Part shown: in pieces, positions 1-64,000 of the stretch
Numbering within the stretch: position 1 is the first letter of the stretch
Layout of the letters: each line of letters starts with the position of its first letter
NCBI GenBank assembly: GCA_951812945.1
Contig: CATOTB010000001.1
Span: 393,976-457,975, forward strand
Reading direction: 5' to 3'
Length of the DNA stretch: 64,000 nucleotides
Source: Candidatus Dadabacteria bacterium
GTDB lineage: Bacteria > Desulfobacterota_D > UBA1144 > Nemesobacterales > Nemesobacteraceae
Notes under the pieces: model-generated
Databases searched by the model: none
Seen by the model: the letters and a program-made list of their open reading frames with translations, nothing else
What the model was told of the DNA's origin: nothing
Made by a program: the position numbers and the translations under genes

Positions 1-126
1 GACAACGCGAATTTCCTTTACAAGATGGGCAAGGGGGAGATACTCGATTCCCCCGAGGAGATTTCAAGAATAATTGGGCTAGACGGCACTTATTCCGAAA
101 AACATGACCCGCCCTCGACCACATGA
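1..126 (+). CDS. 3' end of an upstream gene of unknown function (partial, enters window mid-gene)
   Basis: Frame 1 is open from position 1 to TGA at 124-126 (DNANFLYKMGKGEILDSPEEISRIIGLDGTYSEKHDPPSTT). No recognisable motif. Confidence 0.2.
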   Translation, partial: DNANFLYKMGKGEILDSPEEISRIIGLDGTYSEKHDPPSTT

Positions 127-278
127 CCCGTCCGCTTCAGGGCCCCTGATCAAACGTATTCATTCGGTTCCATACATACCTGTTTGAGCAAATCTTTCCC
201 CAAATGCGGTAATTGCGTCTCTTTTTGCAAGTTTTTTCTCAACTTCGTGATGTAAGAACCGAAGTTTAAAGGAATATC

Positions 279-306
279 TTGACACTGAGACTCATTTTAC
301 TACAAT
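279..306 (+). promoter_or_regulatory. sigma70-like promoter upstream of the giant adhesin gene (TTGACA-N16-TACAAT)
   Basis: TTGACA at 279-284, a 16-nt spacer, then TACAAT at 301-306, in an AT-rich region upstream of the 475/721 start candidates. Confidence 0.35.
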
Positions 307-474
307 ATGTTGTGTAGGAACAGGCGATTCGACCGAAGTTTCGCCTTAACGGATTAAATCGGAAGGTTTTTTTTGTCTTGGGCATGCGTATATGTGTGCC
401 TAGAGACTTAAATTAAAAAAGAAATTGGGTTGTCTTTTTGATTTCCTGAATTTCTTTATGCAAGACCGGCTAAT

Positions 475-3400
475 ATGGTGGAACATAAGCGGCTTGTCTG
501 TCGGGCGCAATGCCAGCCTGAATCCCTCTCGTCCTCGCATCGGGGTGAGAAAACGGCTGAGCCGACCCCGGACCGGACAAGTTCCCAGATCAAGGTTCTT
601 GGAACCTTATTTTTCCTCTTTTGTCTTAGGGGACTGCGTGCGGTATGCCCCTCATCCCTTTTCACCGTTAGGAAAAGAGTAAACCTGAGAAGCGGAGTCT
701 GCCTGCTGCTGTCGGCATACATGCTGTCGATGTTTCTCTCTCCAACCGCGCATGCCCAAACCCTTGAATTTGCCGCAGATAGCTATAAGGTGACGGATAC
801 CACGGAGAAAATTATTCGGGGCAGGCTTGAATATGATAATGGCCAGGGAGTATGCGATGATTATTTTACAGATGATGACGCAATGGTTGCATGCGCGGAG
901 TTAGGCCATGTACGCAGAGAGGGGAGAGCGCTGCTAGGATTGACTGAATCCGGTAACGACGACTTCCTGCTGGATAATTTAATTTGTGACGGAGATGAAG
1001 ACAGTCTTAGTGAGTGTAGTAAAGCCGGTCGCCCGGGTGATGGGGGAGGAGGAGATGGTGACCACAATTGCAGAGACAGTGAGCATACGGGTGTTGTCTG
1101 TTACACAGAAGTCGTCAAACCGAAAGCACCTGTGCTAAGCGGGGCTCCCGACCCGGAACATGGAGACACGGCAATACTCTCTTGGACTGCTCCAAAAATC
1201 GAATTCACGGGCCACAACATTAATTACATAGAATCCATAGTTGATAACTATGAACTCCAGGTGTCGGAGGATGGCAGTACGGGCTGGACAGATGTTTCTA
1301 CCGGTATTCGATCTATAAGAAGAGATTTTCGTCATAGCGGTCTTTCCTCCGGAACGTGGCATTACAGGATCAGAGCTGTTAACACTGTGGGCAATGGTCC
1401 GTATTCGAACGTGGCCGAAGTTACTCTTGGAGGGAATGGGAGGCCCGTATTTTCCGAAGGAACTCCTGCTACGCGTTCTGTACCAGAGAACACCGTTGCA
1501 GGAGAAAACATTGGTGGCCCGGTTGCGGCTACGGGTTCAGAGAGCTACTTGCTTGGTGGCGCGGATGAGAACTCGTTTGATATTGATGGAACTACGGGGC
1601 AGCTGAAGACAAAGGCGGCACTTGACTATGAGGACAAGAACTCTTATTCGGTTACGGTTACCGCCCAGCATAATGGGAGTGCGACATCAATAAATGTGAC
1701 AATTTCAGTAACCAACGTGGATGAACCTGGGACGGTGACTTTGTCTGCTTCGGAACCGCGGGTAACTATGGAGGTAACCGCAACTTTGGAAGACCCTGAT
1801 GGTTCCACGACAAACGTCACGTGGGAGTGGCATAGGTCAACTGACAAAAACAGCTGGACCTTGATCAGTGGCGAAACAACCGCTAGCTACACGCCGGATG
1901 TAGACGACGAGCTGCATTACCTGCGGGCCACGGCCTCATATACGGATCCAGAAGGTTCAGGAAAAAGTGCTGAGGGGATTTCAGAAAACGTGGTGCCGGA
2001 TGAGAACTGGCCGCCCGAGTTCTCCGGTGAAACTGCTACGCGTTCTGTGGCCGAGAACACCGATGCCGGAGAAAACATCGGAGATCCTTTTACGGCTACG
2101 GAACCGGAGAGAGATACGCTTACCTATTCGCTTGGAGGTACGGACGCGGCTTCGTTTACTGTTGAAACTATTGACAATTCCGATGATACCTATTCCGGGC
2201 AGATAAAAATCAAGGATTCGCTTAACTATGAGCACAAGAATTCTTACTCGGTTGATGTTATCGCTGAGGATTCTTTAGGTGCGGGCGACACTATCAAGGT
2301 GACCATCAACGTGACTGATGTGGATGAAGACGGAAAGGTAACCCTGTCCCCTGTGCAGCCTCAGGTAGATACGGCGTCGACCGCGACTTTGGAAGATCCA
2401 GATGTTCCCGTATCGAGTGTCACGTGGAAGTGGTATAAGTCATCTAGTCGGAACAACAGCTGGAGTCTCATCAGCGGTGCTACGAGTGCCAGCTACACGC
2501 CGGTTGCGGGCGACGTGAGTAATTACCTGCGGGCAACGGCGACCTACACAGATCGGCACGGTTCCGGTAAAACCGCACATGGAATTTCTGACCTCGTGGT
2601 GCGCGTGGCACCGGTGACAAACAACTCACCCGAATTTCTTTCTAATACACAAAACACCTTTTCCGTGACCGAGAATACCCCTGCTGGAGAAGATGTTGGA
2701 GAGGTCACAGCTACGGATTCGGATACCGGAGATGTGCTTACTTATTCGCTTGGCGGTACGGACGGGACTTCGTTTCAACTTGAAGACCAGACTTCCGGGC
2801 AGATAGAGACCTATGCGGCACTTGACTATGAAATCAAAAATTCTTACTCGGTCGTAGTTACGGCCAAGGATCCGTCCAATGCAAGCGACACTATTACGGT
2901 GACTATTAACGTAATCGATGTGGATGAAGACGGAAAAGTAACTCTGTCTCCTTCCCAGCCGCGTGTGCGCAATGCGGTGAGAGCTAGGCTTACAGAACCC
3001 GACGGCGGTCTCTCTAATCTCAACTGAGAGTGGCATAGATCACTCGACAAGAGCGACGGCAGCTGGAGCCCGATCAGTGGAGAAACAAGCGATCGTTACA
3101 CGCCTGTTGCGGACGATGTTGGTTATTACCTGCAGGCGACTGCGTCTTATGACGACAAGCACGGTACCGGAAAGGAAGTACAGGCGGTTTCCGCCAATCC
3201 GGTGCGTGTGGTGGGATCTACGACGACGAACAGTAGGGATACAAGGTCCACACCGACGATGGTGGTTCCGAGCGCGCCCCGGGATTTAACGGCGACGGGC
3301 GGCGACGGCGAGGTAACGCTTAGCTGGAGGGTACCGGATGACGGCGGTAGCCCCATCAAGTACTACGAATACAAGGTTGATAACGGTGCTTGGACTTCGA

Positions 3401-5655
3401 CCGGAGGAAAATCCACTACTTACACTGTTACGGGGCTTACCAATGGGCAGACTTACAGATTCGAGGTACGTGCGGTAAACAGCATCGGTCCCGGCGCCGA
3501 ATCTGCCCCGGTAAGCGCTACGCCCGCCGCAGTGCCGGGTGCGCCCCGGAATCTGAGGGGAGTGCGTGGCAATGCCGAGGTAACGCTTAACTGGGATGTG
3601 CCGGATAATGGGGGAGGTGCAATTGAGCGCTACGAATATAAGGTTGATAACGGTGCGTGGGACTCAACAGGAGGAAAATCCACCACTTATACAGTCACTG
3701 GGCTTGCCAGTGGGCAGACTTACGAATTCAGGGTACGTGCGGTAAACAGCATCGGTCCCGGCGCCGAATCTCAGCCCGAAAGCATTGCGCCCGCCACAGT
3801 GCCGGGCGCACCCCGGAATCTTACCCTAACATCGGGTGATCAATATATGATGCTCATATGGGAGCGACCAGCGGATAACGGCGGTCTTCCGATCACCGGC
3901 TACGAGTACAGCCAGAAGGAAGAGGATGGGTCCTTTGGCAGTTGGATCCCCATAGATGAAAGCGGTCCTAGGGAAACGAACGAAACCAGCTATACGGTCA
4001 CGGGCCTTAAAAACGGTACCATTTACTCCTTCCGGGTGCGCGCGGTGAACGAAGTGGGTCCGGGAGATCCTTCAGCCGAAGCCACGGCCGAGGTGAATAC
4101 TCCCTCTTTCCGGCGCGCAAGGCGCGCGAGCCTGAACATCCTTCCGACATTCGGGCGGACCATGCTCAGGAACTCTGTTGACGCACTTACCTGGCGTCTT
4201 GACAGCGCGCTTTCAGGATCATACACGCGGACGGGAATGTTCAGGCTTATGGATCAGCACGCGGGCCTTCACGAAGTCATCGGAGATGACATATGGGATG
4301 ATCCGGACCAGTGGGAAGAGCTAAGCCTCGAAGAACTGCTTTACGGGTCTTCCTTCATAATAGAAGCCGGTGTGATGCTCAAAAAACCGAAGGAGAACCC
4401 TAAAGAAGCTCCGAAGGAACACAAAAGATATACAGAAGAATACTCGGGGGAACAGATAAGAGAGTATCCGGAGGAAGATTCCGCGGATAAGAACATGTGG
4501 ATTGAAGAGGATGAAAAACCCATGATCGTCGAGAGAAGAGGCGATATCGGATTCTGGGGCAAGGCGGACTACAATAATCTTTCGGTCTCAAGCGACGAAT
4601 GGTTTGCGTGGGACGGGCGGATTGTGAGCGGTTACATGGGAGTTGACAGGTGGCTTAACGAGAAGGTGCTTACGGGATTTTCCGTGTCCTTGACGAAGGG
4701 GAATTTCGATTATACGGACACGACGCCTGGAGAAGGGGGAAGGGGTGATTACTACGTCAAGATGCTGAGCGTGTCACCGTATGTCTCCTGGTTCCTGTCC
4801 GAGGATGCTTACCTTTGGGGCTCGGTTGGCTACGGCCGCGGGCAGGTAGACATAGACGACGAAGAGGTGCAGAGCGTCGCCACAAGCGACCTGAGCTACA
4901 AGTCGGTGGCAGCTGGAGGAAGAGGCAGGGTGTTTGACGTGGGAGACACGACTTTTGCTCTTAAGAGCGAAGCGTTTAAGGTGTGGATGGACGTGGAAGG
5001 CGACGACTACCTGATCGACGAGATGTCGATAGGGGTGCACCAGTTGCGCCTCAGCATGGAGGGAAGCTACGAGTACCGCTTCGCGTCCGGAACCTGGTTC
5101 AATCCTCTGGTCGAGGTAGCGCTTCGCCACGATGGCGGAGACGGGGAGACGGGCACAGGGGTCGAAATAGGAGGAGGATTCCTCTATGAGAACCCGAACC
5201 TGGGTCTCAGCATCTCGGGCAGGGGGCGCTGGCTTGCGGCGCACAGCTCGGATGAGTTCAGCCAGTGGGGAGTGGGAGGAGCCGTGATCTTCGATACGGG
5301 AGGGGACAAGCGGGGGGCGCTGTTCAGCGTGGCGCCTGAATGGGGAGACACCTCAAGCGGCGTTGACGGTCTCTGGGAGCGAGGAGTGGAAGGACTGTCC
5401 TCAGAGGATGACGGGCGCAATGACATGCATCTTGACGCTGAGTTCGGATACGGACTCGCGGCTCTCGGTGGAGACGGGCTCTTTACGCCTTACAGCGGTC
5501 TCAGGCTCGGTGGGGACGGGCGGCGGCACTACAGGCTCGGCAGCCGTCTTGATCTCGGGCGCTCGGCAAGCTTTAATCTTGAGACCCAGCGCAGGCAGAG
5601 CGACGCCGCGAAACCCGAGCATGGAATCATGCTTAGAGGAAAGCTTAATTTCTGA
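475..5655 (+). CDS. Giant autotransporter-like surface adhesin: signal peptide, SRCR domain, FN3, 3x (cadherin + Ig-like) units, 3x FN3, acidic linker, C-terminal outer-membrane beta-barrel. The frame is interrupted by one in-frame TGA at 3025-3027, so it may be a pseudogene, a sequencing error or a readthrough site.
   Basis: Six-frame ORFs 475..3027 and 3202..5655 are in the same frame, and 3028..3201 has no stops. The signal-like segment is VCLLLSAYMLSMFLSPTAHA-QT; the SRCR motifs are VCDD..DA.V.C..LG...SLSEC...HNC...GVVCY. The cadherin repeats show LDYE.KNSYSV.V.A...INVT..NVDE. The C-terminus ends ...MLRGKLNF. The true start (ATG 475 vs ATG 721) is uncertain. Confidence 0.7.
808..1107 (+). 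other. SRCR (scavenger receptor cysteine-rich) domain within the adhesin
   Basis: IIRGRLEYDNGQGVCDDYFTDDDAMVACAELGHV...LLDNLICDGDEDSLSECSKAG...GDHNCRDSEHTGVVCYT aligns block-for-block with the group A SRCR consensus (RLVGG..G.VCDD.W...DA.VVCRQLGCG...LD.V.C.G.E.SL..C...HNC.H.EDAGV.C). Confidence 0.7.
1438..3200 (+). repeat. Three tandem ~580-bp coding units, each a cadherin-like domain plus a beta-sandwich 'VTWEWH...YLRATA.YTD..G.GK' domain
   Basis: Protein-level repeats: ...PVFSEGTPATRSVPENT.AGENIG...LDYE.KNSYSV...NVT..NVDE.G.VTLS...LEDPD......W.W..S.....W..ISG.T.ASYTP...D...YLRATA.YTD..G.GK. Confidence 0.75.
3265..3805 (+). repeat. Near-identical tandem duplication of a ~270-bp FN3-encoding unit
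   Basis: VPSAPRDLTATGGDGEVTLSWRVPDDGGSPIKYYEYKVDNGAWTSTGGKSTTYTVTGLTNGQTYRFEVRAVNSIGPGAES is repeated almost verbatim, with long identical DNA stretches. The out-of-frame ORFs 3390..3590 and 3657..3839 are mirror artefacts of it. Confidence 0.8.
4534..5655 (+). other. C-terminal autotransporter-type translocator (outer-membrane beta-barrel) region of the adhesin
   Basis: Alternating amphipathic beta-strand pattern, Gly/Asp-rich loops and a terminal aromatic (…RGKLNF-stop), preceded by an acidic linker (EEYSGEQIREYPEEDSADKNMWIEEDEKP). Confidence 0.55.
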
Positions 5656-5746
5656 TCGGTTTTTCGGACGGGGTTTGGAATGTCGGCCGGTTCCCTTTTT
5701 CGCCAGATGAATTCTCAGGCAGGAATCTGCGTTTCTACGAAAACTG

Positions 5747-7594
5747 CTACAGCCAGTCGTCTTCAAGCGTATCGGCAGGGCGTTGGTGGAAGGCCCCGGT
5801 GTCCAGGCTGTTTTTAAACCCGCGGAACTTAAGCAGACCCGAGATCGCGGGTTTTATCTGGCTTCTTTCAACCACCAGGTGAACCCCGCCGTGTTCCTCG
5901 TAGAACTCAGAGGACATTATTTTCGGGTCGACCCCGCGGCCACCGCTTGTGAGCTTCACGACGCGGTCCCCGGCGAAAGCTATGGTCGCTTTTTTCTCCG
6001 CTATCAGGAAGTCTCCCTGCACCGCGTAACTTGCAAGTGCCCCTCCTGTTGTCGGGTGGCCGAGTATGGAGATGTTCGGAAGCCCATGTTCCTTGAGTCT
6101 CATGATTGCGGCTATGGTTTTCGCCATCTGATAGAGCGCCACGGTTCCTTCCTGCATCCGTGCGCCTCCGCTTACCGTTACGGTTAACAGGGGAAGCCTG
6201 TGCTCTATGGCGTAACTTATCACTATGTTCATTTTCTCGCCGAAAACGGAACTCATTGATCCGCCCATGAACCGGAAGTCACAGACCGCCACCGCGACGG
6301 GTATGCCGAACATGGTTCCATAGCCTGTTACCAGGGAATCTTTCGAGTCGGTTTTCCCGGCGAGCTTCTGTCTGGAAGACGAGTAGTTGAAGAATTTGTA
6401 AACAGGGTCTACGTCCTCAAGCGAAAGGCCGGATTCTATTTCGTGGAAAGAGGCCTCGTCCAGGAGAAAGTCCAGATAGTCATCGGAACTCAGCGCTTCG
6501 GGACGGTTGCAGTAAGGACACGAGGAGTGGTTCGCGTGGAGCTCTTTTTTCGTGAGCTGCGTTTTGCAGCCGGGGCGTATGATTTTCCCCTGGCCATCCT
6601 TTTCGTCGTTGCAGAAATGAGGTTCCGATCCGTAGATGGCTATCTGCATTTCGGAGATATCCGGATTCTCTTTTTTTCCGCTGAAGTAGTAGGGAAGCCA
6701 GGCCTTTATTTTCTTCGAGATTCCCTCGTACATCCTGCGCTGCTTTTTTATTCGTCCGCAGCGCTCGATTTTCCTTCGCAGTTCCTCTCGCAGGTGCCTT
6801 ACGTCGTAGCGGTCAAGCTCTTTCGATGCGGCGGTGAGGGATGCCTGCAGGTTCTTGAGGGTCGAGGGGATGTAGTTGCTTTTTCCAAGAGGGGCCTCTT
6901 TTACCACTTCGTCTATTATTCCGTATTTCTTCATGTGATTTGCCGTGGGCTGCAGCACCTCGAGGGCTTCTGCGACCTTGTCCGCGCTTCTGAAAAGAAT
7001 GGCGGAGCACCCCTCGGCTGTTATCACGGAATATTCGGCACGCGAGAGCATCAGCCTTTTGTGTCCGAGCTGTATCGCGATCGCACCCCCGCTTCCCCCG
7101 AGTCCGAGCACGGTGGTTATCGTTTTCGTTCTTATGGAAATCATCTTTGACTGGCAGTAGGAAATAAGCCAGGACTGGAGTTTTTCGGCCGAGTACTCGT
7201 AGGGGTCTCCGCCGACGGTATCGATGAACGTGAAGAGCTTGAGACGATTCTGCTCGGCGTATTCCATCATGCACAGAGAAAGCCCGTAACCGTCGGCCTT
7301 CACCATTCCGTAGTTAAGCTTCGTCCTTTCCTTTTCGCTCGAAGGGGTCTGCTGGGCTATTACGGCCACTTCTTCTCCGGTGCCCTTGAACACAGCGGTG
7401 CCTACTATGACGGCGGGGTCGTTAACAAACTCAATCTTCTTGCCCGAGGGGGCGTGGAGAAAGTTCCTGAACCCGTAGAGCTTGTTCCATGGAGTAAAGT
7501 CGGTAAAGAGGGTTCCGATCAGGTGCTTTGACTTTATCCTGTCAAAGCTCTTTGCTTCCTCGTGGGCCTGAAGTGTTTTTGCCGTTGATGCCAT
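5747..7594 (-). CDS. Acetyl-CoA carboxylase carboxyltransferase, fused alpha (AccA, N-terminal) and beta (AccD, C-terminal) subunits
   Basis: The N-terminal half matches AccA (FIDTVGGDPYEYSAEK...GLGGSGGAIAIQLGHKRLMLSRAEYSVITAEGCSAILF). The C-terminal half has the AccD zinc ribbon (CNDEK..C...CPYCN) and FMGGSMSSVFGEK...SGGARMQEG. Confidence 0.85.
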   Translation of the reverse strand: MASTAKTLQAHEEAKSFDRIKSKHLIGTLFTDFTPWNKLYGFRNFLHAPSGKKIEFVNDPAVIVGTAVFKGTGEEVAVIAQQTPSSEKERTKLNYGMVKADGYGLSLCMMEYAEQNRLKLFTFIDTVGGDPYEYSAEKLQSWLISYCQSKMISIRTKTITTVLGLGGSGGAIAIQLGHKRLMLSRAEYSVITAEGCSAILFRSADKVAEALEVLQPTANHMKKYGIIDEVVKEAPLGKSNYIPSTLKNLQASLTAASKELDRYDVRHLREELRRKIERCGRIKKQRRMYEGISKKIKAWLPYYFSGKKENPDISEMQIAIYGSEPHFCNDEKDGQGKIIRPGCKTQLTKKELHANHSSCPYCNRPEALSSDDYLDFLLDEASFHEIESGLSLEDVDPVYKFFNYSSSRQKLAGKTDSKDSLVTGYGTMFGIPVAVAVCDFRFMGGSMSSVFGEKMNIVISYAIEHRLPLLTVTVSGGARMQEGTVALYQMAKTIAAIMRLKEHGLPNISILGHPTTGGALASYAVQGDFLIAEKKATIAFAGDRVVKLTSGGRGVDPKIMSSEFYEEHGGVHLVVERSQIKPAISGLLKFRGFKNSLDTGAFHQRPADTLEDDWL

Positions 7595-7778
7595 GGTATG
7601 TTCTGCGGTAACCGCTTAGCGAATCCGCTAAATATAATTATATAATCAAATCCGTTTGTGCGAAAAGGAATCCATTTTCCCGGCCTACCAGCGTTTAATA
7701 AAACCTCCGTGCGAAGATTCGCCACGGGGCTTGGCAAAGGTTTTGTTGGGAAAAGTCTGAATGTTGTGGATTCTTTTT

Positions 7779-8102
7779 CTATGCGGTGAAAGACTGTCCG
7801 CAGCCGCAGGAACCGGTCGCGTTCGGATTTTCGATCGCAAAGCCCGTTCCGTTAAGACCGTCCTTGAAGTCCAGAACCGCTCCGTCGAGATAGGTATAGC
7901 TGATCTCGTCAATGGCGACTTTAATACCTCCGGATTCAACCATGTTGTCTCCTTCGTCGGTTTCGTCGTCAAATCCCATCTCGTAAGAAAACCCGGAACA
8001 GCCGCCGGGTATTATCCTCACTCGAAGAAACGCGTCCTCAATGTCATCTTCGGCAAGAAGCCTTTTTATTTCATCTACGGCTTTGGGAGTTACGGAAAAC
8101 AT
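7779..8102 (-). CDS. erpA: Iron-sulfur cluster A-type carrier / insertion protein (ErpA/IscA/HesB family)
   Basis: 107 aa with GGCSGFSYEMGF and the C-terminal SCGCGQSF cysteine motif. Confidence 0.8.
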   Translation of the reverse strand: MFSVTPKAVDEIKRLLAEDDIEDAFLRVRIIPGGCSGFSYEMGFDDETDEGDNMVESGGIKVAIDEISYTYLDGAVLDFKDGLNGTGFAIENPNATGSCGCGQSFTA

Positions 8103-8270
8103 ATTTCCTCTGCCTCCTCGCAGTGTAAATTTCTTTTACCACTCCGCTTAACAAGATACATCTGCCGGAAACAATTGTCAAAGCAGGACCGTGGGGCGGA
8201 CCGCTTGTGCGGCGATGGCACATCTTCCCCGGTTTGCCCGCCCGCCCCGGTTTGCTGTATAGTTTTCGGC

Positions 8271-9401
8271 GTGAGCAGAACTGCCTACCTTATAATCGAT
8301 TCAAGCGAGCGCAATTCCGACCTTTATCACAGAACCGGTTTTTTCGTTCCAGACCCCGTCATTTTTTTCGAGCACGACGGTGAAGGAACACTGGTTCTCA
8401 GCGATCTTGAACTTGAGCGGGGAAAAAAAGAGGCAAAGGTAGAGCGGGTCGTCTCGCTCGGGGAATGCATTGCCAGGATTCGCGGCGGCAAAAGAAAGAG
8501 GCCCGGTATTGCCGAGGTGGCGACAGTCCTTCTCAGGGAAAGGGGAATAAGAAGCCTGATTGTCCAGAGGCACTTTCCGGTTTTCTATGCTGACGCGCTT
8601 CGGGGAGCGGGTTTTTTCGTCCGCAACGCGAAGACAGATTTTCTTTTTCCCGGGCGTCTCAGGAAATCCCCGGCGGAAGTTTCACTCATAAAGAAGGCGC
8701 TTTCCGCTACGGCGTGGGCCATGAGAATCGCTGTTTCAATTATATCGGATTCAGTGGTGAAGGGTTCCGTGCTTTATCGTGACGGCAAGCCTCTTACCTC
8801 CGAGATAGTGCGTTCCGCCGTAAGCTCCTATCTTGCCGCACGGGGATACTTGGCTTCGAACACCATAGTGGCGGGAGGGGTTCAGGGCTCCATGCCCCAC
8901 GAGAAGGGCTCAGGTCCTCTTAAGGCCGGATGGCCGGTGGTGATCGACATTTTCCCTAGATCCCAGGAGAACGGCTATTTCGGCGACATGACGAGGACGG
9001 TTGTTAAGGGTGAGCCTTCGGCGGAACTTTCAAGGATGTACGATACCGTTTTGCGCGGTCAGAAAATCGCGCTTTCCATGATAAAGGACGGCGTGAGATC
9101 AAAAGACGTGCACGGCGCGGTAATGGATTTCTTCACGGAACGGGGGTTTCAGACCACGGCTTCGGGCTCCGGAAGCCCCGAGGGGTTCATACATTCCACT
9201 GGGCACGGCCTGGGGCTTGACATACACGAGCCGCCGAGGATCAGTCCCGGAAAGGAGATCCTCAGGGAAGGAAATGTCGTGACAGTCGAACCCGGTCTTT
9301 ACTACAAGCGCTTGGGGGGAGTGAGGATAGAGGACGTGGTTCTGGTCACCCGGGACGGAAACGAAAACCTTACCTGGTGTTCCAAGAGGTTTCGGGTCTG
9401 A
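8271..9401 (+). CDS. M24 family Xaa-Pro aminopeptidase / prolidase-like metallopeptidase
   Basis: Pita-bread fold motifs: HSTGHGLGLDIHEPPRISPG and VVTVEPGLYY...GVRIEDVVLVT. The annotated ORF 7761..9401 is over-extended and overlaps erpA on the opposite strand; GTG 8271 is the first plausible start. Confidence 0.75.
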   Translation: MSRTAYLIIDSSERNSDLYHRTGFFVPDPVIFFEHDGEGTLVLSDLELERGKKEAKVERVVSLGECIARIRGGKRKRPGIAEVATVLLRERGIRSLIVQRHFPVFYADALRGAGFFVRNAKTDFLFPGRLRKSPAEVSLIKKALSATAWAMRIAVSIISDSVVKGSVLYRDGKPLTSEIVRSAVSSYLAARGYLASNTIVAGGVQGSMPHEKGSGPLKAGWPVVIDIFPRSQENGYFGDMTRTVVKGEPSAELSRMYDTVLRGQKIALSMIKDGVRSKDVHGAVMDFFTERGFQTTASGSGSPEGFIHSTGHGLGLDIHEPPRISPGKEILREGNVVTVEPGLYYKRLGGVRIEDVVLVTRDGNENLTWCSKRFRV

Positions 9402-9421
9402 GCCGCGCCAGGGGAGTATTG

Positions 9422-10192
9422 ATGGAAGAGAAAAAAACTTTTGGAGATGTGGTTTCGCTCGCCAAGCGCCTTCGCGCTCCCGGAGGCTGCCCGTGGGACA
9501 GGGAGCAGACGCTCGAATCGCTTCGGGCGTATGTTCTTGAAGAGGCCTACGAGGTAATACAGGCAATAGAGCTCGGAGACATAGACGAGCTTGTCGAGGA
9601 GCTTGGCGATTTCCTCTTCCAGGTCGTTTTCATTTCCCAGATAGCAAGCGAAGAGGGCAAGTTTGATATAGGCGATGTTACGCAGAGACTCCACGACAAG
9701 CTCGTAAGAAGACACCCTCACGTATTCGGGGAAAAAAAGGCCAAGGATGCGGCCGACGCCATAAGAACCTGGAATGCCGAGAAGCTTAAAGAGAAAAAAG
9801 GGAAGACCTCCCTTGAGGAAATACCCAGGGCCATGCCCTCTTTGATGAGAGCGCAGAGGGTCGGGGAAAAAGCGGCCCGTGCCGGGTTTGACTGGAACGA
9901 CACCTCCTCGGTTCTTGCAAAGGTAAAAGAGGAGCTGCTTGAGCTTGAGCGGGAGATGGAAGCCGGTGAGAAGAACAAGTCCCGGGAGGAGTGGGGAGAC
10001 CTCGTTTTTTCAATGGTGAGCCTCGCGAGGCATCTTGACATTGACGCCGAGACCACATCCCATGGGGCTGTTTCGAAGTTCATAGAGAGATTTTCCCGGC
10101 TTGAGGAAAAGGCGCAGGCTGAGGAAAAAGAGATAAAAGCTCTTTCCATGGAGCAGATGGACGAGATATGGGAAGAGGTAAAAAAGCCGTAG
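9422..10192 (+). CDS. mazG: Nucleoside triphosphate pyrophosphohydrolase MazG
   Basis: PGGCPWDREQT...EEAYEV.....D...L.EELGD.L.QVVF, plus a second EEWGDLVFS repeat. GGGGAG RBS precedes ATG 9422. Confidence 0.85.
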   Translation: MEEKKTFGDVVSLAKRLRAPGGCPWDREQTLESLRAYVLEEAYEVIQAIELGDIDELVEELGDFLFQVVFISQIASEEGKFDIGDVTQRLHDKLVRRHPHVFGEKKAKDAADAIRTWNAEKLKEKKGKTSLEEIPRAMPSLMRAQRVGEKAARAGFDWNDTSSVLAKVKEELLELEREMEAGEKNKSREEWGDLVFSMVSLARHLDIDAETTSHGAVSKFIERFSRLEEKAQAEEKEIKALSMEQMDEIWEEVKKP

Positions 10193-10249
10193 TTTTCCCC
10201 TGTCTTCCGGTACCGTTTAAAGGGAATCGATAGCAAAGGAGGAGATAGC

Positions 10250-11158
10250 ATGAGATACATAGCGGCAAATGCGGGGTTTTGGCTAGTGGCGGTACTTTTG
10301 GCGTCCGTATTGTCGGTGACGGATTCCGCGGCGGAAGGTTTTTACGTAGGGCTCGAAGCGGGTTTCTCGAGGTCCGGCGATCTGGACGTTTCCCAGTCTT
10401 TCATTGATCATCCGACCCGATGCGATTCGTTTCTTTACCCCTCCGGTGCAACTCCGCCGATGGATGCGGAGTGCACCACCGATAGAATATCCACCATTGC
10501 AAACGTGTTTGCCCCCGGTGCGGGCTTTGCAGGGGGTGCGACTCTGGGTTATGCCCTCGGCAGCGGGTTGCGTTTCGAGGCGGAGTACCTTAACCGCCGC
10601 CAGGGTTCGCAGAGAAGGCTCGTGCTCCTCGGTTCCGGCGGCGGCGAAACGTTCGATCAAAAGAGGAGCGAATGGGACGAGAACGATCCTCCTTCCGAAC
10701 GCGTATATGACTTAAGGGCCCATCATTTCTTCCTGAATGTCTACTACGACCTGCGCAACGATTCGCCTTTTACGCCCTATATCGGAGGGGGCGCGGGCTT
10801 GGGTTCGACGGAAATGCGTTACTCGGCTAGATTCCTGCGCGGGAGTGCATTGGGTACGGAACCGTGGCAGGTGGCCGTAGCGGGCACGGTCAGTTCCATA
10901 GACACGGAGCTGGAAAAAACTAGGTTCGGTTTTCAGGTCGTGGGCGGAGTCGATTATGCGATTGGCGATGATCTTTCGGCCGGCGCCAAGGTCCGCTGGA
11001 CGCGCCTCAGCGGTTTTGACCGCGACGACGTGTCCTGGACGCGGGTCAGAGGCCACGAATCCATACGCGCCGACGGCGTTACGCCGCTTACGGCCGATTT
11101 CGAAGTGAATGACACAGACATCTGGACCTTCACGGTCGGGTTCAAGTATTATCCCTGA
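10250..11158 (+). CDS. Outer-membrane beta-barrel protein (OmpA-like/OmpW-like porin family) with signal peptide
   Basis: Signal peptide MRYIAANAGFWLVAVLLASVLS; alternating aromatic/small-residue strands; C-terminal TFTVGFKYYP; AAGGAGG RBS. Confidence 0.6.
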   Translation: MRYIAANAGFWLVAVLLASVLSVTDSAAEGFYVGLEAGFSRSGDLDVSQSFIDHPTRCDSFLYPSGATPPMDAECTTDRISTIANVFAPGAGFAGGATLGYALGSGLRFEAEYLNRRQGSQRRLVLLGSGGGETFDQKRSEWDENDPPSERVYDLRAHHFFLNVYYDLRNDSPFTPYIGGGAGLGSTEMRYSARFLRGSALGTEPWQVAVAGTVSSIDTELEKTRFGFQVVGGVDYAIGDDLSAGAKVRWTRLSGFDRDDVSWTRVRGHESIRADGVTPLTADFEVNDTDIWTFTVGFKYYP

Positions 11159-11170
11159 CCCGCCTTGCTC

Positions 11171-12376
11171 TTATCTGGCGACAAGCGTTCCCATGAGCCT
11201 CCAGCCTTGCTCGACGAAAACTCCGCTTGCGGCTGCACAGTCCTCGGTGTAGACAAGCGAGTCGTCTTTTATCGAGGAGTTTGCGGAATCGAGTATGGCG
11301 AAGGGAACTGGTTCGTTTGAATGGGTTCTTAGGTCTATGGGGGTGGGATGATCGGAGAGCACCAGCACTCTGTATTCGCCGAATTGCTTCATTCCCTCGA
11401 GGGCGGGTCCCACTACCTTTTGGTCAAAATCCTCGACTGCCTGGATTTTGAGGCGGGCGTCTCCGACGTGGCCTGTTTCGTCCGTCGCTTCTATATGGAT
11501 CATTGTGAGATCCACGCGCTGCAGCGACTCAATCGCGCCGCTTACCTTTCCCGCGTAGTTGGTGTCAAGGTACCCGGTTGCTCCCGGAACCTCGATCACT
11601 TCCATCTCGGCGAATATGCCTATCCCCTTTACGAGGTCGACCGCCGATACAACGGACCCGGTGATTCCGTAAAGCTCTTTAAGGGACGGCATGTCGGGTC
11701 TTGTCCCCTCCCCCCAGAGCCATATGGAGTCGGCGGTGTTCTTCCCCTCGGCCCTTCTTTTTGTGTTTACGGGGTGATCTTTCAGTATCCTGCGGGATTT
11801 ATCCATTAACCTGGTGAGTTTTTCCGCTCCCTCTCCGGAGGGAAGCCAGGGGGCGACTTCCTTTCCCGAAATGTCGTGCGGCGGGGTCGTGCGGATACCG
11901 CTGTTTCCTCCGCGCCAGAGCAGGAGATGTCTGTAGCTTACTCCCTGGCTCAGCGAAAACTCCTCCCCGTCAAACTCCCTTTTGAGATCCTCGATTATAC
12001 AGGCGGCGTCATCGTCCGTTATGTGCCCGGCGCTGTAGTCCTCCATTACCGTCCGCCCGTTTCTCTCAGCGAGGGTTACCAGGTTGCAGCGGACCGTGAC
12101 GTCCGTTTCCCCGAGCGTGACTCCTATGCTCGCGGCTTCAAGCGGGGACCTTCCCGTGTAGTATTTCGTGGGATCATAACCCAGCACCGCCAAGTTTCCC
12201 ACGTCGCTTCCGGGAGGGAGCGGATCGGGAATGGTTTTTGCTATCCCGAAAATCTCGGCCCGCTTCGCGATCGCATCAAGATTCGGTGTGCTTGCGACCT
12301 CAAGCGGAGTCCTGCCTTCAAGCTCAGGGAGCTTGTGGTCGGGCATGCCGTCACCTTGTAGAATGAGGTATTTCAC
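11171..12376 (-). CDS. apgM: 2,3-bisphosphoglycerate-independent phosphoglycerate mutase, archaeal type (ApgM)
   Basis: MKYLILQGDGMPDH..., DHPTPIDLRTHSNEPVPFAI; about 400 aa. Confidence 0.8.
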   Translation of the reverse strand: MKYLILQGDGMPDHKLPELEGRTPLEVASTPNLDAIAKRAEIFGIAKTIPDPLPPGSDVGNLAVLGYDPTKYYTGRSPLEAASIGVTLGETDVTVRCNLVTLAERNGRTVMEDYSAGHITDDDAACIIEDLKREFDGEEFSLSQGVSYRHLLLWRGGNSGIRTTPPHDISGKEVAPWLPSGEGAEKLTRLMDKSRRILKDHPVNTKRRAEGKNTADSIWLWGEGTRPDMPSLKELYGITGSVVSAVDLVKGIGIFAEMEVIEVPGATGYLDTNYAGKVSGAIESLQRVDLTMIHIEATDETGHVGDARLKIQAVEDFDQKVVGPALEGMKQFGEYRVLVLSDHPTPIDLRTHSNEPVPFAILDSANSSIKDDSLVYTEDCAAASGVFVEQGWRLMGTLVAR

Positions 12377-12416
12377 AGAACGAAGAGGGTATACGCAAAT
12401 TCCGGGGAATCAAGAC

Positions 12417-12791
12417 TCAGGATATGTCGGCGGCGTATTTTTTGAGGTCTGAGAGATCAATGATGCTTAGCACGGATTCATGGGTCGACTGCAAAAAGAC
12501 CGGGGGAGCCACGCCGCCGTCGAACGCCTCCTTCCAGCGAAGTGCGCAGAGACACCACCTGTCTCCGGGTTGAAGCCCCGAGAAACCGAACTCGGGACGG
12601 GGGGTTACGAGGTCGTTTCCCCTGGATTTCGAGAATGCGAGGAACTCCTCGGTCATCTCCGCGCAGACCAGATGAAGCCCCACATCCTCAACAGCCGCCC
12701 TGCAGCAGCCGTCCCTGAAAAATCCTGTCATCGGGTCCGTGCTGCACTCCTTCAGTTCTTCGCCGAATATGTTTTTCTGTTCCGCTTTCAT
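12417..12791 (-). CDS. DUF2237 family protein (conserved small Cys-rich protein)
   Basis: TGFFRDGCC....D.G.H.VCAEMT.EFL.FS...GNDL......F..L.PGDRWCLCA.RW. Confidence 0.5.
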   Translation of the reverse strand: MKAEQKNIFGEELKECSTDPMTGFFRDGCCRAAVEDVGLHLVCAEMTEEFLAFSKSRGNDLVTPRPEFGFSGLQPGDRWCLCALRWKEAFDGGVAPPVFLQSTHESVLSIIDLSDLKKYAADIS

Positions 12792-12888
12792 CGCACGCGT
12801 TTAGCATAAAGACCTGCCGCCGGGCCTGCTTTACCAAATTATTATATATTGTTTTGCCGAGTATAAGTATATAATTCTCAATCGAAAG

Positions 12889-14178
12889 ATGGCCGATTTC
12901 ACTCTGAAGGAAAAATCCCGCGCGTTCAAAGGAGAGATGACCCCTCCCGGGGATAAATCCATTTCCCACAGGGCGATTATCTTGGGTTCCCTGGGTAGGG
13001 GGAAAACCAGGGCGAGCGGGTTTCTGGCTTCCCGGGATACCCTTGCCACCGTGGACGCTTTTAGGAGCATGGGGGTCGAGATAAACGTAACCGCCGGAGA
13101 AGTGGAAATTTCGGGCAATGGGCTTTCCGGCCTCAGGGAACCCCGAGAGGCAATAGACGCCGAGAATTCGGGAACGACGGCCAGGCTGCTTGCGGGGGTT
13201 CTAAGCGCCCAGAGCTTCCGCTCCACCATTACCGGGGACTCCTCGCTTCGTCGCCGTCCCATGTCCAGGGTGACCGTTCCGCTTCGCATGATGGGAGCCG
13301 GGATATCGGGAGAGGGGGAGACCCTTCCACTTCACATAACGGGCTCGGAACTTCGGGGGATAGATTACGAATCCCCCGTGGCAAGCGCGCAGGTGAAATC
13401 GTCGCTTCTGCTCGCGGGGCTCTACGCGGCGGGGAGAACCAGCGTAACGGAGCCCGAGAGAACCCGGGACCACACGGAAAGAATGCTCCGCCATTTCGGC
13501 GTTCCGGTGGAGGCAAGCGGAACTCGTGTTTCGGTAAGCCCGGCTGGGGAATTTCCCGGAACTGAGCTTGAAATCCCCTCCGACATCTCCTCAGCGGCTT
13601 TTTTCATCGTGGCCGCGCTTGTAAACCCGGGATCAGAAATCATAGTAAAAAACGTGGGGCTTAATCCGCTTAGAATGGGAGTACTTGATATTCTGCGGGA
13701 AATGGGGGCCGATATCTCGGTTGAGAACCGCCGTGAGCACTGCGGAGAACCTGTAGGGGACGTAATCGCCCGCCACTGCGCCCTAAGGGGCGTACGGGTA
13801 GAGGGAGATGCCGTCTCCCGTGCCATAGACGAGCTTCCGGTTATCTCCGTAGCCGCGTGTTTTGCTGAGGGGGAAACGGTGATAAGCGGGGCCGGGGAAC
13901 TTCGGGTGAAGGAAACCGACAGGATAAGCGCGATGTCCGGGGAACTTTCAAAACTCGGCGCGGACATACGGGAAACACGGGACGGCATGGTTATAAACGG
14001 GACGGGGGAGCTTTGCGGCGCGCGCTGTGAGAGCCGCGGAGACCACCGCATCGCCATGTCTCTTGCCGTCGCGGCCACGCAGGCCCGCGGAGAGACGGTG
14101 ATCGGGGACGCCGGGTGCGTTTCCATCTCGTTTCCAGAGTTCTTCCCGCTTTTCGAGGCGCTCGGAAAACCGAAATGA
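12889..14178 (+). CDS. aroA: 3-phosphoshikimate 1-carboxyvinyltransferase (EPSP synthase)
   Basis: PGDKSISHRAIILGSL, NSGTTARLLAGVL, and GDHRIAMSLAVAA at the C-terminus. Confidence 0.9.
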   Translation: MADFTLKEKSRAFKGEMTPPGDKSISHRAIILGSLGRGKTRASGFLASRDTLATVDAFRSMGVEINVTAGEVEISGNGLSGLREPREAIDAENSGTTARLLAGVLSAQSFRSTITGDSSLRRRPMSRVTVPLRMMGAGISGEGETLPLHITGSELRGIDYESPVASAQVKSSLLLAGLYAAGRTSVTEPERTRDHTERMLRHFGVPVEASGTRVSVSPAGEFPGTELEIPSDISSAAFFIVAALVNPGSEIIVKNVGLNPLRMGVLDILREMGADISVENRREHCGEPVGDVIARHCALRGVRVEGDAVSRAIDELPVISVAACFAEGETVISGAGELRVKETDRISAMSGELSKLGADIRETRDGMVINGTGELCGARCESRGDHRIAMSLAVAATQARGETVIGDAGCVSISFPEFFPLFEALGKPK

Positions 14179-14855
14179 AGCGAGACGGGGACAATATCGT
14201 TACCATAGACGGACCTTCCGGGGTGGGGAAAAGCACCATCGCCAGGCAGGTCGCCGAGCTGCTCGGTTTTTGGTGTCTTGACACAGGGGCCATGTACAGG
14301 GCCGTAGCTCTCAAGGCGGATGAGGCAGCGGCGGATTTGGGTGATTCCGTAGCGCTCTCGATGTTGCTTTCCGAAACTACCGTGGAATTCGATCCGGCGG
14401 GGAGCGTTCTGCTTGACCGCCGCGACGTCTCCAAGCTTATAAGGACGGAGCGGATATCATCCCTTTCATCCAGGCTTGCGGAACTTGGTGAAGTGAGGGA
14501 ATTTCTCGTCGGAATCCAGAGAAAAATCGGCGAGAGCGGAAACATAGTCGCTGAGGGAAGAGACATGGGCACGTATGTTTTCCCCGGGGCTAAGTACAAG
14601 TTCTACCTTGACGCCACGGTTGCCGAGAGAACGAAAAGAAGGTTTCATCAAAGCGGGCGAGGTGACTCCGAGGCTTCTCTTTTAGATGTTGAAGCCGAGC
14701 TTCGAGAAAGGGACCGCCGCGACACCCTTCGCGCTGAGAACCCGCTTCGTCCCGCCCCCGATGCCGTGATAATGGACACCACCCGCATGAGCGCCGAGCA
14801 GGTTATCTCCAGCATAGTGCTTCGTGTAAAAGACATATCACTTCTTCACGACTGA
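14175..14855 (+). CDS. cmk: Cytidylate kinase
   Basis: IDGPSGVGKSTIARQVAELLGF..LDTGAMYRAVAL. The ATG overlaps the aroA stop, and the aroA-cmk-rpsA order is conserved. Confidence 0.9.
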   Translation: MKRDGDNIVTIDGPSGVGKSTIARQVAELLGFWCLDTGAMYRAVALKADEAAADLGDSVALSMLLSETTVEFDPAGSVLLDRRDVSKLIRTERISSLSSRLAELGEVREFLVGIQRKIGESGNIVAEGRDMGTYVFPGAKYKFYLDATVAERTKRRFHQSGRGDSEASLLDVEAELRERDRRDTLRAENPLRPAPDAVIMDTTRMSAEQVISSIVLRVKDISLLHD

Positions 14856-14949
14856 GAACAGTTTTTCTTCAGAACTCTCTTTTTATTTTCGGCAGTTTTC
14901 ATGTAACCTTGCCTCTATTAACAAATGACGGCGAAGGCGGCTAAACAAA

Positions 14950-16659
14950 ATGATTCAGGATAATGATACTACGGATTCAAATGAAAAAAGCTTTGAGGAG
15001 TTGCTTGATGAAAGCATGGAATCGCGCTTGAGCGAACCCGAGAACGGGGAAATAGCGAAGGGAAGGGTTATAAGGATTGACTCTGACGCTGTTTTCATAG
15101 ACCTCGGGTTCAAGTTCGAGTGCATAGTTCCCATAAACCAGTTTCTAAACAAAAACGGCGAATATGAAGTCTCGGTGGGCTCGGAGATAGAGGTGCTGGT
15201 CGAAAGACCGAACCCGAACACAGTCAGGGCCTCCAAGCAGAAAGCGGACCAGCTCAGGGAAAAAAAGGCGATCGAGGAGAAGTTCAAAAACAAAGAGCCC
15301 GTCGCCACAAGGATTCTAAACAGAGTGAAGGGCGGTTTTAACTGCGATATAGGACAGGGCAGCCCTTTTAAGGTTTTTCTTCCCGGTTCTCAGATCGCTC
15401 TGCGGCCGGTTGCGGATTTTGACGAGATGGTTGGCCAGACGATCGAAACCCGTATTATCCAGAACAACGATAATGGCATAGTCGTATCAAGAAGGGTAAT
15501 TCTCGAAGAGGAAAGAGAGGAGAAGAGAAAGGAGACTCTTGCTACCATCTCGGAAGGCCAGACCGTTTCTGGAAATGTCGTCAAGATAATTGATCCCGGT
15601 GCTTTTGTGGATATAGGGGGCATAGAGGGGTTTGTTCCGATAGGGGAGCTTTCCTGGGGAAGGGTTAGGCACCCGGGAGATGTTCTCAAGGAAGGTCAGG
15701 ACGTACAGGTCAGGATTCTTAAGCTTGAAATTGAAAACGGAAAAATAACCCTCGGAGTGAAGCAGACCACTGAAGACCCGTGGGAAACCATACAGCAAAG
15801 ATACGATGTCGGCGGCAGAGTCAAAGGGAAAGTGGTTTTCGCGGCTGAATTCGGCGTGTTCGTCGAGCTTGAACCGGGAATAGAGGGACTCGTGCACGTA
15901 AGCGAGCTTTCCTGGGTTAAGAATTTCCGCCACCCGAGCGAAGTCGTTTCCATCGGAAGCGAGATAGAAGTCGCTGTTTTGGGAGTAAAGCCCAGGGAAA
16001 GAAGGATTTCGCTTAGCCTCAAGCAGATACAGGAGAACCCGTGGGATGAGTTCAAGCGGAACAATCCTCCGAACACCAGGTTGAGCGGAACCATAAGAAA
16101 TGTCACCGAACTCGGGGTTTTCGTAGAGGTTGCGCCGGAGATGGTCGGGCTTGTGCGTCCCGAAAATCTAAGGTGGGAGGGGGAAGTAAGCCCCCTTGAG
16201 GTTTTCTCAGGCGAAGACGTCGGAAAGGAAATAGAACTTGTGATACTGAACGTCATCCCGAGGCAGAGAAAAATCGGACTCGGAATAAAGCAGCTTACCC
16301 CGGACCCCTGGAACAAGGTGCTTCGGGACTACAAGGTGAACGAGACGGTGGTCACTTCCAAGATAGAGGAGATTCTTGATAACGGAGTTACGGTGGCGCT
16401 TGCCGACAACGTGAGGGGCTTTTACGCTATCCGCGAATTCCAGGGCGATGAGTTAAGCCGGGAATCTCTTAAGGTCGGCGACGAGATAAGCGGCTTGGTC
16501 ACGGGTTTTAACAAGCCCAAGCACCAAGTGAACCTCAGTCGCAGGAGACTTGAGAAAAAACAGGAAAAAGACACTATGAAAGACTTCGCGTCATCCCAGC
16601 AGGAAAGTTCCTCCAAGCTAGGTGACATCCTGAATGAAAAACTCAAGGCCCTTGACTGA
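14950..16659 (+). CDS. rpsA: 30S ribosomal protein S1
   Basis: Six S1 (OB-fold) repeats (G.V.....G.FV.L..G..GL.H.SE.SW); 569 aa; follows cmk. Confidence 0.9.
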   Translation: MIQDNDTTDSNEKSFEELLDESMESRLSEPENGEIAKGRVIRIDSDAVFIDLGFKFECIVPINQFLNKNGEYEVSVGSEIEVLVERPNPNTVRASKQKADQLREKKAIEEKFKNKEPVATRILNRVKGGFNCDIGQGSPFKVFLPGSQIALRPVADFDEMVGQTIETRIIQNNDNGIVVSRRVILEEEREEKRKETLATISEGQTVSGNVVKIIDPGAFVDIGGIEGFVPIGELSWGRVRHPGDVLKEGQDVQVRILKLEIENGKITLGVKQTTEDPWETIQQRYDVGGRVKGKVVFAAEFGVFVELEPGIEGLVHVSELSWVKNFRHPSEVVSIGSEIEVAVLGVKPRERRISLSLKQIQENPWDEFKRNNPPNTRLSGTIRNVTELGVFVEVAPEMVGLVRPENLRWEGEVSPLEVFSGEDVGKEIELVILNVIPRQRKIGLGIKQLTPDPWNKVLRDYKVNETVVTSKIEEILDNGVTVALADNVRGFYAIREFQGDELSRESLKVGDEISGLVTGFNKPKHQVNLSRRRLEKKQEKDTMKDFASSQQESSSKLGDILNEKLKALD

Positions 16660-16670
16660 CGGGTGGTGAA

Positions 16671-17570
16671 GTGAAAGTCCCCGATCTGAATTTTTTTCTT
16701 AAGACTTTTCTTTCTCTTCTGGTCATCTTTATTATCTGTTTCACGGGCATCCTCATAGGGATGTTGATCTCCGATCAGGCTCAGAGCCCCGGCGGGGACG
16801 GCGTGGCGGTAATAAACGTTGACGGCATAATAATCGACACTGACCCATATATTAAAAGCATAAGAAAGATACGGGAAACCGATTCCATAAAGGCCGTTGT
16901 GGTGAGAATAAATTCCCCGGGGGGATCCGTTGCCACTTCCCAGGAAATATACGAAGAACTCAAAGGCCTTGGTGAAACGATGCCGGTTGTGGCAAGCATG
17001 GGAACGGTCGCGGCTTCCGGGGGTTATTATGTCGCCTGCGCGGCCTCAGCGATTTATGCGAACCCCGGCACCGTGACCGGGAGCATCGGCGTGATAGCGC
17101 AGTTCGCAAGCTACGAGCAACTGCTTAAGTGGGCGAAGGTGGAGGTCGAGGTAATAAAGAGCGGGGAATTCAAGGATCTTGGTTCGCCCCTTCGAAAGAT
17201 GCCCGAGGCGGAAAAGGCCTACCTGCAGACATTAATAGACAGCGTCCACTCCCAGTTCAAAGACACGGTTGCCGAAAGAAGAAAGCTGTCTCCGGAGAAA
17301 GTCGCCTCGCTTTCTGACGGAAAAATATTCACCGGAAGCCGTGCGAAGGAACTCGGCCTGATTGACCGCATCGGGACTCTTGAGACGGCAATAGCAGAGG
17401 CGAGGAGGCTTTCGGGTCTTGATGAGGATTCGTGGATAAAAGAATATCCAGTGAAGAAAAAGACGCTGCTAGATTTCGTTTTTCCTGAGACTCTGGCTGA
17501 GCACGCGATTTTTGCCTCTCCCGTAAAAACCGGATTCGGTCTCTACTACATAGCTGACGTGATTTACTAG
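16671..17570 (+). CDS. sppA: Signal peptide peptidase SppA (36K type, S49 family)
   Basis: N-terminal TM; VVRINSPGGSVATSQEIYEEL; GTVAASGGYYVACAASAIYA; Ser/Lys dyad context. GTG start with GGTGGTGA RBS. Confidence 0.8.
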   Translation: MKVPDLNFFLKTFLSLLVIFIICFTGILIGMLISDQAQSPGGDGVAVINVDGIIIDTDPYIKSIRKIRETDSIKAVVVRINSPGGSVATSQEIYEELKGLGETMPVVASMGTVAASGGYYVACAASAIYANPGTVTGSIGVIAQFASYEQLLKWAKVEVEVIKSGEFKDLGSPLRKMPEAEKAYLQTLIDSVHSQFKDTVAERRKLSPEKVASLSDGKIFTGSRAKELGLIDRIGTLETAIAEARRLSGLDEDSWIKEYPVKKKTLLDFVFPETLAEHAIFASPVKTGFGLYYIADVIY

Positions 17571-17831
17571 CCTAGGTTCTCGTTTCTGATTTTCGGTTCG
17601 GCGAAATGATTTTCCTGCGCGCGCCTTGTGCGGAACCGGTCTGCGGACAACACTGAATGCCTTGCATTTTGTAACCGGTCGAGCAAGTCCCAATTCCTAT
17701 CATGTATCTCTTATTTTAATCCGGTCTGCAATGTGTGATATAACTGGTATTTTCTCGAAAAACCGATATTCTACAACATGTTCCCGCTAGGTGGGTTGCA
17801 CTGGTGTAGCAAACCGTTTTTCAAACAACCG

Positions 17832-18197
17832 ATGAAACACGTAAAAAGATTTTTTCTGTTGGTCATATGCTGTTTCTTAGCTGTTTTCTTCATCCAGAAC
17901 CTCGAAATAGCGACGGATGTGTTCAGGATCGAACTTGGTTTTTTCTCCTATAAGTACACTGGGGCAGTTTACAACGCCGGTATAATAGGGGTTTCGTTTC
18001 TTTTGGGGGCGTTTGTTTTTTTCCTGCTGAGTCTTTCCAGAGGCCGTTCCAAAAAGTCTGAATTGAAGCGGAGCAGGGAAACTGTAAAGAAACTAGAGGA
18101 AAAGATCGGGAAGCTTGAGGTGGAGCTTCTGCAGAACAAGTCTTCTGGCTACCAAGGGCAGTCTTCTCCCCATGAGGTGTTCAAGGCGCCGAAATGA
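17832..18197 (+). CDS. Small inner-membrane protein, LapA/YciS-like (DUF1049-type), two TM helices plus charged coiled tail
   Basis: Hydrophobic segments FFLLVICCFLAVFFI and IIGVSFLLGAFVFFLLSL followed by RGRSKKSELKRSRETVKKLEEKIGKLEVELLQ. The ORF could instead begin at ATG 17778. Confidence 0.4.
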   Translation: MKHVKRFFLLVICCFLAVFFIQNLEIATDVFRIELGFFSYKYTGAVYNAGIIGVSFLLGAFVFFLLSLSRGRSKKSELKRSRETVKKLEEKIGKLEVELLQNKSSGYQGQSSPHEVFKAPK

Positions 18198-19168
18198 GAT
18201 CTGTTATCACTGAAACCCGGACGTCTGGTCGAGCGGGAATTCGCAAAAAACCCGAATGGATAAAGGCAAAAATCCCGAGCGGCCAGAATTACATGAGGCT
18301 CAGGGGTTTGGTACGCGAACTCGGTCTTCACACAGTGTGCGAGGAGGCGAAGTGTCCTAACATAGGTGAGTGCTGGGGGGCCGGTACGCTTACCTTCATG
18401 ATTCTTGGGGATGTTTGCACGAGAAGCTGCGGTTTCTGCCATGTAAAAACGGGAAAAGGCGGCGAGCTTGACTGGGAGGAACCCGCTAGGGTGGCAAAGG
18501 CTGTCAAAGAGCTTCAGAAAAACAACGCGCTGGTGACTCACGTAGTCATAACTTCGGTAAACAGGGATGACAGGAATTATGAAAGCGCATGTATATTCGC
18601 ACAGACCGTTAATGAAGTGAGGAGCAAGGTTCCAGGCATAAAGATCGAGGTCCTTATCCCGGATTTTAAGGGGGCGGCCGAGGCGATTGAAAAAGTTATA
18701 GAGTCGTCTCCCGATGTTTTGAATCACAATATCGAAACCGTTCCAAGACTTTACTCCCTTCCGCAGAAAACCCAGTCGGGAAGAACAAGATCCGTAAGGC
18801 CTCAGGCGGTTTACCAAAGGTCTCTGGAACTTCTTTCGATGTCCGCGAGCAGGGGAAATCCCGCAATGCTTACCAAATCAGGCATCATGGTCGGTCTTGG
18901 GGAGAGCTACGAGGAGATTATCGAAACGCTTGCCGACCTTAAGCGTGCAGGGTGCGACATAGTTACCATAGGACAGTATCTTCAGCCGACAGTTGACCAT
19001 ATACCCGTATCAAGGTTCTATCATCCCGTCGAGTTCGAATCTCTTAAAAACTACGGGGAAAAGATAGTCGGCATCCCGCATGTGGAAGCCGGGCCTCTTG
19101 TGAGAAGTTCCTATCACGCGGAAAAGCAGGTTCTCGAACTTTCACGCAACATGATGACTGGAACGTGA
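18194..19168 (+). CDS. lipA: Lipoyl synthase
   Basis: CEEAKCPNIGECW...TFMILGDVCTRSCGFC (radical SAM CxxxCxxC plus the auxiliary cluster cysteines). Confidence 0.9.
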   Translation: MRSVITETRTSGRAGIRKKPEWIKAKIPSGQNYMRLRGLVRELGLHTVCEEAKCPNIGECWGAGTLTFMILGDVCTRSCGFCHVKTGKGGELDWEEPARVAKAVKELQKNNALVTHVVITSVNRDDRNYESACIFAQTVNEVRSKVPGIKIEVLIPDFKGAAEAIEKVIESSPDVLNHNIETVPRLYSLPQKTQSGRTRSVRPQAVYQRSLELLSMSASRGNPAMLTKSGIMVGLGESYEEIIETLADLKRAGCDIVTIGQYLQPTVDHIPVSRFYHPVEFESLKNYGEKIVGIPHVEAGPLVRSSYHAEKQVLELSRNMMTGT

Positions 19169-19391
19169 AAAGATATTTCCCCTTCCAGGCTGAGAACCAG
19201 TGAGGGGCTTGCTGACCGCTTCTTCTTAATAACGAATCTTGATCCGAGACGTTATTCCGCCATGGAAGTGCTTAAGCTTTACGGAAAACGTACAAGTGCC
19301 TTTGCGGGGTGGAGAGGGCGTTTCGTTCGATAAAGACTTCTTTGCTCAGGACACATCCCTATACGGCCAGAATCACTTGAGGGCTTGTCGT

Positions 19392-20519
19392 TCAGTTAAC
19401 GAGTTTTCTGAGCTCTTCAGCGATCGCTTCCAGCTTTTCCTCGGAAACCCCGTATTCCTCAGAAATCCTTTTTATTTCTCTGGAGGATATCTCTGGAGGA
19501 GAACCGGCGGTTTTCTCCACTACCGGCTCTTGCTTCTCCCTGTCAATGAGAAGTTTAGCCACGTCCCACCGAGAATAGTGGCCCAGGGAATCGAAAATGG
19601 CTTTTACAGCTTTTATCTGGTTAGCATAGCAGTCGGCGTAGAGTATCGCATCTTTTTCGAAATGGGGTTCAAAGAGGTATCTGCCGGCGGGATTGACAAT
19701 TGAGCTTCCCCCCCGGGCCCAGCTGCAGTTCATGTGATCCCCGTCGCGCACGTAGTGCCATCTTTCGGGGAAGTCATCGTCGTCAAGATAGCCACAGGCG
19801 CTCAGCACGAATGCCCCCGACTCAAACGCGTGAACCCTTATTAGTGACTGCACTGTGCACCCAGCCCCCGGATCTTCCGTTTCGGCGGCAAGCAGTTTAT
19901 CATCTCCCCTCCTCCAGTTCCCCGGCCAGACCGCCACGTGGAAATCCTGCCCGCTGTAAACCATCGCGGCTCTTACGAGCACCATGTGGTTCTCCCAGCA
20001 GACAAGTCCTCCTATCCTTCCTATGTCTGTGTCGTAGGTGGCTATGTCGCTTCCGTCCCCCTGGCCCCAGTAGATTCTCTCGGTATAGGTCGGCATGAGT
20101 TTTTTGTGTCTGCCGAGCACCCTTCCTTCGCGAGATATAAAAAGAAGGGAGTTGTACACGGTGCGGCTTCCCTTGCGGTCGTCAAGCTCGTTGCAGCCTA
20201 TCACAACGTGAGTGTCGGCTGCACGGGCGGCTTCCGCGAGCATCTCGGTGTCGTCCCCGGGAATCACTATGGAGTTATCCTGAAGCGCGATCATGAAGTC
20301 AGTCCAGTCATGCGGCGGAGTTTCGTAGCCAATGGTGTAGTAGGCCGGATAGCCGGGTATGAAGGCCTCGGGGAAAGCGACGAGTTCCGCCCCGTTATCC
20401 CCCGCTTCCTTTATCATGCGGCATGCCTTCTCAAGAGTCCGCTCCTTGTCCATGAACACGGGAGCAGCCTGGGCAACTGCGACTTTTACTTTCTCCCTAC
20501 CACCTAGAACTTTTCTCAT
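19392..20519 (-). CDS. Nitrilase (carbon-nitrogen hydrolase superfamily, branch 1) with C-terminal extension
   Basis: Catalytic E-K-C context: ELVAFPEAFIPGYP, HKKLMPT, GGLVCWENHM. Confidence 0.8.
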   Translation of the reverse strand: MRKVLGGREKVKVAVAQAAPVFMDKERTLEKACRMIKEAGDNGAELVAFPEAFIPGYPAYYTIGYETPPHDWTDFMIALQDNSIVIPGDDTEMLAEAARAADTHVVIGCNELDDRKGSRTVYNSLLFISREGRVLGRHKKLMPTYTERIYWGQGDGSDIATYDTDIGRIGGLVCWENHMVLVRAAMVYSGQDFHVAVWPGNWRRGDDKLLAAETEDPGAGCTVQSLIRVHAFESGAFVLSACGYLDDDDFPERWHYVRDGDHMNCSWARGGSSIVNPAGRYLFEPHFEKDAILYADCYANQIKAVKAIFDSLGHYSRWDVAKLLIDREKQEPVVEKTAGSPPEISSREIKRISEEYGVSEEKLEAIAEELRKLVN

Positions 20520-20541
20520 AAGCCTTGGGCCACAAATGGGC

Positions 20542-20943
20542 TCAGGTTATTATCCTGCTTCCGCCCTGAGGTCCCCCTTCAGCTTGCTTCTGCTGGTTTT
20601 CCCTGGCCCTCGCGTAGACGAGGTCGAAAAGCCTCTCCTTGAAGTCATTGTCGAAAGCGCACACCCCCGGGATTATGTATCCCATAAGCGCTATCTGGAG
20701 AAAATATTCTGTGTTTGCCTTGAGAAAAGCCTCGTTTATCTCGCCGCCGTATGCCTGCGCGAAATTCTGATATATCTGGTTTCCGAGTTCAGTCGCTATC
20801 TCTACGACACTTTTTGACTGACCTGACGACTGATGGGCTGCTACTCCTAGGTTAAAAGCCATGTTTATGGAGTTCATGAAGTTGTCTGCAACCGTTTCTT
20901 CCGCGTTTGTTTCCTCTTGCGGCTTTGTATCTTCTTCTGACAT
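20542..20943 (-). CDS. Hypothetical protein (acidic N-terminus)
   Basis: ORF with GGGAGAG RBS 6 nt before ATG 20943. No recognisable motif. The annotated ORF extends to 21051, but the RBS supports 20943. Confidence 0.4.
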   Translation of the reverse strand: MSEEDTKPQEETNAEETVADNFMNSINMAFNLGVAAHQSSGQSKSVVEIATELGNQIYQNFAQAYGGEINEAFLKANTEYFLQIALMGYIIPGVCAFDNDFKERLFDLVYARARENQQKQAEGGPQGGSRIIT

Positions 20944-21036
20944 TTTATCTCTCCCGTTATTTTGTATGGTTAAATCATCCTGCCGTATTATACTATATTG
21001 CTGGTTTGATTTTAACAATTTGGCTGGAGGAAAATC

Positions 21037-21510
21037 ATGAAAGCAGACCACCTTATACAGAGACTTGGGCTAAAGAAGCTTCCCGGTGAGGGAGGATACT
21101 ACAAGGAAACTTACAGAAGCGACGAGATGGCCGGAGACGACCGCAATTTATCAACCGCTATCTACTACCTGATAACTTTCGAGGCGAATTGCAAGATGCA
21201 CAGGGTGAGTGCGGACGAGATTTTCCATTTTTACTTCGGCGATCCTGTCCAGCTTCTTCTTCTGTATCCGACAGGAGAGTCGAGGGTAGTGGTCATGGGC
21301 GACAATATTCCCTCAGGTCAGAAACCCCAGCTAATCGTCCCCAAGGGGACATGGCAGGGCGCCATGGTGGTGGAGGGGGACTACGGATACGCTTTTATGG
21401 GAACTACAATGGCTCCTGGGTTTGAGTTTGAGGATTTCGAGCTCGGCGCGCAGGACAGCCTTATGCTGAGATTCCCCCAGCACGAAACCCTGATACGGGA
21501 GCTTACCTAA
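21037..21510 (+). CDS. Cupin superfamily protein, DUF985/YML079w-like
   Basis: LPGEGGYYKETYRS.....R.LSTAIYYLI......HRV.ADEI.HFY.GDP; GGAGGA RBS. Confidence 0.6.
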   Translation: MKADHLIQRLGLKKLPGEGGYYKETYRSDEMAGDDRNLSTAIYYLITFEANCKMHRVSADEIFHFYFGDPVQLLLLYPTGESRVVVMGDNIPSGQKPQLIVPKGTWQGAMVVEGDYGYAFMGTTMAPGFEFEDFELGAQDSLMLRFPQHETLIRELT

Positions 21511-21562
21511 ACGGGAGAGAGAGATTCCAGGGTCTGAAAAACCGGTCATTTTTTTCGACGGC

Positions 21563-21928
21563 GTGTGCGGCGGCTGCAACAGGTTCGTCGATTTTGTCAT
21601 TTGGGCGGATGTCCGCGCGGAAATATTTTTTTCCCCGGTTCAGGGCGAGACTGCCGCTGAGTTCTCCCTCTACCGGAACGAACCCCCGCGCGAGTGGAAG
21701 ATCGCCTACGTTGACGAAAAGGGAGCTTACGAGGGCGCCGACGCCGTTTTTCTAGTTTTCAGGAGGCTTGGGGGGCTGTGGAGGCTTCCCGCGCTCTTCA
21801 TATATGTTCCCCGGTCGGTAAAGGATTATTTTTACGGGATCGTGTCAAGGAACCGCTACCGCATTTTCGGAAAGAGAGAAACCTGCCGGGTGCCATCCCC
21901 CGAGGAGAGGGAAAGGTTTTTACCCTAG
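21563..21928 (+). CDS. DCC1-like thiol-disulfide oxidoreductase family protein (DUF393); start codon ambiguous
   Basis: The conserved ...IFFDGVCGGCNRFVDFV motif begins upstream of the first canonical start (GTG 21563). The open frame extends back to 21494 with no ATG/GTG/TTG. Confidence 0.55.
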   Translation: MCGGCNRFVDFVIWADVRAEIFFSPVQGETAAEFSLYRNEPPREWKIAYVDEKGAYEGADAVFLVFRRLGGLWRLPALFIYVPRSVKDYFYGIVSRNRYRIFGKRETCRVPSPEERERFLP

Positions 21929-22104
21929 AGCGCTGCTTATTCCGATAAAAATGAACAGCGATTCCGACGAGTATACCCTTGCCAAGAAGCACCTTCGTAA
22001 CCACCTCGCTTGTGAACTGATTCCCCTTTCGATTCGTCGACTACTTCGGTATCCGCCAAGAATCCTGCACACCGAGACGGAACACGGCACTTCGGGGTAT
22101 TAGG

Positions 22105-22575
22105 CTAGCTTTGGTTTTTCGTCTCCCGATACAGAGTTTCTGCACGAAGTTTTAATGCCACACCCACATCGCTAAAGCCGCGGCGAATATAACCGCCGAA
22201 GAACAGCGAGACAATTGATGAAAATACACCGCTCAATAGGTCGACATTATGGTAGCTGCAGCTGGTGTCACTTATAGGTTCCAGATGCTGCTCTCGCACC
22301 ACAAACAAAAACCAGGAAGCTCCGAATTTTCTGCTCCAAGCAATAAGGCGTGGTTTTTCAAATGCACATACGGTTTCGGTTATTCTGAATTTCCCCGGTC
22401 CCATTCTTACCAATAGATGGGCGGGCGATCCAATTTTGAAATCGGTTCTGGCTTGAGATGTGAATGGATTCCACTCACCATATTTTTCAACGTCAGTCAG
22501 GACCTCCCAAACGAAGTCAATGGGTGCGTTGATCTGAATACGGTCGGTACTTATACTAAAACTGGTCATTCCCAT
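22105..22575 (-). CDS. SRPBCC superfamily protein (polyketide cyclase/dehydrase-like, START/Bet v1 fold)
   Basis: INAPIDFVWEVLTDVEKYGEWNPF; size about 155 aa. Confidence 0.55.
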   Translation of the reverse strand: MGMTSFSISTDRIQINAPIDFVWEVLTDVEKYGEWNPFTSQARTDFKIGSPAHLLVRMGPGKFRITETVCAFEKPRLIAWSRKFGASWFLFVVREQHLEPISDTSCSYHNVDLLSGVFSSIVSLFFGGYIRRGFSDVGVALKLRAETLYRETKNQS

Positions 22576-23566
22576 CTCTGCTGGCCTTAACTAGAGTTTT
22601 AACCCATGCATCTGAGTTGTCCCATAGAAGTTTCGACACATCCTGGTCTTTTGTCTCGCCGGATGATTCCGCTATTTCGCAGCGCACATAATAATTTCCA
22701 CCTTGAAGTGGGTATTTACTAGCGCACATCACGGAAGTTTGTGCGCCCGATACTGGGCTTAGCAGGACAAAAGATGCGAGTGCGGAACAGATTCGGTTTA
22801 GAAGATACCCGATTTTTCCTTCGAACTCTTCAATCTGCGTAAGATTAGTCATAACAGACCCGGGGTGTACCGCTGCCGATTGGAGGTTGTACTTTCTGGC
22901 AAACCGTCTCTGGATCTCGAAAGTAAAGTGAATTAGCGCTAATTTTGACAGTCCATAGGCGTCCCAGGAGTGGTATTCTCCGCCATCGTTAAACATGCTC
23001 TTGTTTTTCGCTCTGTCGTGCAGGTGGGAAGTCACGTTTATGACTCGCGCATCTCCGCTTTCTAAACCATTTTGCTTAAGAATTGGAAGCAATAAACTCG
23101 TCAGGTGAAAAGTTCCAAGGAAATTGGTTCGCCAATGAATTTCGAAACCATCTTTTGTCATGGGCGGCTTTTTTCTTGGATTAAGAATGTTCTTATGAAT
23201 TCCTGCGTTATTGACAAGCACATGTAGTTGGTCGTTGTAATTTTTTCGGTACCACGTTGTGAAATTATTAACGCTATCAACATCATACAGATCTAACGTA
23301 TAGGCTGTAATCTTCTTTTCGTCAGCGCCAATGATTCGCAAATCTCTCTTTAAAGAACTTTCCATCAATTCAATATCGTGAGTACTGGTGACAACAACTG
23401 TAGCCCCCCAACTTGCAAGTATCTTAGCCGTTTCGTAACCAATTGAATGAGGAGAAGCGCCTGTCACAATGATGTTCCGACTCGACATATCAACTTCTTC
23501 CGCCATCGGCTTGCTCGTAAATAAACACAAGATATGAGCTGCGGATTTTGAGAACGTGTTAGGCAT
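22556..23566 (-). CDS. SDR family NAD(P)-dependent oxidoreductase (retinol dehydrogenase/WWOX-like)
   Basis: IIVTGASPHSIGYETAK (TGxxxGxG), NNAG, and YGLSKLA (YxxxK). An alternative start is at ATG 23506. Confidence 0.75.
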   Translation of the reverse strand: MPNTFSKSAAHILCLFTSKPMAEEVDMSSRNIIVTGASPHSIGYETAKILASWGATVVVTSTHDIELMESSLKRDLRIIGADEKKITAYTLDLYDVDSVNNFTTWYRKNYNDQLHVLVNNAGIHKNILNPRKKPPMTKDGFEIHWRTNFLGTFHLTSLLLPILKQNGLESGDARVINVTSHLHDRAKNKSMFNDGGEYHSWDAYGLSKLALIHFTFEIQRRFARKYNLQSAAVHPGSVMTNLTQIEEFEGKIGYLLNRICSALASFVLLSPVSGAQTSVMCASKYPLQGGNYYVRCEIAESSGETKDQDVSKLLWDNSDAWVKTLVKASRDGNDQF

Positions 23567-23615
23567 GCTGGAGCAACGTTATGTATAAGGTGTGGTCTCG
23601 CCTACAACTAATCTT

Positions 23616-24893
23616 TATATAAGGGAATTATGTATTTAAGTTGACACTTCCATACACTGTTCTTGGCCGAGCAAGGGCAACCCCTTGTTTCTCTCCAATC
23701 CTTCCGGCCATGCGGTGACATTCCCGCCCGCAATCGAAGCTAAGCCTCGATGAAGGATATTTATCGCTGCGTTTACATCCCTGTCCGCCTCATAACCACA
23801 GTCGCATTTATGCGTCCTTACCGACAGGTCTTTCTTCACTGTTGCTCCGCAACTTGAGCATTCCTGCGAGGTTCCCTTGGGATTCACTCCCACCATCTTA
23901 ACGCCAGCACTCTCGGCCTTCTCGTTAAGCAGGGTTATGAACTTGCCCCAAGCCTGCTCAGATATGCTCCTTGCCAAATGCTTGTTGTGAAGCATGTTCT
24001 TTGTCCTGAGTTTCTCTACCGCTATAAAGTCGTACATCCTCGCTATCTCCGAGGTCAGCCTGTGGAGATAGTCTCTTTCCTTGTCCGTAAGCCTCTGCCA
24101 TTCCTTTGCAAGCAAAGATACTGCTTTGCCTCTGTTATTGCTTCCCTTCACCTTGCGGGATACGGAGCGTTGCAGGCGTATCAGCTTCTTTCTGTCTATC
24201 TCCCGCTTCTCCACAGTCTCCCCGTTACTCAAGGTAAGACGCTTCGATACCCCCATGTCTATCCCGACGGGGTTGCTCGCTGGTTTTGCCTCGGGAGTCG
24301 GCAATTCATACGATAACGCCACTTCCGTCCGCACAGGCTTTCTCGTAATTCTGATCGCCTTGAGCATGGAGCTGGACGGCAGTTCCCGGGAAGGCTTCAC
24401 TTCAATGCGGGGAAGCCCCTTTACTTTGAGAACTAACTTGTTTCCCTCACGCTTGAGCATTCGCCAGCACTGATCGTTTATCTCTATGGTTCGCCAGCGT
24501 CTCCGGTTCTTGAAACGGGGGAATCCGGCTTTCTCCTTTGCCTTCACTCGGCGGAAAAACGACTTGTACGCCTTGTCAAGTCTCGATAGCACGCCTCGGA
24601 ACACGATACTGGATACAGCCTCAAACTCCGGCAACTCCGCTCTTACCTGCACAAGTTCCTTGTACTGGTCATAAAGACTGCGACCCTCGCCTGTCTTTCT
24701 GTAGCAGTCAATGCGGGATTCCAGTCCTGCATTGTACAACTCGGCGCTCATCCCAAATATCTGAGACAGCGTCTCATGCCCCGACTTGGATAACTTCACT
24801 CTGCACTTGTAAGTCCTTATCATCACTATATTATACCCGATTTATCAGCCGTTTAAATTGCCTGTCAACTTAAATACATAAGTCCCTTATATA
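23616..24893 (-). mobile_element. tnpB-only IS200/IS605-related element bounded by 31-bp near-perfect terminal inverted repeats
   Basis: Left 23616-23646 is tatataagggaattatgtatttaagttgaca. The reverse complement of right 24863-24893 is tatataagggacttatgtatttaagttgaca (1 mismatch). The repeats enclose only the tnpB ORF. Confidence 0.7.
23636..24826 (-). CDS. tnpB: TnpB (IS605 OrfB family RNA-guided endonuclease), apparently intact
   Basis: N-terminal MIRTYKCRVKL...LYNAG; RuvC-I VGIDMGV; RuvC-II IAVEKL; zinc finger CSSCG...CDCG; RuvC-III ADRDVNAAINI. Confidence 0.9.
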   Translation of the reverse strand: MMIRTYKCRVKLSKSGHETLSQIFGMSAELYNAGLESRIDCYRKTGEGRSLYDQYKELVQVRAELPEFEAVSSIVFRGVLSRLDKAYKSFFRRVKAKEKAGFPRFKNRRRWRTIEINDQCWRMLKREGNKLVLKVKGLPRIEVKPSRELPSSSMLKAIRITRKPVRTEVALSYELPTPEAKPASNPVGIDMGVSKRLTLSNGETVEKREIDRKKLIRLQRSVSRKVKGSNNRGKAVSLLAKEWQRLTDKERDYLHRLTSEIARMYDFIAVEKLRTKNMLHNKHLARSISEQAWGKFITLLNEKAESAGVKMVGVNPKGTSQECSSCGATVKKDLSVRTHKCDCGYEADRDVNAAINILHRGLASIAGGNVTAWPEGLERNKGLPLLGQEQCMEVST

Positions 24894-24947
24894 ACACAAA
24901 TGCGCCTCTGGTACTTGCTCACCCCGCTGCTACGCCAGCTATAGGGC

Positions 24948-25949
24948 TTACTCTCGGGAATTAGCGACTAAGGGCCCACTTGCTTCCCACAACTTGGTTC
25001 CGTTTTCCTTATCCAACGCCGTAGGAGACACGGACTTTCGCTGCATTAAATGCAAGTAGATGCCTGTGTCGGTACCAGCTTCTTCCGCACAGCATAAGTA
25101 AATTACCGGTCCAATAGCTTCTTCTGGAGATTGAAAAAAATATCTCAGCAATGGGTTAACTATAGGTTTCAAAATCGACGGTGTTTCTCGTGAAAGGTTC
25201 GTAGCAACGCCTCCAGGACACATTGAGTGAACTGCAACTTCAGTTTTGCTGCCTGTGTTCAAGCGGCGCGAGAGTTCAGTTGCGAACATACACAGAATAA
25301 GTTTGCTGATACCGTAATACTTGAAGCCATCCTTGAGTCCATAGTCGGTAAATTCCCCGAAATGGTCGAAATCGATAGTATGAGAGGACCGATGAGCCTC
25401 AGATGAAACGAAGATAATTCGCGGTGTTTTTCCAGCTTGGCTGGATGGAGAAATCACGCCGTCTTTCAACCACCGGTCAACCATGATGCGATTCGACAGG
25501 AAATGAACCGCGAACATTGTTTCGTATCCTTGCGGTGTTTTAATTGCCTTTTTGGGCGCCAAACCTGCGTTGAAAACCGCAATATCAATTTTGATGTTGC
25601 GGTTACTCAGACCATCGCAAAGACGGTGTACCGACCGAAGATCTGAGAGGTCTACTTCCATCATTTCTATATTCTCGGAACCGGACAGTCTTTTTATTTC
25701 GTCGCATGTTTTCGTATGACCAGGCCGACAAGCTAAAATCATTTTTGAGCCACGCCTTGCAAGTTCGATGGCAGCGGCTTTACCCAACCCGCTGTTCGCT
25801 CCGGTTATTAGACAAGTTTTGCCATCGATACGTACGTGCTTTGGAACAGGATTCACTTCCGATACCTTGGGTTGCGCCAAATCTCGAGTTGCGATGATTA
25901 TAGCGTCTATGAAAGAACCATCTCCCATTTGATTTGTTTTTCGTTTCAT
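24948..25949 (-). CDS. SDR family NAD(P)-dependent oxidoreductase
   Basis: CLITGANSGLGKAAA (TGxxxGxG), NAG, YGISKLI (YxxxK). Confidence 0.75.
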   Translation of the reverse strand: MKRKTNQMGDGSFIDAIIIATRDLAQPKVSEVNPVPKHVRIDGKTCLITGANSGLGKAAAIELARRGSKMILACRPGHTKTCDEIKRLSGSENIEMMEVDLSDLRSVHRLCDGLSNRNIKIDIAVFNAGLAPKKAIKTPQGYETMFAVHFLSNRIMVDRWLKDGVISPSSQAGKTPRIIFVSSEAHRSSHTIDFDHFGEFTDYGLKDGFKYYGISKLILCMFATELSRRLNTGSKTEVAVHSMCPGGVATNLSRETPSILKPIVNPLLRYFFQSPEEAIGPVIYLCCAEEAGTDTGIYLHLMQRKSVSPTALDKENGTKLWEASGPLVANSRE

Positions 25950-26005
25950 GGCGAGTTCCTCTGCATAGTTTTTCGGTTCTTTATGGTTGTTTGAATTTGC
26001 ATGGA

Positions 26006-27262
26006 CTATTCGAAAGGAATTTCATATTTTTCCCGATAAAAGGAGAAATAATCCTCGATAATTTCCTCGCTCAATCCGAAATCACTTAAATGGTAGACGT
26101 GCCTACCAAAGCGGTTTTGGGGATTTTTTTTCATGAAAGTCTTGGCTTGCTGCACCGCTTCGGCATCAAAATCAACCCCCGCCTTTAGATAAATCCGGTG
26201 AAGCTGAGCAATCGGATCCTGCATCAAGTCGTAGTACGAAACGTCGACGAATCGATCGGCATCTGCTTTATCTCGAGATTGGATGGTTAACTCGATCATC
26301 CTGCGAGCCTTTCTGGACCAGTGTCTGGCGATTTCCTTTGAGTCCACATGATCGCTGAATATGCCGCGGTTGTGAGCAACCATACTGCAGAAAGAAGGCA
26401 TGGTTTTTCGAGGGTCGCGGTGGGTTTGCACGACTGTCGCAGTGGGGAAAACTTTAAGAAACACGTCCAGATATTCCATATGATGCGGTGTTTTGAGTAC
26501 CCAATTGTTGCTGGGGCGGTGCCAGCACAGAATCTTCAACACCTTATGGAAATATTCGTAGGTCTGTGTATGGTCCTGTTCCTCAAGCCACCGGGAGTAA
26601 CTCGGCACATGCATTGTGGCTTCTGGTGCCTGGCTCATAAAGTTTAGATCAAGAAGCATTACATCTTCTTCCGGTTCATTGTGGTCAAGAGGGTGAACTG
26701 CCATGAACTGCGGCGACAAATACGCAATCAGTCGCTGTGCGAGGACTGCATGCACATTTCGAGCGGTCATTCCTTTGGCCTTGTTGCTAGGTGGTAACGG
26801 GTTGAGTGCTTCCACCCCTGACACACCTCGAATATTCGGATGAGAATTCAGCAGCCTGTGCAATATTGTCGTTCCAGTACGCTGCAATCCCGTGATCAGG
26901 ATAATTTTCCCCAAGTTGACGTCGTGTATTTCAGGGTGTTGTTTTAGTAGTTCTTCAATTCGCAAGCGATGAACTAATGCGCTTGTAAGTCGAATTTTTT
27001 GTATCAGCCTGCCGGTTGGGGTTAGCTCGGCTTCTTCATTAATCGAATTTATGAGAATTTCCAACGCGTCAAAGTGACCGTCATCACCAAAATCCTCAAG
27101 CCTCGTTTTTCGAATCGCGCTGGCGGTGAGCGTTTCAATATTCAAAGAACTCGACAATCCGAGATTTTCACTTAGCTTCCCGATGGAATTGAAAATCCTA
27201 ACGGGAAGAGGACGGTGGGGATTCTCATAGTCTGTAGAAGTCGCTAGATTCTTTTTAGCCAT
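26006..27262 (-). CDS. Sulfotransferase family protein (PAPS-dependent)
   Basis: 5'-PSB loop ITGLQRTGTTILHRLL, and RDPRKTMPSF as the 3'-PB motif context. Confidence 0.7.
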   Translation of the reverse strand: MAKKNLATSTDYENPHRPLPVRIFNSIGKLSENLGLSSSLNIETLTASAIRKTRLEDFGDDGHFDALEILINSINEEAELTPTGRLIQKIRLTSALVHRLRIEELLKQHPEIHDVNLGKIILITGLQRTGTTILHRLLNSHPNIRGVSGVEALNPLPPSNKAKGMTARNVHAVLAQRLIAYLSPQFMAVHPLDHNEPEEDVMLLDLNFMSQAPEATMHVPSYSRWLEEQDHTQTYEYFHKVLKILCWHRPSNNWVLKTPHHMEYLDVFLKVFPTATVVQTHRDPRKTMPSFCSMVAHNRGIFSDHVDSKEIARHWSRKARRMIELTIQSRDKADADRFVDVSYYDLMQDPIAQLHRIYLKAGVDFDAEAVQQAKTFMKKNPQNRFGRHVYHLSDFGLSEEIIEDYFSFYREKYEIPFE

Positions 27263-27272
27263 TGCGATTCGT

Positions 27273-28466
27273 TCAATTCAACAACTGCTTAAGGTCAGTT
27301 AACTTGATCAATCTGGTCTGTGGTTGAGGATGTTCCTTCGCGCGCACCCATCTAAAGCACATCGTGCCAGAAGAATGTCCGGCTGTTTGGAGCCAGTTGG
27401 GATGACCGGGATTTTCGTGAGCTACTACTAGGCGAACAGAACCGTCATCTTCATAGTGAGCAAGATGTTTGTTAGTGTGTATCCTGTGATAGCGGTAGTC
27501 GAGTGATTCCATCCAGTAGTTGTTTAATTGGAAGTTCCAATGTTCGCATTGCGGTGGCGTTACTTCTATCAAAAGCGCTTCGTCTTCCGCTATTTTCCAA
27601 TGACTGTGGTAGTAAACGATATTGGGATCACCCCCGGCAGCCAGCGATACTTCCGGATCAAACATTGGCAGTTCGTTGGTATGCTTTTGGAAATCACGAG
27701 CCCACTTGGCAAACAGCAGCGGTGCGCCTGCCACGAGCGTTCCCGCAGTTTTTAGCCCTTCGTCGAGCTGTTTCGGCGTCAACGGAGAAGGACGGCGTTC
27801 ATCTTCGGAACAATTGATCCGTTCTATCCGCAAGTCTGCTGGAGTTTCTGTTTCGCGATCAAGGAAAGTCTGACGTACCACTAATGTGCCAGTTTCCGGT
27901 TTCATGGGAAGCCAGTTCTTACTTTGAGGTTTGCAGCTGAGTATCAGTTCAAAGTACCCGTTTTCGTCGGTTTCTATCTGGTCAGACTCTATATGCCCTG
28001 TTGGAGGCAGTCCCCGTCCTTGCCCATAGTTACCAGATTGAGTGCCAAAGCTTAAGTATGCAATATTGTTGCGCCGCCCTGTAATTTTGTATTCATACTC
28101 GCCGCTGAGGGTCGCTGTCTGGTAGAAGTTATCAGGATTGTCCGCACCTAGCTTAGTTGTTTCGTTGACGACACGATGAAGGGCAGGTGTTTTCGGGTCA
28201 GCATGCTCGATAAATGCCATCAGTCCGGCCCGGGCGATGCGGCTTAAGTACCGATATCCTTCTGCCTGATTGAATGCGTCTTGAGGTGCCTTTGGAAAAT
28301 TTAAAGCTGCCCCCGCAGCTTTTAAAGTGTCGCAGAACTCATCCCAGGACTTTCCGCTAACTACCCGTTGAGCGGCTAAGTCGGCTTCCGTTTTGCCACG
28401 CAGCTTCCAGATGAAAAGAGATATCTGTCGAAACAAGGCGAGAAGACGGATTGCGAATTTTCGCAT
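27273..28466 (-). CDS. Conserved hypothetical protein (possibly DUF1214/DUF1254-type)
   Basis: 397-aa ORF co-oriented and tightly spaced with the sulfotransferase. No catalytic motif recognised. Confidence 0.3.
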   Translation of the reverse strand: MRKFAIRLLALFRQISLFIWKLRGKTEADLAAQRVVSGKSWDEFCDTLKAAGAALNFPKAPQDAFNQAEGYRYLSRIARAGLMAFIEHADPKTPALHRVVNETTKLGADNPDNFYQTATLSGEYEYKITGRRNNIAYLSFGTQSGNYGQGRGLPPTGHIESDQIETDENGYFELILSCKPQSKNWLPMKPETGTLVVRQTFLDRETETPADLRIERINCSEDERRPSPLTPKQLDEGLKTAGTLVAGAPLLFAKWARDFQKHTNELPMFDPEVSLAAGGDPNIVYYHSHWKIAEDEALLIEVTPPQCEHWNFQLNNYWMESLDYRYHRIHTNKHLAHYEDDGSVRLVVAHENPGHPNWLQTAGHSSGTMCFRWVRAKEHPQPQTRLIKLTDLKQLLN

Positions 28467-28790
28467 GGTGTACCTTTAAGCGAAACTGATCTCATCGCTC
28501 GTAGCGGACTGCCACGAATGAACCAAATTAAACCATTATACGTTTGCTGTTTCTTGTAACACTGTTAATGCAATCATGTCATTGTACAAAATCAAAACGT
28601 TAAAATCATACATGCCTATGACCTTGATGCTAATGGCGTGAGACGAACATTTACCGGACCACTTAATATCCGATGTGTATGATTCTGCTTTAGCCACGAG
28701 ATATCGTCACGAATGAGAGAATGCGCCAACTGCTTTTTGATAAATCTCCCCATATATGTATATTGAAGCGGAGGAGAATTTTCATTCCAG

Positions 28791-29423
28791 ATGCCTTCAC
28801 TTGAAGAACTTGTCTCGGCCGACGAGACTGCCAGCGAGATAGCCCGCGCGAGCGAGATAGCCCGGGAAGAGTGGGAAAAGATAAGGATTTCCCTGGCTCT
28901 TTGCGGGGATACGGGAGATTTCCGCGGGGATGATTTCATGCTCGGGACAATTTCAGGAGAAACGATAACGCGCGAGCCGCTTGAAAGTCCGACAAAATCC
29001 GTTTCGTTTTACTCCCCCACTTATTATCCGATGTATCTAGTGAAAAACCTGCGCGAGTTCCGGGAGAAGTTCCCGGAGAAAAACTACCGCACGACTGAGG
29101 CTCTCTACGTTTACGTCGAGCTTGTGAACGCGGCCGCGCTGAGACTTGGCCTTGAGGGGATGCTGGCGATGGGTTTTGCCAGCGGCTACGCGAACATCAG
29201 AACGGGCTGGATAGCGGAGAAGGGACTTCCGGAGCAAAGCGCCATATTCTCCGAAATGTTTTTCTCCGATAGGCCGAAGAAATACGACTGGGATTTTCAC
29301 TGGACCTCGGTCAGGCAAAAATTCGGGGAAATATACGAAAAATTTGTTGCCTGGCAGGACTCCCCCGCCCTCTATCTTGACGAGTCGAAGTCCAAGGCGA
29401 TCGTAAAGCCCTTCATAGTCTAG
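28791..29423 (+). CDS. Hypothetical protein
   Basis: 210-aa ORF with a GGAGGAG RBS. It contains an 18-bp in-frame tandem duplication (SEIARA-SEIARE). Confidence 0.4.
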   Translation: MPSLEELVSADETASEIARASEIAREEWEKIRISLALCGDTGDFRGDDFMLGTISGETITREPLESPTKSVSFYSPTYYPMYLVKNLREFREKFPEKNYRTTEALYVYVELVNAAALRLGLEGMLAMGFASGYANIRTGWIAEKGLPEQSAIFSEMFFSDRPKKYDWDFHWTSVRQKFGEIYEKFVAWQDSPALYLDESKSKAIVKPFIV

Positions 29424-30775
29424 GCGAATCCCTCTTCGAATTCGTCGGAAGGGTTCTCGAAGCTCGGAACCCCGTTTTGCTCCAGAAACACCAGTTTCAC
29501 CGTGCCCGTGGGGCCGTTTCTCTGCTTCCCGATTATAAGTTCCGCCATGCCGTCTTTTTCCTCGGGATTTTTCCTGTATATGTCCTGGCGGTGAATGAAA
29601 AGCACGACGTCTGCGTCCTGCTCTATGGCGCCGCTTTCCCTCAGATCCGAGAGCTGGGGGCGGCGGTCGGTTCTGGTCTCGGTCTGGCGGCTCAGCTGCG
29701 AGATCCCTATTACCGGCACGTCGAGTTCCTTGGCGAGCGCCTTGAGCGCGCCCGAGATTTCAGCTATCTCCCTTTCCCGGGTGTCATTTCTCGAACTGCC
29801 TTTCATAAGCTGCAGGTAGTCGACCACGATCAGATCAAGGCGGTTGTCCTTTTTTAGCCGCCTGGCCTTGGCCCTTATCTCGAGTACCGTTAACGCCGGG
29901 GTGTCGTCTATGAATATGTTCGCGTTTGCGTATCTTTCGGCCGAATCAAACAGTCTCTGAAGGTCATCATCCCTTATATACCCGCTTCTCATCGCCGAAA
30001 AACTGACTTTCGAGCTTATGGAGAGGAGCCTGAGCATGAGCTGCTCCTTGGTCATCTCAAGGGAGAACATGGCGACTGAGAGGTCTTCGTTCACCGCGGC
30101 GTTGCTTATTATGTTGAGGCTAAGCGACGTTTTTCCGGCGCCCGGGCGCGCGGCGATTATGACGAGATCTGATTTCTGAAGGCCCGACGTTAGGTGGTCG
30201 AGTCTTTCAAAGCCGGTTCTTATGCCGGTTATGAGCTCTTTTTTCTCGTGGAGCCGCTCGATATTCTCTAATGCCACCGGCGCAAGATCCCTTGAGTGCC
30301 AGAAGCTTGGCTTTATCTTGTTCTGAGCGATATCGAGAATCGACTGCTCCGCCCTGTCTATAAACTCGTCGACCTCGATGTCGGGTCCGTACCCGCGGTG
30401 CGCTATGTCGGTTGCGGTGAGCACCAGTTTTCTCAGGACTGACTTGTCTTTGACTATCCTGGCGTAATAAGCGACGTTTTCCGCTGTGGGAACGGTCGAG
30501 ACGAGGTAGGTGAGGTAGGCGGCTCCCCCGATTTCCTCTATGATTCTCTTCGAACTCATCCACTCATACAGGGTAAGAACGTCGATAGCGTTGCCTTCCC
30601 TGTCAAGGTCTATCATGCAGCTCATTATCTTGGAGTGGTTCTCGTTGTAGAAGTCCTCGGCTATCAGGATTTCAAGAACCTGGTTTATCGAGCTGTTTTC
30701 AATGAGTATGGAGCCCAGTACCGCGCGTTCCGCTTCCTCGTTGCTCGGAAGAGGGGACCTAGTCAGATTTTCCAT
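29420..30775 (-). CDS. dnaB: Replicative DNA helicase DnaB
   Basis: N-terminal AERAVLGSIL; Walker A GARPGAGKTS; Walker B LIVVDYLQLM. Confidence 0.9.
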   Translation of the reverse strand: MENLTRSPLPSNEEAERAVLGSILIENSSINQVLEILIAEDFYNENHSKIMSCMIDLDREGNAIDVLTLYEWMSSKRIIEEIGGAAYLTYLVSTVPTAENVAYYARIVKDKSVLRKLVLTATDIAHRGYGPDIEVDEFIDRAEQSILDIAQNKIKPSFWHSRDLAPVALENIERLHEKKELITGIRTGFERLDHLTSGLQKSDLVIIAARPGAGKTSLSLNIISNAAVNEDLSVAMFSLEMTKEQLMLRLLSISSKVSFSAMRSGYIRDDDLQRLFDSAERYANANIFIDDTPALTVLEIRAKARRLKKDNRLDLIVVDYLQLMKGSSRNDTREREIAEISGALKALAKELDVPVIGISQLSRQTETRTDRRPQLSDLRESGAIEQDADVVLFIHRQDIYRKNPEEKDGMAELIIGKQRNGPTGTVKLVFLEQNGVPSFENPSDEFEEGFA

Positions 30776-30815
30776 CGTTTGAGGTTACCTTATGTTCCGC
30801 CTGTCCGATGGTTTT

Positions 30816-32144
30816 TCATTCCTCTATCAGAACCACTCCCACGTCCATGACGTTTGTCCCTGTGCTTCCGGTTTTTATAAGATCTCCAAGGGTTTCAAAA
30901 AAAGAATATGAATCATTGTTGGCGAGATGGTCTCTTGCGCTTATGCCCATCGATCTCGCTACCAGCCGTGACTGTCCGTCGCATATTGCCCCGGCGGCGT
31001 CTGTGGGACCGTCTATTCCGTCGGTTCCGGCGAAAAGCCCCACGATTCCCTCGCTTCCTATTATCTCAAAGCAGAAGGAAAGAGCGGTTTCCGTGTTGCG
31101 CCCGCCGCGCCCCCTCCCCGTCACGTTCACGGTCGTTTCTCCCCCGAAAAGTATGCAGGCGGGTTTCTTAACGGGCCTTCCGAACCTTTTTATGTCAAAT
31201 GAGATTCCCGCGAGCACCTTGGCCACTTCCCTTGCCTCTCCCGATATCTGGGAGGAAAGGAAAAGCGTGTTGTACCCCATTTTTTTCGCCATCTTCTCCA
31301 TCGAGATTATGGCCTTGTGATTGTTTCCGACGACGACCGTGGTGGCTCCGCTGCGCTCGTACTGCTCACGGTCCATGGTTGGAGAGACGGTATTTTTTCT
31401 TCCCTTCTCAAGGTGCACCACCACCCTCGGAGGGATTTTATGCTCAAGTTCAAGCGCTTCTATGACTCGCCACGCGTCTTCGTGGGTGGTAGTGTCGGGA
31501 ACCGTGGGTCCCGAGGCTATGAATTCGAGCCGGTCGCCCACAACATCTGAAAGAATCAGGGTGATGACCTGTGAGGGAAGAGCCTTTTTAAGAAGCCCTC
31601 CTCCCTTTATCTGCGACATCTTCTTTCTCACGGTGTTAAGCCCGTAAGTGTCGACCCCGCTGAGCATTAGTCTCTGGGTCACCGCTCTTTTGTCCTCTAT
31701 GGTGAGTCCCTCGCTCGGCATCGCGAGTATCGAGCTTCCGCCTCCCGATATAAGGAAGATTACAAGGTCCCGCTCCCCAGATCTCTCGAGAAGCGAAACC
31801 GCTTCTTTTGCCGCCTCGACGCTTCTGTCATTTGGCACCGGGTGGGAGGAGAGATGAAAATTCATTTTCTGAAACACCTGCTCCGAACGGACGTTCGATA
31901 CCACTATTCCCTCGGTTATCCGCTCCCCGAGAAGCCCCTCAAGCGCCGCTGCCATGGCGGACGCGGCCTTCCCGAAGGCCACGACGTAGAGCGACTCGAA
32001 ATCGGAGAGATTGAAGCTTGCCCCTCCGACCTCGAGCCGCTTCCCCTTCAGTTCAAGGTGTTCCAGGACGCATTTCCCCGGATCAGCCTCCTTGAGCGCG
32101 TGATCAAAAAGTTCCCTTGCGTCTTTTTTCAGTTTTTCGTTCAT
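30816..32144 (-). CDS. Glycerate kinase (MOFRL family, glycerate 2-kinase / hydroxypyruvate reductase-like)
   Basis: LVIFLISGGGSSIL, GGETTV.VTG.GRGGRN.E.ALS, and DG.DGPTDAAGA are characteristic of the MOFRL family. Confidence 0.75.
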   Translation of the reverse strand: MNEKLKKDARELFDHALKEADPGKCVLEHLELKGKRLEVGGASFNLSDFESLYVVAFGKAASAMAAALEGLLGERITEGIVVSNVRSEQVFQKMNFHLSSHPVPNDRSVEAAKEAVSLLERSGERDLVIFLISGGGSSILAMPSEGLTIEDKRAVTQRLMLSGVDTYGLNTVRKKMSQIKGGGLLKKALPSQVITLILSDVVGDRLEFIASGPTVPDTTTHEDAWRVIEALELEHKIPPRVVVHLEKGRKNTVSPTMDREQYERSGATTVVVGNNHKAIISMEKMAKKMGYNTLFLSSQISGEAREVAKVLAGISFDIKRFGRPVKKPACILFGGETTVNVTGRGRGGRNTETALSFCFEIIGSEGIVGLFAGTDGIDGPTDAAGAICDGQSRLVARSMGISARDHLANNDSYSFFETLGDLIKTGSTGTNVMDVGVVLIEE

Positions 32145-32617
32145 CCGCTTTTCTTGATCTCTTCAACTATTTTGTCAACTGCAGACTCAGTAAGATTTTC
32201 GTAAAGAGTGTCGTCTACGAGCATGGCGGGAGCTGTTCCGCAGGAGGCGAGACATTCCGCTTCGAGAAGGGTTATTTTCCCGTCGGCCGTCGTTCCCCCT
32301 GTTTTTACCCCAAGGCGGTCACAGAGATGGTGCTCCAGACCCTCGGCTCCGCGAAGCGCGCAGGACAGGGTCCTGCAGAGCCACATGACGTGAGTTCCCA
32401 CGGGTTCTGTGAAGAACATAGTGTAAAACGACGCGACATTCTGAACCGAAGAGGCCGGAATATCGAGCGTTTCGGCGACTTCCTCCATGGATTCGGTGGA
32501 AAGCCAGCCGAATTCGTTCTGCACTTCCCGCAGGACGGGAATAAGCGCCGAAAGCCTGGTTTCGTGGTCGTCCGCTATTTCTTGTATTTTATCTCTGAGC
32601 TTGGGGGGAAAAGGCAC
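32141..32617 (-). CDS. NuoE-like thioredoxin-fold [2Fe-2S] ferredoxin (NADH dehydrogenase 24 kDa subunit family), orphan
   Basis: C-x4-C ... C-x3-C (CRTLSC ... ECLASC) with the surrounding NuoE fold. The stop overlaps the glycerate kinase start. Confidence 0.65.
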   Translation of the reverse strand: MPFPPKLRDKIQEIADDHETRLSALIPVLREVQNEFGWLSTESMEEVAETLDIPASSVQNVASFYTMFFTEPVGTHVMWLCRTLSCALRGAEGLEHHLCDRLGVKTGGTTADGKITLLEAECLASCGTAPAMLVDDTLYENLTESAVDKIVEEIKKSG

Positions 32618-32795
32618 TCCGAACCTCCTCGCAGCTTAAAACCGGAAATTAAAAACTAACATGATTTGCCGCTACGGGCAAGGTAGGCAGGTGGCTTGAC
32701 GGATAGCAAATCCATGTTCTGGACGAAAATCGAATCGTTGTGTCAGCTACAGGTGTCCGGAACCATCATCGTTGCCCTAAGGCCCGGAATCCCCA

Positions 32796-34685
32796 TTATA
32801 GATCAGTTCGATCCAGATAGCGAATATCCCAGAGCCCGTACAACGTGGGAGTTATGTTGCCAAAGACGTTTCGGACGGCACTCAGCCGTTCGGGACGTGT
32901 CATGTAGATAAGCGGTACGTTCTCGGCCGCGATTTCCTGAGCGCGATGGTAGAGCGCTACGCGCGCGCTGCGATCCAGCTCCTGGCTAGCTCTCACGTAA
33001 AGGTCGTCAATTTCGGCTTCCCAGTCCGTCGCCGGCTGTGATTGCTTCGGATGCCAAAGGTGTAAGCCCGCGCTGCTGTGCCATAAAGCAATGCCGCTGT
33101 GCGGGTCCGCTTCGCCAGTGAAGCCGATCACAATGGCTTCCCAGTCATAGGACTCGGTCAACTGGAGCTCGATGTCTCCAAACTGAATCGGTTCGTGATC
33201 CGCCCTGACGCCAATGTCCCCAAGACCCCGCTTGATAATCATGCCTATCCTTTCACTTACGCTGCTCTGGGCCGGAGTTGCCAGTGAGAACGCAATCGGA
33301 TTGTCCGCATCGTCTTCGCGAATCTTGTCCCCGTCGGTATCCATCCAGCCGAGACTATCGAGAATGCGGTTGGCTTCTGCGATGTCGTACTCGTACCGTC
33401 GCACGTCGGGATTGTGGAAGTCGCCCGCGGCCGGACTGATGGAGGACCACTGCGGGGAGCCGAGTCCGTGCTGTATGTCTCGGATGATCGCGTCTTTGTC
33501 AACGCTGTGTGCGACAGCCTGGCGGAACTGCTTGTTCTGGAACCACTTCAGCCTGTTCGGTGGAACGTAAGGCTCCCCCGTGTCCGGGTTTGCGCCGGGG
33601 TTCATGTTGAAGGTCAGAAAACTCGACCCGAAACCGGGACCTCTCTTGTAGATAGTAAAGTTTCCCTCCGCCTGCAGCGGTTCAAGTTCCGCGAACTCCT
33701 CGCCCAGCACGCCATGAATGTCTGTCTCCCCGGCCTTGAACTTGGCGAGTTCGGTCTCCAGGTCGGGAACGATAAGTTGAACGATTTTCTCTAGGTACGG
33801 CAGGCTGCGGCCCTCATCATCCTTGAGCCAGTAGCTCGGGTTGCGGCGCAGGACCACGCGGTCGCCCGAATTGTAGCGCTCGATGGTAAAGGGGCCGGTA
33901 CCGACGACCTCGGTCGGGTCAGTATTAATGTCCCACACTTCGTTAAAAGTGCCGCTGTCCACATATTGTTCAAGGATATGCTTGGGATAGATCGGAGTAT
34001 CCATGGAGCGAAGAAAGGGGGCAAACGGCACCGGTAAAACGAACTGGACAGTATAGTCGTCGAGCGCCGTAACGGTCATCCTTGCTTCCGTCCAAGTGCC
34101 GGTAGCCTCGTCCAGAAACCGGAAGTTAAACTCCGCCCCGGCGGTCGCCTTGATCTCTTCGTTGTAAATAATGCGGTTGAAGGTGAAGTCCACGTCGTGC
34201 GCCGTAAAAGATGTTCCGTCGTGCCAAGTTACGTCCTTGCGCAGGGAGAAAGTCCATGTCAGACCGTCATCCGAATGCGTCCAGGACTCGGCCAGCACCG
34301 GCTCGACTTGGTCGTTCAGCCACGAGGTCTCGGTCAGGCCCTCGAAGAGATGTCCCAGAACATCCACCGACACTGCGTCCTCCGCAAGAGCGAGGTTCAG
34401 GGTAAGCGGTTCGGAGATGGTGGCAAGCGTTAGTGTTTTCTCGTCGGAACTACCGTCCAAACAGGCAAGCAGCGACAGCGCTGCAAAAACTGCAAGGGCA
34501 ACGAGAGAAACACCAACCCGGCTGCATGGCTTCCGCCATTGCCTTTGTGAGTAGGCCTTACAGCCCCTCCCAAGCTCACGATATCGAGAAGTGCCAGCGC
34601 CAATGCGATCCTTTGACTCTCTTTGGTGAAGCATATCCGTTGCTCCCATGTTCAAACTCCAGATCTTATGCTGACAGGAGACCAC
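32796..34685 (-). CDS. ABC transporter substrate-binding lipoprotein, family 5 (oligopeptide/dipeptide/nickel type), orphan
   Basis: Lipobox LSLLAC-LDGSS; about 560-aa mature domain typical of DppA/OppA-like SBPs. No adjacent permease or ATPase genes. The N-terminal start is uncertain; the annotated ORF has a 50-aa pre-signal extension. Confidence 0.65.
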   Translation of the reverse strand: MVSCQHKIWSLNMGATDMLHQRESKDRIGAGTSRYRELGRGCKAYSQRQWRKPCSRVGVSLVALAVFAALSLLACLDGSSDEKTLTLATISEPLTLNLALAEDAVSVDVLGHLFEGLTETSWLNDQVEPVLAESWTHSDDGLTWTFSLRKDVTWHDGTSFTAHDVDFTFNRIIYNEEIKATAGAEFNFRFLDEATGTWTEARMTVTALDDYTVQFVLPVPFAPFLRSMDTPIYPKHILEQYVDSGTFNEVWDINTDPTEVVGTGPFTIERYNSGDRVVLRRNPSYWLKDDEGRSLPYLEKIVQLIVPDLETELAKFKAGETDIHGVLGEEFAELEPLQAEGNFTIYKRGPGFGSSFLTFNMNPGANPDTGEPYVPPNRLKWFQNKQFRQAVAHSVDKDAIIRDIQHGLGSPQWSSISPAAGDFHNPDVRRYEYDIAEANRILDSLGWMDTDGDKIREDDADNPIAFSLATPAQSSVSERIGMIIKRGLGDIGVRADHEPIQFGDIELQLTESYDWEAIVIGFTGEADPHSGIALWHSSAGLHLWHPKQSQPATDWEAEIDDLYVRASQELDRSARVALYHRAQEIAAENVPLIYMTRPERLSAVRNVFGNITPTLYGLWDIRYLDRTDL

Positions 34686-34980
34686 TTTATAACATTATAT
34701 GCCCAGAGTATTCAAGATTGAAAAGAATCTATGATCAAACTGGATAAATGCATCAACTTTTAAGTAGAGCCGGATATGGTCCTAGTCGATATGGGACTCT
34801 CCAGTCAGTCTCAATAAACATTACGCGTTGCGTTATATTCGTCAAGTAGGTTATAGGCGACCCGAAGGAATCCTACTTGCTGGTTTGTTTCCTTCATCGA
34901 GATTATGGACCAGCGCGTTGCCTTTAGCAAATGATTAAGTCGCAATTGAAGCTCCCACGAAGGCGGTTAGAATTTTCCAC

Positions 34981-35556
34981 GTGTCGAAAAAAAGAATAAC
35001 CACAGTTTATACAGGCCTTGGGGATGACGGAAAAACCTCTCTTCTCGGCGGAAAGAGGGTGAGAAAATCGTCCCTTAGGGTGGGGGCGTACGGCGAGGTG
35101 GACGAGCTTAACTCGGTTCTGGGAGTTGCCTGCGTGAAAACAAGCGACCCGAGAGTTAAGGAGCTTCTGCGGGGAATACAGAACACACTTTTCACTGTGG
35201 GAAGCGATCTTGCGACACCGCAGGATTCAACTTTTTCCCCGCCGAGAGTCACCGCGCAGATGGCTGAAAAACTTGAGGAGCAGATAGACACATTTTTGCC
35301 CGAGGTCGGGGAGCTTCGGGAGTTCGTTTTGCCCGGAGGGTCTGAGGGTGCCGCTTACCTTCATCTCGCCCGCGCGGTCTGCAGAAGGGCCGAGAGAAGC
35401 GTTGAGGCGCTTTTCGAGGGATCAGAGGAGGGAAGAGAGATTCTGGTTTATCTTAACCGCCTCTCGGATCTTCTTTTCGTCCTTGCCAGGGTTGAGAATA
35501 AAATCACGGGGACCGGGGAGATTTTCGTCGATTTCGGGCGGAGCGAGGACGGGTGA
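34981..35556 (+). CDS. ATP:cob(I)alamin adenosyltransferase, PduO/MMAB type
   Basis: TTVYTGLGDDGKTSL; overall PduO-type helix bundle length of about 190 aa. Confidence 0.75.
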   Translation: MSKKRITTVYTGLGDDGKTSLLGGKRVRKSSLRVGAYGEVDELNSVLGVACVKTSDPRVKELLRGIQNTLFTVGSDLATPQDSTFSPPRVTAQMAEKLEEQIDTFLPEVGELREFVLPGGSEGAAYLHLARAVCRRAERSVEALFEGSEEGREILVYLNRLSDLLFVLARVENKITGTGEIFVDFGRSEDG

Positions 35557-36194
35557 TGGACGAAGGCGCAACCATAACAAACCCCGAGATTGAGAACTAC
35601 ATCCGCTCTCTTTACCCCCGAGTCCACGAGGTTTTCTATGAAATGGAGAAGCGGGCTGAGGGAAGCGACGTCAAAATAGTGGGACCCATTGTGGGGAGGT
35701 TCCTTTCCCAGATATGCCTTCTGCAAAAACCGCAGAGTATTTTTGAGATGGGTTCCGGGTTCGGTTACTCGGCCCTCTGGTTCTCGCTTTCTCTGGGTGG
35801 TGAAGACGTGATAACCTGCACGGACTGGCTTGAAGAAAACGGGGAGGCTGCGCGCGATTACTTCAAGCGGGCCGGGCAGATTCGCAAGCTCCGCTTTGTC
35901 TGCGGAGACGCTCTCGATATACTGGCGAATTCGGACCGTAAATTTGATATGATATTCAATGATATAGACAAGGAGAACTACCCGCAGGTTATCGAGCTTG
36001 CGCGCGAGAAGCTTAATCCCGGGGGTATGCTCATTACCGATAACGTGCTCTGGGGAGGAAGGGTTTTAGGGGGCGCGGGTTCTGAGAGTACCGAGGGGGT
36101 TTTGGAGTTTAACCGGCTTTTGTTTTCGGACCCGGGGTTTTTCTCCACGGTGGTTCCCCTTCGCGACGGGGTGGCGCTCAGCGTCAGGATTTGA
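35553..36194 (+). CDS. Class I SAM-dependent O-methyltransferase (caffeoyl-CoA OMT/YrrM-like)
   Basis: IFEMGSGFGYSALW (motif I) and FDMIFNDIDKENY. Confidence 0.7.
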   Translation: MMDEGATITNPEIENYIRSLYPRVHEVFYEMEKRAEGSDVKIVGPIVGRFLSQICLLQKPQSIFEMGSGFGYSALWFSLSLGGEDVITCTDWLEENGEAARDYFKRAGQIRKLRFVCGDALDILANSDRKFDMIFNDIDKENYPQVIELAREKLNPGGMLITDNVLWGGRVLGGAGSESTEGVLEFNRLLFSDPGFFSTVVPLRDGVALSVRI

Positions 36195-36212
36195 CGGATA
36201 TTTTGTTTCCCA

Positions 36213-38828
36213 GTGAGAAAACCTGAAACCACAGAAAAGGATCTTCTGACTTTTTTTACCGATTCCTACGAACATATACGCAGGCGCCATTACGCGAGGA
36301 CCAGGAAAAACAAGGCCCTCATAGGCTATGAACTTGCGCGGGAGAGAACCACAGTTGTAGACAGTTTCATCAAGCAGGCTCTTTCACAGTACGGTTACCC
36401 GGAACTTAAAGGCATCTCCATAGTGGCTCTCGGGGGCTACGGCAGGGAGGAGCTTTCCCCATACTCTGACATAGACCTTCTTTTTCTTCATAAGAAAGGC
36501 TCAAAGGGCCTTGCCGAAGAGATAATCGAGCAGCTTCTTTATCTTCTCTGGGACACAAAGATGGATATAGGAAACTGCACGAGAAGCGTTGAGGAGTGCA
36601 GGGAACTCTCAATGGACAGAAACGACGTCACCATCCTGAGTTCGCTTCTTGACTCGAGGTTTATATGCGGGGACAGGGCTCTTTACGACGAGCTCGAAAA
36701 CGAAATCTACGGCGAGGTGCTCCCCAAGATTTCACACGATTTCATAAGGAGAAAGATAGACGAGAGGGACAGCAGGGGGGAGAGATACGGAAAGACCCTA
36801 TACATCCTCGAGCCTAATGTTAAGGAGGGAAGGGGAGGGCTAAGGGAATTCCAGACGGCGATGTGGATAGCCCAGGCGAACTACAAGGCCAAGAGTTTCG
36901 AGGAAGTGCTCCAGAGGGGTTTCGTTTCGGAAAAAGAATACAGGGTGATGCGAAAATGCCTCAACTTCCTTCTGCTGGTGCGCGCGCAGCTGCATTACCA
37001 GGCGAAAAAAAGAGAGGACAACCTGAGCTTCGAATTTCAGTCTCAGGCGGCAAAATCCTTCGGCTACAGGGACGGAAAGCTCCGCGCGGTGGAGAAGTTC
37101 ATGAGGATCTACTACCTGCGCGCCGCCGTGGTGGTGCAGCAGTCCCGCAGGCTGACGGAAAAATGCACGAGGGCCTACACGCGGAGAAGGCTTACCAGAA
37201 AAGCCGTTCATCTTGACCACGGGTTTACGATACAGGGCAAGTATCTCACCGTGACGAGCAGAAATGTTTTCAGCGAGGATTTCTGCAATTTCCTTCGCGC
37301 GTTTGAGTACGCGGACCGCTACTCGGTCGAATTCAGCGAATATCTTGAAATTCTCATGAGCGAGCAGGTCTTCCGTGTAGATGAAAAGGTCAGAAACGAC
37401 CCGGAGTTCAACAGGATATTCATGAGGCTTCTGCGTTTCGGAAAAGATGTTTCGAAAATGCTGCTCAAGATGAACGAGATACGCCTTCTGGGCCGCTTGA
37501 TACCGGAGTTCGGAAAAATAGTCTGCATGGTGCAGTTCGATTCCTATCATGTCTACACGGTCGACATACACTCCATATTCATGGTCAGGGAAATAGAAAG
37601 GCTTATAAACTACGAATACGAAAAGAAATTCCGTTTTCTCACCAAGGTCGCCGAGAGTCTGGTAAAAAAGCATGTTCTTTTCCTTGCGTGTCTTTTCCAC
37701 GACATGGGGAAGGGCCAGGGGGGAAGCCATGCGCAGAAAGGGGCCGCCATGATCCCGAAGGTAGCGGCGAGGCTGGGTCTTGGCGCATCCGACACAGAGC
37801 AGCTCGAATTTCTGGTGAGACATCACTTGGCCATGGTTCACTTTTCCCAGAGAAGGGATCTTGAAGACCCGGTCGTTCTGAAACGGCTGGCCAAGTCCAT
37901 TCCCAACGAAGAAACACTCTCTCTTCTCTACCTGCTGACTTTCGCGGACATAAGATCGGTCGGTCCCGACGTGTGGAAAGACTGGACGGGAATGCTGCTC
38001 CAAGAACTCTACATAAAGACTCTTCGGCAGATGTCGGCGGGCACGTACCGGCGTAAAACCGACGAGGAATGGAGGGAGAAGATGACCTCGGACATAGTGG
38101 CCGACGCCGAAGGTGAGATTCCCGAGCGGAAGGTGAAAAAAATACTGAAGAAAATGCCGGTTTCCTACTTCGGCCAGTTCTCGAGGCAGAACATCTTCCG
38201 CCACGTCAAGCTCCTGGATTCCATGGAGAAAAAGTTTGCAACGGAGGTGATCCGCTACGAGGAATATGACGAGTTTACGGTCTGTGCCCCCGACAAGAAA
38301 GGAATATTCTCCGTTTTCTGCGGGATACTGAGCGCAAACGGACTCAATATCTTGGGGGCAAGAATTGTAACCACGCTCGACAAGAAGGCATTCGACGTCC
38401 TCTATGTGGACAGGACCGATCACCTGATCGAAGAGGAGTATGGCGAGGTGTGGAAAAAGGTCGAGAAAAACCTCGAGGGGGTGCTTGACGGAGATGTGGA
38501 TGTTGACGAGCTGGTTGAGAGGAGGAAGAAGAACTATTCCTCCTATGGAAGAAAGATTCCCGGATATCCTCCGGAAATCGTGTTTGACAACGAGTCTTCC
38601 GACAAGGCGACCGTGATGGAGATCTACGCCCACGACCGAGAAGGGCTTCTCTACAGCATCACGAAAGCAATTGCCGAGCTGGGTCTTTCGATTGACTACG
38701 CCAAGATCTCGACCAGAGCGGATCAGGTCGCGGATACATTTTACGTGCGTGATTCGAGGGGACGCAAGATAAGCAGTGTAAAGAAACTCGCAAAGATAGA
38801 GGATTTCCTGATATCCGCGGTGAGTTAG
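36213..38828 (+). CDS. glnD: [Protein-PII] uridylyltransferase / uridylyl-removing enzyme GlnD
   Basis: Nucleotidyltransferase motif ALGGYGREELSPYSDIDLLF; HD domain (FHDMGKG); two C-terminal ACT domains; 871 aa. Confidence 0.85.
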   Translation: MRKPETTEKDLLTFFTDSYEHIRRRHYARTRKNKALIGYELARERTTVVDSFIKQALSQYGYPELKGISIVALGGYGREELSPYSDIDLLFLHKKGSKGLAEEIIEQLLYLLWDTKMDIGNCTRSVEECRELSMDRNDVTILSSLLDSRFICGDRALYDELENEIYGEVLPKISHDFIRRKIDERDSRGERYGKTLYILEPNVKEGRGGLREFQTAMWIAQANYKAKSFEEVLQRGFVSEKEYRVMRKCLNFLLLVRAQLHYQAKKREDNLSFEFQSQAAKSFGYRDGKLRAVEKFMRIYYLRAAVVVQQSRRLTEKCTRAYTRRRLTRKAVHLDHGFTIQGKYLTVTSRNVFSEDFCNFLRAFEYADRYSVEFSEYLEILMSEQVFRVDEKVRNDPEFNRIFMRLLRFGKDVSKMLLKMNEIRLLGRLIPEFGKIVCMVQFDSYHVYTVDIHSIFMVREIERLINYEYEKKFRFLTKVAESLVKKHVLFLACLFHDMGKGQGGSHAQKGAAMIPKVAARLGLGASDTEQLEFLVRHHLAMVHFSQRRDLEDPVVLKRLAKSIPNEETLSLLYLLTFADIRSVGPDVWKDWTGMLLQELYIKTLRQMSAGTYRRKTDEEWREKMTSDIVADAEGEIPERKVKKILKKMPVSYFGQFSRQNIFRHVKLLDSMEKKFATEVIRYEEYDEFTVCAPDKKGIFSVFCGILSANGLNILGARIVTTLDKKAFDVLYVDRTDHLIEEEYGEVWKKVEKNLEGVLDGDVDVDELVERRKKNYSSYGRKIPGYPPEIVFDNESSDKATVMEIYAHDREGLLYSITKAIAELGLSIDYAKISTRADQVADTFYVRDSRGRKISSVKKLAKIEDFLISAVS

Positions 38829-38846
38829 AGAGAGAAGGCGGTTTTA

Positions 38847-40427
38847 ATGAGCGGAAAAATTATTGACGTTGAGTGCGATTTTCTCGTTGTGGGCGGGGGG
38901 CTTGCAGGTCTTTACGCCGCCGTGTGCGCGTCGTCTCTTGGCCGGTGCGTGGTGGTGACCAAGCAGACATTGGTACAGAGCAACTCATACTGGGCTCAGG
39001 GGGGAATTGCAGCAGCCGTCGACCCCGAGGATTCACCCGTTTTTCACAAGGAGGACACTATTGTCGCAGGAAGAGGACTTTGTGACGCCCGCGCCGTGCA
39101 GGTTCTGGTTGAGGAAGGGAGGGAGAGGGTCACGGACCTTATAAATCTCGGAATGAAGTTCGATTCCGACGACAGCGGTCTTCTGCTTGGCCTTGAAGGC
39201 GGTCACTCGAAAAGAAGGGTTCTTCACGCGGGAGGGGATGCCACGGGAAAAGAAATGATTGAGTTTCTGATCTCTTATGTAAGCTCAAGCGAATCGGTAA
39301 CGATTCTTGAGCTTGTCACGGTTACCGACATAATCTCGGACGGGGAAAGATGCTACGGCGTCTGGGGTTACGACGAGGGAAGGGAAAGCTACGTGAGAAT
39401 AGCTTCTCCTTCCACCATACTTGCCACCGGGGGCGCAAGTGCCCTTTATAGAAGGACCACTAATCCGGAAGGAGCCTCAGGGGAGGGCATATCGCTTGCC
39501 TGGAGAGCCGGGGCAGAGATATCCGACATGGAGTTCGTGCAGTTCCACCCCACGGTTTTCAGCGGCAAAGAAGGCGACGCTTTTCTTCTGACCGAGGCTA
39601 TAAGGGGAGAGGGCGCTTATCTGTTAAACGCCCATGGAACGAGATTCATGGAACGCTACAGCCCCCTTCTTGAGCTTGCGCCGAGAGACGTGGTTTCAAA
39701 GGCAATTCACAGCGAGATGAGATCCTGCGGAGAAGACTATGTCTATCTCGATCTCTCCCACCTGGATCCTGAATTCGTCAGAAAAAGGTTCTCCACCATA
39801 GAGAAACTCTGCAGGGACTCGGGTTTTGATCTCACGAGGGACCGTATCCCGGTGGCTCCCGCCGCCCATTACACCATAGGGGGAGTAAGGACCGGCCTAA
39901 CAGGGGAAACCAGCATAGGGGGGCTTTATGCCTGCGGCGAGGTCTCAAACACCGGCGTGCACGGGGCCAATCGCCTTGCGAGCAATTCGCTTCTCGAGTG
40001 CATGGTGTTTGCCAAAAGATGCATCGACGGCGCGGCGGGCGGGCAGCATCTGGGTGGCATCGGCGGGGATTTCGGGGGTTTCATGCTTGCCGACACCAGG
40101 GAAGCTGACGCTGAGTTCTTCAACGAGGCTCGAGACGCAATAATCGGTGGGATGAGCACGCATCTAGGAATAGTGAGGGACCGGGAGGGAATGGAGCGAT
40201 TCGTCGCGCAGCTTGAAGAGATTTCCTCGGCGAGCGAGGGTGTTGCCGGGTGGTTCGGCTTTAAGCTTGGGACGATGCTTGATGTATGTTCACTCGTCAC
40301 GCGGGCGGCTCTTTTGAGAGAGGAGTCGCGGGGAGCCCATATGAGATCCGATTATCCGGAAGAGGGCTCGGATTATGAAAAGCATCTGGTTTTCAAGAAA
40401 GGCATAGAACCCTACGGAGACAACTGA
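38847..40427 (+). CDS. nadB: L-aspartate oxidase
   Basis: FAD-binding DFLVVGGGLAGL; succinate dehydrogenase/fumarate reductase flavoprotein fold; heads the nadBCA cluster. Confidence 0.85.
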   Translation: MSGKIIDVECDFLVVGGGLAGLYAAVCASSLGRCVVVTKQTLVQSNSYWAQGGIAAAVDPEDSPVFHKEDTIVAGRGLCDARAVQVLVEEGRERVTDLINLGMKFDSDDSGLLLGLEGGHSKRRVLHAGGDATGKEMIEFLISYVSSSESVTILELVTVTDIISDGERCYGVWGYDEGRESYVRIASPSTILATGGASALYRRTTNPEGASGEGISLAWRAGAEISDMEFVQFHPTVFSGKEGDAFLLTEAIRGEGAYLLNAHGTRFMERYSPLLELAPRDVVSKAIHSEMRSCGEDYVYLDLSHLDPEFVRKRFSTIEKLCRDSGFDLTRDRIPVAPAAHYTIGGVRTGLTGETSIGGLYACGEVSNTGVHGANRLASNSLLECMVFAKRCIDGAAGGQHLGGIGGDFGGFMLADTREADAEFFNEARDAIIGGMSTHLGIVRDREGMERFVAQLEEISSASEGVAGWFGFKLGTMLDVCSLVTRAALLREESRGAHMRSDYPEEGSDYEKHLVFKKGIEPYGDN

Positions 40428-41275
40428 TGAAAATCCGCGAAAACTACCCCCCGGAAGTAGAGGCCGTTTTGGAGCTTGCCCTTCGGGAGGATATAGGAGG
40501 TGGGGATGTTACGACCGAGAGCATAATTGCCGAAGACGCAGTTTTGACGGGAGAGATGCATGCGAAGGGGGGCGGCGTGGTCTCGGGGCTCGGGCTTTGC
40601 GGCGCGGTTTTCCGTAAGCTTGATCCGGACTGCGAGTGGGAGGAGTTGGTTTCCGACGGAGACCGGGTTTCGCCCGGAGACGTGATCGCTCGCGTTACGG
40701 GCCGAAGCAGAGCGATTCTTTCGGCGGAGCGGACCGCTCTTAACGTCCTTCAGAAAATGAGCGGCATCTCGACTCTAACTTCCCTTTTCGTCGAAGCCGC
40801 GGCGGGGTCCGGTGTCAAGATAAAGGATACGAGAAAGACCCTTCCGGGGCTCAGGTGGATCAGCAAGTACGCAGTGGCCGCTGGCGGGGGACATAACCAT
40901 CGCGCCGGGCTTTACGATGGGGTGCTCATAAAGGACAATCACATAAAAGCCGCGGGGAGCATAACTGCAGCCGTCGAAAGGGTAAGAGAAAGCGTAGGAG
41001 AAGATTTCTCAATTGAAGTCGAGACGAAAACCATGGAACAGGTAAAAGAGGCGATTTCCTGCGGCGCTGACGTCATAATGCTTGACAACATGGGCATACG
41101 GGAAATCGAGGAGGCCGTGCGCTTAATAGACCATCGAGCACTTGTCGAAGCGTCCGGCGGAGTTGCCCTTGAGAACGTAGGCGAGATAGCCCGAAGCGGG
41201 GTTGATTTCATATCTGTCGGTGCCCTAACCCACTCGGCTCCGTGTTTAGATATTTCTTTTGGTGTGTTAGACTGA
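40427..41275 (+). CDS. nadC: Nicotinate-nucleotide pyrophosphorylase (carboxylating), quinolinate phosphoribosyltransferase
   Basis: DTRKT.PGLR...KYAV..GGG.NHR.GL.D..LIKDNH; 282 aa. Confidence 0.85.
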   Translation: MKIRENYPPEVEAVLELALREDIGGGDVTTESIIAEDAVLTGEMHAKGGGVVSGLGLCGAVFRKLDPDCEWEELVSDGDRVSPGDVIARVTGRSRAILSAERTALNVLQKMSGISTLTSLFVEAAAGSGVKIKDTRKTLPGLRWISKYAVAAGGGHNHRAGLYDGVLIKDNHIKAAGSITAAVERVRESVGEDFSIEVETKTMEQVKEAISCGADVIMLDNMGIREIEEAVRLIDHRALVEASGGVALENVGEIARSGVDFISVGALTHSAPCLDISFGVLD

Positions 41276-41312
41276 AAGTTGCGGGACATATGATGGATGT
41301 CCGGCTGTTACA

Positions 41313-42266
41313 ATGGACAGTTTACGTGACGTTTCAGAAGAAATAGACAGGCTGAGAAAGGAAAAAAATGCGGTAATTCTGGCCCATAACTACCAGATAC
41401 CCGAAATCCAAGATCTTGCCGACTACACGGGAGATTCTCTGGGCCTCTCACAGAAGGCTTCTGAAACCGACGCGGAAATCATTATATTCTGCGGGGTTCA
41501 TTTCATGGCCGAAACCGCGTCCATAATTTCTCCCGACAAGAAGGTGCTTATCCCGGACCCGGAAGCCGGCTGCTCCCTTGCCGAAACCATAAACCTCGAA
41601 CAGCTCAAGAAGTGGAAATCCGAGCATCCAGACGCCCTCGTGGTTTCCTACGTGAACACTTCGGCCGCCGTTAAGTCAGAGACCGACTACTGCGTCACTT
41701 CCTCAAACGCCGTCAAGATAGTGGAATCCATTCCTAAGGACAGGGAGATACTTTTTCTGCCGGACATGTTCCTGGGCGCCTTCGTCTCCAAGGTTACGGG
41801 CAGAAAGATTCACGTCTGGCCCGGGGAATGCCACGTGCACGCGGGAATACGGCCGAAGGACATAAGGAAGATAAAAGAATCCTATCCTAACGCAGAAATG
41901 ATAGTTCACCCCGAGTGCGGATGCACCACGTCTTTTCTTCATTCTGCAGCCGGGGATGACGAACTGGCAAAGGAGATAAAGTTTTTCTCTACGGGAAAGA
42001 TGATCGACTATACCCGCAATTCCGACACTCCCGAGTTTGTGGTCGCGACTGAAACCGGAATTCTCCACACGCTCCGAAAGCAGAGCCCGGAAAAAGAGTT
42101 CTATCCCGCCAAGGCCGACGCGATCTGCGAGTACATGAAGATGATAACGGTTGATAAGGTACTGAATTCGCTGAGGGAAGAGGTGTATGAGGTCAGGGTT
42201 CCGGAGGATATTGCACGCAAGGCTAAGAAATCTATAGACAGGATGCTTTACATCTCGGCTCAATAA
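41313..42266 (+). CDS. nadA: Quinolinate synthase A
   Basis: AVILAHNYQIPEIQDLADYTGDSL; conserved Cys ligands; 317 aa. Confidence 0.85.
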   Translation: MDSLRDVSEEIDRLRKEKNAVILAHNYQIPEIQDLADYTGDSLGLSQKASETDAEIIIFCGVHFMAETASIISPDKKVLIPDPEAGCSLAETINLEQLKKWKSEHPDALVVSYVNTSAAVKSETDYCVTSSNAVKIVESIPKDREILFLPDMFLGAFVSKVTGRKIHVWPGECHVHAGIRPKDIRKIKESYPNAEMIVHPECGCTTSFLHSAAGDDELAKEIKFFSTGKMIDYTRNSDTPEFVVATETGILHTLRKQSPEKEFYPAKADAICEYMKMITVDKVLNSLREEVYEVRVPEDIARKAKKSIDRMLYISAQ

Positions 42267-42323
42267 CCGCCTGCGGGTTGCGTTTCGAATTGCCGCTTGC
42301 TTGCCGGCTGAGTCCCCCTCTTT

Positions 42324-44222
42324 CTAGAATGTTATGCGCGCTCCGAGACTGAACTCGTGGTTGAGTTCAGAGTTGTTGCCGAAGCGCCCCGAGTAGCCGA
42401 CGGAAATTTTCGTCCGGCTGCCGATGTTGGCGGTGAGGCCGCCGCCGGCGTTTACCCATTGGTTCGGCGGCTCGAAACCCGAGATAGTAAAGCGGCCGGA
42501 CATGGTGTTTGAGCCCGCGGTGACCGAAACGGGATCGTCGTTAAGCTCTCTCTCATAGGCGACGCGGAGGTATGGGAGCAACCTTTCGCTTAGACCCAGA
42601 TTTCCTTTGACTTGATAGCCCGCTCTCGCAACCAGGGAATCGCGTTCAAAGTCCGAGAAGTTCATCGAGGTGGACGTGCTGCCGTTTTCACTGTAGCCGT
42701 CGATCTTCTGATCGAGCCATCCGAGCCCTAGAAACAGATTATGTCTGTAACTCTCGGATACGCTTGGAATCCAGCCCACTTCAACATCGGTTCCGAACTG
42801 ATAAGAGCTTGTGGAACCGTGCTCCGTGCGCGACGCCGACGCGATCTGGATCGAGCGGTTGACGTCAATTGATGCTCCGCCTGCGTTAAAAGCGGCGCTC
42901 AGGTAAAAAACATCGAAAATAATGGTGCCGTGCAGCGAGCCGGTTACCACGGTGCTGTCGATGCTTGCGCCCGAGACGTCGTTATCGTGGTTCCCGAGGC
43001 TCAATGCCGCTCCCAGGTAAAGTTCATCCCCGACGCGGTAGTCGGTACCCAGGGTGAGCACATGCATTTCGGCCTTCGTTTCACCCAGATGGGACAGAGA
43101 TTTGAGATTGTATTTGCCTATCTGTCCCCTCGCGTAGCTGTGCCATTTCCCAGCCGAATTGCTAGGCCCGAGATTCAGCATCCGCTCCGTAAACACTGCG
43201 TCACGGTGTGCCCTGGCAACTTCTACTCCTCCCTCTCCCCCAAGCGATACCTGAACCGGGGCCGTGAGAGTTGAGATTACCATGCTCCCAATTGCCGCAT
43301 GAGCAGCCCCGCTTGGATGGGAGCCGTCCGCGAAAAGGTAGTTCTCACCGGCGTCGGGAGGCGACAAATAGCCGGAGTCGGTCGGGCCGCAGACTATTGA
43401 TTCCGGTTCCCCGCTGGGGCGGAAGGGGTTTGAACCGGGGACGCAGGCCGTCCCCTCGGTGTCGGTGAACCCGTACCTTTCAGGGTCTTCAATTATTTCA
43501 TCCATCAGGGCGAAGACATTTACGGGAACGATGGCGTGTTCCTGGGAGCTGAGACCCGAGTCCAGCGCTTCATTATAGACGCGAGTTAGAGAGGAGAGCC
43601 CAGCTGCGGCTTCGGCTCCGGCGCGTCGGGCGTCCGCGGTTGCCCCGAGGTCGGGCAAATTCAGCACTACCACATGGCGCGCGCCGGCATCCTGAAGGGT
43701 TCGTATCTGATCCAGGTATGCTTCGGCCGCCTCAAGAGTGCCGTCGATGGCACCTTGGGAATCGGATGGATTTTCCCCGGCGACGGCTCTTATGTCGTTT
43801 GCGCCGCCCCAGATCATGTAGAGCGTATCAGGGTCGGCGTTTTCTCCGGAGAGGTGCTGGTCAATCTGGCGTTCTGTTCTCTGCATCGGTACCGAGTTCT
43901 CTTCACACGGACCGGACGAGTTTACACAGGCGCCTCCCCAGGCGTAGTTTGTTCCGCCGGCGAGGGAATTGGTTCCCGGCGTCCCGAAAGTCTGGGCCAC
44001 GATTTCGGCCCAGACCGGATCCGGATTCGTGGTGAAGCTGGTGCCGGGCGGAACTTGGAGTCCGAAAGACTGGGCGACAGGCGTGTAGAACTCGGCGATA
44101 TTTCCGGAGTCGCTCAAGCTGTCGCCGAAGACGACGACGGAATTGAAAGTTTGTGCCCGCGCGCCGATGACAAATCCTAACAGGATCGTAACAGCAAGGA
44201 CAAGACGCATATATCGAAACAT
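42324..44222 (-). CDS. GDSL/SGNH lipase-esterase autotransporter (EstA-like)
   Basis: Signal peptide MFRYMRLVLAVTILLGFVIGARA; SGNH block I VVFGDSLSDSGN; C-terminal beta-barrel ending ...LGARITF; GAGGAGGG RBS before ATG 44222. Confidence 0.75.
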   Translation of the reverse strand: MFRYMRLVLAVTILLGFVIGARAQTFNSVVVFGDSLSDSGNIAEFYTPVAQSFGLQVPPGTSFTTNPDPVWAEIVAQTFGTPGTNSLAGGTNYAWGGACVNSSGPCEENSVPMQRTERQIDQHLSGENADPDTLYMIWGGANDIRAVAGENPSDSQGAIDGTLEAAEAYLDQIRTLQDAGARHVVVLNLPDLGATADARRAGAEAAAGLSSLTRVYNEALDSGLSSQEHAIVPVNVFALMDEIIEDPERYGFTDTEGTACVPGSNPFRPSGEPESIVCGPTDSGYLSPPDAGENYLFADGSHPSGAAHAAIGSMVISTLTAPVQVSLGGEGGVEVARAHRDAVFTERMLNLGPSNSAGKWHSYARGQIGKYNLKSLSHLGETKAEMHVLTLGTDYRVGDELYLGAALSLGNHDNDVSGASIDSTVVTGSLHGTIIFDVFYLSAAFNAGGASIDVNRSIQIASASRTEHGSTSSYQFGTDVEVGWIPSVSESYRHNLFLGLGWLDQKIDGYSENGSTSTSMNFSDFERDSLVARAGYQVKGNLGLSERLLPYLRVAYERELNDDPVSVTAGSNTMSGRFTISGFEPPNQWVNAGGGLTANIGSRTKISVGYSGRFGNNSELNHEFSLGARITF

Positions 44223-44337
44223 TAAGGGCCCTCCTCGGTATTTCGTCTTCAAGGACAATTTTACCATAAATAGCGCTCGCTGCGTGACGGTAAAAGCCGG
44301 ATTCGCGCGATTTGCTTTCCCGGGCGCAGCACGCGAA

Positions 44338-46071
44338 TCAGTACCCTTGTGCCAACCTTCCCGGGTGTCTGGAATCGGCGGCTCCGTGAAAAACTCCGTT
44401 GACTCTGGTTACGCTCTGCGTACTTCCTATCGGGCCGGTTCTTTTTACTTCGTATCCCTTTTTCTGCAGTTTGGTTCCAAGCTCTTTTCCCGCATCTTTC
44501 TCCACATACAGGATGTCGGGGAGCCACTGGTGATGTACCCTCGGTGCCGCCACGGCTTCGCGGATGCTCATTTTGTGGTCGATCACGTTCAGGATGACCT
44601 GGAGCACGGACGTTATTATCCTGCTTCCCCCGGGGCTTCCCGTCGCTAGAAAAAGTTCTTCGTCCTTCAGCACTATGGTCGGGGTCATGGAACTCAGCAT
44701 TCTCTTGCCGGGGGCGACGGAGTTTTTCTCGCCGCCGATTAGTCCGTATGCGTTTGGCGTTCCGGTTTTTGCCGAGAAATCGTCCATTTCATTGTTCAGC
44801 AGGATCCCTGTTCCCGGCACGGCGAGGCCCGAGCCGTAGGCGAAATTGAGCGTGTATGTGTTTGAAACCACGTTTCCGAACCTGTCGGCTACGGTGAAGT
44901 GAGTGGTGTCAGTGCCTCCGACGGGGATTGGTGAGCCGGGCTTTACGTATTTGCTCGGAGTCGCTTTTTGGGGATTGATGCGGTTTGTCAGGCGTTTTGC
45001 GTACTGTTTTGAGATTAACTGTTCCGTGGGAACGGGGGAGAAATCCGGATCGCCCAGATGTTTTGATCTGTCCGCATAGGCAAGCTTCATGGTTTCCGAG
45101 AGAATGTGGATGTATCGGGCGGAATTATGGCCGTATCGCGAGAGGGGGTAGCGCTCGAGAATGTTAAGCATCTGGATAAGATGGACCCCGCCCGAACTTG
45201 GAGGCGGCATCGAGTGGATGCTGTAGCCCCTGTAGCTTCCGGTCACCGGTTTTCTTATAAGAGCCTCGTAAGATGCAAGGTCCCGTTCGGTTATGAGGCC
45301 TCCTTCCTTTTTCATGTAATCCGTGATTTTTTTCGCTATCGCTCCCCTGTAAAACGCCCCGGAACCGTTTTTGCTTATCTCCTTGAGGCTCCACGCAAGA
45401 TTTTTCTGTCTGAGGATTCTTCCCTCCCGCGGCGGTTCTCCGTTGTTTTCGAAAAAAACATCCATGCCCTCGGATGATTTTTTCATCCGTTCCTTTGCTT
45501 CGAGAAGCGATTTCCTGAGTTCCGCCGAGACCGAAAATCCCTCCTCCGCGAGCTTTATTGCGGGCGCAATAACTTTTTCAAGCGGCATGGTTCCGTATTT
45601 CTCAAGCGCCAGCGAAAGACCCGCGACCGTTCCCGGAACCCCGCAGGAATAGACGCTGTGCCGCGACCGCTCGATGTCTACATTTCCGTTTTCATCAAGG
45701 AACATGCTGCGTGTGGCTTTAAGTGGGGCCTTTTCCCTGTAATCTATGGCGACGGTCCTTCCCGTTTCGCCCAGGTGAACCAGCATAAATCCGCCGCCTC
45801 CGAGATTTCCGGCCCTTGGGTAAGTAACCGCAAGCGCAAACCCCATGGCGACTGCGGCGTCGACCGCGTTTCCGCCCTCCTTGAGCACCGAAAGGCCGAC
45901 AAGAGTCGCTATCTTCTCCTCGGACACGACCATGCCGTTTCGAGAGGGCGCGGGTTTCGTAGTATCTCCGCTTGAAAAACCCGACTCTGCGCGAGCGGAA
46001 GTGGCCGCGGTGGACAGGGATAAAACGAGACAGAACGCAAAGATGTATTTAAGGATTGAGTCCGCGGGCAT
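44338..46071 (-). CDS. ggt: Gamma-glutamyltranspeptidase
   Basis: Signal peptide; autoprocessing/catalytic Thr in GGTDTTHFTVAD; 577 aa. Confidence 0.85.
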   Translation of the reverse strand: MPADSILKYIFAFCLVLSLSTAATSARAESGFSSGDTTKPAPSRNGMVVSEEKIATLVGLSVLKEGGNAVDAAVAMGFALAVTYPRAGNLGGGGFMLVHLGETGRTVAIDYREKAPLKATRSMFLDENGNVDIERSRHSVYSCGVPGTVAGLSLALEKYGTMPLEKVIAPAIKLAEEGFSVSAELRKSLLEAKERMKKSSEGMDVFFENNGEPPREGRILRQKNLAWSLKEISKNGSGAFYRGAIAKKITDYMKKEGGLITERDLASYEALIRKPVTGSYRGYSIHSMPPPSSGGVHLIQMLNILERYPLSRYGHNSARYIHILSETMKLAYADRSKHLGDPDFSPVPTEQLISKQYAKRLTNRINPQKATPSKYVKPGSPIPVGGTDTTHFTVADRFGNVVSNTYTLNFAYGSGLAVPGTGILLNNEMDDFSAKTGTPNAYGLIGGEKNSVAPGKRMLSSMTPTIVLKDEELFLATGSPGGSRIITSVLQVILNVIDHKMSIREAVAAPRVHHQWLPDILYVEKDAGKELGTKLQKKGYEVKRTGPIGSTQSVTRVNGVFHGAADSRHPGRLAQGY

Positions 46072-46091
46072 CTTGGGCGGCCGGGGAGTGT

Positions 46092-47396
46092 TTAAAAGGA
46101 GACTCCATATCTGTAGCGCTTCGACATGTTCATTCTGTCTTCGCAGATCTTTATCTTTTTGGAATAGAAGGCTTTTTCGAAAGATCCTTCGGCAAGGCCG
46201 ATTGCGCGGTTGAAATTCGATATCGCGTCTTCATAACTGTGAAGCTGAAAATGAAGATTCCCGAGAGTCGAATACAGAAGGTCGTGCGACGAGAGATCCT
46301 CAACCTTGCGTATTCCCCTTATGGCCTCAAGACCTTCATGCGGTCCCCGGGTTTTGGAAATGGCTATTGCTTTTTGAAGCTCCACGAGCGGACAGTAGTT
46401 GCACGCCAGATACTTGTCGTAAAGGGAGATGATATGGTCCCAGTTCGTGTCCCCGTATTTTTTCGCCAGGGAGTGCACGGCGTCGACGCCGGCCTTTAGG
46501 TGAATCTCCGTAACCTCTTCTCCTTGCTCGGCTGAAAGGGCAAGGTGCTCGAATCCTCTTTTGATCATGTTCCTGTCCCAGAGTTCCCTGTTCTGTTCTT
46601 TTATCCCAAGCGGTTTTCCGGCGCCGTCGTTCATAGTGCGGAGCCTTGAGGCGTTTAGCAGCATGAAGGATACAAGGGCGTGAACCCTCGGTTTTTCCGT
46701 TGCCGAGAAATCAAGCAGCATTTCGCCCAGCCTTATTGCGGAAAAGCATAGAGAAGCGACGGGAGGAGTCCCTTTTTGCAGACCGTTTTGGCCGAGACTG
46801 AAAATCTCGTAAATGTTCTTGGTTACCACCCCAAGATTTTTCTCCGCTTCGGCCCGCGTCAGCTGAACGGCTTCTTCGTTTATCTTCTTTTTTTCAGAAG
46901 CGAGCTGCTCTTCGAGAGCTTTTTCGTTTTTCTCAAGTATTCTCGCGAGGGATGAACTCGAAAACCCGCAGAGGACGTTCAGTACGAGGTATTTCTGAAG
47001 GGAGCTTTCAATCCGGGGGTCGCACAGAGCGAAAAGCAGCTCGACCCGGTTCTTTGCCACTTCTTCTTTTTCCGGAAAGGGAAGGTGAAATCCCGATACG
47101 TCGATTCTTTTCTCTTTCTCGTTTGCCTTGGAGAGGTAGTTTATTTTCCTGCAGAAAAGCTTGTTTGAGTTCTCCGTTACGTCAGCCCACACCGCACCTT
47201 GGGGATCCTGGGGAATTCCGTCTTTCCCCCACCTGGTCCTCATCTTTTCAAAAGAGTTGGCGCACACCCTCTGCACGTGCTCAAGGCTCTCGTAGCCGAA
47301 AACCTTCACAAGAGTGGAAACGATCGAACCGTAATCATTTATGAGCTGTTTTGTAATCTGCCTGTTTACTTCAGGCCGGTTGTACTTTATTCCCAA
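46092..47396 (-). CDS. Putative ECF-type RNA polymerase sigma factor with C-terminal TPR-like domain (COG4941/DUF6596-type)
   Basis: N-terminal sigma region-2-like GIPQDPQGAVWADVTENSNKLFCRK plus a C-terminal TPR-like helical domain. Confidence 0.45.
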   Translation of the reverse strand: MGIKYNRPEVNRQITKQLINDYGSIVSTLVKVFGYESLEHVQRVCANSFEKMRTRWGKDGIPQDPQGAVWADVTENSNKLFCRKINYLSKANEKEKRIDVSGFHLPFPEKEEVAKNRVELLFALCDPRIESSLQKYLVLNVLCGFSSSSLARILEKNEKALEEQLASEKKKINEEAVQLTRAEAEKNLGVVTKNIYEIFSLGQNGLQKGTPPVASLCFSAIRLGEMLLDFSATEKPRVHALVSFMLLNASRLRTMNDGAGKPLGIKEQNRELWDRNMIKRGFEHLALSAEQGEEVTEIHLKAGVDAVHSLAKKYGDTNWDHIISLYDKYLACNYCPLVELQKAIAISKTRGPHEGLEAIRGIRKVEDLSSHDLLYSTLGNLHFQLHSYEDAISNFNRAIGLAEGSFEKAFYSKKIKICEDRMNMSKRYRYGVSF

Positions 47397-47574
47397 CTGT
47401 CTGCTTCCTTTCCCCTGATTCTGGAGAACACCTTAATCTACAAACCGACTAAAATACATGCCGGAGCCTGAAAGTAAAGACTGCTGGAATTTTTGCCTGA
47501 AGAACCCGGAAATATCGAGACGGTTCCCTCCTGAGAAAAATTACCTGGCAGGGGAGAAACCGCTTTGTTTTTGT

Positions 47575-48069
47575 TTATTCGCCCTCCCTTACGGCGAGTT
47601 CCCTGTCGAGAATCAGAAGCGCCGCCGGGTTGTCCTCGGCGAGTTTCAGCTGCTCAACGACCTCTTCGGCACTTTTTTCCTCCTCGACCTGCTCTTCTAT
47701 GAACCAGTGGAGCATTACCAGAGTCGCCTGATCGTTCTTCGAGGTGGCAAGATCGTAAATATTGTTTATCATCCCCGTAACCTCCCTTTCATGCTCAAGA
47801 ACCTCCTCGAACATCTCAAGAAACGTTCCGAACTCAGAAGCGGGCTGCTCTATCGAATCAAGAACCACCCTGCCACCCCTGTCGAGCAGGTAATCGAAAA
47901 ACTTCATTGCGTGCACAAGCTCCTCTTCGCTCTGGTTGCGAAGCCAGCTCGCAAAACCCGAAAAGTTTCTGGATTCGCAGTAGGCAGACATTGAAAGATA
48001 GAGATAGGATGAATAGTACTCGTTTCTTATTTGCGTATTTAAGGCGTCCTGTATGTCGTTGTCAATCAT
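47575..48069 (-). CDS. ftn: Bacterial non-heme ferritin
   Basis: Ferroxidase centre residues in NEYYSSYLYLSMSAY, EEELVHA, and FLEMFEEVLEHEREV. Confidence 0.85.
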   Translation of the reverse strand: MIDNDIQDALNTQIRNEYYSSYLYLSMSAYCESRNFSGFASWLRNQSEEELVHAMKFFDYLLDRGGRVVLDSIEQPASEFGTFLEMFEEVLEHEREVTGMINNIYDLATSKNDQATLVMLHWFIEEQVEEEKSAEEVVEQLKLAEDNPAALLILDRELAVREGE

Positions 48070-48272
48070 TTTGATTCCTCCTTGGTTTTGTGTTTTGGAT
48101 TATAAAAATAACCAGTTTGTTAAAAATTACTACTAAATGGTAATAATTTCCAACAAGTGCTTTTCCTCTGGATTATGCCTAACTCTTGGACATGCTGTAT
48201 AATAGTAGGGTTGTAAATACAAGAGTCTGTATTATATACTCTAAATAAGCTTGTGTATTAGAGGAGGAGAAA

Positions 48273-50684
48273 ATGTCAGATTCCGTAAACGTTAACGAGA
48301 AAGTTCTTCCACTCCTTCCACTCCGCGACGTAGTTATCTACCCCTACATGTTGGCTCCGCTTTTCGTGGGCAGGGAAAAATCCATCAAGGCTCTTGAAGA
48401 GGCGGCGAAGGGCAACAAGGAAATATTTCTTTCGGCGCAGAAAGACGCCAAAGTAAACGAACCCGGAAACGAGGACATGTACAAAATCGGGACCATCGGA
48501 ACCATAGTTCAGATGCTCAGGCTTCCCGACGGCACGGTGAAAGTTCTTGTTGAGGGCAAAAAAAGGGCATCCATATCGGGCTTCGTTCCCCACAAGGACA
48601 TGTTCGTCGTAGAGGTAAAGGAGATAGAGGAGCCTTCGGGAGAGAGTGTGGAGGTCGAGGCGCTCATGCGCTCGGCGACCAAGCTTTTCGAGGATTACGT
48701 CAAGCTCAACACCAAGATCCCCTCGGAGACTCTCGTCACTTTCATGTCCATTGACGAGCCGGGCAAGCTAGGCGACACGGTCGCTTCGCATCTTAGCATG
48801 AAACTTTCGGACAAACAGGAGATTCTGGAGGTAATCGATCCGCTCGAGAGGCTTGAGAAACTCTGCGAGAAGATGCAGTCGGAGCTTGAGATACTCCAGA
48901 TGGAAAAGCGGATAGGAAAAAGGGTCAAAAAGCAGATGGAAAAGGCCCAGAGGGAGTACTACCTGAACGAACAGATGAAGGCCATCCAGAAGGAACTCGG
49001 CACGAGCGATGACCTTAAAAGCGAAATAGACGAATTTGAGGAGAAATTGAAGGAAAAAGAACTTCCCGAGGACGTGGAGCAGCGGGTTAAGAGGGAGATA
49101 GGCAAGCTTCGCATGATGTCCTCCATGTCGGCCGAGGCGACGGTGGTGAGAAACTATATCGACTGGCTTCTGGATCTGCCGTGGATAAAGGAGAAGACCG
49201 AAGACCGCCTCGATCTCAAGGAAGCCGCGGAAATTCTTGACGAGGATCACTACGGCCTTGAGAAACCCAAGGAGAGGATACTTGAATATCTCGCGGTGCG
49301 CGTTCTCACAGAGAAGCTCAAGGGACCGATACTTTGCTTCGTCGGACCTCCGGGGGTCGGAAAGACTTCTTTGGCCAAGTCCATAGCTCGCGCCATGGGC
49401 CGCAAGTTTGTCAGGACATCTCTCGGTGGAGTTAGGGACGAGGCTGAGATAAGGGGGCACAGGAGAACCTACATAGGAGCTCTTCCCGGAAAGATAATAC
49501 AGGGAATGAAAAAGGCCGGAACCGTAAACCCGGTTTTTCTCCTTGACGAGATCGACAAGCTGGGAATGGATTTCAGGGGAGATCCGGCTTCCGCGCTTCT
49601 CGAGGCCCTGGACCCCGAGCAGAACTCAAGCTTCAACGATCATTACATCGAGGCTGACTACGACCTGTCAAAGGTAATGTTCATAATGACGGCCAACATT
49701 TTGCACACGATTCCCTGGGCGCTTCAGGACCGCATGGAGATAATCCGTCTTCCGGGCTACACTGAGCAGGAAAAAGTCCAGATAGCCAGAAAGTTTCTTA
49801 TAGAGAAGCAGCAGGAAAACCACGGTCTCAAGGAGCACAAGGTGTCCATAAAGAACGAGGCTCTTCAGCAGATCATAAGAAGGTACACGAAGGAAAGCGG
49901 TGTGAGGAACCTTGAGAGGGAAATAGCGGCGCTTTGCAGGAAAGTGGCAAGGGAGATCGTTGAGAATAAAAAAACCAAGGGCGTCAACATTACCGCCAAG
50001 AGCCTTAACAAGTATCTCGGTACTCCCAAGTACGAGTATGGAGAGATTGAGCAGACCGATCAGGTAGGAGCCGCCACGGGACTTGCGTGGACCGAACTCG
50101 GAGGAGAGCTTCTGACGATAGAGGTCTCGATCGTTCCCGGCAAGGGGAATTTCACCGTTACCGGCAAGCTCGGGGAGGTGATGCAGGAGTCCGCGCGCGC
50201 GGCGATGAGCTACGTAAGGAGCAGGGCGCAGCGCCTGGGGCTTGAAAGGCTTTTCTATCAGAACGTGGATATACACATTCACGTTCCCGAGGGGGCTACT
50301 CCGAAGGACGGACCGAGTGCCGGCATAGCGATAGCCAGTGCCATAGCGAGCGCCATCACGAGAAAGCCCATAAACAGAGAAGTTGCCATGACGGGTGAGA
50401 TCACGCTTCGGGGAAGAGTGCTTACAATTGGAGGGCTCAAGGAGAAAATCCTCGCTGCTCACAGGGGCAGGGTTAAGGAAGTGCTTATTCCGATGGACAA
50501 CAAAAAAGACATTGAGGATATACCGGATAACGTGAGGAAAGAGGTGAAGATAACCACCGTGGAACATATGGACGAGGTGATCGGCAAGGTAATTCTCTCG
50601 GATGAGCCGGTGCTGAAAAACTTTGTTGTTCCCAAGGCCGGTTACGCTCTCGAGGCCGACCCGGTGCCGAAGAACATAAACTGA
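48273..50684 (+). CDS. lon: ATP-dependent Lon protease (endopeptidase La)
   Basis: LON N-domain; Walker [10 protein letters not shown]; protease domain [13 protein letters not shown] (catalytic Ser). Confidence 0.9.
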
Positions 50685-50710
50685 AAGTAAGAGTTATTCA
50701 GTGTTTTAAA

Positions 50711-50746
50711 AGCCCCGAGGCGGCCGTTGCCGCTTTGGGGCTTTTT
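50711..50746 (+). terminator. Rho-independent terminator downstream of lon
   Basis: The hairpin agccccgaggcgg-ccgtt-gccgctttggggct is followed by ttttt. Confidence 0.55.
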
Positions 50747-50766
50747 AGTTTAGGGAGACTCAAGAA

Positions 50767-51813
50767 GTGAAACCTGCAATAAAGGGAAGGGGGTCCCCGG
50801 AGAACCCGGCGGGAAGGTTCGAGCGGATCGATTTTGTCGCGGACGAGGATACACCCCCCGCCGAAGGTGTCCCTAGGACCGTTTACTACAGGGACCGGAC
50901 AAAAACAATAATCTCCTACAACCAGAGCCCCGACGTTTCATTTGACGCAAGCATCAATCCCTACAGAGGATGTGAGCACGGATGCGTTTACTGCTACGCG
51001 AGGCCCACGCACGAGTATCTGGGGCTTTCTGCGGGGCTTGATTTCGAAACGAAAATCTTCGTCAAGCAAAATGCCCCGGAGCTTTTAAGAAAGGAGCTTC
51101 GCTCGGCGAAGTGGGTTCCTAAGCCTATAGCGATGAGCGGGGTTACGGACTGCTATCAGCCGGCCGAGAAGCATTTCCGAATAACGAGAAAATGCCTCGA
51201 GGTTCTGCGGGAATTCCAAAACCCGGTCGGCATAGTAACCAAGAACTATCTCGTTACCCGTGATCTTGATATTCTCTCCGACATGGCCGCAATCGGCTGT
51301 GCAAGTGTTATAGTCTCCGTCACGACTCTTGACGGCGAGCTCTCAAGAAAGATGGAACCCCGGGCGTCGCAGCCCGAATACAGGCTTAAGACCATAGCCA
51401 GACTTGCGGATGCGGGCATTCCCGTTACCGTGCTCATAGCCCCCGTGATTCCGGGGCTCACGGATCACGAGATTCCGGCTATAATGAAGGAGGCTTCGGC
51501 CCGCGGGGCTGTAGACGCCGGTTATGTGATGCTCAGGCTTCCCTACGGCGTGGCCGACATCTTTTCTGCGTGGCTTGAGCGCCACTACCCCCATAGAAGA
51601 AAAAAAGTTCTCGGGCGAGTTGAGTCGATGAGGGACGGGACCCTTAACTCTTCTGAATACCGCATCCGTATGAAGGGCAAGGGAGTTTTCGCCGAGCAGA
51701 CCGAAAGGATTTTTCGGGTGGCTTACGGGAAATTCGGCTTTTCGGGGAGAAAGGTGCCTCTTGATGTTTCCCGTTTCAAAAGAGGCGGAACCGCTCAGCT
51801 TGAGCTTTTCTGA
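50767..51813 (+). CDS. Radical SAM protein (PA0069/SplB-like DNA repair photolyase family)
   Basis: INPYRGCEHGCVYCYARP (CxxxCxxC variant) and the overall family architecture. Confidence 0.65.
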   Translation: MKPAIKGRGSPENPAGRFERIDFVADEDTPPAEGVPRTVYYRDRTKTIISYNQSPDVSFDASINPYRGCEHGCVYCYARPTHEYLGLSAGLDFETKIFVKQNAPELLRKELRSAKWVPKPIAMSGVTDCYQPAEKHFRITRKCLEVLREFQNPVGIVTKNYLVTRDLDILSDMAAIGCASVIVSVTTLDGELSRKMEPRASQPEYRLKTIARLADAGIPVTVLIAPVIPGLTDHEIPAIMKEASARGAVDAGYVMLRLPYGVADIFSAWLERHYPHRRKKVLGRVESMRDGTLNSSEYRIRMKGKGVFAEQTERIFRVAYGKFGFSGRKVPLDVSRFKRGGTAQLELF

Positions 51814-51837
51814 TTCGCCGCCGTGAAAAATGGTGGT

Positions 51838-52455
51838 CTATCTCACCTCTTCAAGTTTTACAAGCAGTTCCTTTATTTCCTCTGACTTTATTTTCATGCT
51901 CACCTTGTTAACGACAAACTTAGCGCTTATTTCCGCTACCACTTCCACTATCTCAAGATCGTTTTTCCTCAGGGTTTCTCCCGAGGCCGTCAGGTCCACT
52001 ATCGCGTCGCAAAGGCCTATTATGGGTGCCAGTTCAACGGAACCGTAGAGTTTTATGACTTCCGCGCTTATGCCTTTTTTGTTGTAGAAGTCGCTTGCGA
52101 TTTTCGGATACTTGCTCGCGATCCGCAAAGACGCCTTGCCCGATTTCTCAAAGCCCCTCGGAGCGGCGACCACCATCTTGCATTTCCCTATTCTGAGGTC
52201 AAGAGGCTCGTAAAGATTGCAGTCCTGCTCCATAAGGGTGTCCTTGCCCACTATTCCGCAGTCCGCGGCGCCGTACTCGACATAGGAGGCGACATCTGTG
52301 GGTCTCACTATAAGCAGCCTGATTCCCTCCTCTTCGAACTCGAATATGAGCTTTCTCGAATCCCCGATTATCTCTGTTATGTCTATCGAGGCTCTTTTGA
52401 AGAGCTCAACGGTCTCCTCAAGCAGCCTTCCTCTGGGCGTCGCTATCGTTATCAC
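51838..52455 (-). CDS. hisG: ATP phosphoribosyltransferase (short form)
   Basis: MITIATPRGRL...DCGIVGKD..., about 205 aa HisGs. Confidence 0.85.
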   Translation of the reverse strand: MITIATPRGRLLEETVELFKRASIDITEIIGDSRKLIFEFEEEGIRLLIVRPTDVASYVEYGAADCGIVGKDTLMEQDCNLYEPLDLRIGKCKMVVAAPRGFEKSGKASLRIASKYPKIASDFYNKKGISAEVIKLYGSVELAPIIGLCDAIVDLTASGETLRKNDLEIVEVVAEISAKFVVNKVSMKIKSEEIKELLVKLEEVR

Positions 52456-53708
52456 TCTTTTTCCCTCCAGATGCTGGCTCCGACACAGCGAAGTTTTTCA
52501 TCAAGTTTTTCATATCCGCGGTCAAGATGATAGATCCTCGATACTTCCGTCCTGCCGGTGCCGCAGAGCCCGGCCAGTACGAGCGAGGCGCTTGCACGAA
52601 GGTCACTTGCCATAATGGGGGCCCCCTTCATCTTAGCCACTCCCCTTACTACGGCGCTGTTTCCCACAAGCTTGATGTCCGCGCCCATCCTTCGCAGTTC
52701 GGCGGTGTGCATGAACCTCTGTGGAAATATGTTCTCCGTAATCACGCTCATTCCGTCGGCAACGCACATGAGTATCATCATCTGGGCCTGCATGTCGGTC
52801 GGGAATCCCGGATAGGGAAGGGTGGAGAAATCTATGCTTCTTATCTCCCCCGAGCCCCGAACCCTTATGGAGTCCCCGTTTTTCTCTATTTCCGTTCCCG
52901 TCTGAAGCAGTTTTCCCGTGAGCGCCCCCAAGTGCTCGAACCTGCAGTCCTTTATCACGAGATCGCTTTCGTTAAGGGCGCCGGCTATCATCAGGGTCCC
53001 GGCCTCTATCCTGTCGGGCATCACCCTGTAGTCTCTAAGAGAACCGAGCGAGCTTACCCCGGTTATCGTTATTATATCTGTTCCGGCCCCTTCTATTTTT
53101 GCTCCCATGAGATTGAGCGCGTTCGCAAGATCCATCACTTCGGGTTCGCAGGCGGCGTTTAGGATGACGGTCTCTCCCTCGCAGACGCTTGCAAGCAGCA
53201 TTATGTTTTCGGTTCCAGTGACCGTCGAGAGATCGAAGGGGACGGTGGTTCCCTCAAGTTTTTTCGCCGAAGCACTCACGTAGCCGTCTTCAAGGCGCAC
53301 GGAAGCTCCCAGAATACGGAGTCCCTTTATATGCTGATCTATGGGTCTCTCCCCTATCGCGCATCCTCCAGGAAGCGAGACCTCTGCCTTCTTGAACCTG
53401 GCCACAAGCGGTCCGAGAACCAGAACCGAAGCTCTCATCGTCTTTACAAGATCGTAGGGAGCCTTGTAGCGGTCGATGGTGCTTGAGTCAACAAGCAGTT
53501 CTCCGTCTGCGTATTCGCATCTCGCGCCCAGCGTCTCAAGGAGTTCCATCATCGTCCGGACGTCCGCCAGATCCGGCACGTTGCGGATTGTGTTTTGCCC
53601 ATTGCTGAGTATGCAGGCGGCCATTATGGGAAGCACGGCGTTTTTCGCTCCGCCGACCGTTACCTCTCCGGAAAGTCTCTTTTTTCCTTCTATTACTATT
53701 TTTTCCAA
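52452..53708 (-). CDS. murA: UDP-N-acetylglucosamine 1-carboxyvinyltransferase
   Basis: GEVTVGGAKNAVLPIMAA; active-site Cys context ..GGCAIGERPID; 418 aa; 4-bp overlap with hisG. Confidence 0.9.
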   Translation of the reverse strand: MEKIVIEGKKRLSGEVTVGGAKNAVLPIMAACILSNGQNTIRNVPDLADVRTMMELLETLGARCEYADGELLVDSSTIDRYKAPYDLVKTMRASVLVLGPLVARFKKAEVSLPGGCAIGERPIDQHIKGLRILGASVRLEDGYVSASAKKLEGTTVPFDLSTVTGTENIMLLASVCEGETVILNAACEPEVMDLANALNLMGAKIEGAGTDIITITGVSSLGSLRDYRVMPDRIEAGTLMIAGALNESDLVIKDCRFEHLGALTGKLLQTGTEIEKNGDSIRVRGSGEIRSIDFSTLPYPGFPTDMQAQMMILMCVADGMSVITENIFPQRFMHTAELRRMGADIKLVGNSAVVRGVAKMKGAPIMASDLRASASLVLAGLCGTGRTEVSRIYHLDRGYEKLDEKLRCVGASIWREKE

Positions 53709-54583
53709 GTCGCTTTCACTACCCTTTTTACGCCGCCGATATCAGTTTGGAAGCGTATGTCTGAAAAACCATTCTCACTGACTATGCTCTCCACGTTCCG
53801 CGCCTGCCCGGCTCCGATCTCAAGGAGCAGAAAGCCTCCTTCACGGAGCGCTCTCCCCGCCGCAGCCGCTATTTTCCTTATGTACTCAAGCCCATCCTCT
53901 CCGCCGAGAAGTGCCGCGCGGGGCTCATGACGCCGTATCTGCGAGGAGAGTTCCGCGTATTCCGCTTCTGAGACGTAAGGCGGATTGGAAATTATCATGT
54001 CAAATGAAAATTTTGCAAAGCAGCCCAGAAGATCCGAGTTTACGAACCGTACGCGTGCTCCGTGTGTTCGGGCGTTTTCTTCCGCTACCCGTAGCGCCGC
54101 GGTGGATACGTCGGAGGCGAAAACCTCGCAGCCGCACGTCTCAAGAAAAACGGTCACGGCAAGACACCCGCTTCCCGTCCCGAGATCCAGGATGCGGGGG
54201 TTTTTCATTTGTTCCGCGGTTTCTATGGCGAGTTCCGCGAGCGTTTCGGTTTCCGGTCTCGGCACCAGAACGTCCGGGGTAACAGCAAAGAATCTCGAGT
54301 AGAATTCCCGCCTTCCGGTTACATATGCGAGGGGTTCTCCCGCGAGGCGTCGGCGAAGGAGTTCCTCGAACGCTTCGGTCCTCTCGGTGTCCACGCGTCT
54401 TTCCGGATGTGCGTAGATTTCCAGCGGGTCCACATTCAGGCTTTTTGCGAGTATAGCTTTTGTTTCGATGCCCGGGTATTCGAAACCGTTTTTCTCGAAG
54501 CTTTTTCTGCCTTTCAGGTAAAGTTTTCTGAGTTCCATTTGAGCTTGAAACGATGAGTGTATACGCAGAAGACGCGTTTTCAA
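53696..54583 (-). CDS. prmC: Release factor glutamine N5-methyltransferase PrmC (HemK)
   Basis: ILDLGTGSGCLAV and NPPY motifs. Confidence 0.85.
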   Translation of the reverse strand: MKTRLLRIHSSFQAQMELRKLYLKGRKSFEKNGFEYPGIETKAILAKSLNVDPLEIYAHPERRVDTERTEAFEELLRRRLAGEPLAYVTGRREFYSRFFAVTPDVLVPRPETETLAELAIETAEQMKNPRILDLGTGSGCLAVTVFLETCGCEVFASDVSTAALRVAEENARTHGARVRFVNSDLLGCFAKFSFDMIISNPPYVSEAEYAELSSQIRRHEPRAALLGGEDGLEYIRKIAAAAGRALREGGFLLLEIGAGQARNVESIVSENGFSDIRFQTDIGGVKRVVKATWKK

Positions 54584-54617
54584 GTTTCAGGTTCCCGCCC
54601 GGAGAGGTTTTTCTTGG

Positions 54618-55208
54618 ATGCTTAAAAACGGAAAATTCATTCTGGCGTCTTCTTCTCCGAGAAGACGGGAACTGCTCGCGAAGGTGGGTCTTGATTTCGA
54701 GGTGGTTCCGCCGCGGGTGCGCGAAAGCGCCTGGGAGGGGGAGACGCCGCTTGATTTCGCAAAGCGCATGGCTAGGGAAAAGGCGCTTAGCGTTTCAGGT
54801 GGTGTGCTGCAGGGGCGAGTAGTCGTGGGCAGCGACACGGTCGTCTCCGTTTCGGGAGAAATTCTTGGCAAGCCCCGCGATGAGGAAGACGCATTTTCGA
54901 TGCTGCAGAAACTCTCGGGGAAAACCCATGAAGTCATAACCGGCTTCTGCGTTGTAAGATCTCCCGACGAGGTTCTTTACCTTGATGCCACCCGTACCGA
55001 GGTGCGGATGAAGTCCCTTGATACCCAAGAGATGCGTCGGTACATTAAAACCGGGGAACCCATGGACAAGGCAGGTGCGTACGCCATTCAGGAAGCCGGA
55101 TCGTGTCTTGTTGAGTGGATAAGAGGTTCCTACACGGGTGTCGTCGGGCTTCCGCTTTTTGAACTGCTCTCCGTACTCTCTGATATAGGCATCGTGGAAT
55201 CCGGATGA
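54618..55208 (+). CDS. maf: Maf-like nucleoside triphosphate pyrophosphatase
   Basis: ILASSSPRRRELL; 196 aa. Confidence 0.85.
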   Translation: MLKNGKFILASSSPRRRELLAKVGLDFEVVPPRVRESAWEGETPLDFAKRMAREKALSVSGGVLQGRVVVGSDTVVSVSGEILGKPRDEEDAFSMLQKLSGKTHEVITGFCVVRSPDEVLYLDATRTEVRMKSLDTQEMRRYIKTGEPMDKAGAYAIQEAGSCLVEWIRGSYTGVVGLPLFELLSVLSDIGIVESG

Positions 55209-55894
55209 ACTTGAAGGGCAGAATAGACGGGGTAGAACGGAGAATTGGGGAAGCGTGCCGAAGGTCAGGGAGGAGCCGCGATGAGGTACGACTGGTTGCG
55301 GTCTCGAAGAAGTTTTCCGTTGAGGTGATTCTGGAGGCCAACCGGCTCGGGCTTTGTGATTTCGGGGAGAACTACGCCCAGGAGCTTCGCGACAAGCAGA
55401 GGGAGGTCGGAAACGGAGCGGACGGAATGTTGCGCTGGCACTTTGTCGGGGCTTTGCAGAGAAACAAGGTGAAGTACGTCGTGGGCAAGGCCGATCTTGT
55501 ACATGCGGTTGACAATCTGGCCCTTGTGGCGGAACTTGATAAAAGGGCCGCGGCTTCCGGAATCAGTGTCCGGGCTCTTGTGGAGATAAACAGCGGAGAG
55601 AAGAGCAAAAACGGGATTCGGGAGAGCGACCTTCGGGAGTTTCTCGAGAGCGCTTCCAGGTTCCAAAACGTTTCGCTTGAGGGACTCATGATAATGCCTC
55701 CTTACTTCGAGGATCCCGAGATGAGCAGACCGTGGTTTTCGGGACTCAGGGAGATGAGAGATAAGACAGCAGGGGAGTTTCCTGAAATACAGGAGCTTTC
55801 AATGGGTATGAGCAACGATTTCGAGGTGGCCATTGAAGAGGGGTCCACGATTCTCAGGGTCGGTTCGGCGATTTTCGGTCCGAGGCCCGAGTAA
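55205..55894 (+). CDS. yggS: YggS family pyridoxal phosphate homeostasis protein
   Basis: LVAVSKKF (PLP Lys) and the HFIG.LQ.NK motif (HFVGALQRNK). Confidence 0.85.
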   Translation: MNLKGRIDGVERRIGEACRRSGRSRDEVRLVAVSKKFSVEVILEANRLGLCDFGENYAQELRDKQREVGNGADGMLRWHFVGALQRNKVKYVVGKADLVHAVDNLALVAELDKRAAASGISVRALVEINSGEKSKNGIRESDLREFLESASRFQNVSLEGLMIMPPYFEDPEMSRPWFSGLREMRDKTAGEFPEIQELSMGMSNDFEVAIEEGSTILRVGSAIFGPRPE

Positions 55895-55896
55895 GT

Positions 55897-56718
55897 TTGA
55901 AAATGAAAAAAGCAGGTTTCATAGGAGCGGGGAACATGGCCGAGGCGATGATAAAAGGACTTCTTGCCTCGGGAAGTTTCAAGAAAAAAGACATAATTCT
56001 CTCAGACGTAAGCGCCGAGAGACTTTCTTACCTGTCGTCTCAGTACGGAGTAACAACGACCTCTGACAATAAAGAAACGGTAAAAACATCCGACATAGTG
56101 ATTTTCTCCGTAAAGCCTCAGGTAATCCCCGCGGTCTGCGGAGAGGTGCGAAATGTTGCTACCACTGACAAACTCTACGTGTCAATCGCGGCAGGGATCA
56201 GGCACTCTTTTATAAAAACGATTGTTGGCAGGGAGATAAGGCTTGCCCGGGTTATGCCAAATACCCCGAGCCTCGTGCTTGAGGGAGCCTCCTGCGTTTA
56301 TTTCGGGGATGGGTTCTCCGCGGAGGAGGAAGACATGGTTCTCGGAATCCTCGGGTCTTTGGGAAAAGCGTTTCGGGTTGAGAGCGAGGACCTTATGGAC
56401 GCCGTTACGGCTCTCTCCGGAAGCGGTCCGGCGTTCGTGTCGATTTTCATCGAAGCGCTTTGTGACGGCGCGGTCAAGATGGGGCTTTCAAGGGAACTTG
56501 CCACGGACCTTGCCGCGCAGACCGTTTTGGGTACCTCGAAAATGATTCAGGAGGGCATCGGGCATCCTGCCGAGATAAAAGATATGGTTACATCGCCCGG
56601 GGGAACTACGGCAAGCGGGATTCACTCACTTGAGCGGGGCGGTTTTAGGGCTGCGGTGATATCCGCTGTCGAAGCTGCGGCCAGACGTTCCGCGGAACTT
56701 TCAGAAGAGGAGGACTGA
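55897..56718 (+). CDS. proC: Pyrroline-5-carboxylate reductase
   Basis: Rossmann GFIGAGNMAEA; C-terminal dimerisation domain SPGGTT. Confidence 0.85.
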   Translation: MKMKKAGFIGAGNMAEAMIKGLLASGSFKKKDIILSDVSAERLSYLSSQYGVTTTSDNKETVKTSDIVIFSVKPQVIPAVCGEVRNVATTDKLYVSIAAGIRHSFIKTIVGREIRLARVMPNTPSLVLEGASCVYFGDGFSAEEEDMVLGILGSLGKAFRVESEDLMDAVTALSGSGPAFVSIFIEALCDGAVKMGLSRELATDLAAQTVLGTSKMIQEGIGHPAEIKDMVTSPGGTTASGIHSLERGGFRAAVISAVEAAARRSAELSEEED

Positions 56719-56719
56719 C

Positions 56720-57019
56720 ATGGAAATAGTAGGAGGAAATTTCTTGAGGGCCATAGCGGAGGTGGTGGATATACTCCTTAGCGTATACATATGGCTCATA
56801 GTGGGACGGGCGATACTTTCCTGGGTAAACCCCGACCCTTATAATCCGATAGTTAAGTTTCTTTACTCGGCCACGGAACCGGTTCTTGGCTTTGCCAGAA
56901 GATACATTCCTCCTATCGGGGGCTCGATAGACCTAAGCCCCATAGTGGTTCTGCTTCTGATAGTCTTCATAAAGCGCGCCGTCGTTAACTCTCTTTTCCA
57001 GATGGCGGCCGGATTGTAA
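56720..57019 (+). CDS. yggT: YggT family membrane protein
   Basis: 99 aa, two TM helices; conserved yggS-proC-yggT context. Confidence 0.75.
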   Translation: MEIVGGNFLRAIAEVVDILLSVYIWLIVGRAILSWVNPDPYNPIVKFLYSATEPVLGFARRYIPPIGGSIDLSPIVVLLLIVFIKRAVVNSLFQMAAGL

Positions 57020-57091
57020 TCACGTGAAGGGTTCTGGAAAGTGGAATCATAAGGCTGGAAACGATTTTTTGCCGAGGCCGCACCCATTCTA

Positions 57092-64000: not shown

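Follow-up and report, generated by a model that had tools for sequence, protein, structure and literature searches.

A probable recent nonsense mutation in a giant type Va autotransporter adhesin gene of Candidatus Dadabacteria

An in-frame TGA divides the gene of a giant surface adhesin in the stretch of Candidatus Dadabacteria DNA analysed here (64 kb, hereafter "the window"). The TGA replaces a tryptophan codon, and our analysis leads us to view it as probably a real nonsense mutation (TGG→TGA), very recent and confined to this strain, in a gene that is accessory and encodes a giant adhesin of the type Va autotransporter class. A sequence-only reading of the window had offered three explanations for the interruption, namely a recent nonsense mutation, a sequencing or assembly error, and leaky readthrough. 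The first of them is the best supported, given that the closest relative has TGG at the site, that the other carriers of the gene have TGG as well, and that further relatives have deleted the gene.

The adhesin gene and its internal stop codon

Direct reading of nucleotides 3019-3033 gives CTC AAC TGA GAG TGG. Single-frame translation of 475-5655 on the forward strand yields 1,727 codons and, besides the terminal TGA, a sole internal stop at codon 851 (3025-3027); the disrupted frame, 5.2 kb in length, is otherwise open. The stop-to-stop segments 442-3027 and 3028-5655 have a common frame, and the earliest start codon found downstream of the premature TGA is GTG 3202. It had been claimed from the letters of the sequence that the open reading frames 475..3027 and 3202..5655 lie in one frame with no stop between 3028 and 3201, and the translation upholds this claim. 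The depositor's gene calls begin at ATG 721 (768 aa) and ATG 3259 (798 aa). Exact look-up of the 850-aa and 817-aa products of the two open reading frames retrieved no match; the depositor's start codons differ from those used here. The coordinates of the relevant features are collected in Table 1.

We examined the domain content of both halves using Pfam. The upstream half harbors an SRCR domain (aa 115-209), an fn3 domain, three cadherin domains, and Ig-like domains that include a SCAB-Ig match. Its open reading frame thus contains, from the N-terminus, a conserved extension, a signal peptide detected by inspection (…RSGVCLLLSAYMLSMFLSPTAHA↓QT), the SRCR and fn3 domains, two complete cadherin and Ig-like units, and a partial third unit that is cut inside its Ig domain. 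The downstream half has three fn3 domains and an autotransporter beta-domain (PF03797) that scores 32.2 bits, with the cutoff set at 26 bits. Hence, the segment 3' of the TGA comprises the rest of the third Ig domain, the three fn3 domains, a linker, and a beta-barrel that ends in …LRGKLNF followed by the terminal TGA. This C-terminus, with its terminal phenylalanine, is kept in all orthologues. Altogether, 475-5655 is the gene for a type Va autotransporter of Candidatus Dadabacteria with SRCR / fn3 / cadherin-Ig / fn3 architecture.

A C-terminal beta-barrel domain, one hallmark of type Va autotransporters, is therefore present in the window as PF03797. The other hallmark, a signal peptide and a passenger on the same polypeptide as the barrel, is lacking in the window and is found in the intact gene of the closest relative (L012, described below) and in 11 other orthologues. 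Because the TGA at 3025 parts the signal peptide and the passenger from the barrel, the window gene can be considered a disrupted member of the type Va family. The sequence-only reading had anticipated an 850-aa product devoid of the translocator barrel, in agreement with the PF03797 match falling only in the half downstream of the TGA.

Independent expression of the downstream half was considered and ruled out. Translation from ATG 3259 gives an N-terminus (MVVPSAPRDLTATGGDG…) without a hydrophobic core, and no signal peptide was found in it; the best candidate start yields MVVPSAPRDLTATGG…. Neither GTG 3202 nor ATG 3259 is preceded by a convincing ribosome-binding site.

Two traits of the adhesin N-terminus are worth describing on their own:

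(i). Nucleotides 475-760 encode a conserved extension of ~70 aa (MVEHKRLV…), which precedes the hydrophobic core of the signal peptide and is found in many orthologues. Gene callers differ in the start codon of the adhesin, either ATG 475 or ATG 721. A role as an extended signal-peptide region is conceivable, but Pfam returned no ESPR match for it.

(ii). The SRCR domain, encoded by 817-1101 (PF00530, E = 3e-10), lies at the distal tip of the adhesin. It is a bacterial copy of a eukaryote-like domain, and its presence at the tip is conserved across Dadabacteria family members.

Three repeat units of ~600 nt (~200 aa), each made of a cadherin domain followed by an Ig-like domain, are found in the gene. 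The SCAB-Ig match of unit 2 places a conserved tryptophan near profile position 30 of 98. When the units were aligned, TGG 1822, TGG 2425 and TGA 3025 fell in the same column, which bears out the earlier proposal that the stop stands at a conserved tryptophan. Conservation extends to the family: among 367 repeat instances from 121 homologues, the motif position is occupied by W in 365 and by L in the other two.

Location of the stop on a tryptophan codon has, in turn, a trivial side. The adhesin gene contains 35 TGG codons, and 70 of its 105 possible transition-type nonsense changes go through them. As a consequence, a stop at such a codon needs no special explanation and is not in itself a hint of readthrough.

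Table 1. Features of the adhesin locus (positions are those of the window)
Feature	Position	Strand	Observation
Segment cleanly absent from six close relatives (L014-L019)	269..5700		~5.4 kb; promoter region and whole adhesin gene
N-terminal fragment, open reading frame	475..3027	+	850 codons from ATG 475
Hypervariable or mosaic 5' block of the adhesin gene	475..1450	+	Holds 78 of the 100 codons that differ from L012
Repeat unit 1, cadherin + Ig-like	1444..2013	+	Trp codon TGG 1822-1824, motif VTWEWH
Repeat unit 2, cadherin + Ig-like	2014..2628	+	Trp codon TGG 2425-2427, motif VTWKWY
Repeat unit 3, cadherin + Ig-like	2629..3219	+	Trp codon replaced by TGA midway through the Ig domain, LN*EWH
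Premature TGA stop, codon 851	3025..3027	+	TGG (Trp) to TGA via G→A transition at nt 3027
Remainder of the adhesin gene 3' of the TGA	3028..5655	+	Frame fully open; presumably without translation, or translated through leakage only
Type Va translocator beta-domain with C-terminal Phe	4552..5652	+	PF03797, residues 509-709 of the downstream half

Other same-frame junctions in the window were examined as candidate interrupted genes and discarded. Those at 10192/10193, 36194/36195, 38828/38829 and 42323/42324 separate adjacent genes that are independent of each other (MazG / OMP; methyltransferase / GlnD / NadB) or mark where a gene stops (a GDSL autotransporter), and the junction at 54794/54795 (−) falls in a stretch without recognisable coding sequence. 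The GDSL autotransporter is a second autotransporter of the window (42324-44267, −), whose passenger (…VVVFGDSLSDSGN…) resembles a GDSL lipase and whose C-terminal barrel ends in …GARITF; it appears to be intact.

Relatives that carry the adhesin gene have TGG

A homology search with the read-through protein retrieved many uninterrupted proteins of 1,300-2,000 aa that share the architecture of the window gene. A scan of species-representative genomes detected nine syntenic loci, all in Candidatus Dadabacteria MAGs (filed under Thermodesulfobacteriota), each with a single intact open reading frame of 1,379-1,861 aa. Two additional loci (L010 and L011) also carry the adhesin gene in the common order, which is ferredoxin, adhesin, ACC carboxyltransferase on the opposite strand, Fe-S assembly protein, M24 peptidase, MazG, and OMP. 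The adhesin-bearing species are ~89% identical to the window in ACC.

A much closer relative, L012 (ENA ERZ18545484, ptg004013l), was found by exact-sequence look-up of the neighbouring ACC protein. Identity between L012 and the window is 98.7% over 16.7 kb and reaches 99.8% in ACC. In L012 the adhesin is encoded by one intact gene of 1,739 aa. The codon homologous to 3025-3027 is TGG, and the 45 nt on each side of it are identical to those of the window.

Altogether, the homologous codon is TGG in all 12 adhesin-bearing relatives (L012, the nine species-level genomes, L010 and L011), and the gene is a single open reading frame in every one of them. Comparison with orthologues and strain variants, which had been proposed as a check, thus gave a uniform answer that includes a conspecific strain. 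The ancestral codon is TGG: the 12 carriers, L012 among them, and the repeats of the family indicate that the TGA of the window derives from it by one G→A change at nt 3027. As in a pseudogene, the locus carries a disabling lesion relative to intact syntenic orthologues.

The TGA allele is known from one genome only. A 90% protein cluster has as members the two fragments of the window and the intact L012 protein only, and a codon-degenerate DNA pattern spanning the junction, with either TGG or TGA, found no match among JGI metagenome contigs.

Whole-gene deletion in close relatives

Six other loci (L014-L019), from several independent samples, were found by exact look-up of the Fe-S assembly protein. 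Their ACC genes are 96.4-98.4% identical to that of the window, and the whole adhesin gene is missing. In these genomes the ferredoxin gene abuts ACC, and the homologue of window positions ~1-268 is joined to that of ~5691/5706 onward. Since more distant species carry the gene at that very site, its absence from the six loci is interpreted as a deletion. Sample ERZ18545484 holds both L012, where the adhesin is present, and L014, a circular 1.71-Mb genome where it is absent. Hence, the locus is found in three states (intact, nonsense-mutated and deleted) within one narrow Dadabacteria clade, and deletion of the whole gene by close relatives indicates that the adhesin is dispensable in the clade.

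Comparison with L012 and the possibility of an error

The divergence between the window and L012 was examined on both sides of the stop codon. Downstream of it, 5 of 875 codons differ, four of them by synonymous and one by non-synonymous changes, and neither indels nor extra stops were found. Such a small number of differences means that the lesion is either very recent or an error. At the divergence of L012, only ~0.1 further disabling changes would be expected; therefore, the intact downstream frame has no discriminating power and would be equally expected from an error or from a gene that still functions. The five differences are likewise too few for a dN/dS comparison to reveal relaxed selection.

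The possibility of an error deserves attention. In that case the organism would have TGG, and a consensus or base-calling fault in the 937-kb contig would have placed a wrong base, or promoted a rare read variant, at nt 3027. Several observations are those that one would expect from such a fault: nt 3027 is a single-base difference from the conspecific L012 within an otherwise identical ±45 nt, it is one of only ~2 mismatches in its kilobase, the downstream frame is perfectly preserved, and no second assembly carries the TGA. However, nt 3027 does not lie in a homopolymer (context CAACTGAGAG), and substitution errors are in general rare at non-homopolymer sites of a polished consensus. Furthermore, no error signature was seen elsewhere in the window. 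Only five indels distinguish it from L012 in 17.6 kb, three of them in-frame in the adhesin N-terminus, one intergenic, and one at 16595, and no window gene is thereby shifted out of frame with respect to relatives. At 16595, the sole frameshifting difference, the window and L014 coincide and L012 deviates. Last, the adhesin is dispensable in the clade, and this raises the prior for a real lesion. On balance we consider an error unlikely, if far from negligible. Mis-assembly by repeat collapse was discarded, as the repeat units (63-82% identical to each other at the DNA level) are too divergent.

Two additional differences between the window and L012 were noted:

(i). Most codon differences in the adhesin gene are concentrated in its 5' block (codons 1-323), which encodes the signal region, the SRCR domain and the fn3 domain. 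The block contains the in-frame indels, of 3, 3 and 33 nt at 758, 774 and 845, respectively, and its flanks (474 nt on the upstream side and the gene's downstream half) are each ~99.8% identical to L012. Different segments of the adhesin best match different species. These sequence comparisons suggest a mosaic or recombined tip of the adhesin.

(ii). The difference at 16595 is a 1-nt length change (CCC/CC) at the 3' end of the gene for S1 ribosomal protein (14950-16659). It alters the C-terminus of S1, which measures 569 aa in both the window and L014 but 556 aa in L012. The difference is probably an error or a variant in L012, not in the window.

Stop codon usage and UGA readthrough

In this lineage, TGA does act as a stop codon. 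In the window, 26 of the 48 long open reading frames end in TGA, which is the commonest terminator, and the M24 peptidase and MazG genes, whose ends are conserved, close with TGA or with TAG depending on the relative. The statement of the sequence-only reading that genome-wide recoding does not take place is thus confirmed.

Apart from the bare in-frame UGA, nothing points to insertion of selenocysteine or to an alternative code that assigns UGA to Trp or Gly. Regarding the latter, codes with a reassigned UGA (tables 4 and 25) show in-frame UGA in conserved genes and do not employ it as a terminator; in the window, however, TGA ends most genes, it is exchanged with TAG at orthologous gene ends as described above, and no other gene has an in-frame TGA. 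Selenoproteins, in turn, have a bacterial SECIS hairpin and homologues with Cys or Sec at the relevant position. Here, homologues have Trp or Leu, never Cys or Sec, no SECIS-like structure was detected, and no Rfam family matched the 2500-3600 region. Folding, Rfam, stop usage and the residues found in homologues therefore in effect rule out both selenocysteine and an alternative code, to which we grant practically no credence.

Readthrough of UGA as Trp at a level meaningful for function is a different matter, as it might be achieved by near-cognate tRNA-Trp, by a suppressor tRNA, or by a tRNA-Trp with a 4-bp anticodon stem. UGA is the leakiest stop codon; reporters in wild-type E. coli show ~2-4% readthrough, with Trp-tRNA competing with RF2 (PMC10570021), and insertion of Trp at codon 851 would restore the wild-type residue. 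Suppressor tRNAs exist in ~0.3% of standard-code bacterial genomes, and 4-bp-stem variants of tRNA-Trp promote UGA reading (PMC13092985). The intact downstream frame is also compatible with readthrough.

The features that distinguish programmed readthrough were, however, missing at this site. The stop is absent from the conspecific L012 and from the 11 other carriers, all of which have TGG, so TGA 3025 is no conserved recoding site. Neither a stimulatory context nor a downstream RNA structure was found: the 80 nt that begin with the TGA showed no folding advantage over shuffled controls (z = +0.36), and six bona fide genes of the window end in the very TGA-G context. A scan of the 64-kb window for a suppressor detected no tRNA genes. 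Efficient suppression throughout the genome would also carry a cost, with TGA ending more genes here than any other stop.

Leaky readthrough, proposed earlier as one of the three explanations, is thus left without specific support, and we view functionally meaningful readthrough as very unlikely. If it did occur, the strain would make a truncated periplasmic fragment plus a reduced dose of wild-type adhesin. A related proposal, that UGA is read as Trp at a substantial rate (for instance by a suppressor tRNA or a 4-bp-stem tRNA-Trp whose gene lies elsewhere in the genome) and the nonsense allele is a dosage switch rather than a null allele, seems to us highly improbable. Generic background leakiness of UGA is another question, and by analogy with E. 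coli it may yield a few percent of full-length protein.

Phase variation by repeat slippage was also considered and discarded: the context of the stop (CTCAACTGAGAGTGG) lacks a repeat tract, and the change is a substitution, not an indel.

Discussion

A recent nonsense mutation, our favoured explanation, leads to a simple model for the fate of the adhesin. The G→A change at nt 3027 would turn a Trp codon into TGA, and translation would end at codon 851, inside the third Ig-like domain. The 850-aa fragment bears a signal peptide and would be exported to the periplasm; since the C-terminal beta-barrel is not made, the fragment would be unable to cross the outer membrane or to anchor in it, and there would be no surface display. 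The 2.6 kb located downstream of the stop would yield no functional product, as a signal peptide and a good ribosome-binding site are lacking. The wild-type protein would be restored only by those ribosomes, a few percent at most, that insert Trp at the leaky UGA. The adhesin allele would then be null or strongly hypomorphic, and the nonsense mutation might be viewed as the first step of a gene loss that sister lineages finished by deletion. For annotation, a practical consequence is that 475-5655 calls for a single entry, a disrupted gene, in place of two proteins.

Loss of an autotransporter in natural populations has a precedent in Bordetella pertussis, different isolates of which have lost pertactin through stop codons, IS insertion or deletion of the entire gene (PMC3966384). 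In both cases a host-associated bacterium has some strains with an inactivated type Va surface protein, where a premature stop removes the C-terminal barrel, and other strains of the same population with a whole-gene deletion. In contrast, the organism of the window is an uncultured Dadabacteria MAG whose allele is found in one carrier and is known from sequence alone, and the selective agent in pertactin-deficient B. pertussis is vaccine-driven immunity.

The background UGA readthrough described in E. coli (PMC10570021) provides another term of comparison: a UGA that replaces UGG and is read as Trp restores the wild-type protein, and a level of a few percent is plausible in the window too. 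The stop of the window differs in that it is strain-specific, lacks any special context or structure, and gives no sign of either an above-background rate or selection.

The adhesin also resembles the eukaryote-like adhesins (cadherin, fn3) of sponge-associated bacteria. The family combines SRCR, cadherin and fn3 domains, and sponges are a commonly reported source of Dadabacteria, the lineage to which it belongs. A difference is that the function of the family is deduced from its domains only, and that the finding reported here is a lesion in one copy.

The lesion looks like ordinary gene loss caught early, not like a recoding signal. Considered in isolation, it would be one more adhesin knocked out by a point mutation. 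The value of the locus is that it offers a snapshot of gene loss, with intact, nonsense-mutated and deleted states side by side in a narrow clade, and this picture suggests that fluctuating or negative selection acts on the large eukaryote-like (SRCR, cadherin, fn3) adhesin.

Follow-up and report, generated by a model that had tools for sequence, protein, structure and literature searches.

A tnpB-only element of Candidatus Dadabacteria with terminal inverted repeats and an 8-bp target-site duplication: probably a non-autonomous IS1595-family transposon with an OMEGA module as cargo

A 1,264-bp element of Candidatus Dadabacteria, located at 23623-24886 of the 64-kb stretch of DNA that was analysed (the window), is probably a non-autonomous DNA transposon that has ends of the IS1595 family (ISNwi1 group) and carries a complete OMEGA module as its only cargo. 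The module consists of tnpB with its own predicted promoter and a predicted ωRNA-like scaffold, which folds the 3' terminal inverted repeat (TIR) into its last stem. It is probably a variant of an already-known kind, the DDE-associated TnpB.

Element boundaries, target-site duplication and other copies

The element lies within an inverted repeat of 32 nt (23615-23646 and 24863-24894) that is complementary at 31 of 32 positions. The two arms are the only matches to this repeat in the window at up to three mismatches, and no match occurs in 100 dinucleotide shuffles. The near-perfect 31-bp inverted repeats that an earlier, sequence-only reading had described are therefore real and one base longer than claimed, but on their outer side they include 8 nt of target-site duplication (TSD). 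Each arm is composed of two joined parts, an inner 24-nt TIR and the outer 8-bp TSD, TTATATAA, and since this TSD is palindromic by chance, the apparent inverted repeat is lengthened. The 3' (right-end) TIR at 23623-23646, on the minus strand, reads TGTCAACTTAAATACATAATTCCC on the tnpB strand and, as proposed for the repeat at the low coordinates, extends over the final codons of tnpB and its stop codon. The 5' (left-end) TIR at 24863-24886, also on the minus strand, reads GGGACTTATGTATTTAAGTTGACA on the tnpB strand and matches the 3' TIR at 23 of 24 positions. The TIRs start with GGGAATTAT. Identical copies of the TSD are located at 23615-23622, on the 3' side of tnpB, and at 24887-24894, on its 5' side. 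With the outer 8 nt of each arm excluded, the element proper measures 1,264 bp, and the unit of 1,278 bp given previously has to be replaced by these boundaries, outside which the TSD lies. The sequence-only reading missed this TSD, which is the key fact, since an 8-bp TSD points to transposition of the DDE type.

An empty site is present in the orthologous loci of two related strains (L037 and L038), which have the same gene order, lack the element and contain a single TTATATAA, as fits an 8-bp TSD. This is the comparison with empty sites that had been suggested for finding the exact ends. The two SDR genes between which the element had been placed adjoin each other in both strains, and the insertion in the window is a polymorphic one, since both strains lack it.

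The same design is found at 13 independent insertions, at different sites, in Candidatus Dadabacteria genomes; the alignment of copies contained 7 and later 13 independent copies. Similarity between copies stops exactly at the outer end of the 3' TIR. The 8 nt beyond the TIR differ between copies, yet they are the same on both sides of one copy in 9 of the 13 insertions. The expectation that other copies would end in the same repeat accordingly holds for the inner 24-nt TIR, which is common to the copies, and fails for the outer 8 nt. The perfect TSDs read TTATATAA, TATATTTA, TAAACTAT, AAAGTTAA, TATGTTTA, ATATCGCT, ATAATTAA and AAACTTAT, and one further insertion has a TSD that matches at 7 of 8 positions. 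The TSDs are 90% A+T, compared with a G+C content of 52% for the window. Copies that are 89-95% identical are present at different sites with intact TSDs, and two derivatives have the same TIR, a truncated copy (L002) and a miniature without tnpB (L004). The 3' TIR is identical in nine copies despite a gene dS of up to about 0.9, and the TIRs are kept far better than neutral sites. Among the paralogues there are at least four TIR sequence variants, all of which already have the solo-tnpB layout, and both arms co-vary within each lineage. Two TnpB clusters, P0100 (11 contigs) and P0054 (7 contigs), were rejected as multi-copy elements, because each is a single orthologous insertion found repeatedly across many samples.

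In the genome collection, every match to the TIR in Dadabacteria or Thermodesulfobacteriota lies at one end of either a tnpB element, the truncated copy or the miniature. The remaining matches are isolated 18-mers dispersed over unrelated phyla, and we take their number to be about that expected by chance in 596 Gb. A scan of metagenomes with the TIR gave two loci only.

The OMEGA module

The tnpB gene (23636-24826, minus strand) is the only ORF of the element and encodes a predicted RNA-guided endonuclease of 396 aa from its GTG start, or 395 aa from the ATG at 24823. Its product contains the Pfam domains OrfB_IS605, Cas12f1-like_TNB and HTH_OrfB_IS605 (PF01385, PF07282 and PF12323). The NCBIfam model guided_TnpB gives 247 bits against a cutoff of 100, while the scores for IS200/IS605-TnpB (212 against 425) and IS607_TnpB (103 against 350) are below their cutoffs. 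The RuvC D/E/D residues (in GIDMG, AVEKL and DRDVNAA) and the CxxC...CxC zinc finger align with those of ISDra2 TnpB (8H1J/8EXA, E about 6e-43), and the ISDra2 type is the closest TnpB type among both solved structures and plasmid-borne genes. The Pfam and NCBIfam results and this alignment agree with the sequence-only reading, in which a single tnpB gene of 396 aa with intact RuvC-I/II/III residues and zinc finger had been recognised. Among nine tnpB paralogues dN/dS is 0.13-0.28 and all ORFs are intact. As judged from these sequences, the catalytic residues of TnpB are intact and the gene is under purifying selection. Viral contigs, which served as a control, contain only generic TnpBs that are 27-34% identical, eight of nine without TIRs. 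A σ70-like promoter (TTTAAA, 16 nt, TATAAT; 10/12 in a consensus scan) is predicted at 24830-24857 on the minus strand, between the 5' TIR and the start of tnpB, and diverged paralogues retain the GGGTATAAT box.

The structured scaffold (23623-23756, minus strand) overlaps the 3' end of tnpB and was obtained with RNAalifold on 11 and 14 copies. In its last stem, GAA..GUGUA pairs with UACAU..UUC inside the 3' TIR. The consensus has 33 pairs, with 99.1% of cells paired compared with 33-45% when the partners are slid, nine pairs have changed on both sides, and none of 500 shuffles reaches these pairing values. The predicted structure is thus a conserved one backed by covariation and resembles an ωRNA scaffold. 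A search of 22500-26000 against Rfam gave no family that matched the scaffold; a sub-threshold match to CRISPR-DR20 at 23727-23756 (E 0.24), on the first hairpin of the scaffold, is treated as chance. The sequence features of an OMEGA system are present, namely the RuvC D-E-D residues with the zinc finger, the TnpB domains and a structured RNA that extends over the 3' end of tnpB to the transposon end.

By analogy with TnpB ωRNAs and Fanzor reRNAs, the TSD and about 12 nt of flank (23603-23622, minus strand) would be transcribed as a 3' extension of the ωRNA and form a putative guide-template region. A role of the TIR itself as a guide against the element ends was considered and rejected: directly inward of the TIRs the two ends have different sequences and no common TAM, and the TIR is itself paired in the scaffold. 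Since the TSD sequence is variable, the TSD itself cannot be a fixed TAM. Directly 5' of the upstream TSD there is a conserved G (24895, minus strand; C on the plus strand), found in 13 of 13 independent insertions (P about 5e-8). Since it is also present in empty sites, this G is pre-existing target sequence, and it is possibly a TAM. The right junction of the element reads ...TTCCC, in contrast to the G that directly precedes the TSD sequence at unoccupied sites; this one-base, orientation-specific signal in the flank could be a TAM that distinguishes empty from occupied sites. A strictly one-sided G in all 13 insertions is not what is expected of a symmetric TIR transpososome, and as such it counts against mobilisation in trans.

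Affiliation of the ends and mode of transposition

The ends of the element resemble those of two elements, L057 and L055, whose transposases are both typed as ISNwi1 group. L057 is plasmid-borne and carries an IS1595-family transposase together with passenger genes for a hypothetical protein and a PIN-domain protein; its TIR is GGGGATTATGTATTTGACAA and its TSD, TATCTTTA, is a perfect 8-bp duplication. The terminal 15 nt of the present element, GGGAATTATGTATTT, are identical to those of L057, GGGGATTATGTATTT, at 14 of 15 positions (P about 9e-7 after 20 comparisons). L055 has GGCGATTGTATA...TTGACAA ends and an A-rich TSD that matches at 7 of 8 positions. The ISNwi1 group, as reportedly described by Siguier et al. 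in 2009, includes 'ISNwi1+' elements with passenger genes; its ends in ISfinder reportedly have the form 'ggnnatTAT'. For the IS1595 family as a whole, 8-bp TSDs that are often A/T-rich and ends starting with GG have been described (PMC8101967, PMC12561309). The element is like the ISNwi1 group in its A/T-rich 8-bp TSD and in its TIRs of about 24 nt starting with GG..ATT.T, and unlike it in having tnpB as its sole gene and a 3' TIR that supplies both a part of an RNA scaffold and the final codons of the gene. While both TSD and TIRs are of the ISNwi1 type, a Zn_Tnp_IS1595/DDE_Tnp_IS1595 transposase of its own is absent. Since it encodes no IS1595 transposase, the element can only be a non-autonomous derivative and not a full member of the family. 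Taken together, the TIRs, the 8-bp TSD and the ISNwi1-like ends point to a non-autonomous ISNwi1-type transposon whose sole cargo is the OMEGA module.

A partner transposase was sought in several ways. Eight IS1595-family DDE domains gave nothing in tblastn against 587 kb of DNA (the window and other Dadabacteria DNA; best E 0.12), and a scan of the same DNA for the paired pattern GGGANTTAT...ATAANTCCC returned tnpB elements only. No other repeated element was found in an all-against-all BLAST. A protein search with a Roseomonas ISNwi1-type transposase returned close relatives only, none of which is the partner. No DDE gene is located inside the TIRs in the 13 sampled neighbourhoods, and no member with a transposase in cis was seen. 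DDE_Tnp_1 genes adjoining the copy in L042 were rejected as the partner, because their ends are unrelated. For transposases of other types, tblastn with IS200 and IS608 TnpA gave nothing at E < 1 against the window and 57 loci, which agrees with the earlier statement that the window contains no tnpA, and no Y1_Tnp or resolvase-type genes appear in the Pfam neighbour lists of the sampled loci.

In the proposed mechanism, an ISNwi1-type DDE transposase encoded elsewhere would move the element in trans. Transcription of the ωRNA would continue past the 3' TIR as far as the TSD and the flank, which would serve as the guide, and the TnpB-ωRNA would then cut unoccupied insertion sites, which carry a G just 5' of the TSD sequence. 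Repair by recombination from an occupied copy would cause the element to be retained or to spread, as has been shown for IS605-type TnpB. If IS1595 elements use a copy-out-paste-in route, a role for TnpB in repair of the donor site would not apply; a circular form has been reported for ISApl4 (PMC12561309). Mobilisation in trans and a distinct TnpB-carrying lineage, two of the options offered by the sequence-only reading, are probably correct. Since there are several TIR variants whose two arms co-vary, however, several co-diverging partner transposases or some other homogenising mechanism would be needed, which counts against this reading.

The sequence-only reading also considered that the repeat might be a generic REP-like palindrome, which, like a chance palindrome, would have nothing to do with the mobility of tnpB. 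Its A/T-richness and the simple palindrome formed by the outer 8 nt would fit such an origin, but the shuffles give no match, the two arms stand alone in the window and, apart from the chance 18-mers, its occurrences in the genome collection are at the ends of tnpB elements or their truncated and miniature derivatives, so that the probability of a REP-like origin is practically negligible. A site-specific recombinase, such as a tyrosine integrase, is rejected because the flanking repeats change from site to site. Descent from the classical IS200/IS605 family, as an IS1341-type tnpB-only element or a PATE moved in trans as ssDNA by a Y1 HUH TnpA, would make the repeat an incidental palindrome. 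It would account for the similarity of the protein to ISDra2-type TnpB, and that family contains many tnpB-only elements (PMC3119063). The family, however, has neither TIRs nor a TSD, while this element has both, and its empty site has a single 8-mer. A direct-orientation repeat or subterminal hairpin common to both ends was not found, no Y1 TnpA is present in the window or the sampled loci, and the protein is below the IS200/IS605-TnpB cutoff. Since the TSDs vary by site, there is no fixed target of 4-5 nt beside the left end. Neither a Y1 TnpA, nor TIR-free hairpin ends, nor a fixed target without TSD is seen, and the IS607 combination of a serine-recombinase TnpA with absence of TIRs and TSD is not seen either; because of the TIRs and TSDs, transposition of the IS200/IS605 and IS607 kinds is excluded, and such a descent is highly improbable. 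The ends of PATEs and IS605 elements are subterminal hairpins, and neither kind duplicates its target (PMC3119063, PMC13565253), which leaves the suggestion of a palindrome-associated derivative unsupported, while the TIRs and TSD confirm that the architecture is atypical for IS200/IS605.

Two further explanations assign the module a different role. TnpB could be a domesticated, immobile protein with a host function such as RNA-guided regulation, with the repeats as relics or regulatory palindromes. Exapted TnpBs exist, and P0100 and P0054 are each fixed at one site and under purifying selection. However, the window copy is polymorphic, 89-95% identical copies with intact TSDs are found at different sites, the catalytic residues are intact and the TIRs are better kept than neutral sites, so that domestication is very unlikely. 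Alternatively, TnpB, with or without the ωRNA, could itself carry out steps of transposition, such as cleavage of the ends, a staggered cut in the target or the choice of target, without any DDE transposase. TnpB/Cas12-type RuvC nucleases do make staggered cuts, an autonomous IS has the same succession of TIR, one ORF and TIR with a TSD, and in tnpB-only lineages covariation links the two TIR arms to each other and to the ωRNA stem. The orientation-specific G in 13 of 13 insertions looks as if an asymmetric, TAM-like reader had chosen the target, and no partner transposase was found in the sampled neighbourhoods or the 587 kb, although the sampled DNA is a small part of each genome. Against this, an element with an IS1595 transposase of its own (L057) has nearly identical ends, which provides an ordinary explanation, the exact 8-bp TSD is a hallmark of the IS1595 family, and a miniature without tnpB exists. 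In addition, TnpB is dispensable for IS605/IS607 transposition and has not been seen to catalyse it in the systems studied (PMC13565253, PMC3119063). Direct action of TnpB is therefore very unlikely. The same low likelihood applies to its specific form, in which a TnpB-ωRNA whose RNA holds the 3' TIR would recognise or cut the ends or pick the target through the TAM-like G; if true, the element would be a single-gene, RNA-assisted autonomous transposon that makes 8-bp duplications.

Comparison with known systems

Knowledge of prokaryotic OMEGA nucleases comes almost wholly from the IS200/IS605 and IS607 families, which excise without a scar. Like members of the IS1341 group and PATEs, the present element is a compact single-gene unit of about 1.3 kb with an ISDra2-like TnpB and an ωRNA-like structure over the 3' end of the gene. 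It is unlike them in having TIRs and an 8-bp TSD, where they have dissimilar subterminal hairpins and no duplication, and unlike IS200/IS605 elements in having no fixed short target motif at its left end and no Y1 TnpA.

The DDE families IS630, ISL2 and IS1031 have TSDs of 2-3 bp or TA. In the sections of Altae-Tran et al. (2023) that deal with DDE-associated TnpBs, inverted terminal repeats are described around these genes, as are solo TnpBs with the same ends, and the families named for the branches DDE-1 to DDE-6 are IS630, ISL2 and IS1031 (PMC10691335). As in the branches described there, a prokaryotic TnpB is located within a transposon bounded by inverted repeats, with the 3' end of tnpB at the transposon end. 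The distance is less than the 250 bp used to define such branches, as the stop codon is inside the 3' TIR. With the solo units described in those sections, the element shares a tnpB with transposon-type ends, which implies mobilisation in trans. Unlike the families named there for DDE-1 to DDE-6, it has ends and an 8-bp TSD of the IS1595/ISNwi1 type, so that the IS1595/Merlin-related superfamily would join the transposons known to carry TnpB. The literature search found no paper that links TnpB functionally with IS1595. Recent reviews ask explicitly how, or whether, TnpB aids DDE-type TIR/TSD transposons (PMC13565253). With many intact copies that have exact ends, an empty site for the window copy and a TIR inside the scaffold, the element offers a natural test system for this question. 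A minimal TAM is conceivable for this compact nuclease of 396 aa, which would be of possible interest for genome editing.

A parallel in overall design is provided by Fanzor elements. Eukaryotic and viral Fanzors are said to have been found in TIR/TSD DNA transposons by Bao and Jurka in 2013. Fanzor reRNAs extend across the TIR and TSD as far as the flanking DNA, and their scaffold includes both (Yoon et al. 2023, PMC10711439). As in Fanzor elements, a nuclease of the TnpB family is the only protein that the non-autonomous TIR/TSD transposon encodes, and the TIR is within the guide-RNA scaffold. The present element is unlike them in its bacterial host, its canonical short TnpB (396 aa) and its variable 8-bp TSD, and would thus be a rare bacterial counterpart of the eukaryotic Fanzor nucleases that ride on DNA transposons.

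Ends of the element and its target-site duplication

An inverted repeat of 32 nt, complementary at 31 of 32 positions, occupies 23615-23646 and 24863-24894 of the window, and its arms are the sole two matches in the 64 kb at up to three mismatches (0 in 100 dinucleotide-preserving shuffles). The single long open reading frame between the arms is tnpB (23636..24826, minus strand, 396 aa), the last codons and stop of which are overlapped by the low-coordinate arm. The near-perfect repeat and this overlap, both noticed in the sequence-only reading, are thus borne out. When the 18-nt core of the repeat is searched in a collection of one genome per species, it matches chromosomes of Candidatus Dadabacteria MAGs, part of them labelled Thermodesulfobacteriota; scattered single matches in unrelated phyla also occur, in a number which we estimate to be about that expected by chance for the collection size. 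In BLAST comparison of the window region with the matching loci, similarity between copies starts and stops at the repeat. Junction alignment shows that the inner 24 nt, GGGA(A/C/T)TTATGTATTTAAGTTGAC(A), are common to all copies and form the terminal inverted repeat (TIR), while the outer 8 nt vary among copies, yet are the same on both flanks of any one copy. The window copy is flanked on both sides by TTATATAA, and because this octamer is its own reverse complement, the apparent inverted repeat extends to 32 nt. Thirteen independent insertions were compiled, with further copies added by exact-protein look-ups. Nine have a perfect 8-bp direct repeat (among them TTATATAA, TATATTTA, TAAACTAT, AAAGTTAA, TATGTTTA, ATATCGCT, ATAATTAA and AAACTTAT), one has flanking 8-mers matching at 7/8, and three (L003, L005 and L030) have flanks without a match, as expected of insertions that are old or have been rearranged by recombination. 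A+T makes up 90% of the duplicated octamers, in a window with 52% G+C.

The flanking SDR gene has close orthologues, 92-93% identical, and at both orthologous loci (L037 and L038) the two SDR genes are directly adjacent, without tnpB; at L038 the wider gene order is also the same as in the window. The window minus the element and one octamer copy is colinear with both empty loci, and L037 reads ...TTTGCG TTATATAA GGATTTAG..., with the octamer present once. Breakpoints from BLAST agree with the colinear alignment. Therefore, the mobile unit spans 1,264 bp (23623-24886), with TTATATAA as its genuine target-site duplication (TSD); the empty-site comparison in relatives that had been called for from the sequence thereby defines both exactly. 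The window copy is polymorphic, unlike part of the paralogues, which are fixed at one site in many samples.

TnpB, the predicted scaffold and the element family

The window protein contains the Pfam domains OrfB_IS605, Cas12f1-like_TNB and HTH_OrfB_IS605. In NCBIfam it belongs to the generic RNA-guided endonuclease TnpB family (247 bits, cutoff 100) and does not reach the specific models for IS200/IS605 TnpB (212 vs 425) or IS607 TnpB (103 vs 350). Its nearest solved structure is ISDra2 TnpB (8H1J/8EXA, E ~6e-43), and in the alignment to it all three RuvC acidic residues (GIDMG, AVEKL, DRDVNAA) and the CxxC...CxC zinc finger are kept, in agreement with the initial description of an intact 396-aa TnpB. 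The reading frame is intact in 9/9 paralogues compared (391-398 aa), with pairwise dN/dS values among the nine of 0.13-0.28; TnpB is therefore under purifying selection.

Alignments of 11 and 14 copies both show a conserved multi-stem structure in the final 130-150 nt of the element. In the predicted ωRNA-like scaffold of 33 pairs, 99.1% of cells are paired, a value that falls to 33-45% after the partners are shifted by 1-3 columns. Two-sided changes are found in nine scaffold pairs, and the observed values are reached by none of 500 shuffles, with the caveat that this same alignment was also used to derive the structure. No Rfam family matches the scaffold region; a sub-threshold CRISPR-DR20 match (22 bits, E 0.24) on the first hairpin, at 23727-23756 of the minus strand, is probably chance. 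In the last helix, GAA..GUGUA, directly downstream of the conserved CGGCCAAGAAC box, pairs with UACAU..UUC in the 3′ TIR (named, like the 5′ TIR, relative to tnpB), and lineages with a different TIR carry a compensating change (AUAUA/UAUAU in L030 and L039). The 3′ TIR is thus a transposon end, the last tnpB codons and part of the predicted scaffold all at once. In line with this triple role, it is identical in nine copies despite gene dS up to ~0.9, while the 5′ TIR drifts. Directly inward of the 5′ TIR is a predicted σ70-like promoter (TTTAAA, 16 nt, TATAAT).

Database relatives of the window TnpB number 3,166 at E <1e-10; the best 120 of these, at 76-95% identity, belong to Dadabacteria-type MAGs, where several paralogues occur on each chromosome of 1.6-2.1 Mb. 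Among plasmid-borne and viral TnpBs, even the nearest show <40% identity, and 8/9 such loci are without any TIR. One distant tnpB-only unit, on an IMG/VR contig (L046 5904-7126, 29% identical, single copy), is enclosed by an A/T-rich inverted repeat of 22 nt (20/22), the 3′ arm of which starts 6 nt past the tnpB stop, with no obvious TSD. The TIR occurs in at least four sequence variants, which share the tip GG(G/A)A.TTAT, and within each variant the two arms match each other. Between the window gene (23636-24826) and L015 2452-3716, dS is 0.27 for codons 1-300 and 0.91 for the final 95 codons, a mosaic that indicates recombination between element subfamilies.

Several derivatives and neighbourhoods accompany these copies. 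A ~102-bp miniature without tnpB in a Thermodesulfobacteriota/Dadabacteria chromosome (L004 3972-4073) carries degenerate versions of the element's TIR (GGAGCTTATGTATTTAAGTTGACA ... TGTCTAGTTAGATACATAATTTCC) and A/T-rich flanks that are now mismatched, and looks like a MITE-like derivative. A solitary 3′-terminal fragment of ~265 bp (L002 5601-5865) comprises the ωRNA-like region and 3′ TIR, the remainder of tnpB being missing, and matches the L009 copy over the same region at 97.6% identity. The genes for tRNA-Gln CTG and tRNA-Val GAC each have an independent insertion 12-20 bp upstream (L003 3714-3787 and L042 6237-6311), and at both the 3′ end of the element, where the ωRNA would be encoded, faces the tRNA. 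At the fixed P0100 insertion, a single orthologous insertion in many samples (L022 7180-7205, also L020-L029), the called start of a downstream CDC48-like AAA ATPase is inside the 3′ TIR, 2 nt past the tnpB stop. This host gene may take its start or its expression signals from the element, unless the called start is an error. The Dadabacteria chromosome with the L003 element has a second, unrelated tnpB-like gene ~3 kb away (6682-7932, 25% identical), and several TnpB lineages coexist in these small genomes.

Transposition class and the source of the ends

TIRs together with a duplication of fixed length and variable sequence are the hallmark of DDE-type transposases, which make staggered target cuts. 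IS200/IS605 elements, including the tnpB-only IS1341-type and PATEs, lack both inverted terminal repeats and a duplication, and have a fixed 4-5-nt motif adjoining the insertion, and IS607 elements have neither TIRs nor TSDs (PMC13565253; PMC3119063). Both memberships were tested on two defining features and are rejected, since the element has TIRs and a TSD. No Y1 transposase homologue is found in the window or any locus compared, as the sequence-only reading had said of tnpA in the window, nor do the Pfam lists of genes neighbouring element copies include one. The site-to-site differences among the flanking repeats rule out a site-specific recombinase.

Within the IS1595 family, the ISNwi1 group makes 8-bp duplications and has ends of the form ggnnatTAT, a pattern that was tested on real elements. 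DDE-domain sequences of ISNwi1, ISSpo8 and ISPepr2 were taken from the supplement of PMC8101967, and the ISNwi1 query retrieves IS1595-family transposases on plasmids, with ISNwi1 as the closest subgroup. The Roseomonas marmotae element (L057 4648-7251), which has an ISNwi1-type transposase and passenger genes, is flanked by a perfect 8-bp TSD, TATCTTTA, and its left TIR is GGGGATTATGTATTTGACAA. The terminal 15 nt of the window 3′ TIR, GGGAATTATGTATTT, are identical to the first 15 nt of this TIR at 14/15 positions (chance ~9e-7, corrected for 20 comparisons). A Pseudosulfitobacter element (L055) has ends GGCGATTGTATA...TTGACAA and an A-rich duplication matching at 7/8. In the IS1595 family, duplications are of 8 bp and frequently A/T-rich, and ends begin with GG (PMC8101967, PMC12561309). 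By this comparison of ends and TSDs and the family literature, the ends of the TnpB element are of the ISNwi1 type. No IS1595-type transposase or other element with matching ends is present in 587 kb of window and Dadabacteria DNA, and a protein search with the Roseomonas transposase returns close relatives of that enzyme only. We infer that the element is mobilised in trans.

The ISNwi1-group elements on alphaproteobacterial plasmids (L057 4648-7251; L053) share a passenger set, a ~270-aa hypothetical protein followed by a PIN/VapC-type protein, which in L057 is within the TIRs. Transposase genes near two TnpB copies (L042 1-4544; L039 10136-11176) are ISAs1-like and IS5-like DDE_Tnp_1 genes, an HTH_29 protein and an IS110-type DEDD gene, with ends unrelated to the TnpB element.

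One-sided target signal and comparison with known systems

In 13/13 insertions a G directly precedes the upstream TSD on its 5′ side (P ~5e-8), itself preceded by T in 7/12, and the mirror-image C after the downstream TSD is absent among the insertions compared. The G is already present in empty sites. Such a one-sided signal would not be expected from a symmetric transpososome. In the mechanism proposed here, the ωRNA guide would consist of the TSD and downstream flank, and the upstream G would be the last TAM base on the empty site, with the element's own right junction, preceded by ...TTCCC, being protected. Insertions with a correctly oriented G would then be those open to retention or spread by TnpB. 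A direct role of TnpB-ωRNA in transposition, with possible target choice through a TAM-like G, is very improbable.

TnpB branches linked to DDE transposases and having inverted terminal repeats were described by Altae-Tran et al. 2023, with the same ends on some solo TnpBs (PMC10691335). According to a 2026 review, the families involved are ISL2, IS630 and IS1031, and such associations are rare and unexplained (PMC13565253). In contrast to these, the window element has ends of the ISNwi1 type, and the literature search gave no publication that connects TnpB to IS1595-type ends. The TIR-in-scaffold arrangement is shared with Fanzor reRNAs, in which the TIR is within the scaffold (PMC10711439). 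DDE-linked TnpBs are thus already known, and what appears to be new is a tnpB-only element with an ISNwi1-type TIR and TSD, a TIR embedded in a predicted ωRNA-like scaffold and a candidate one-base TAM.
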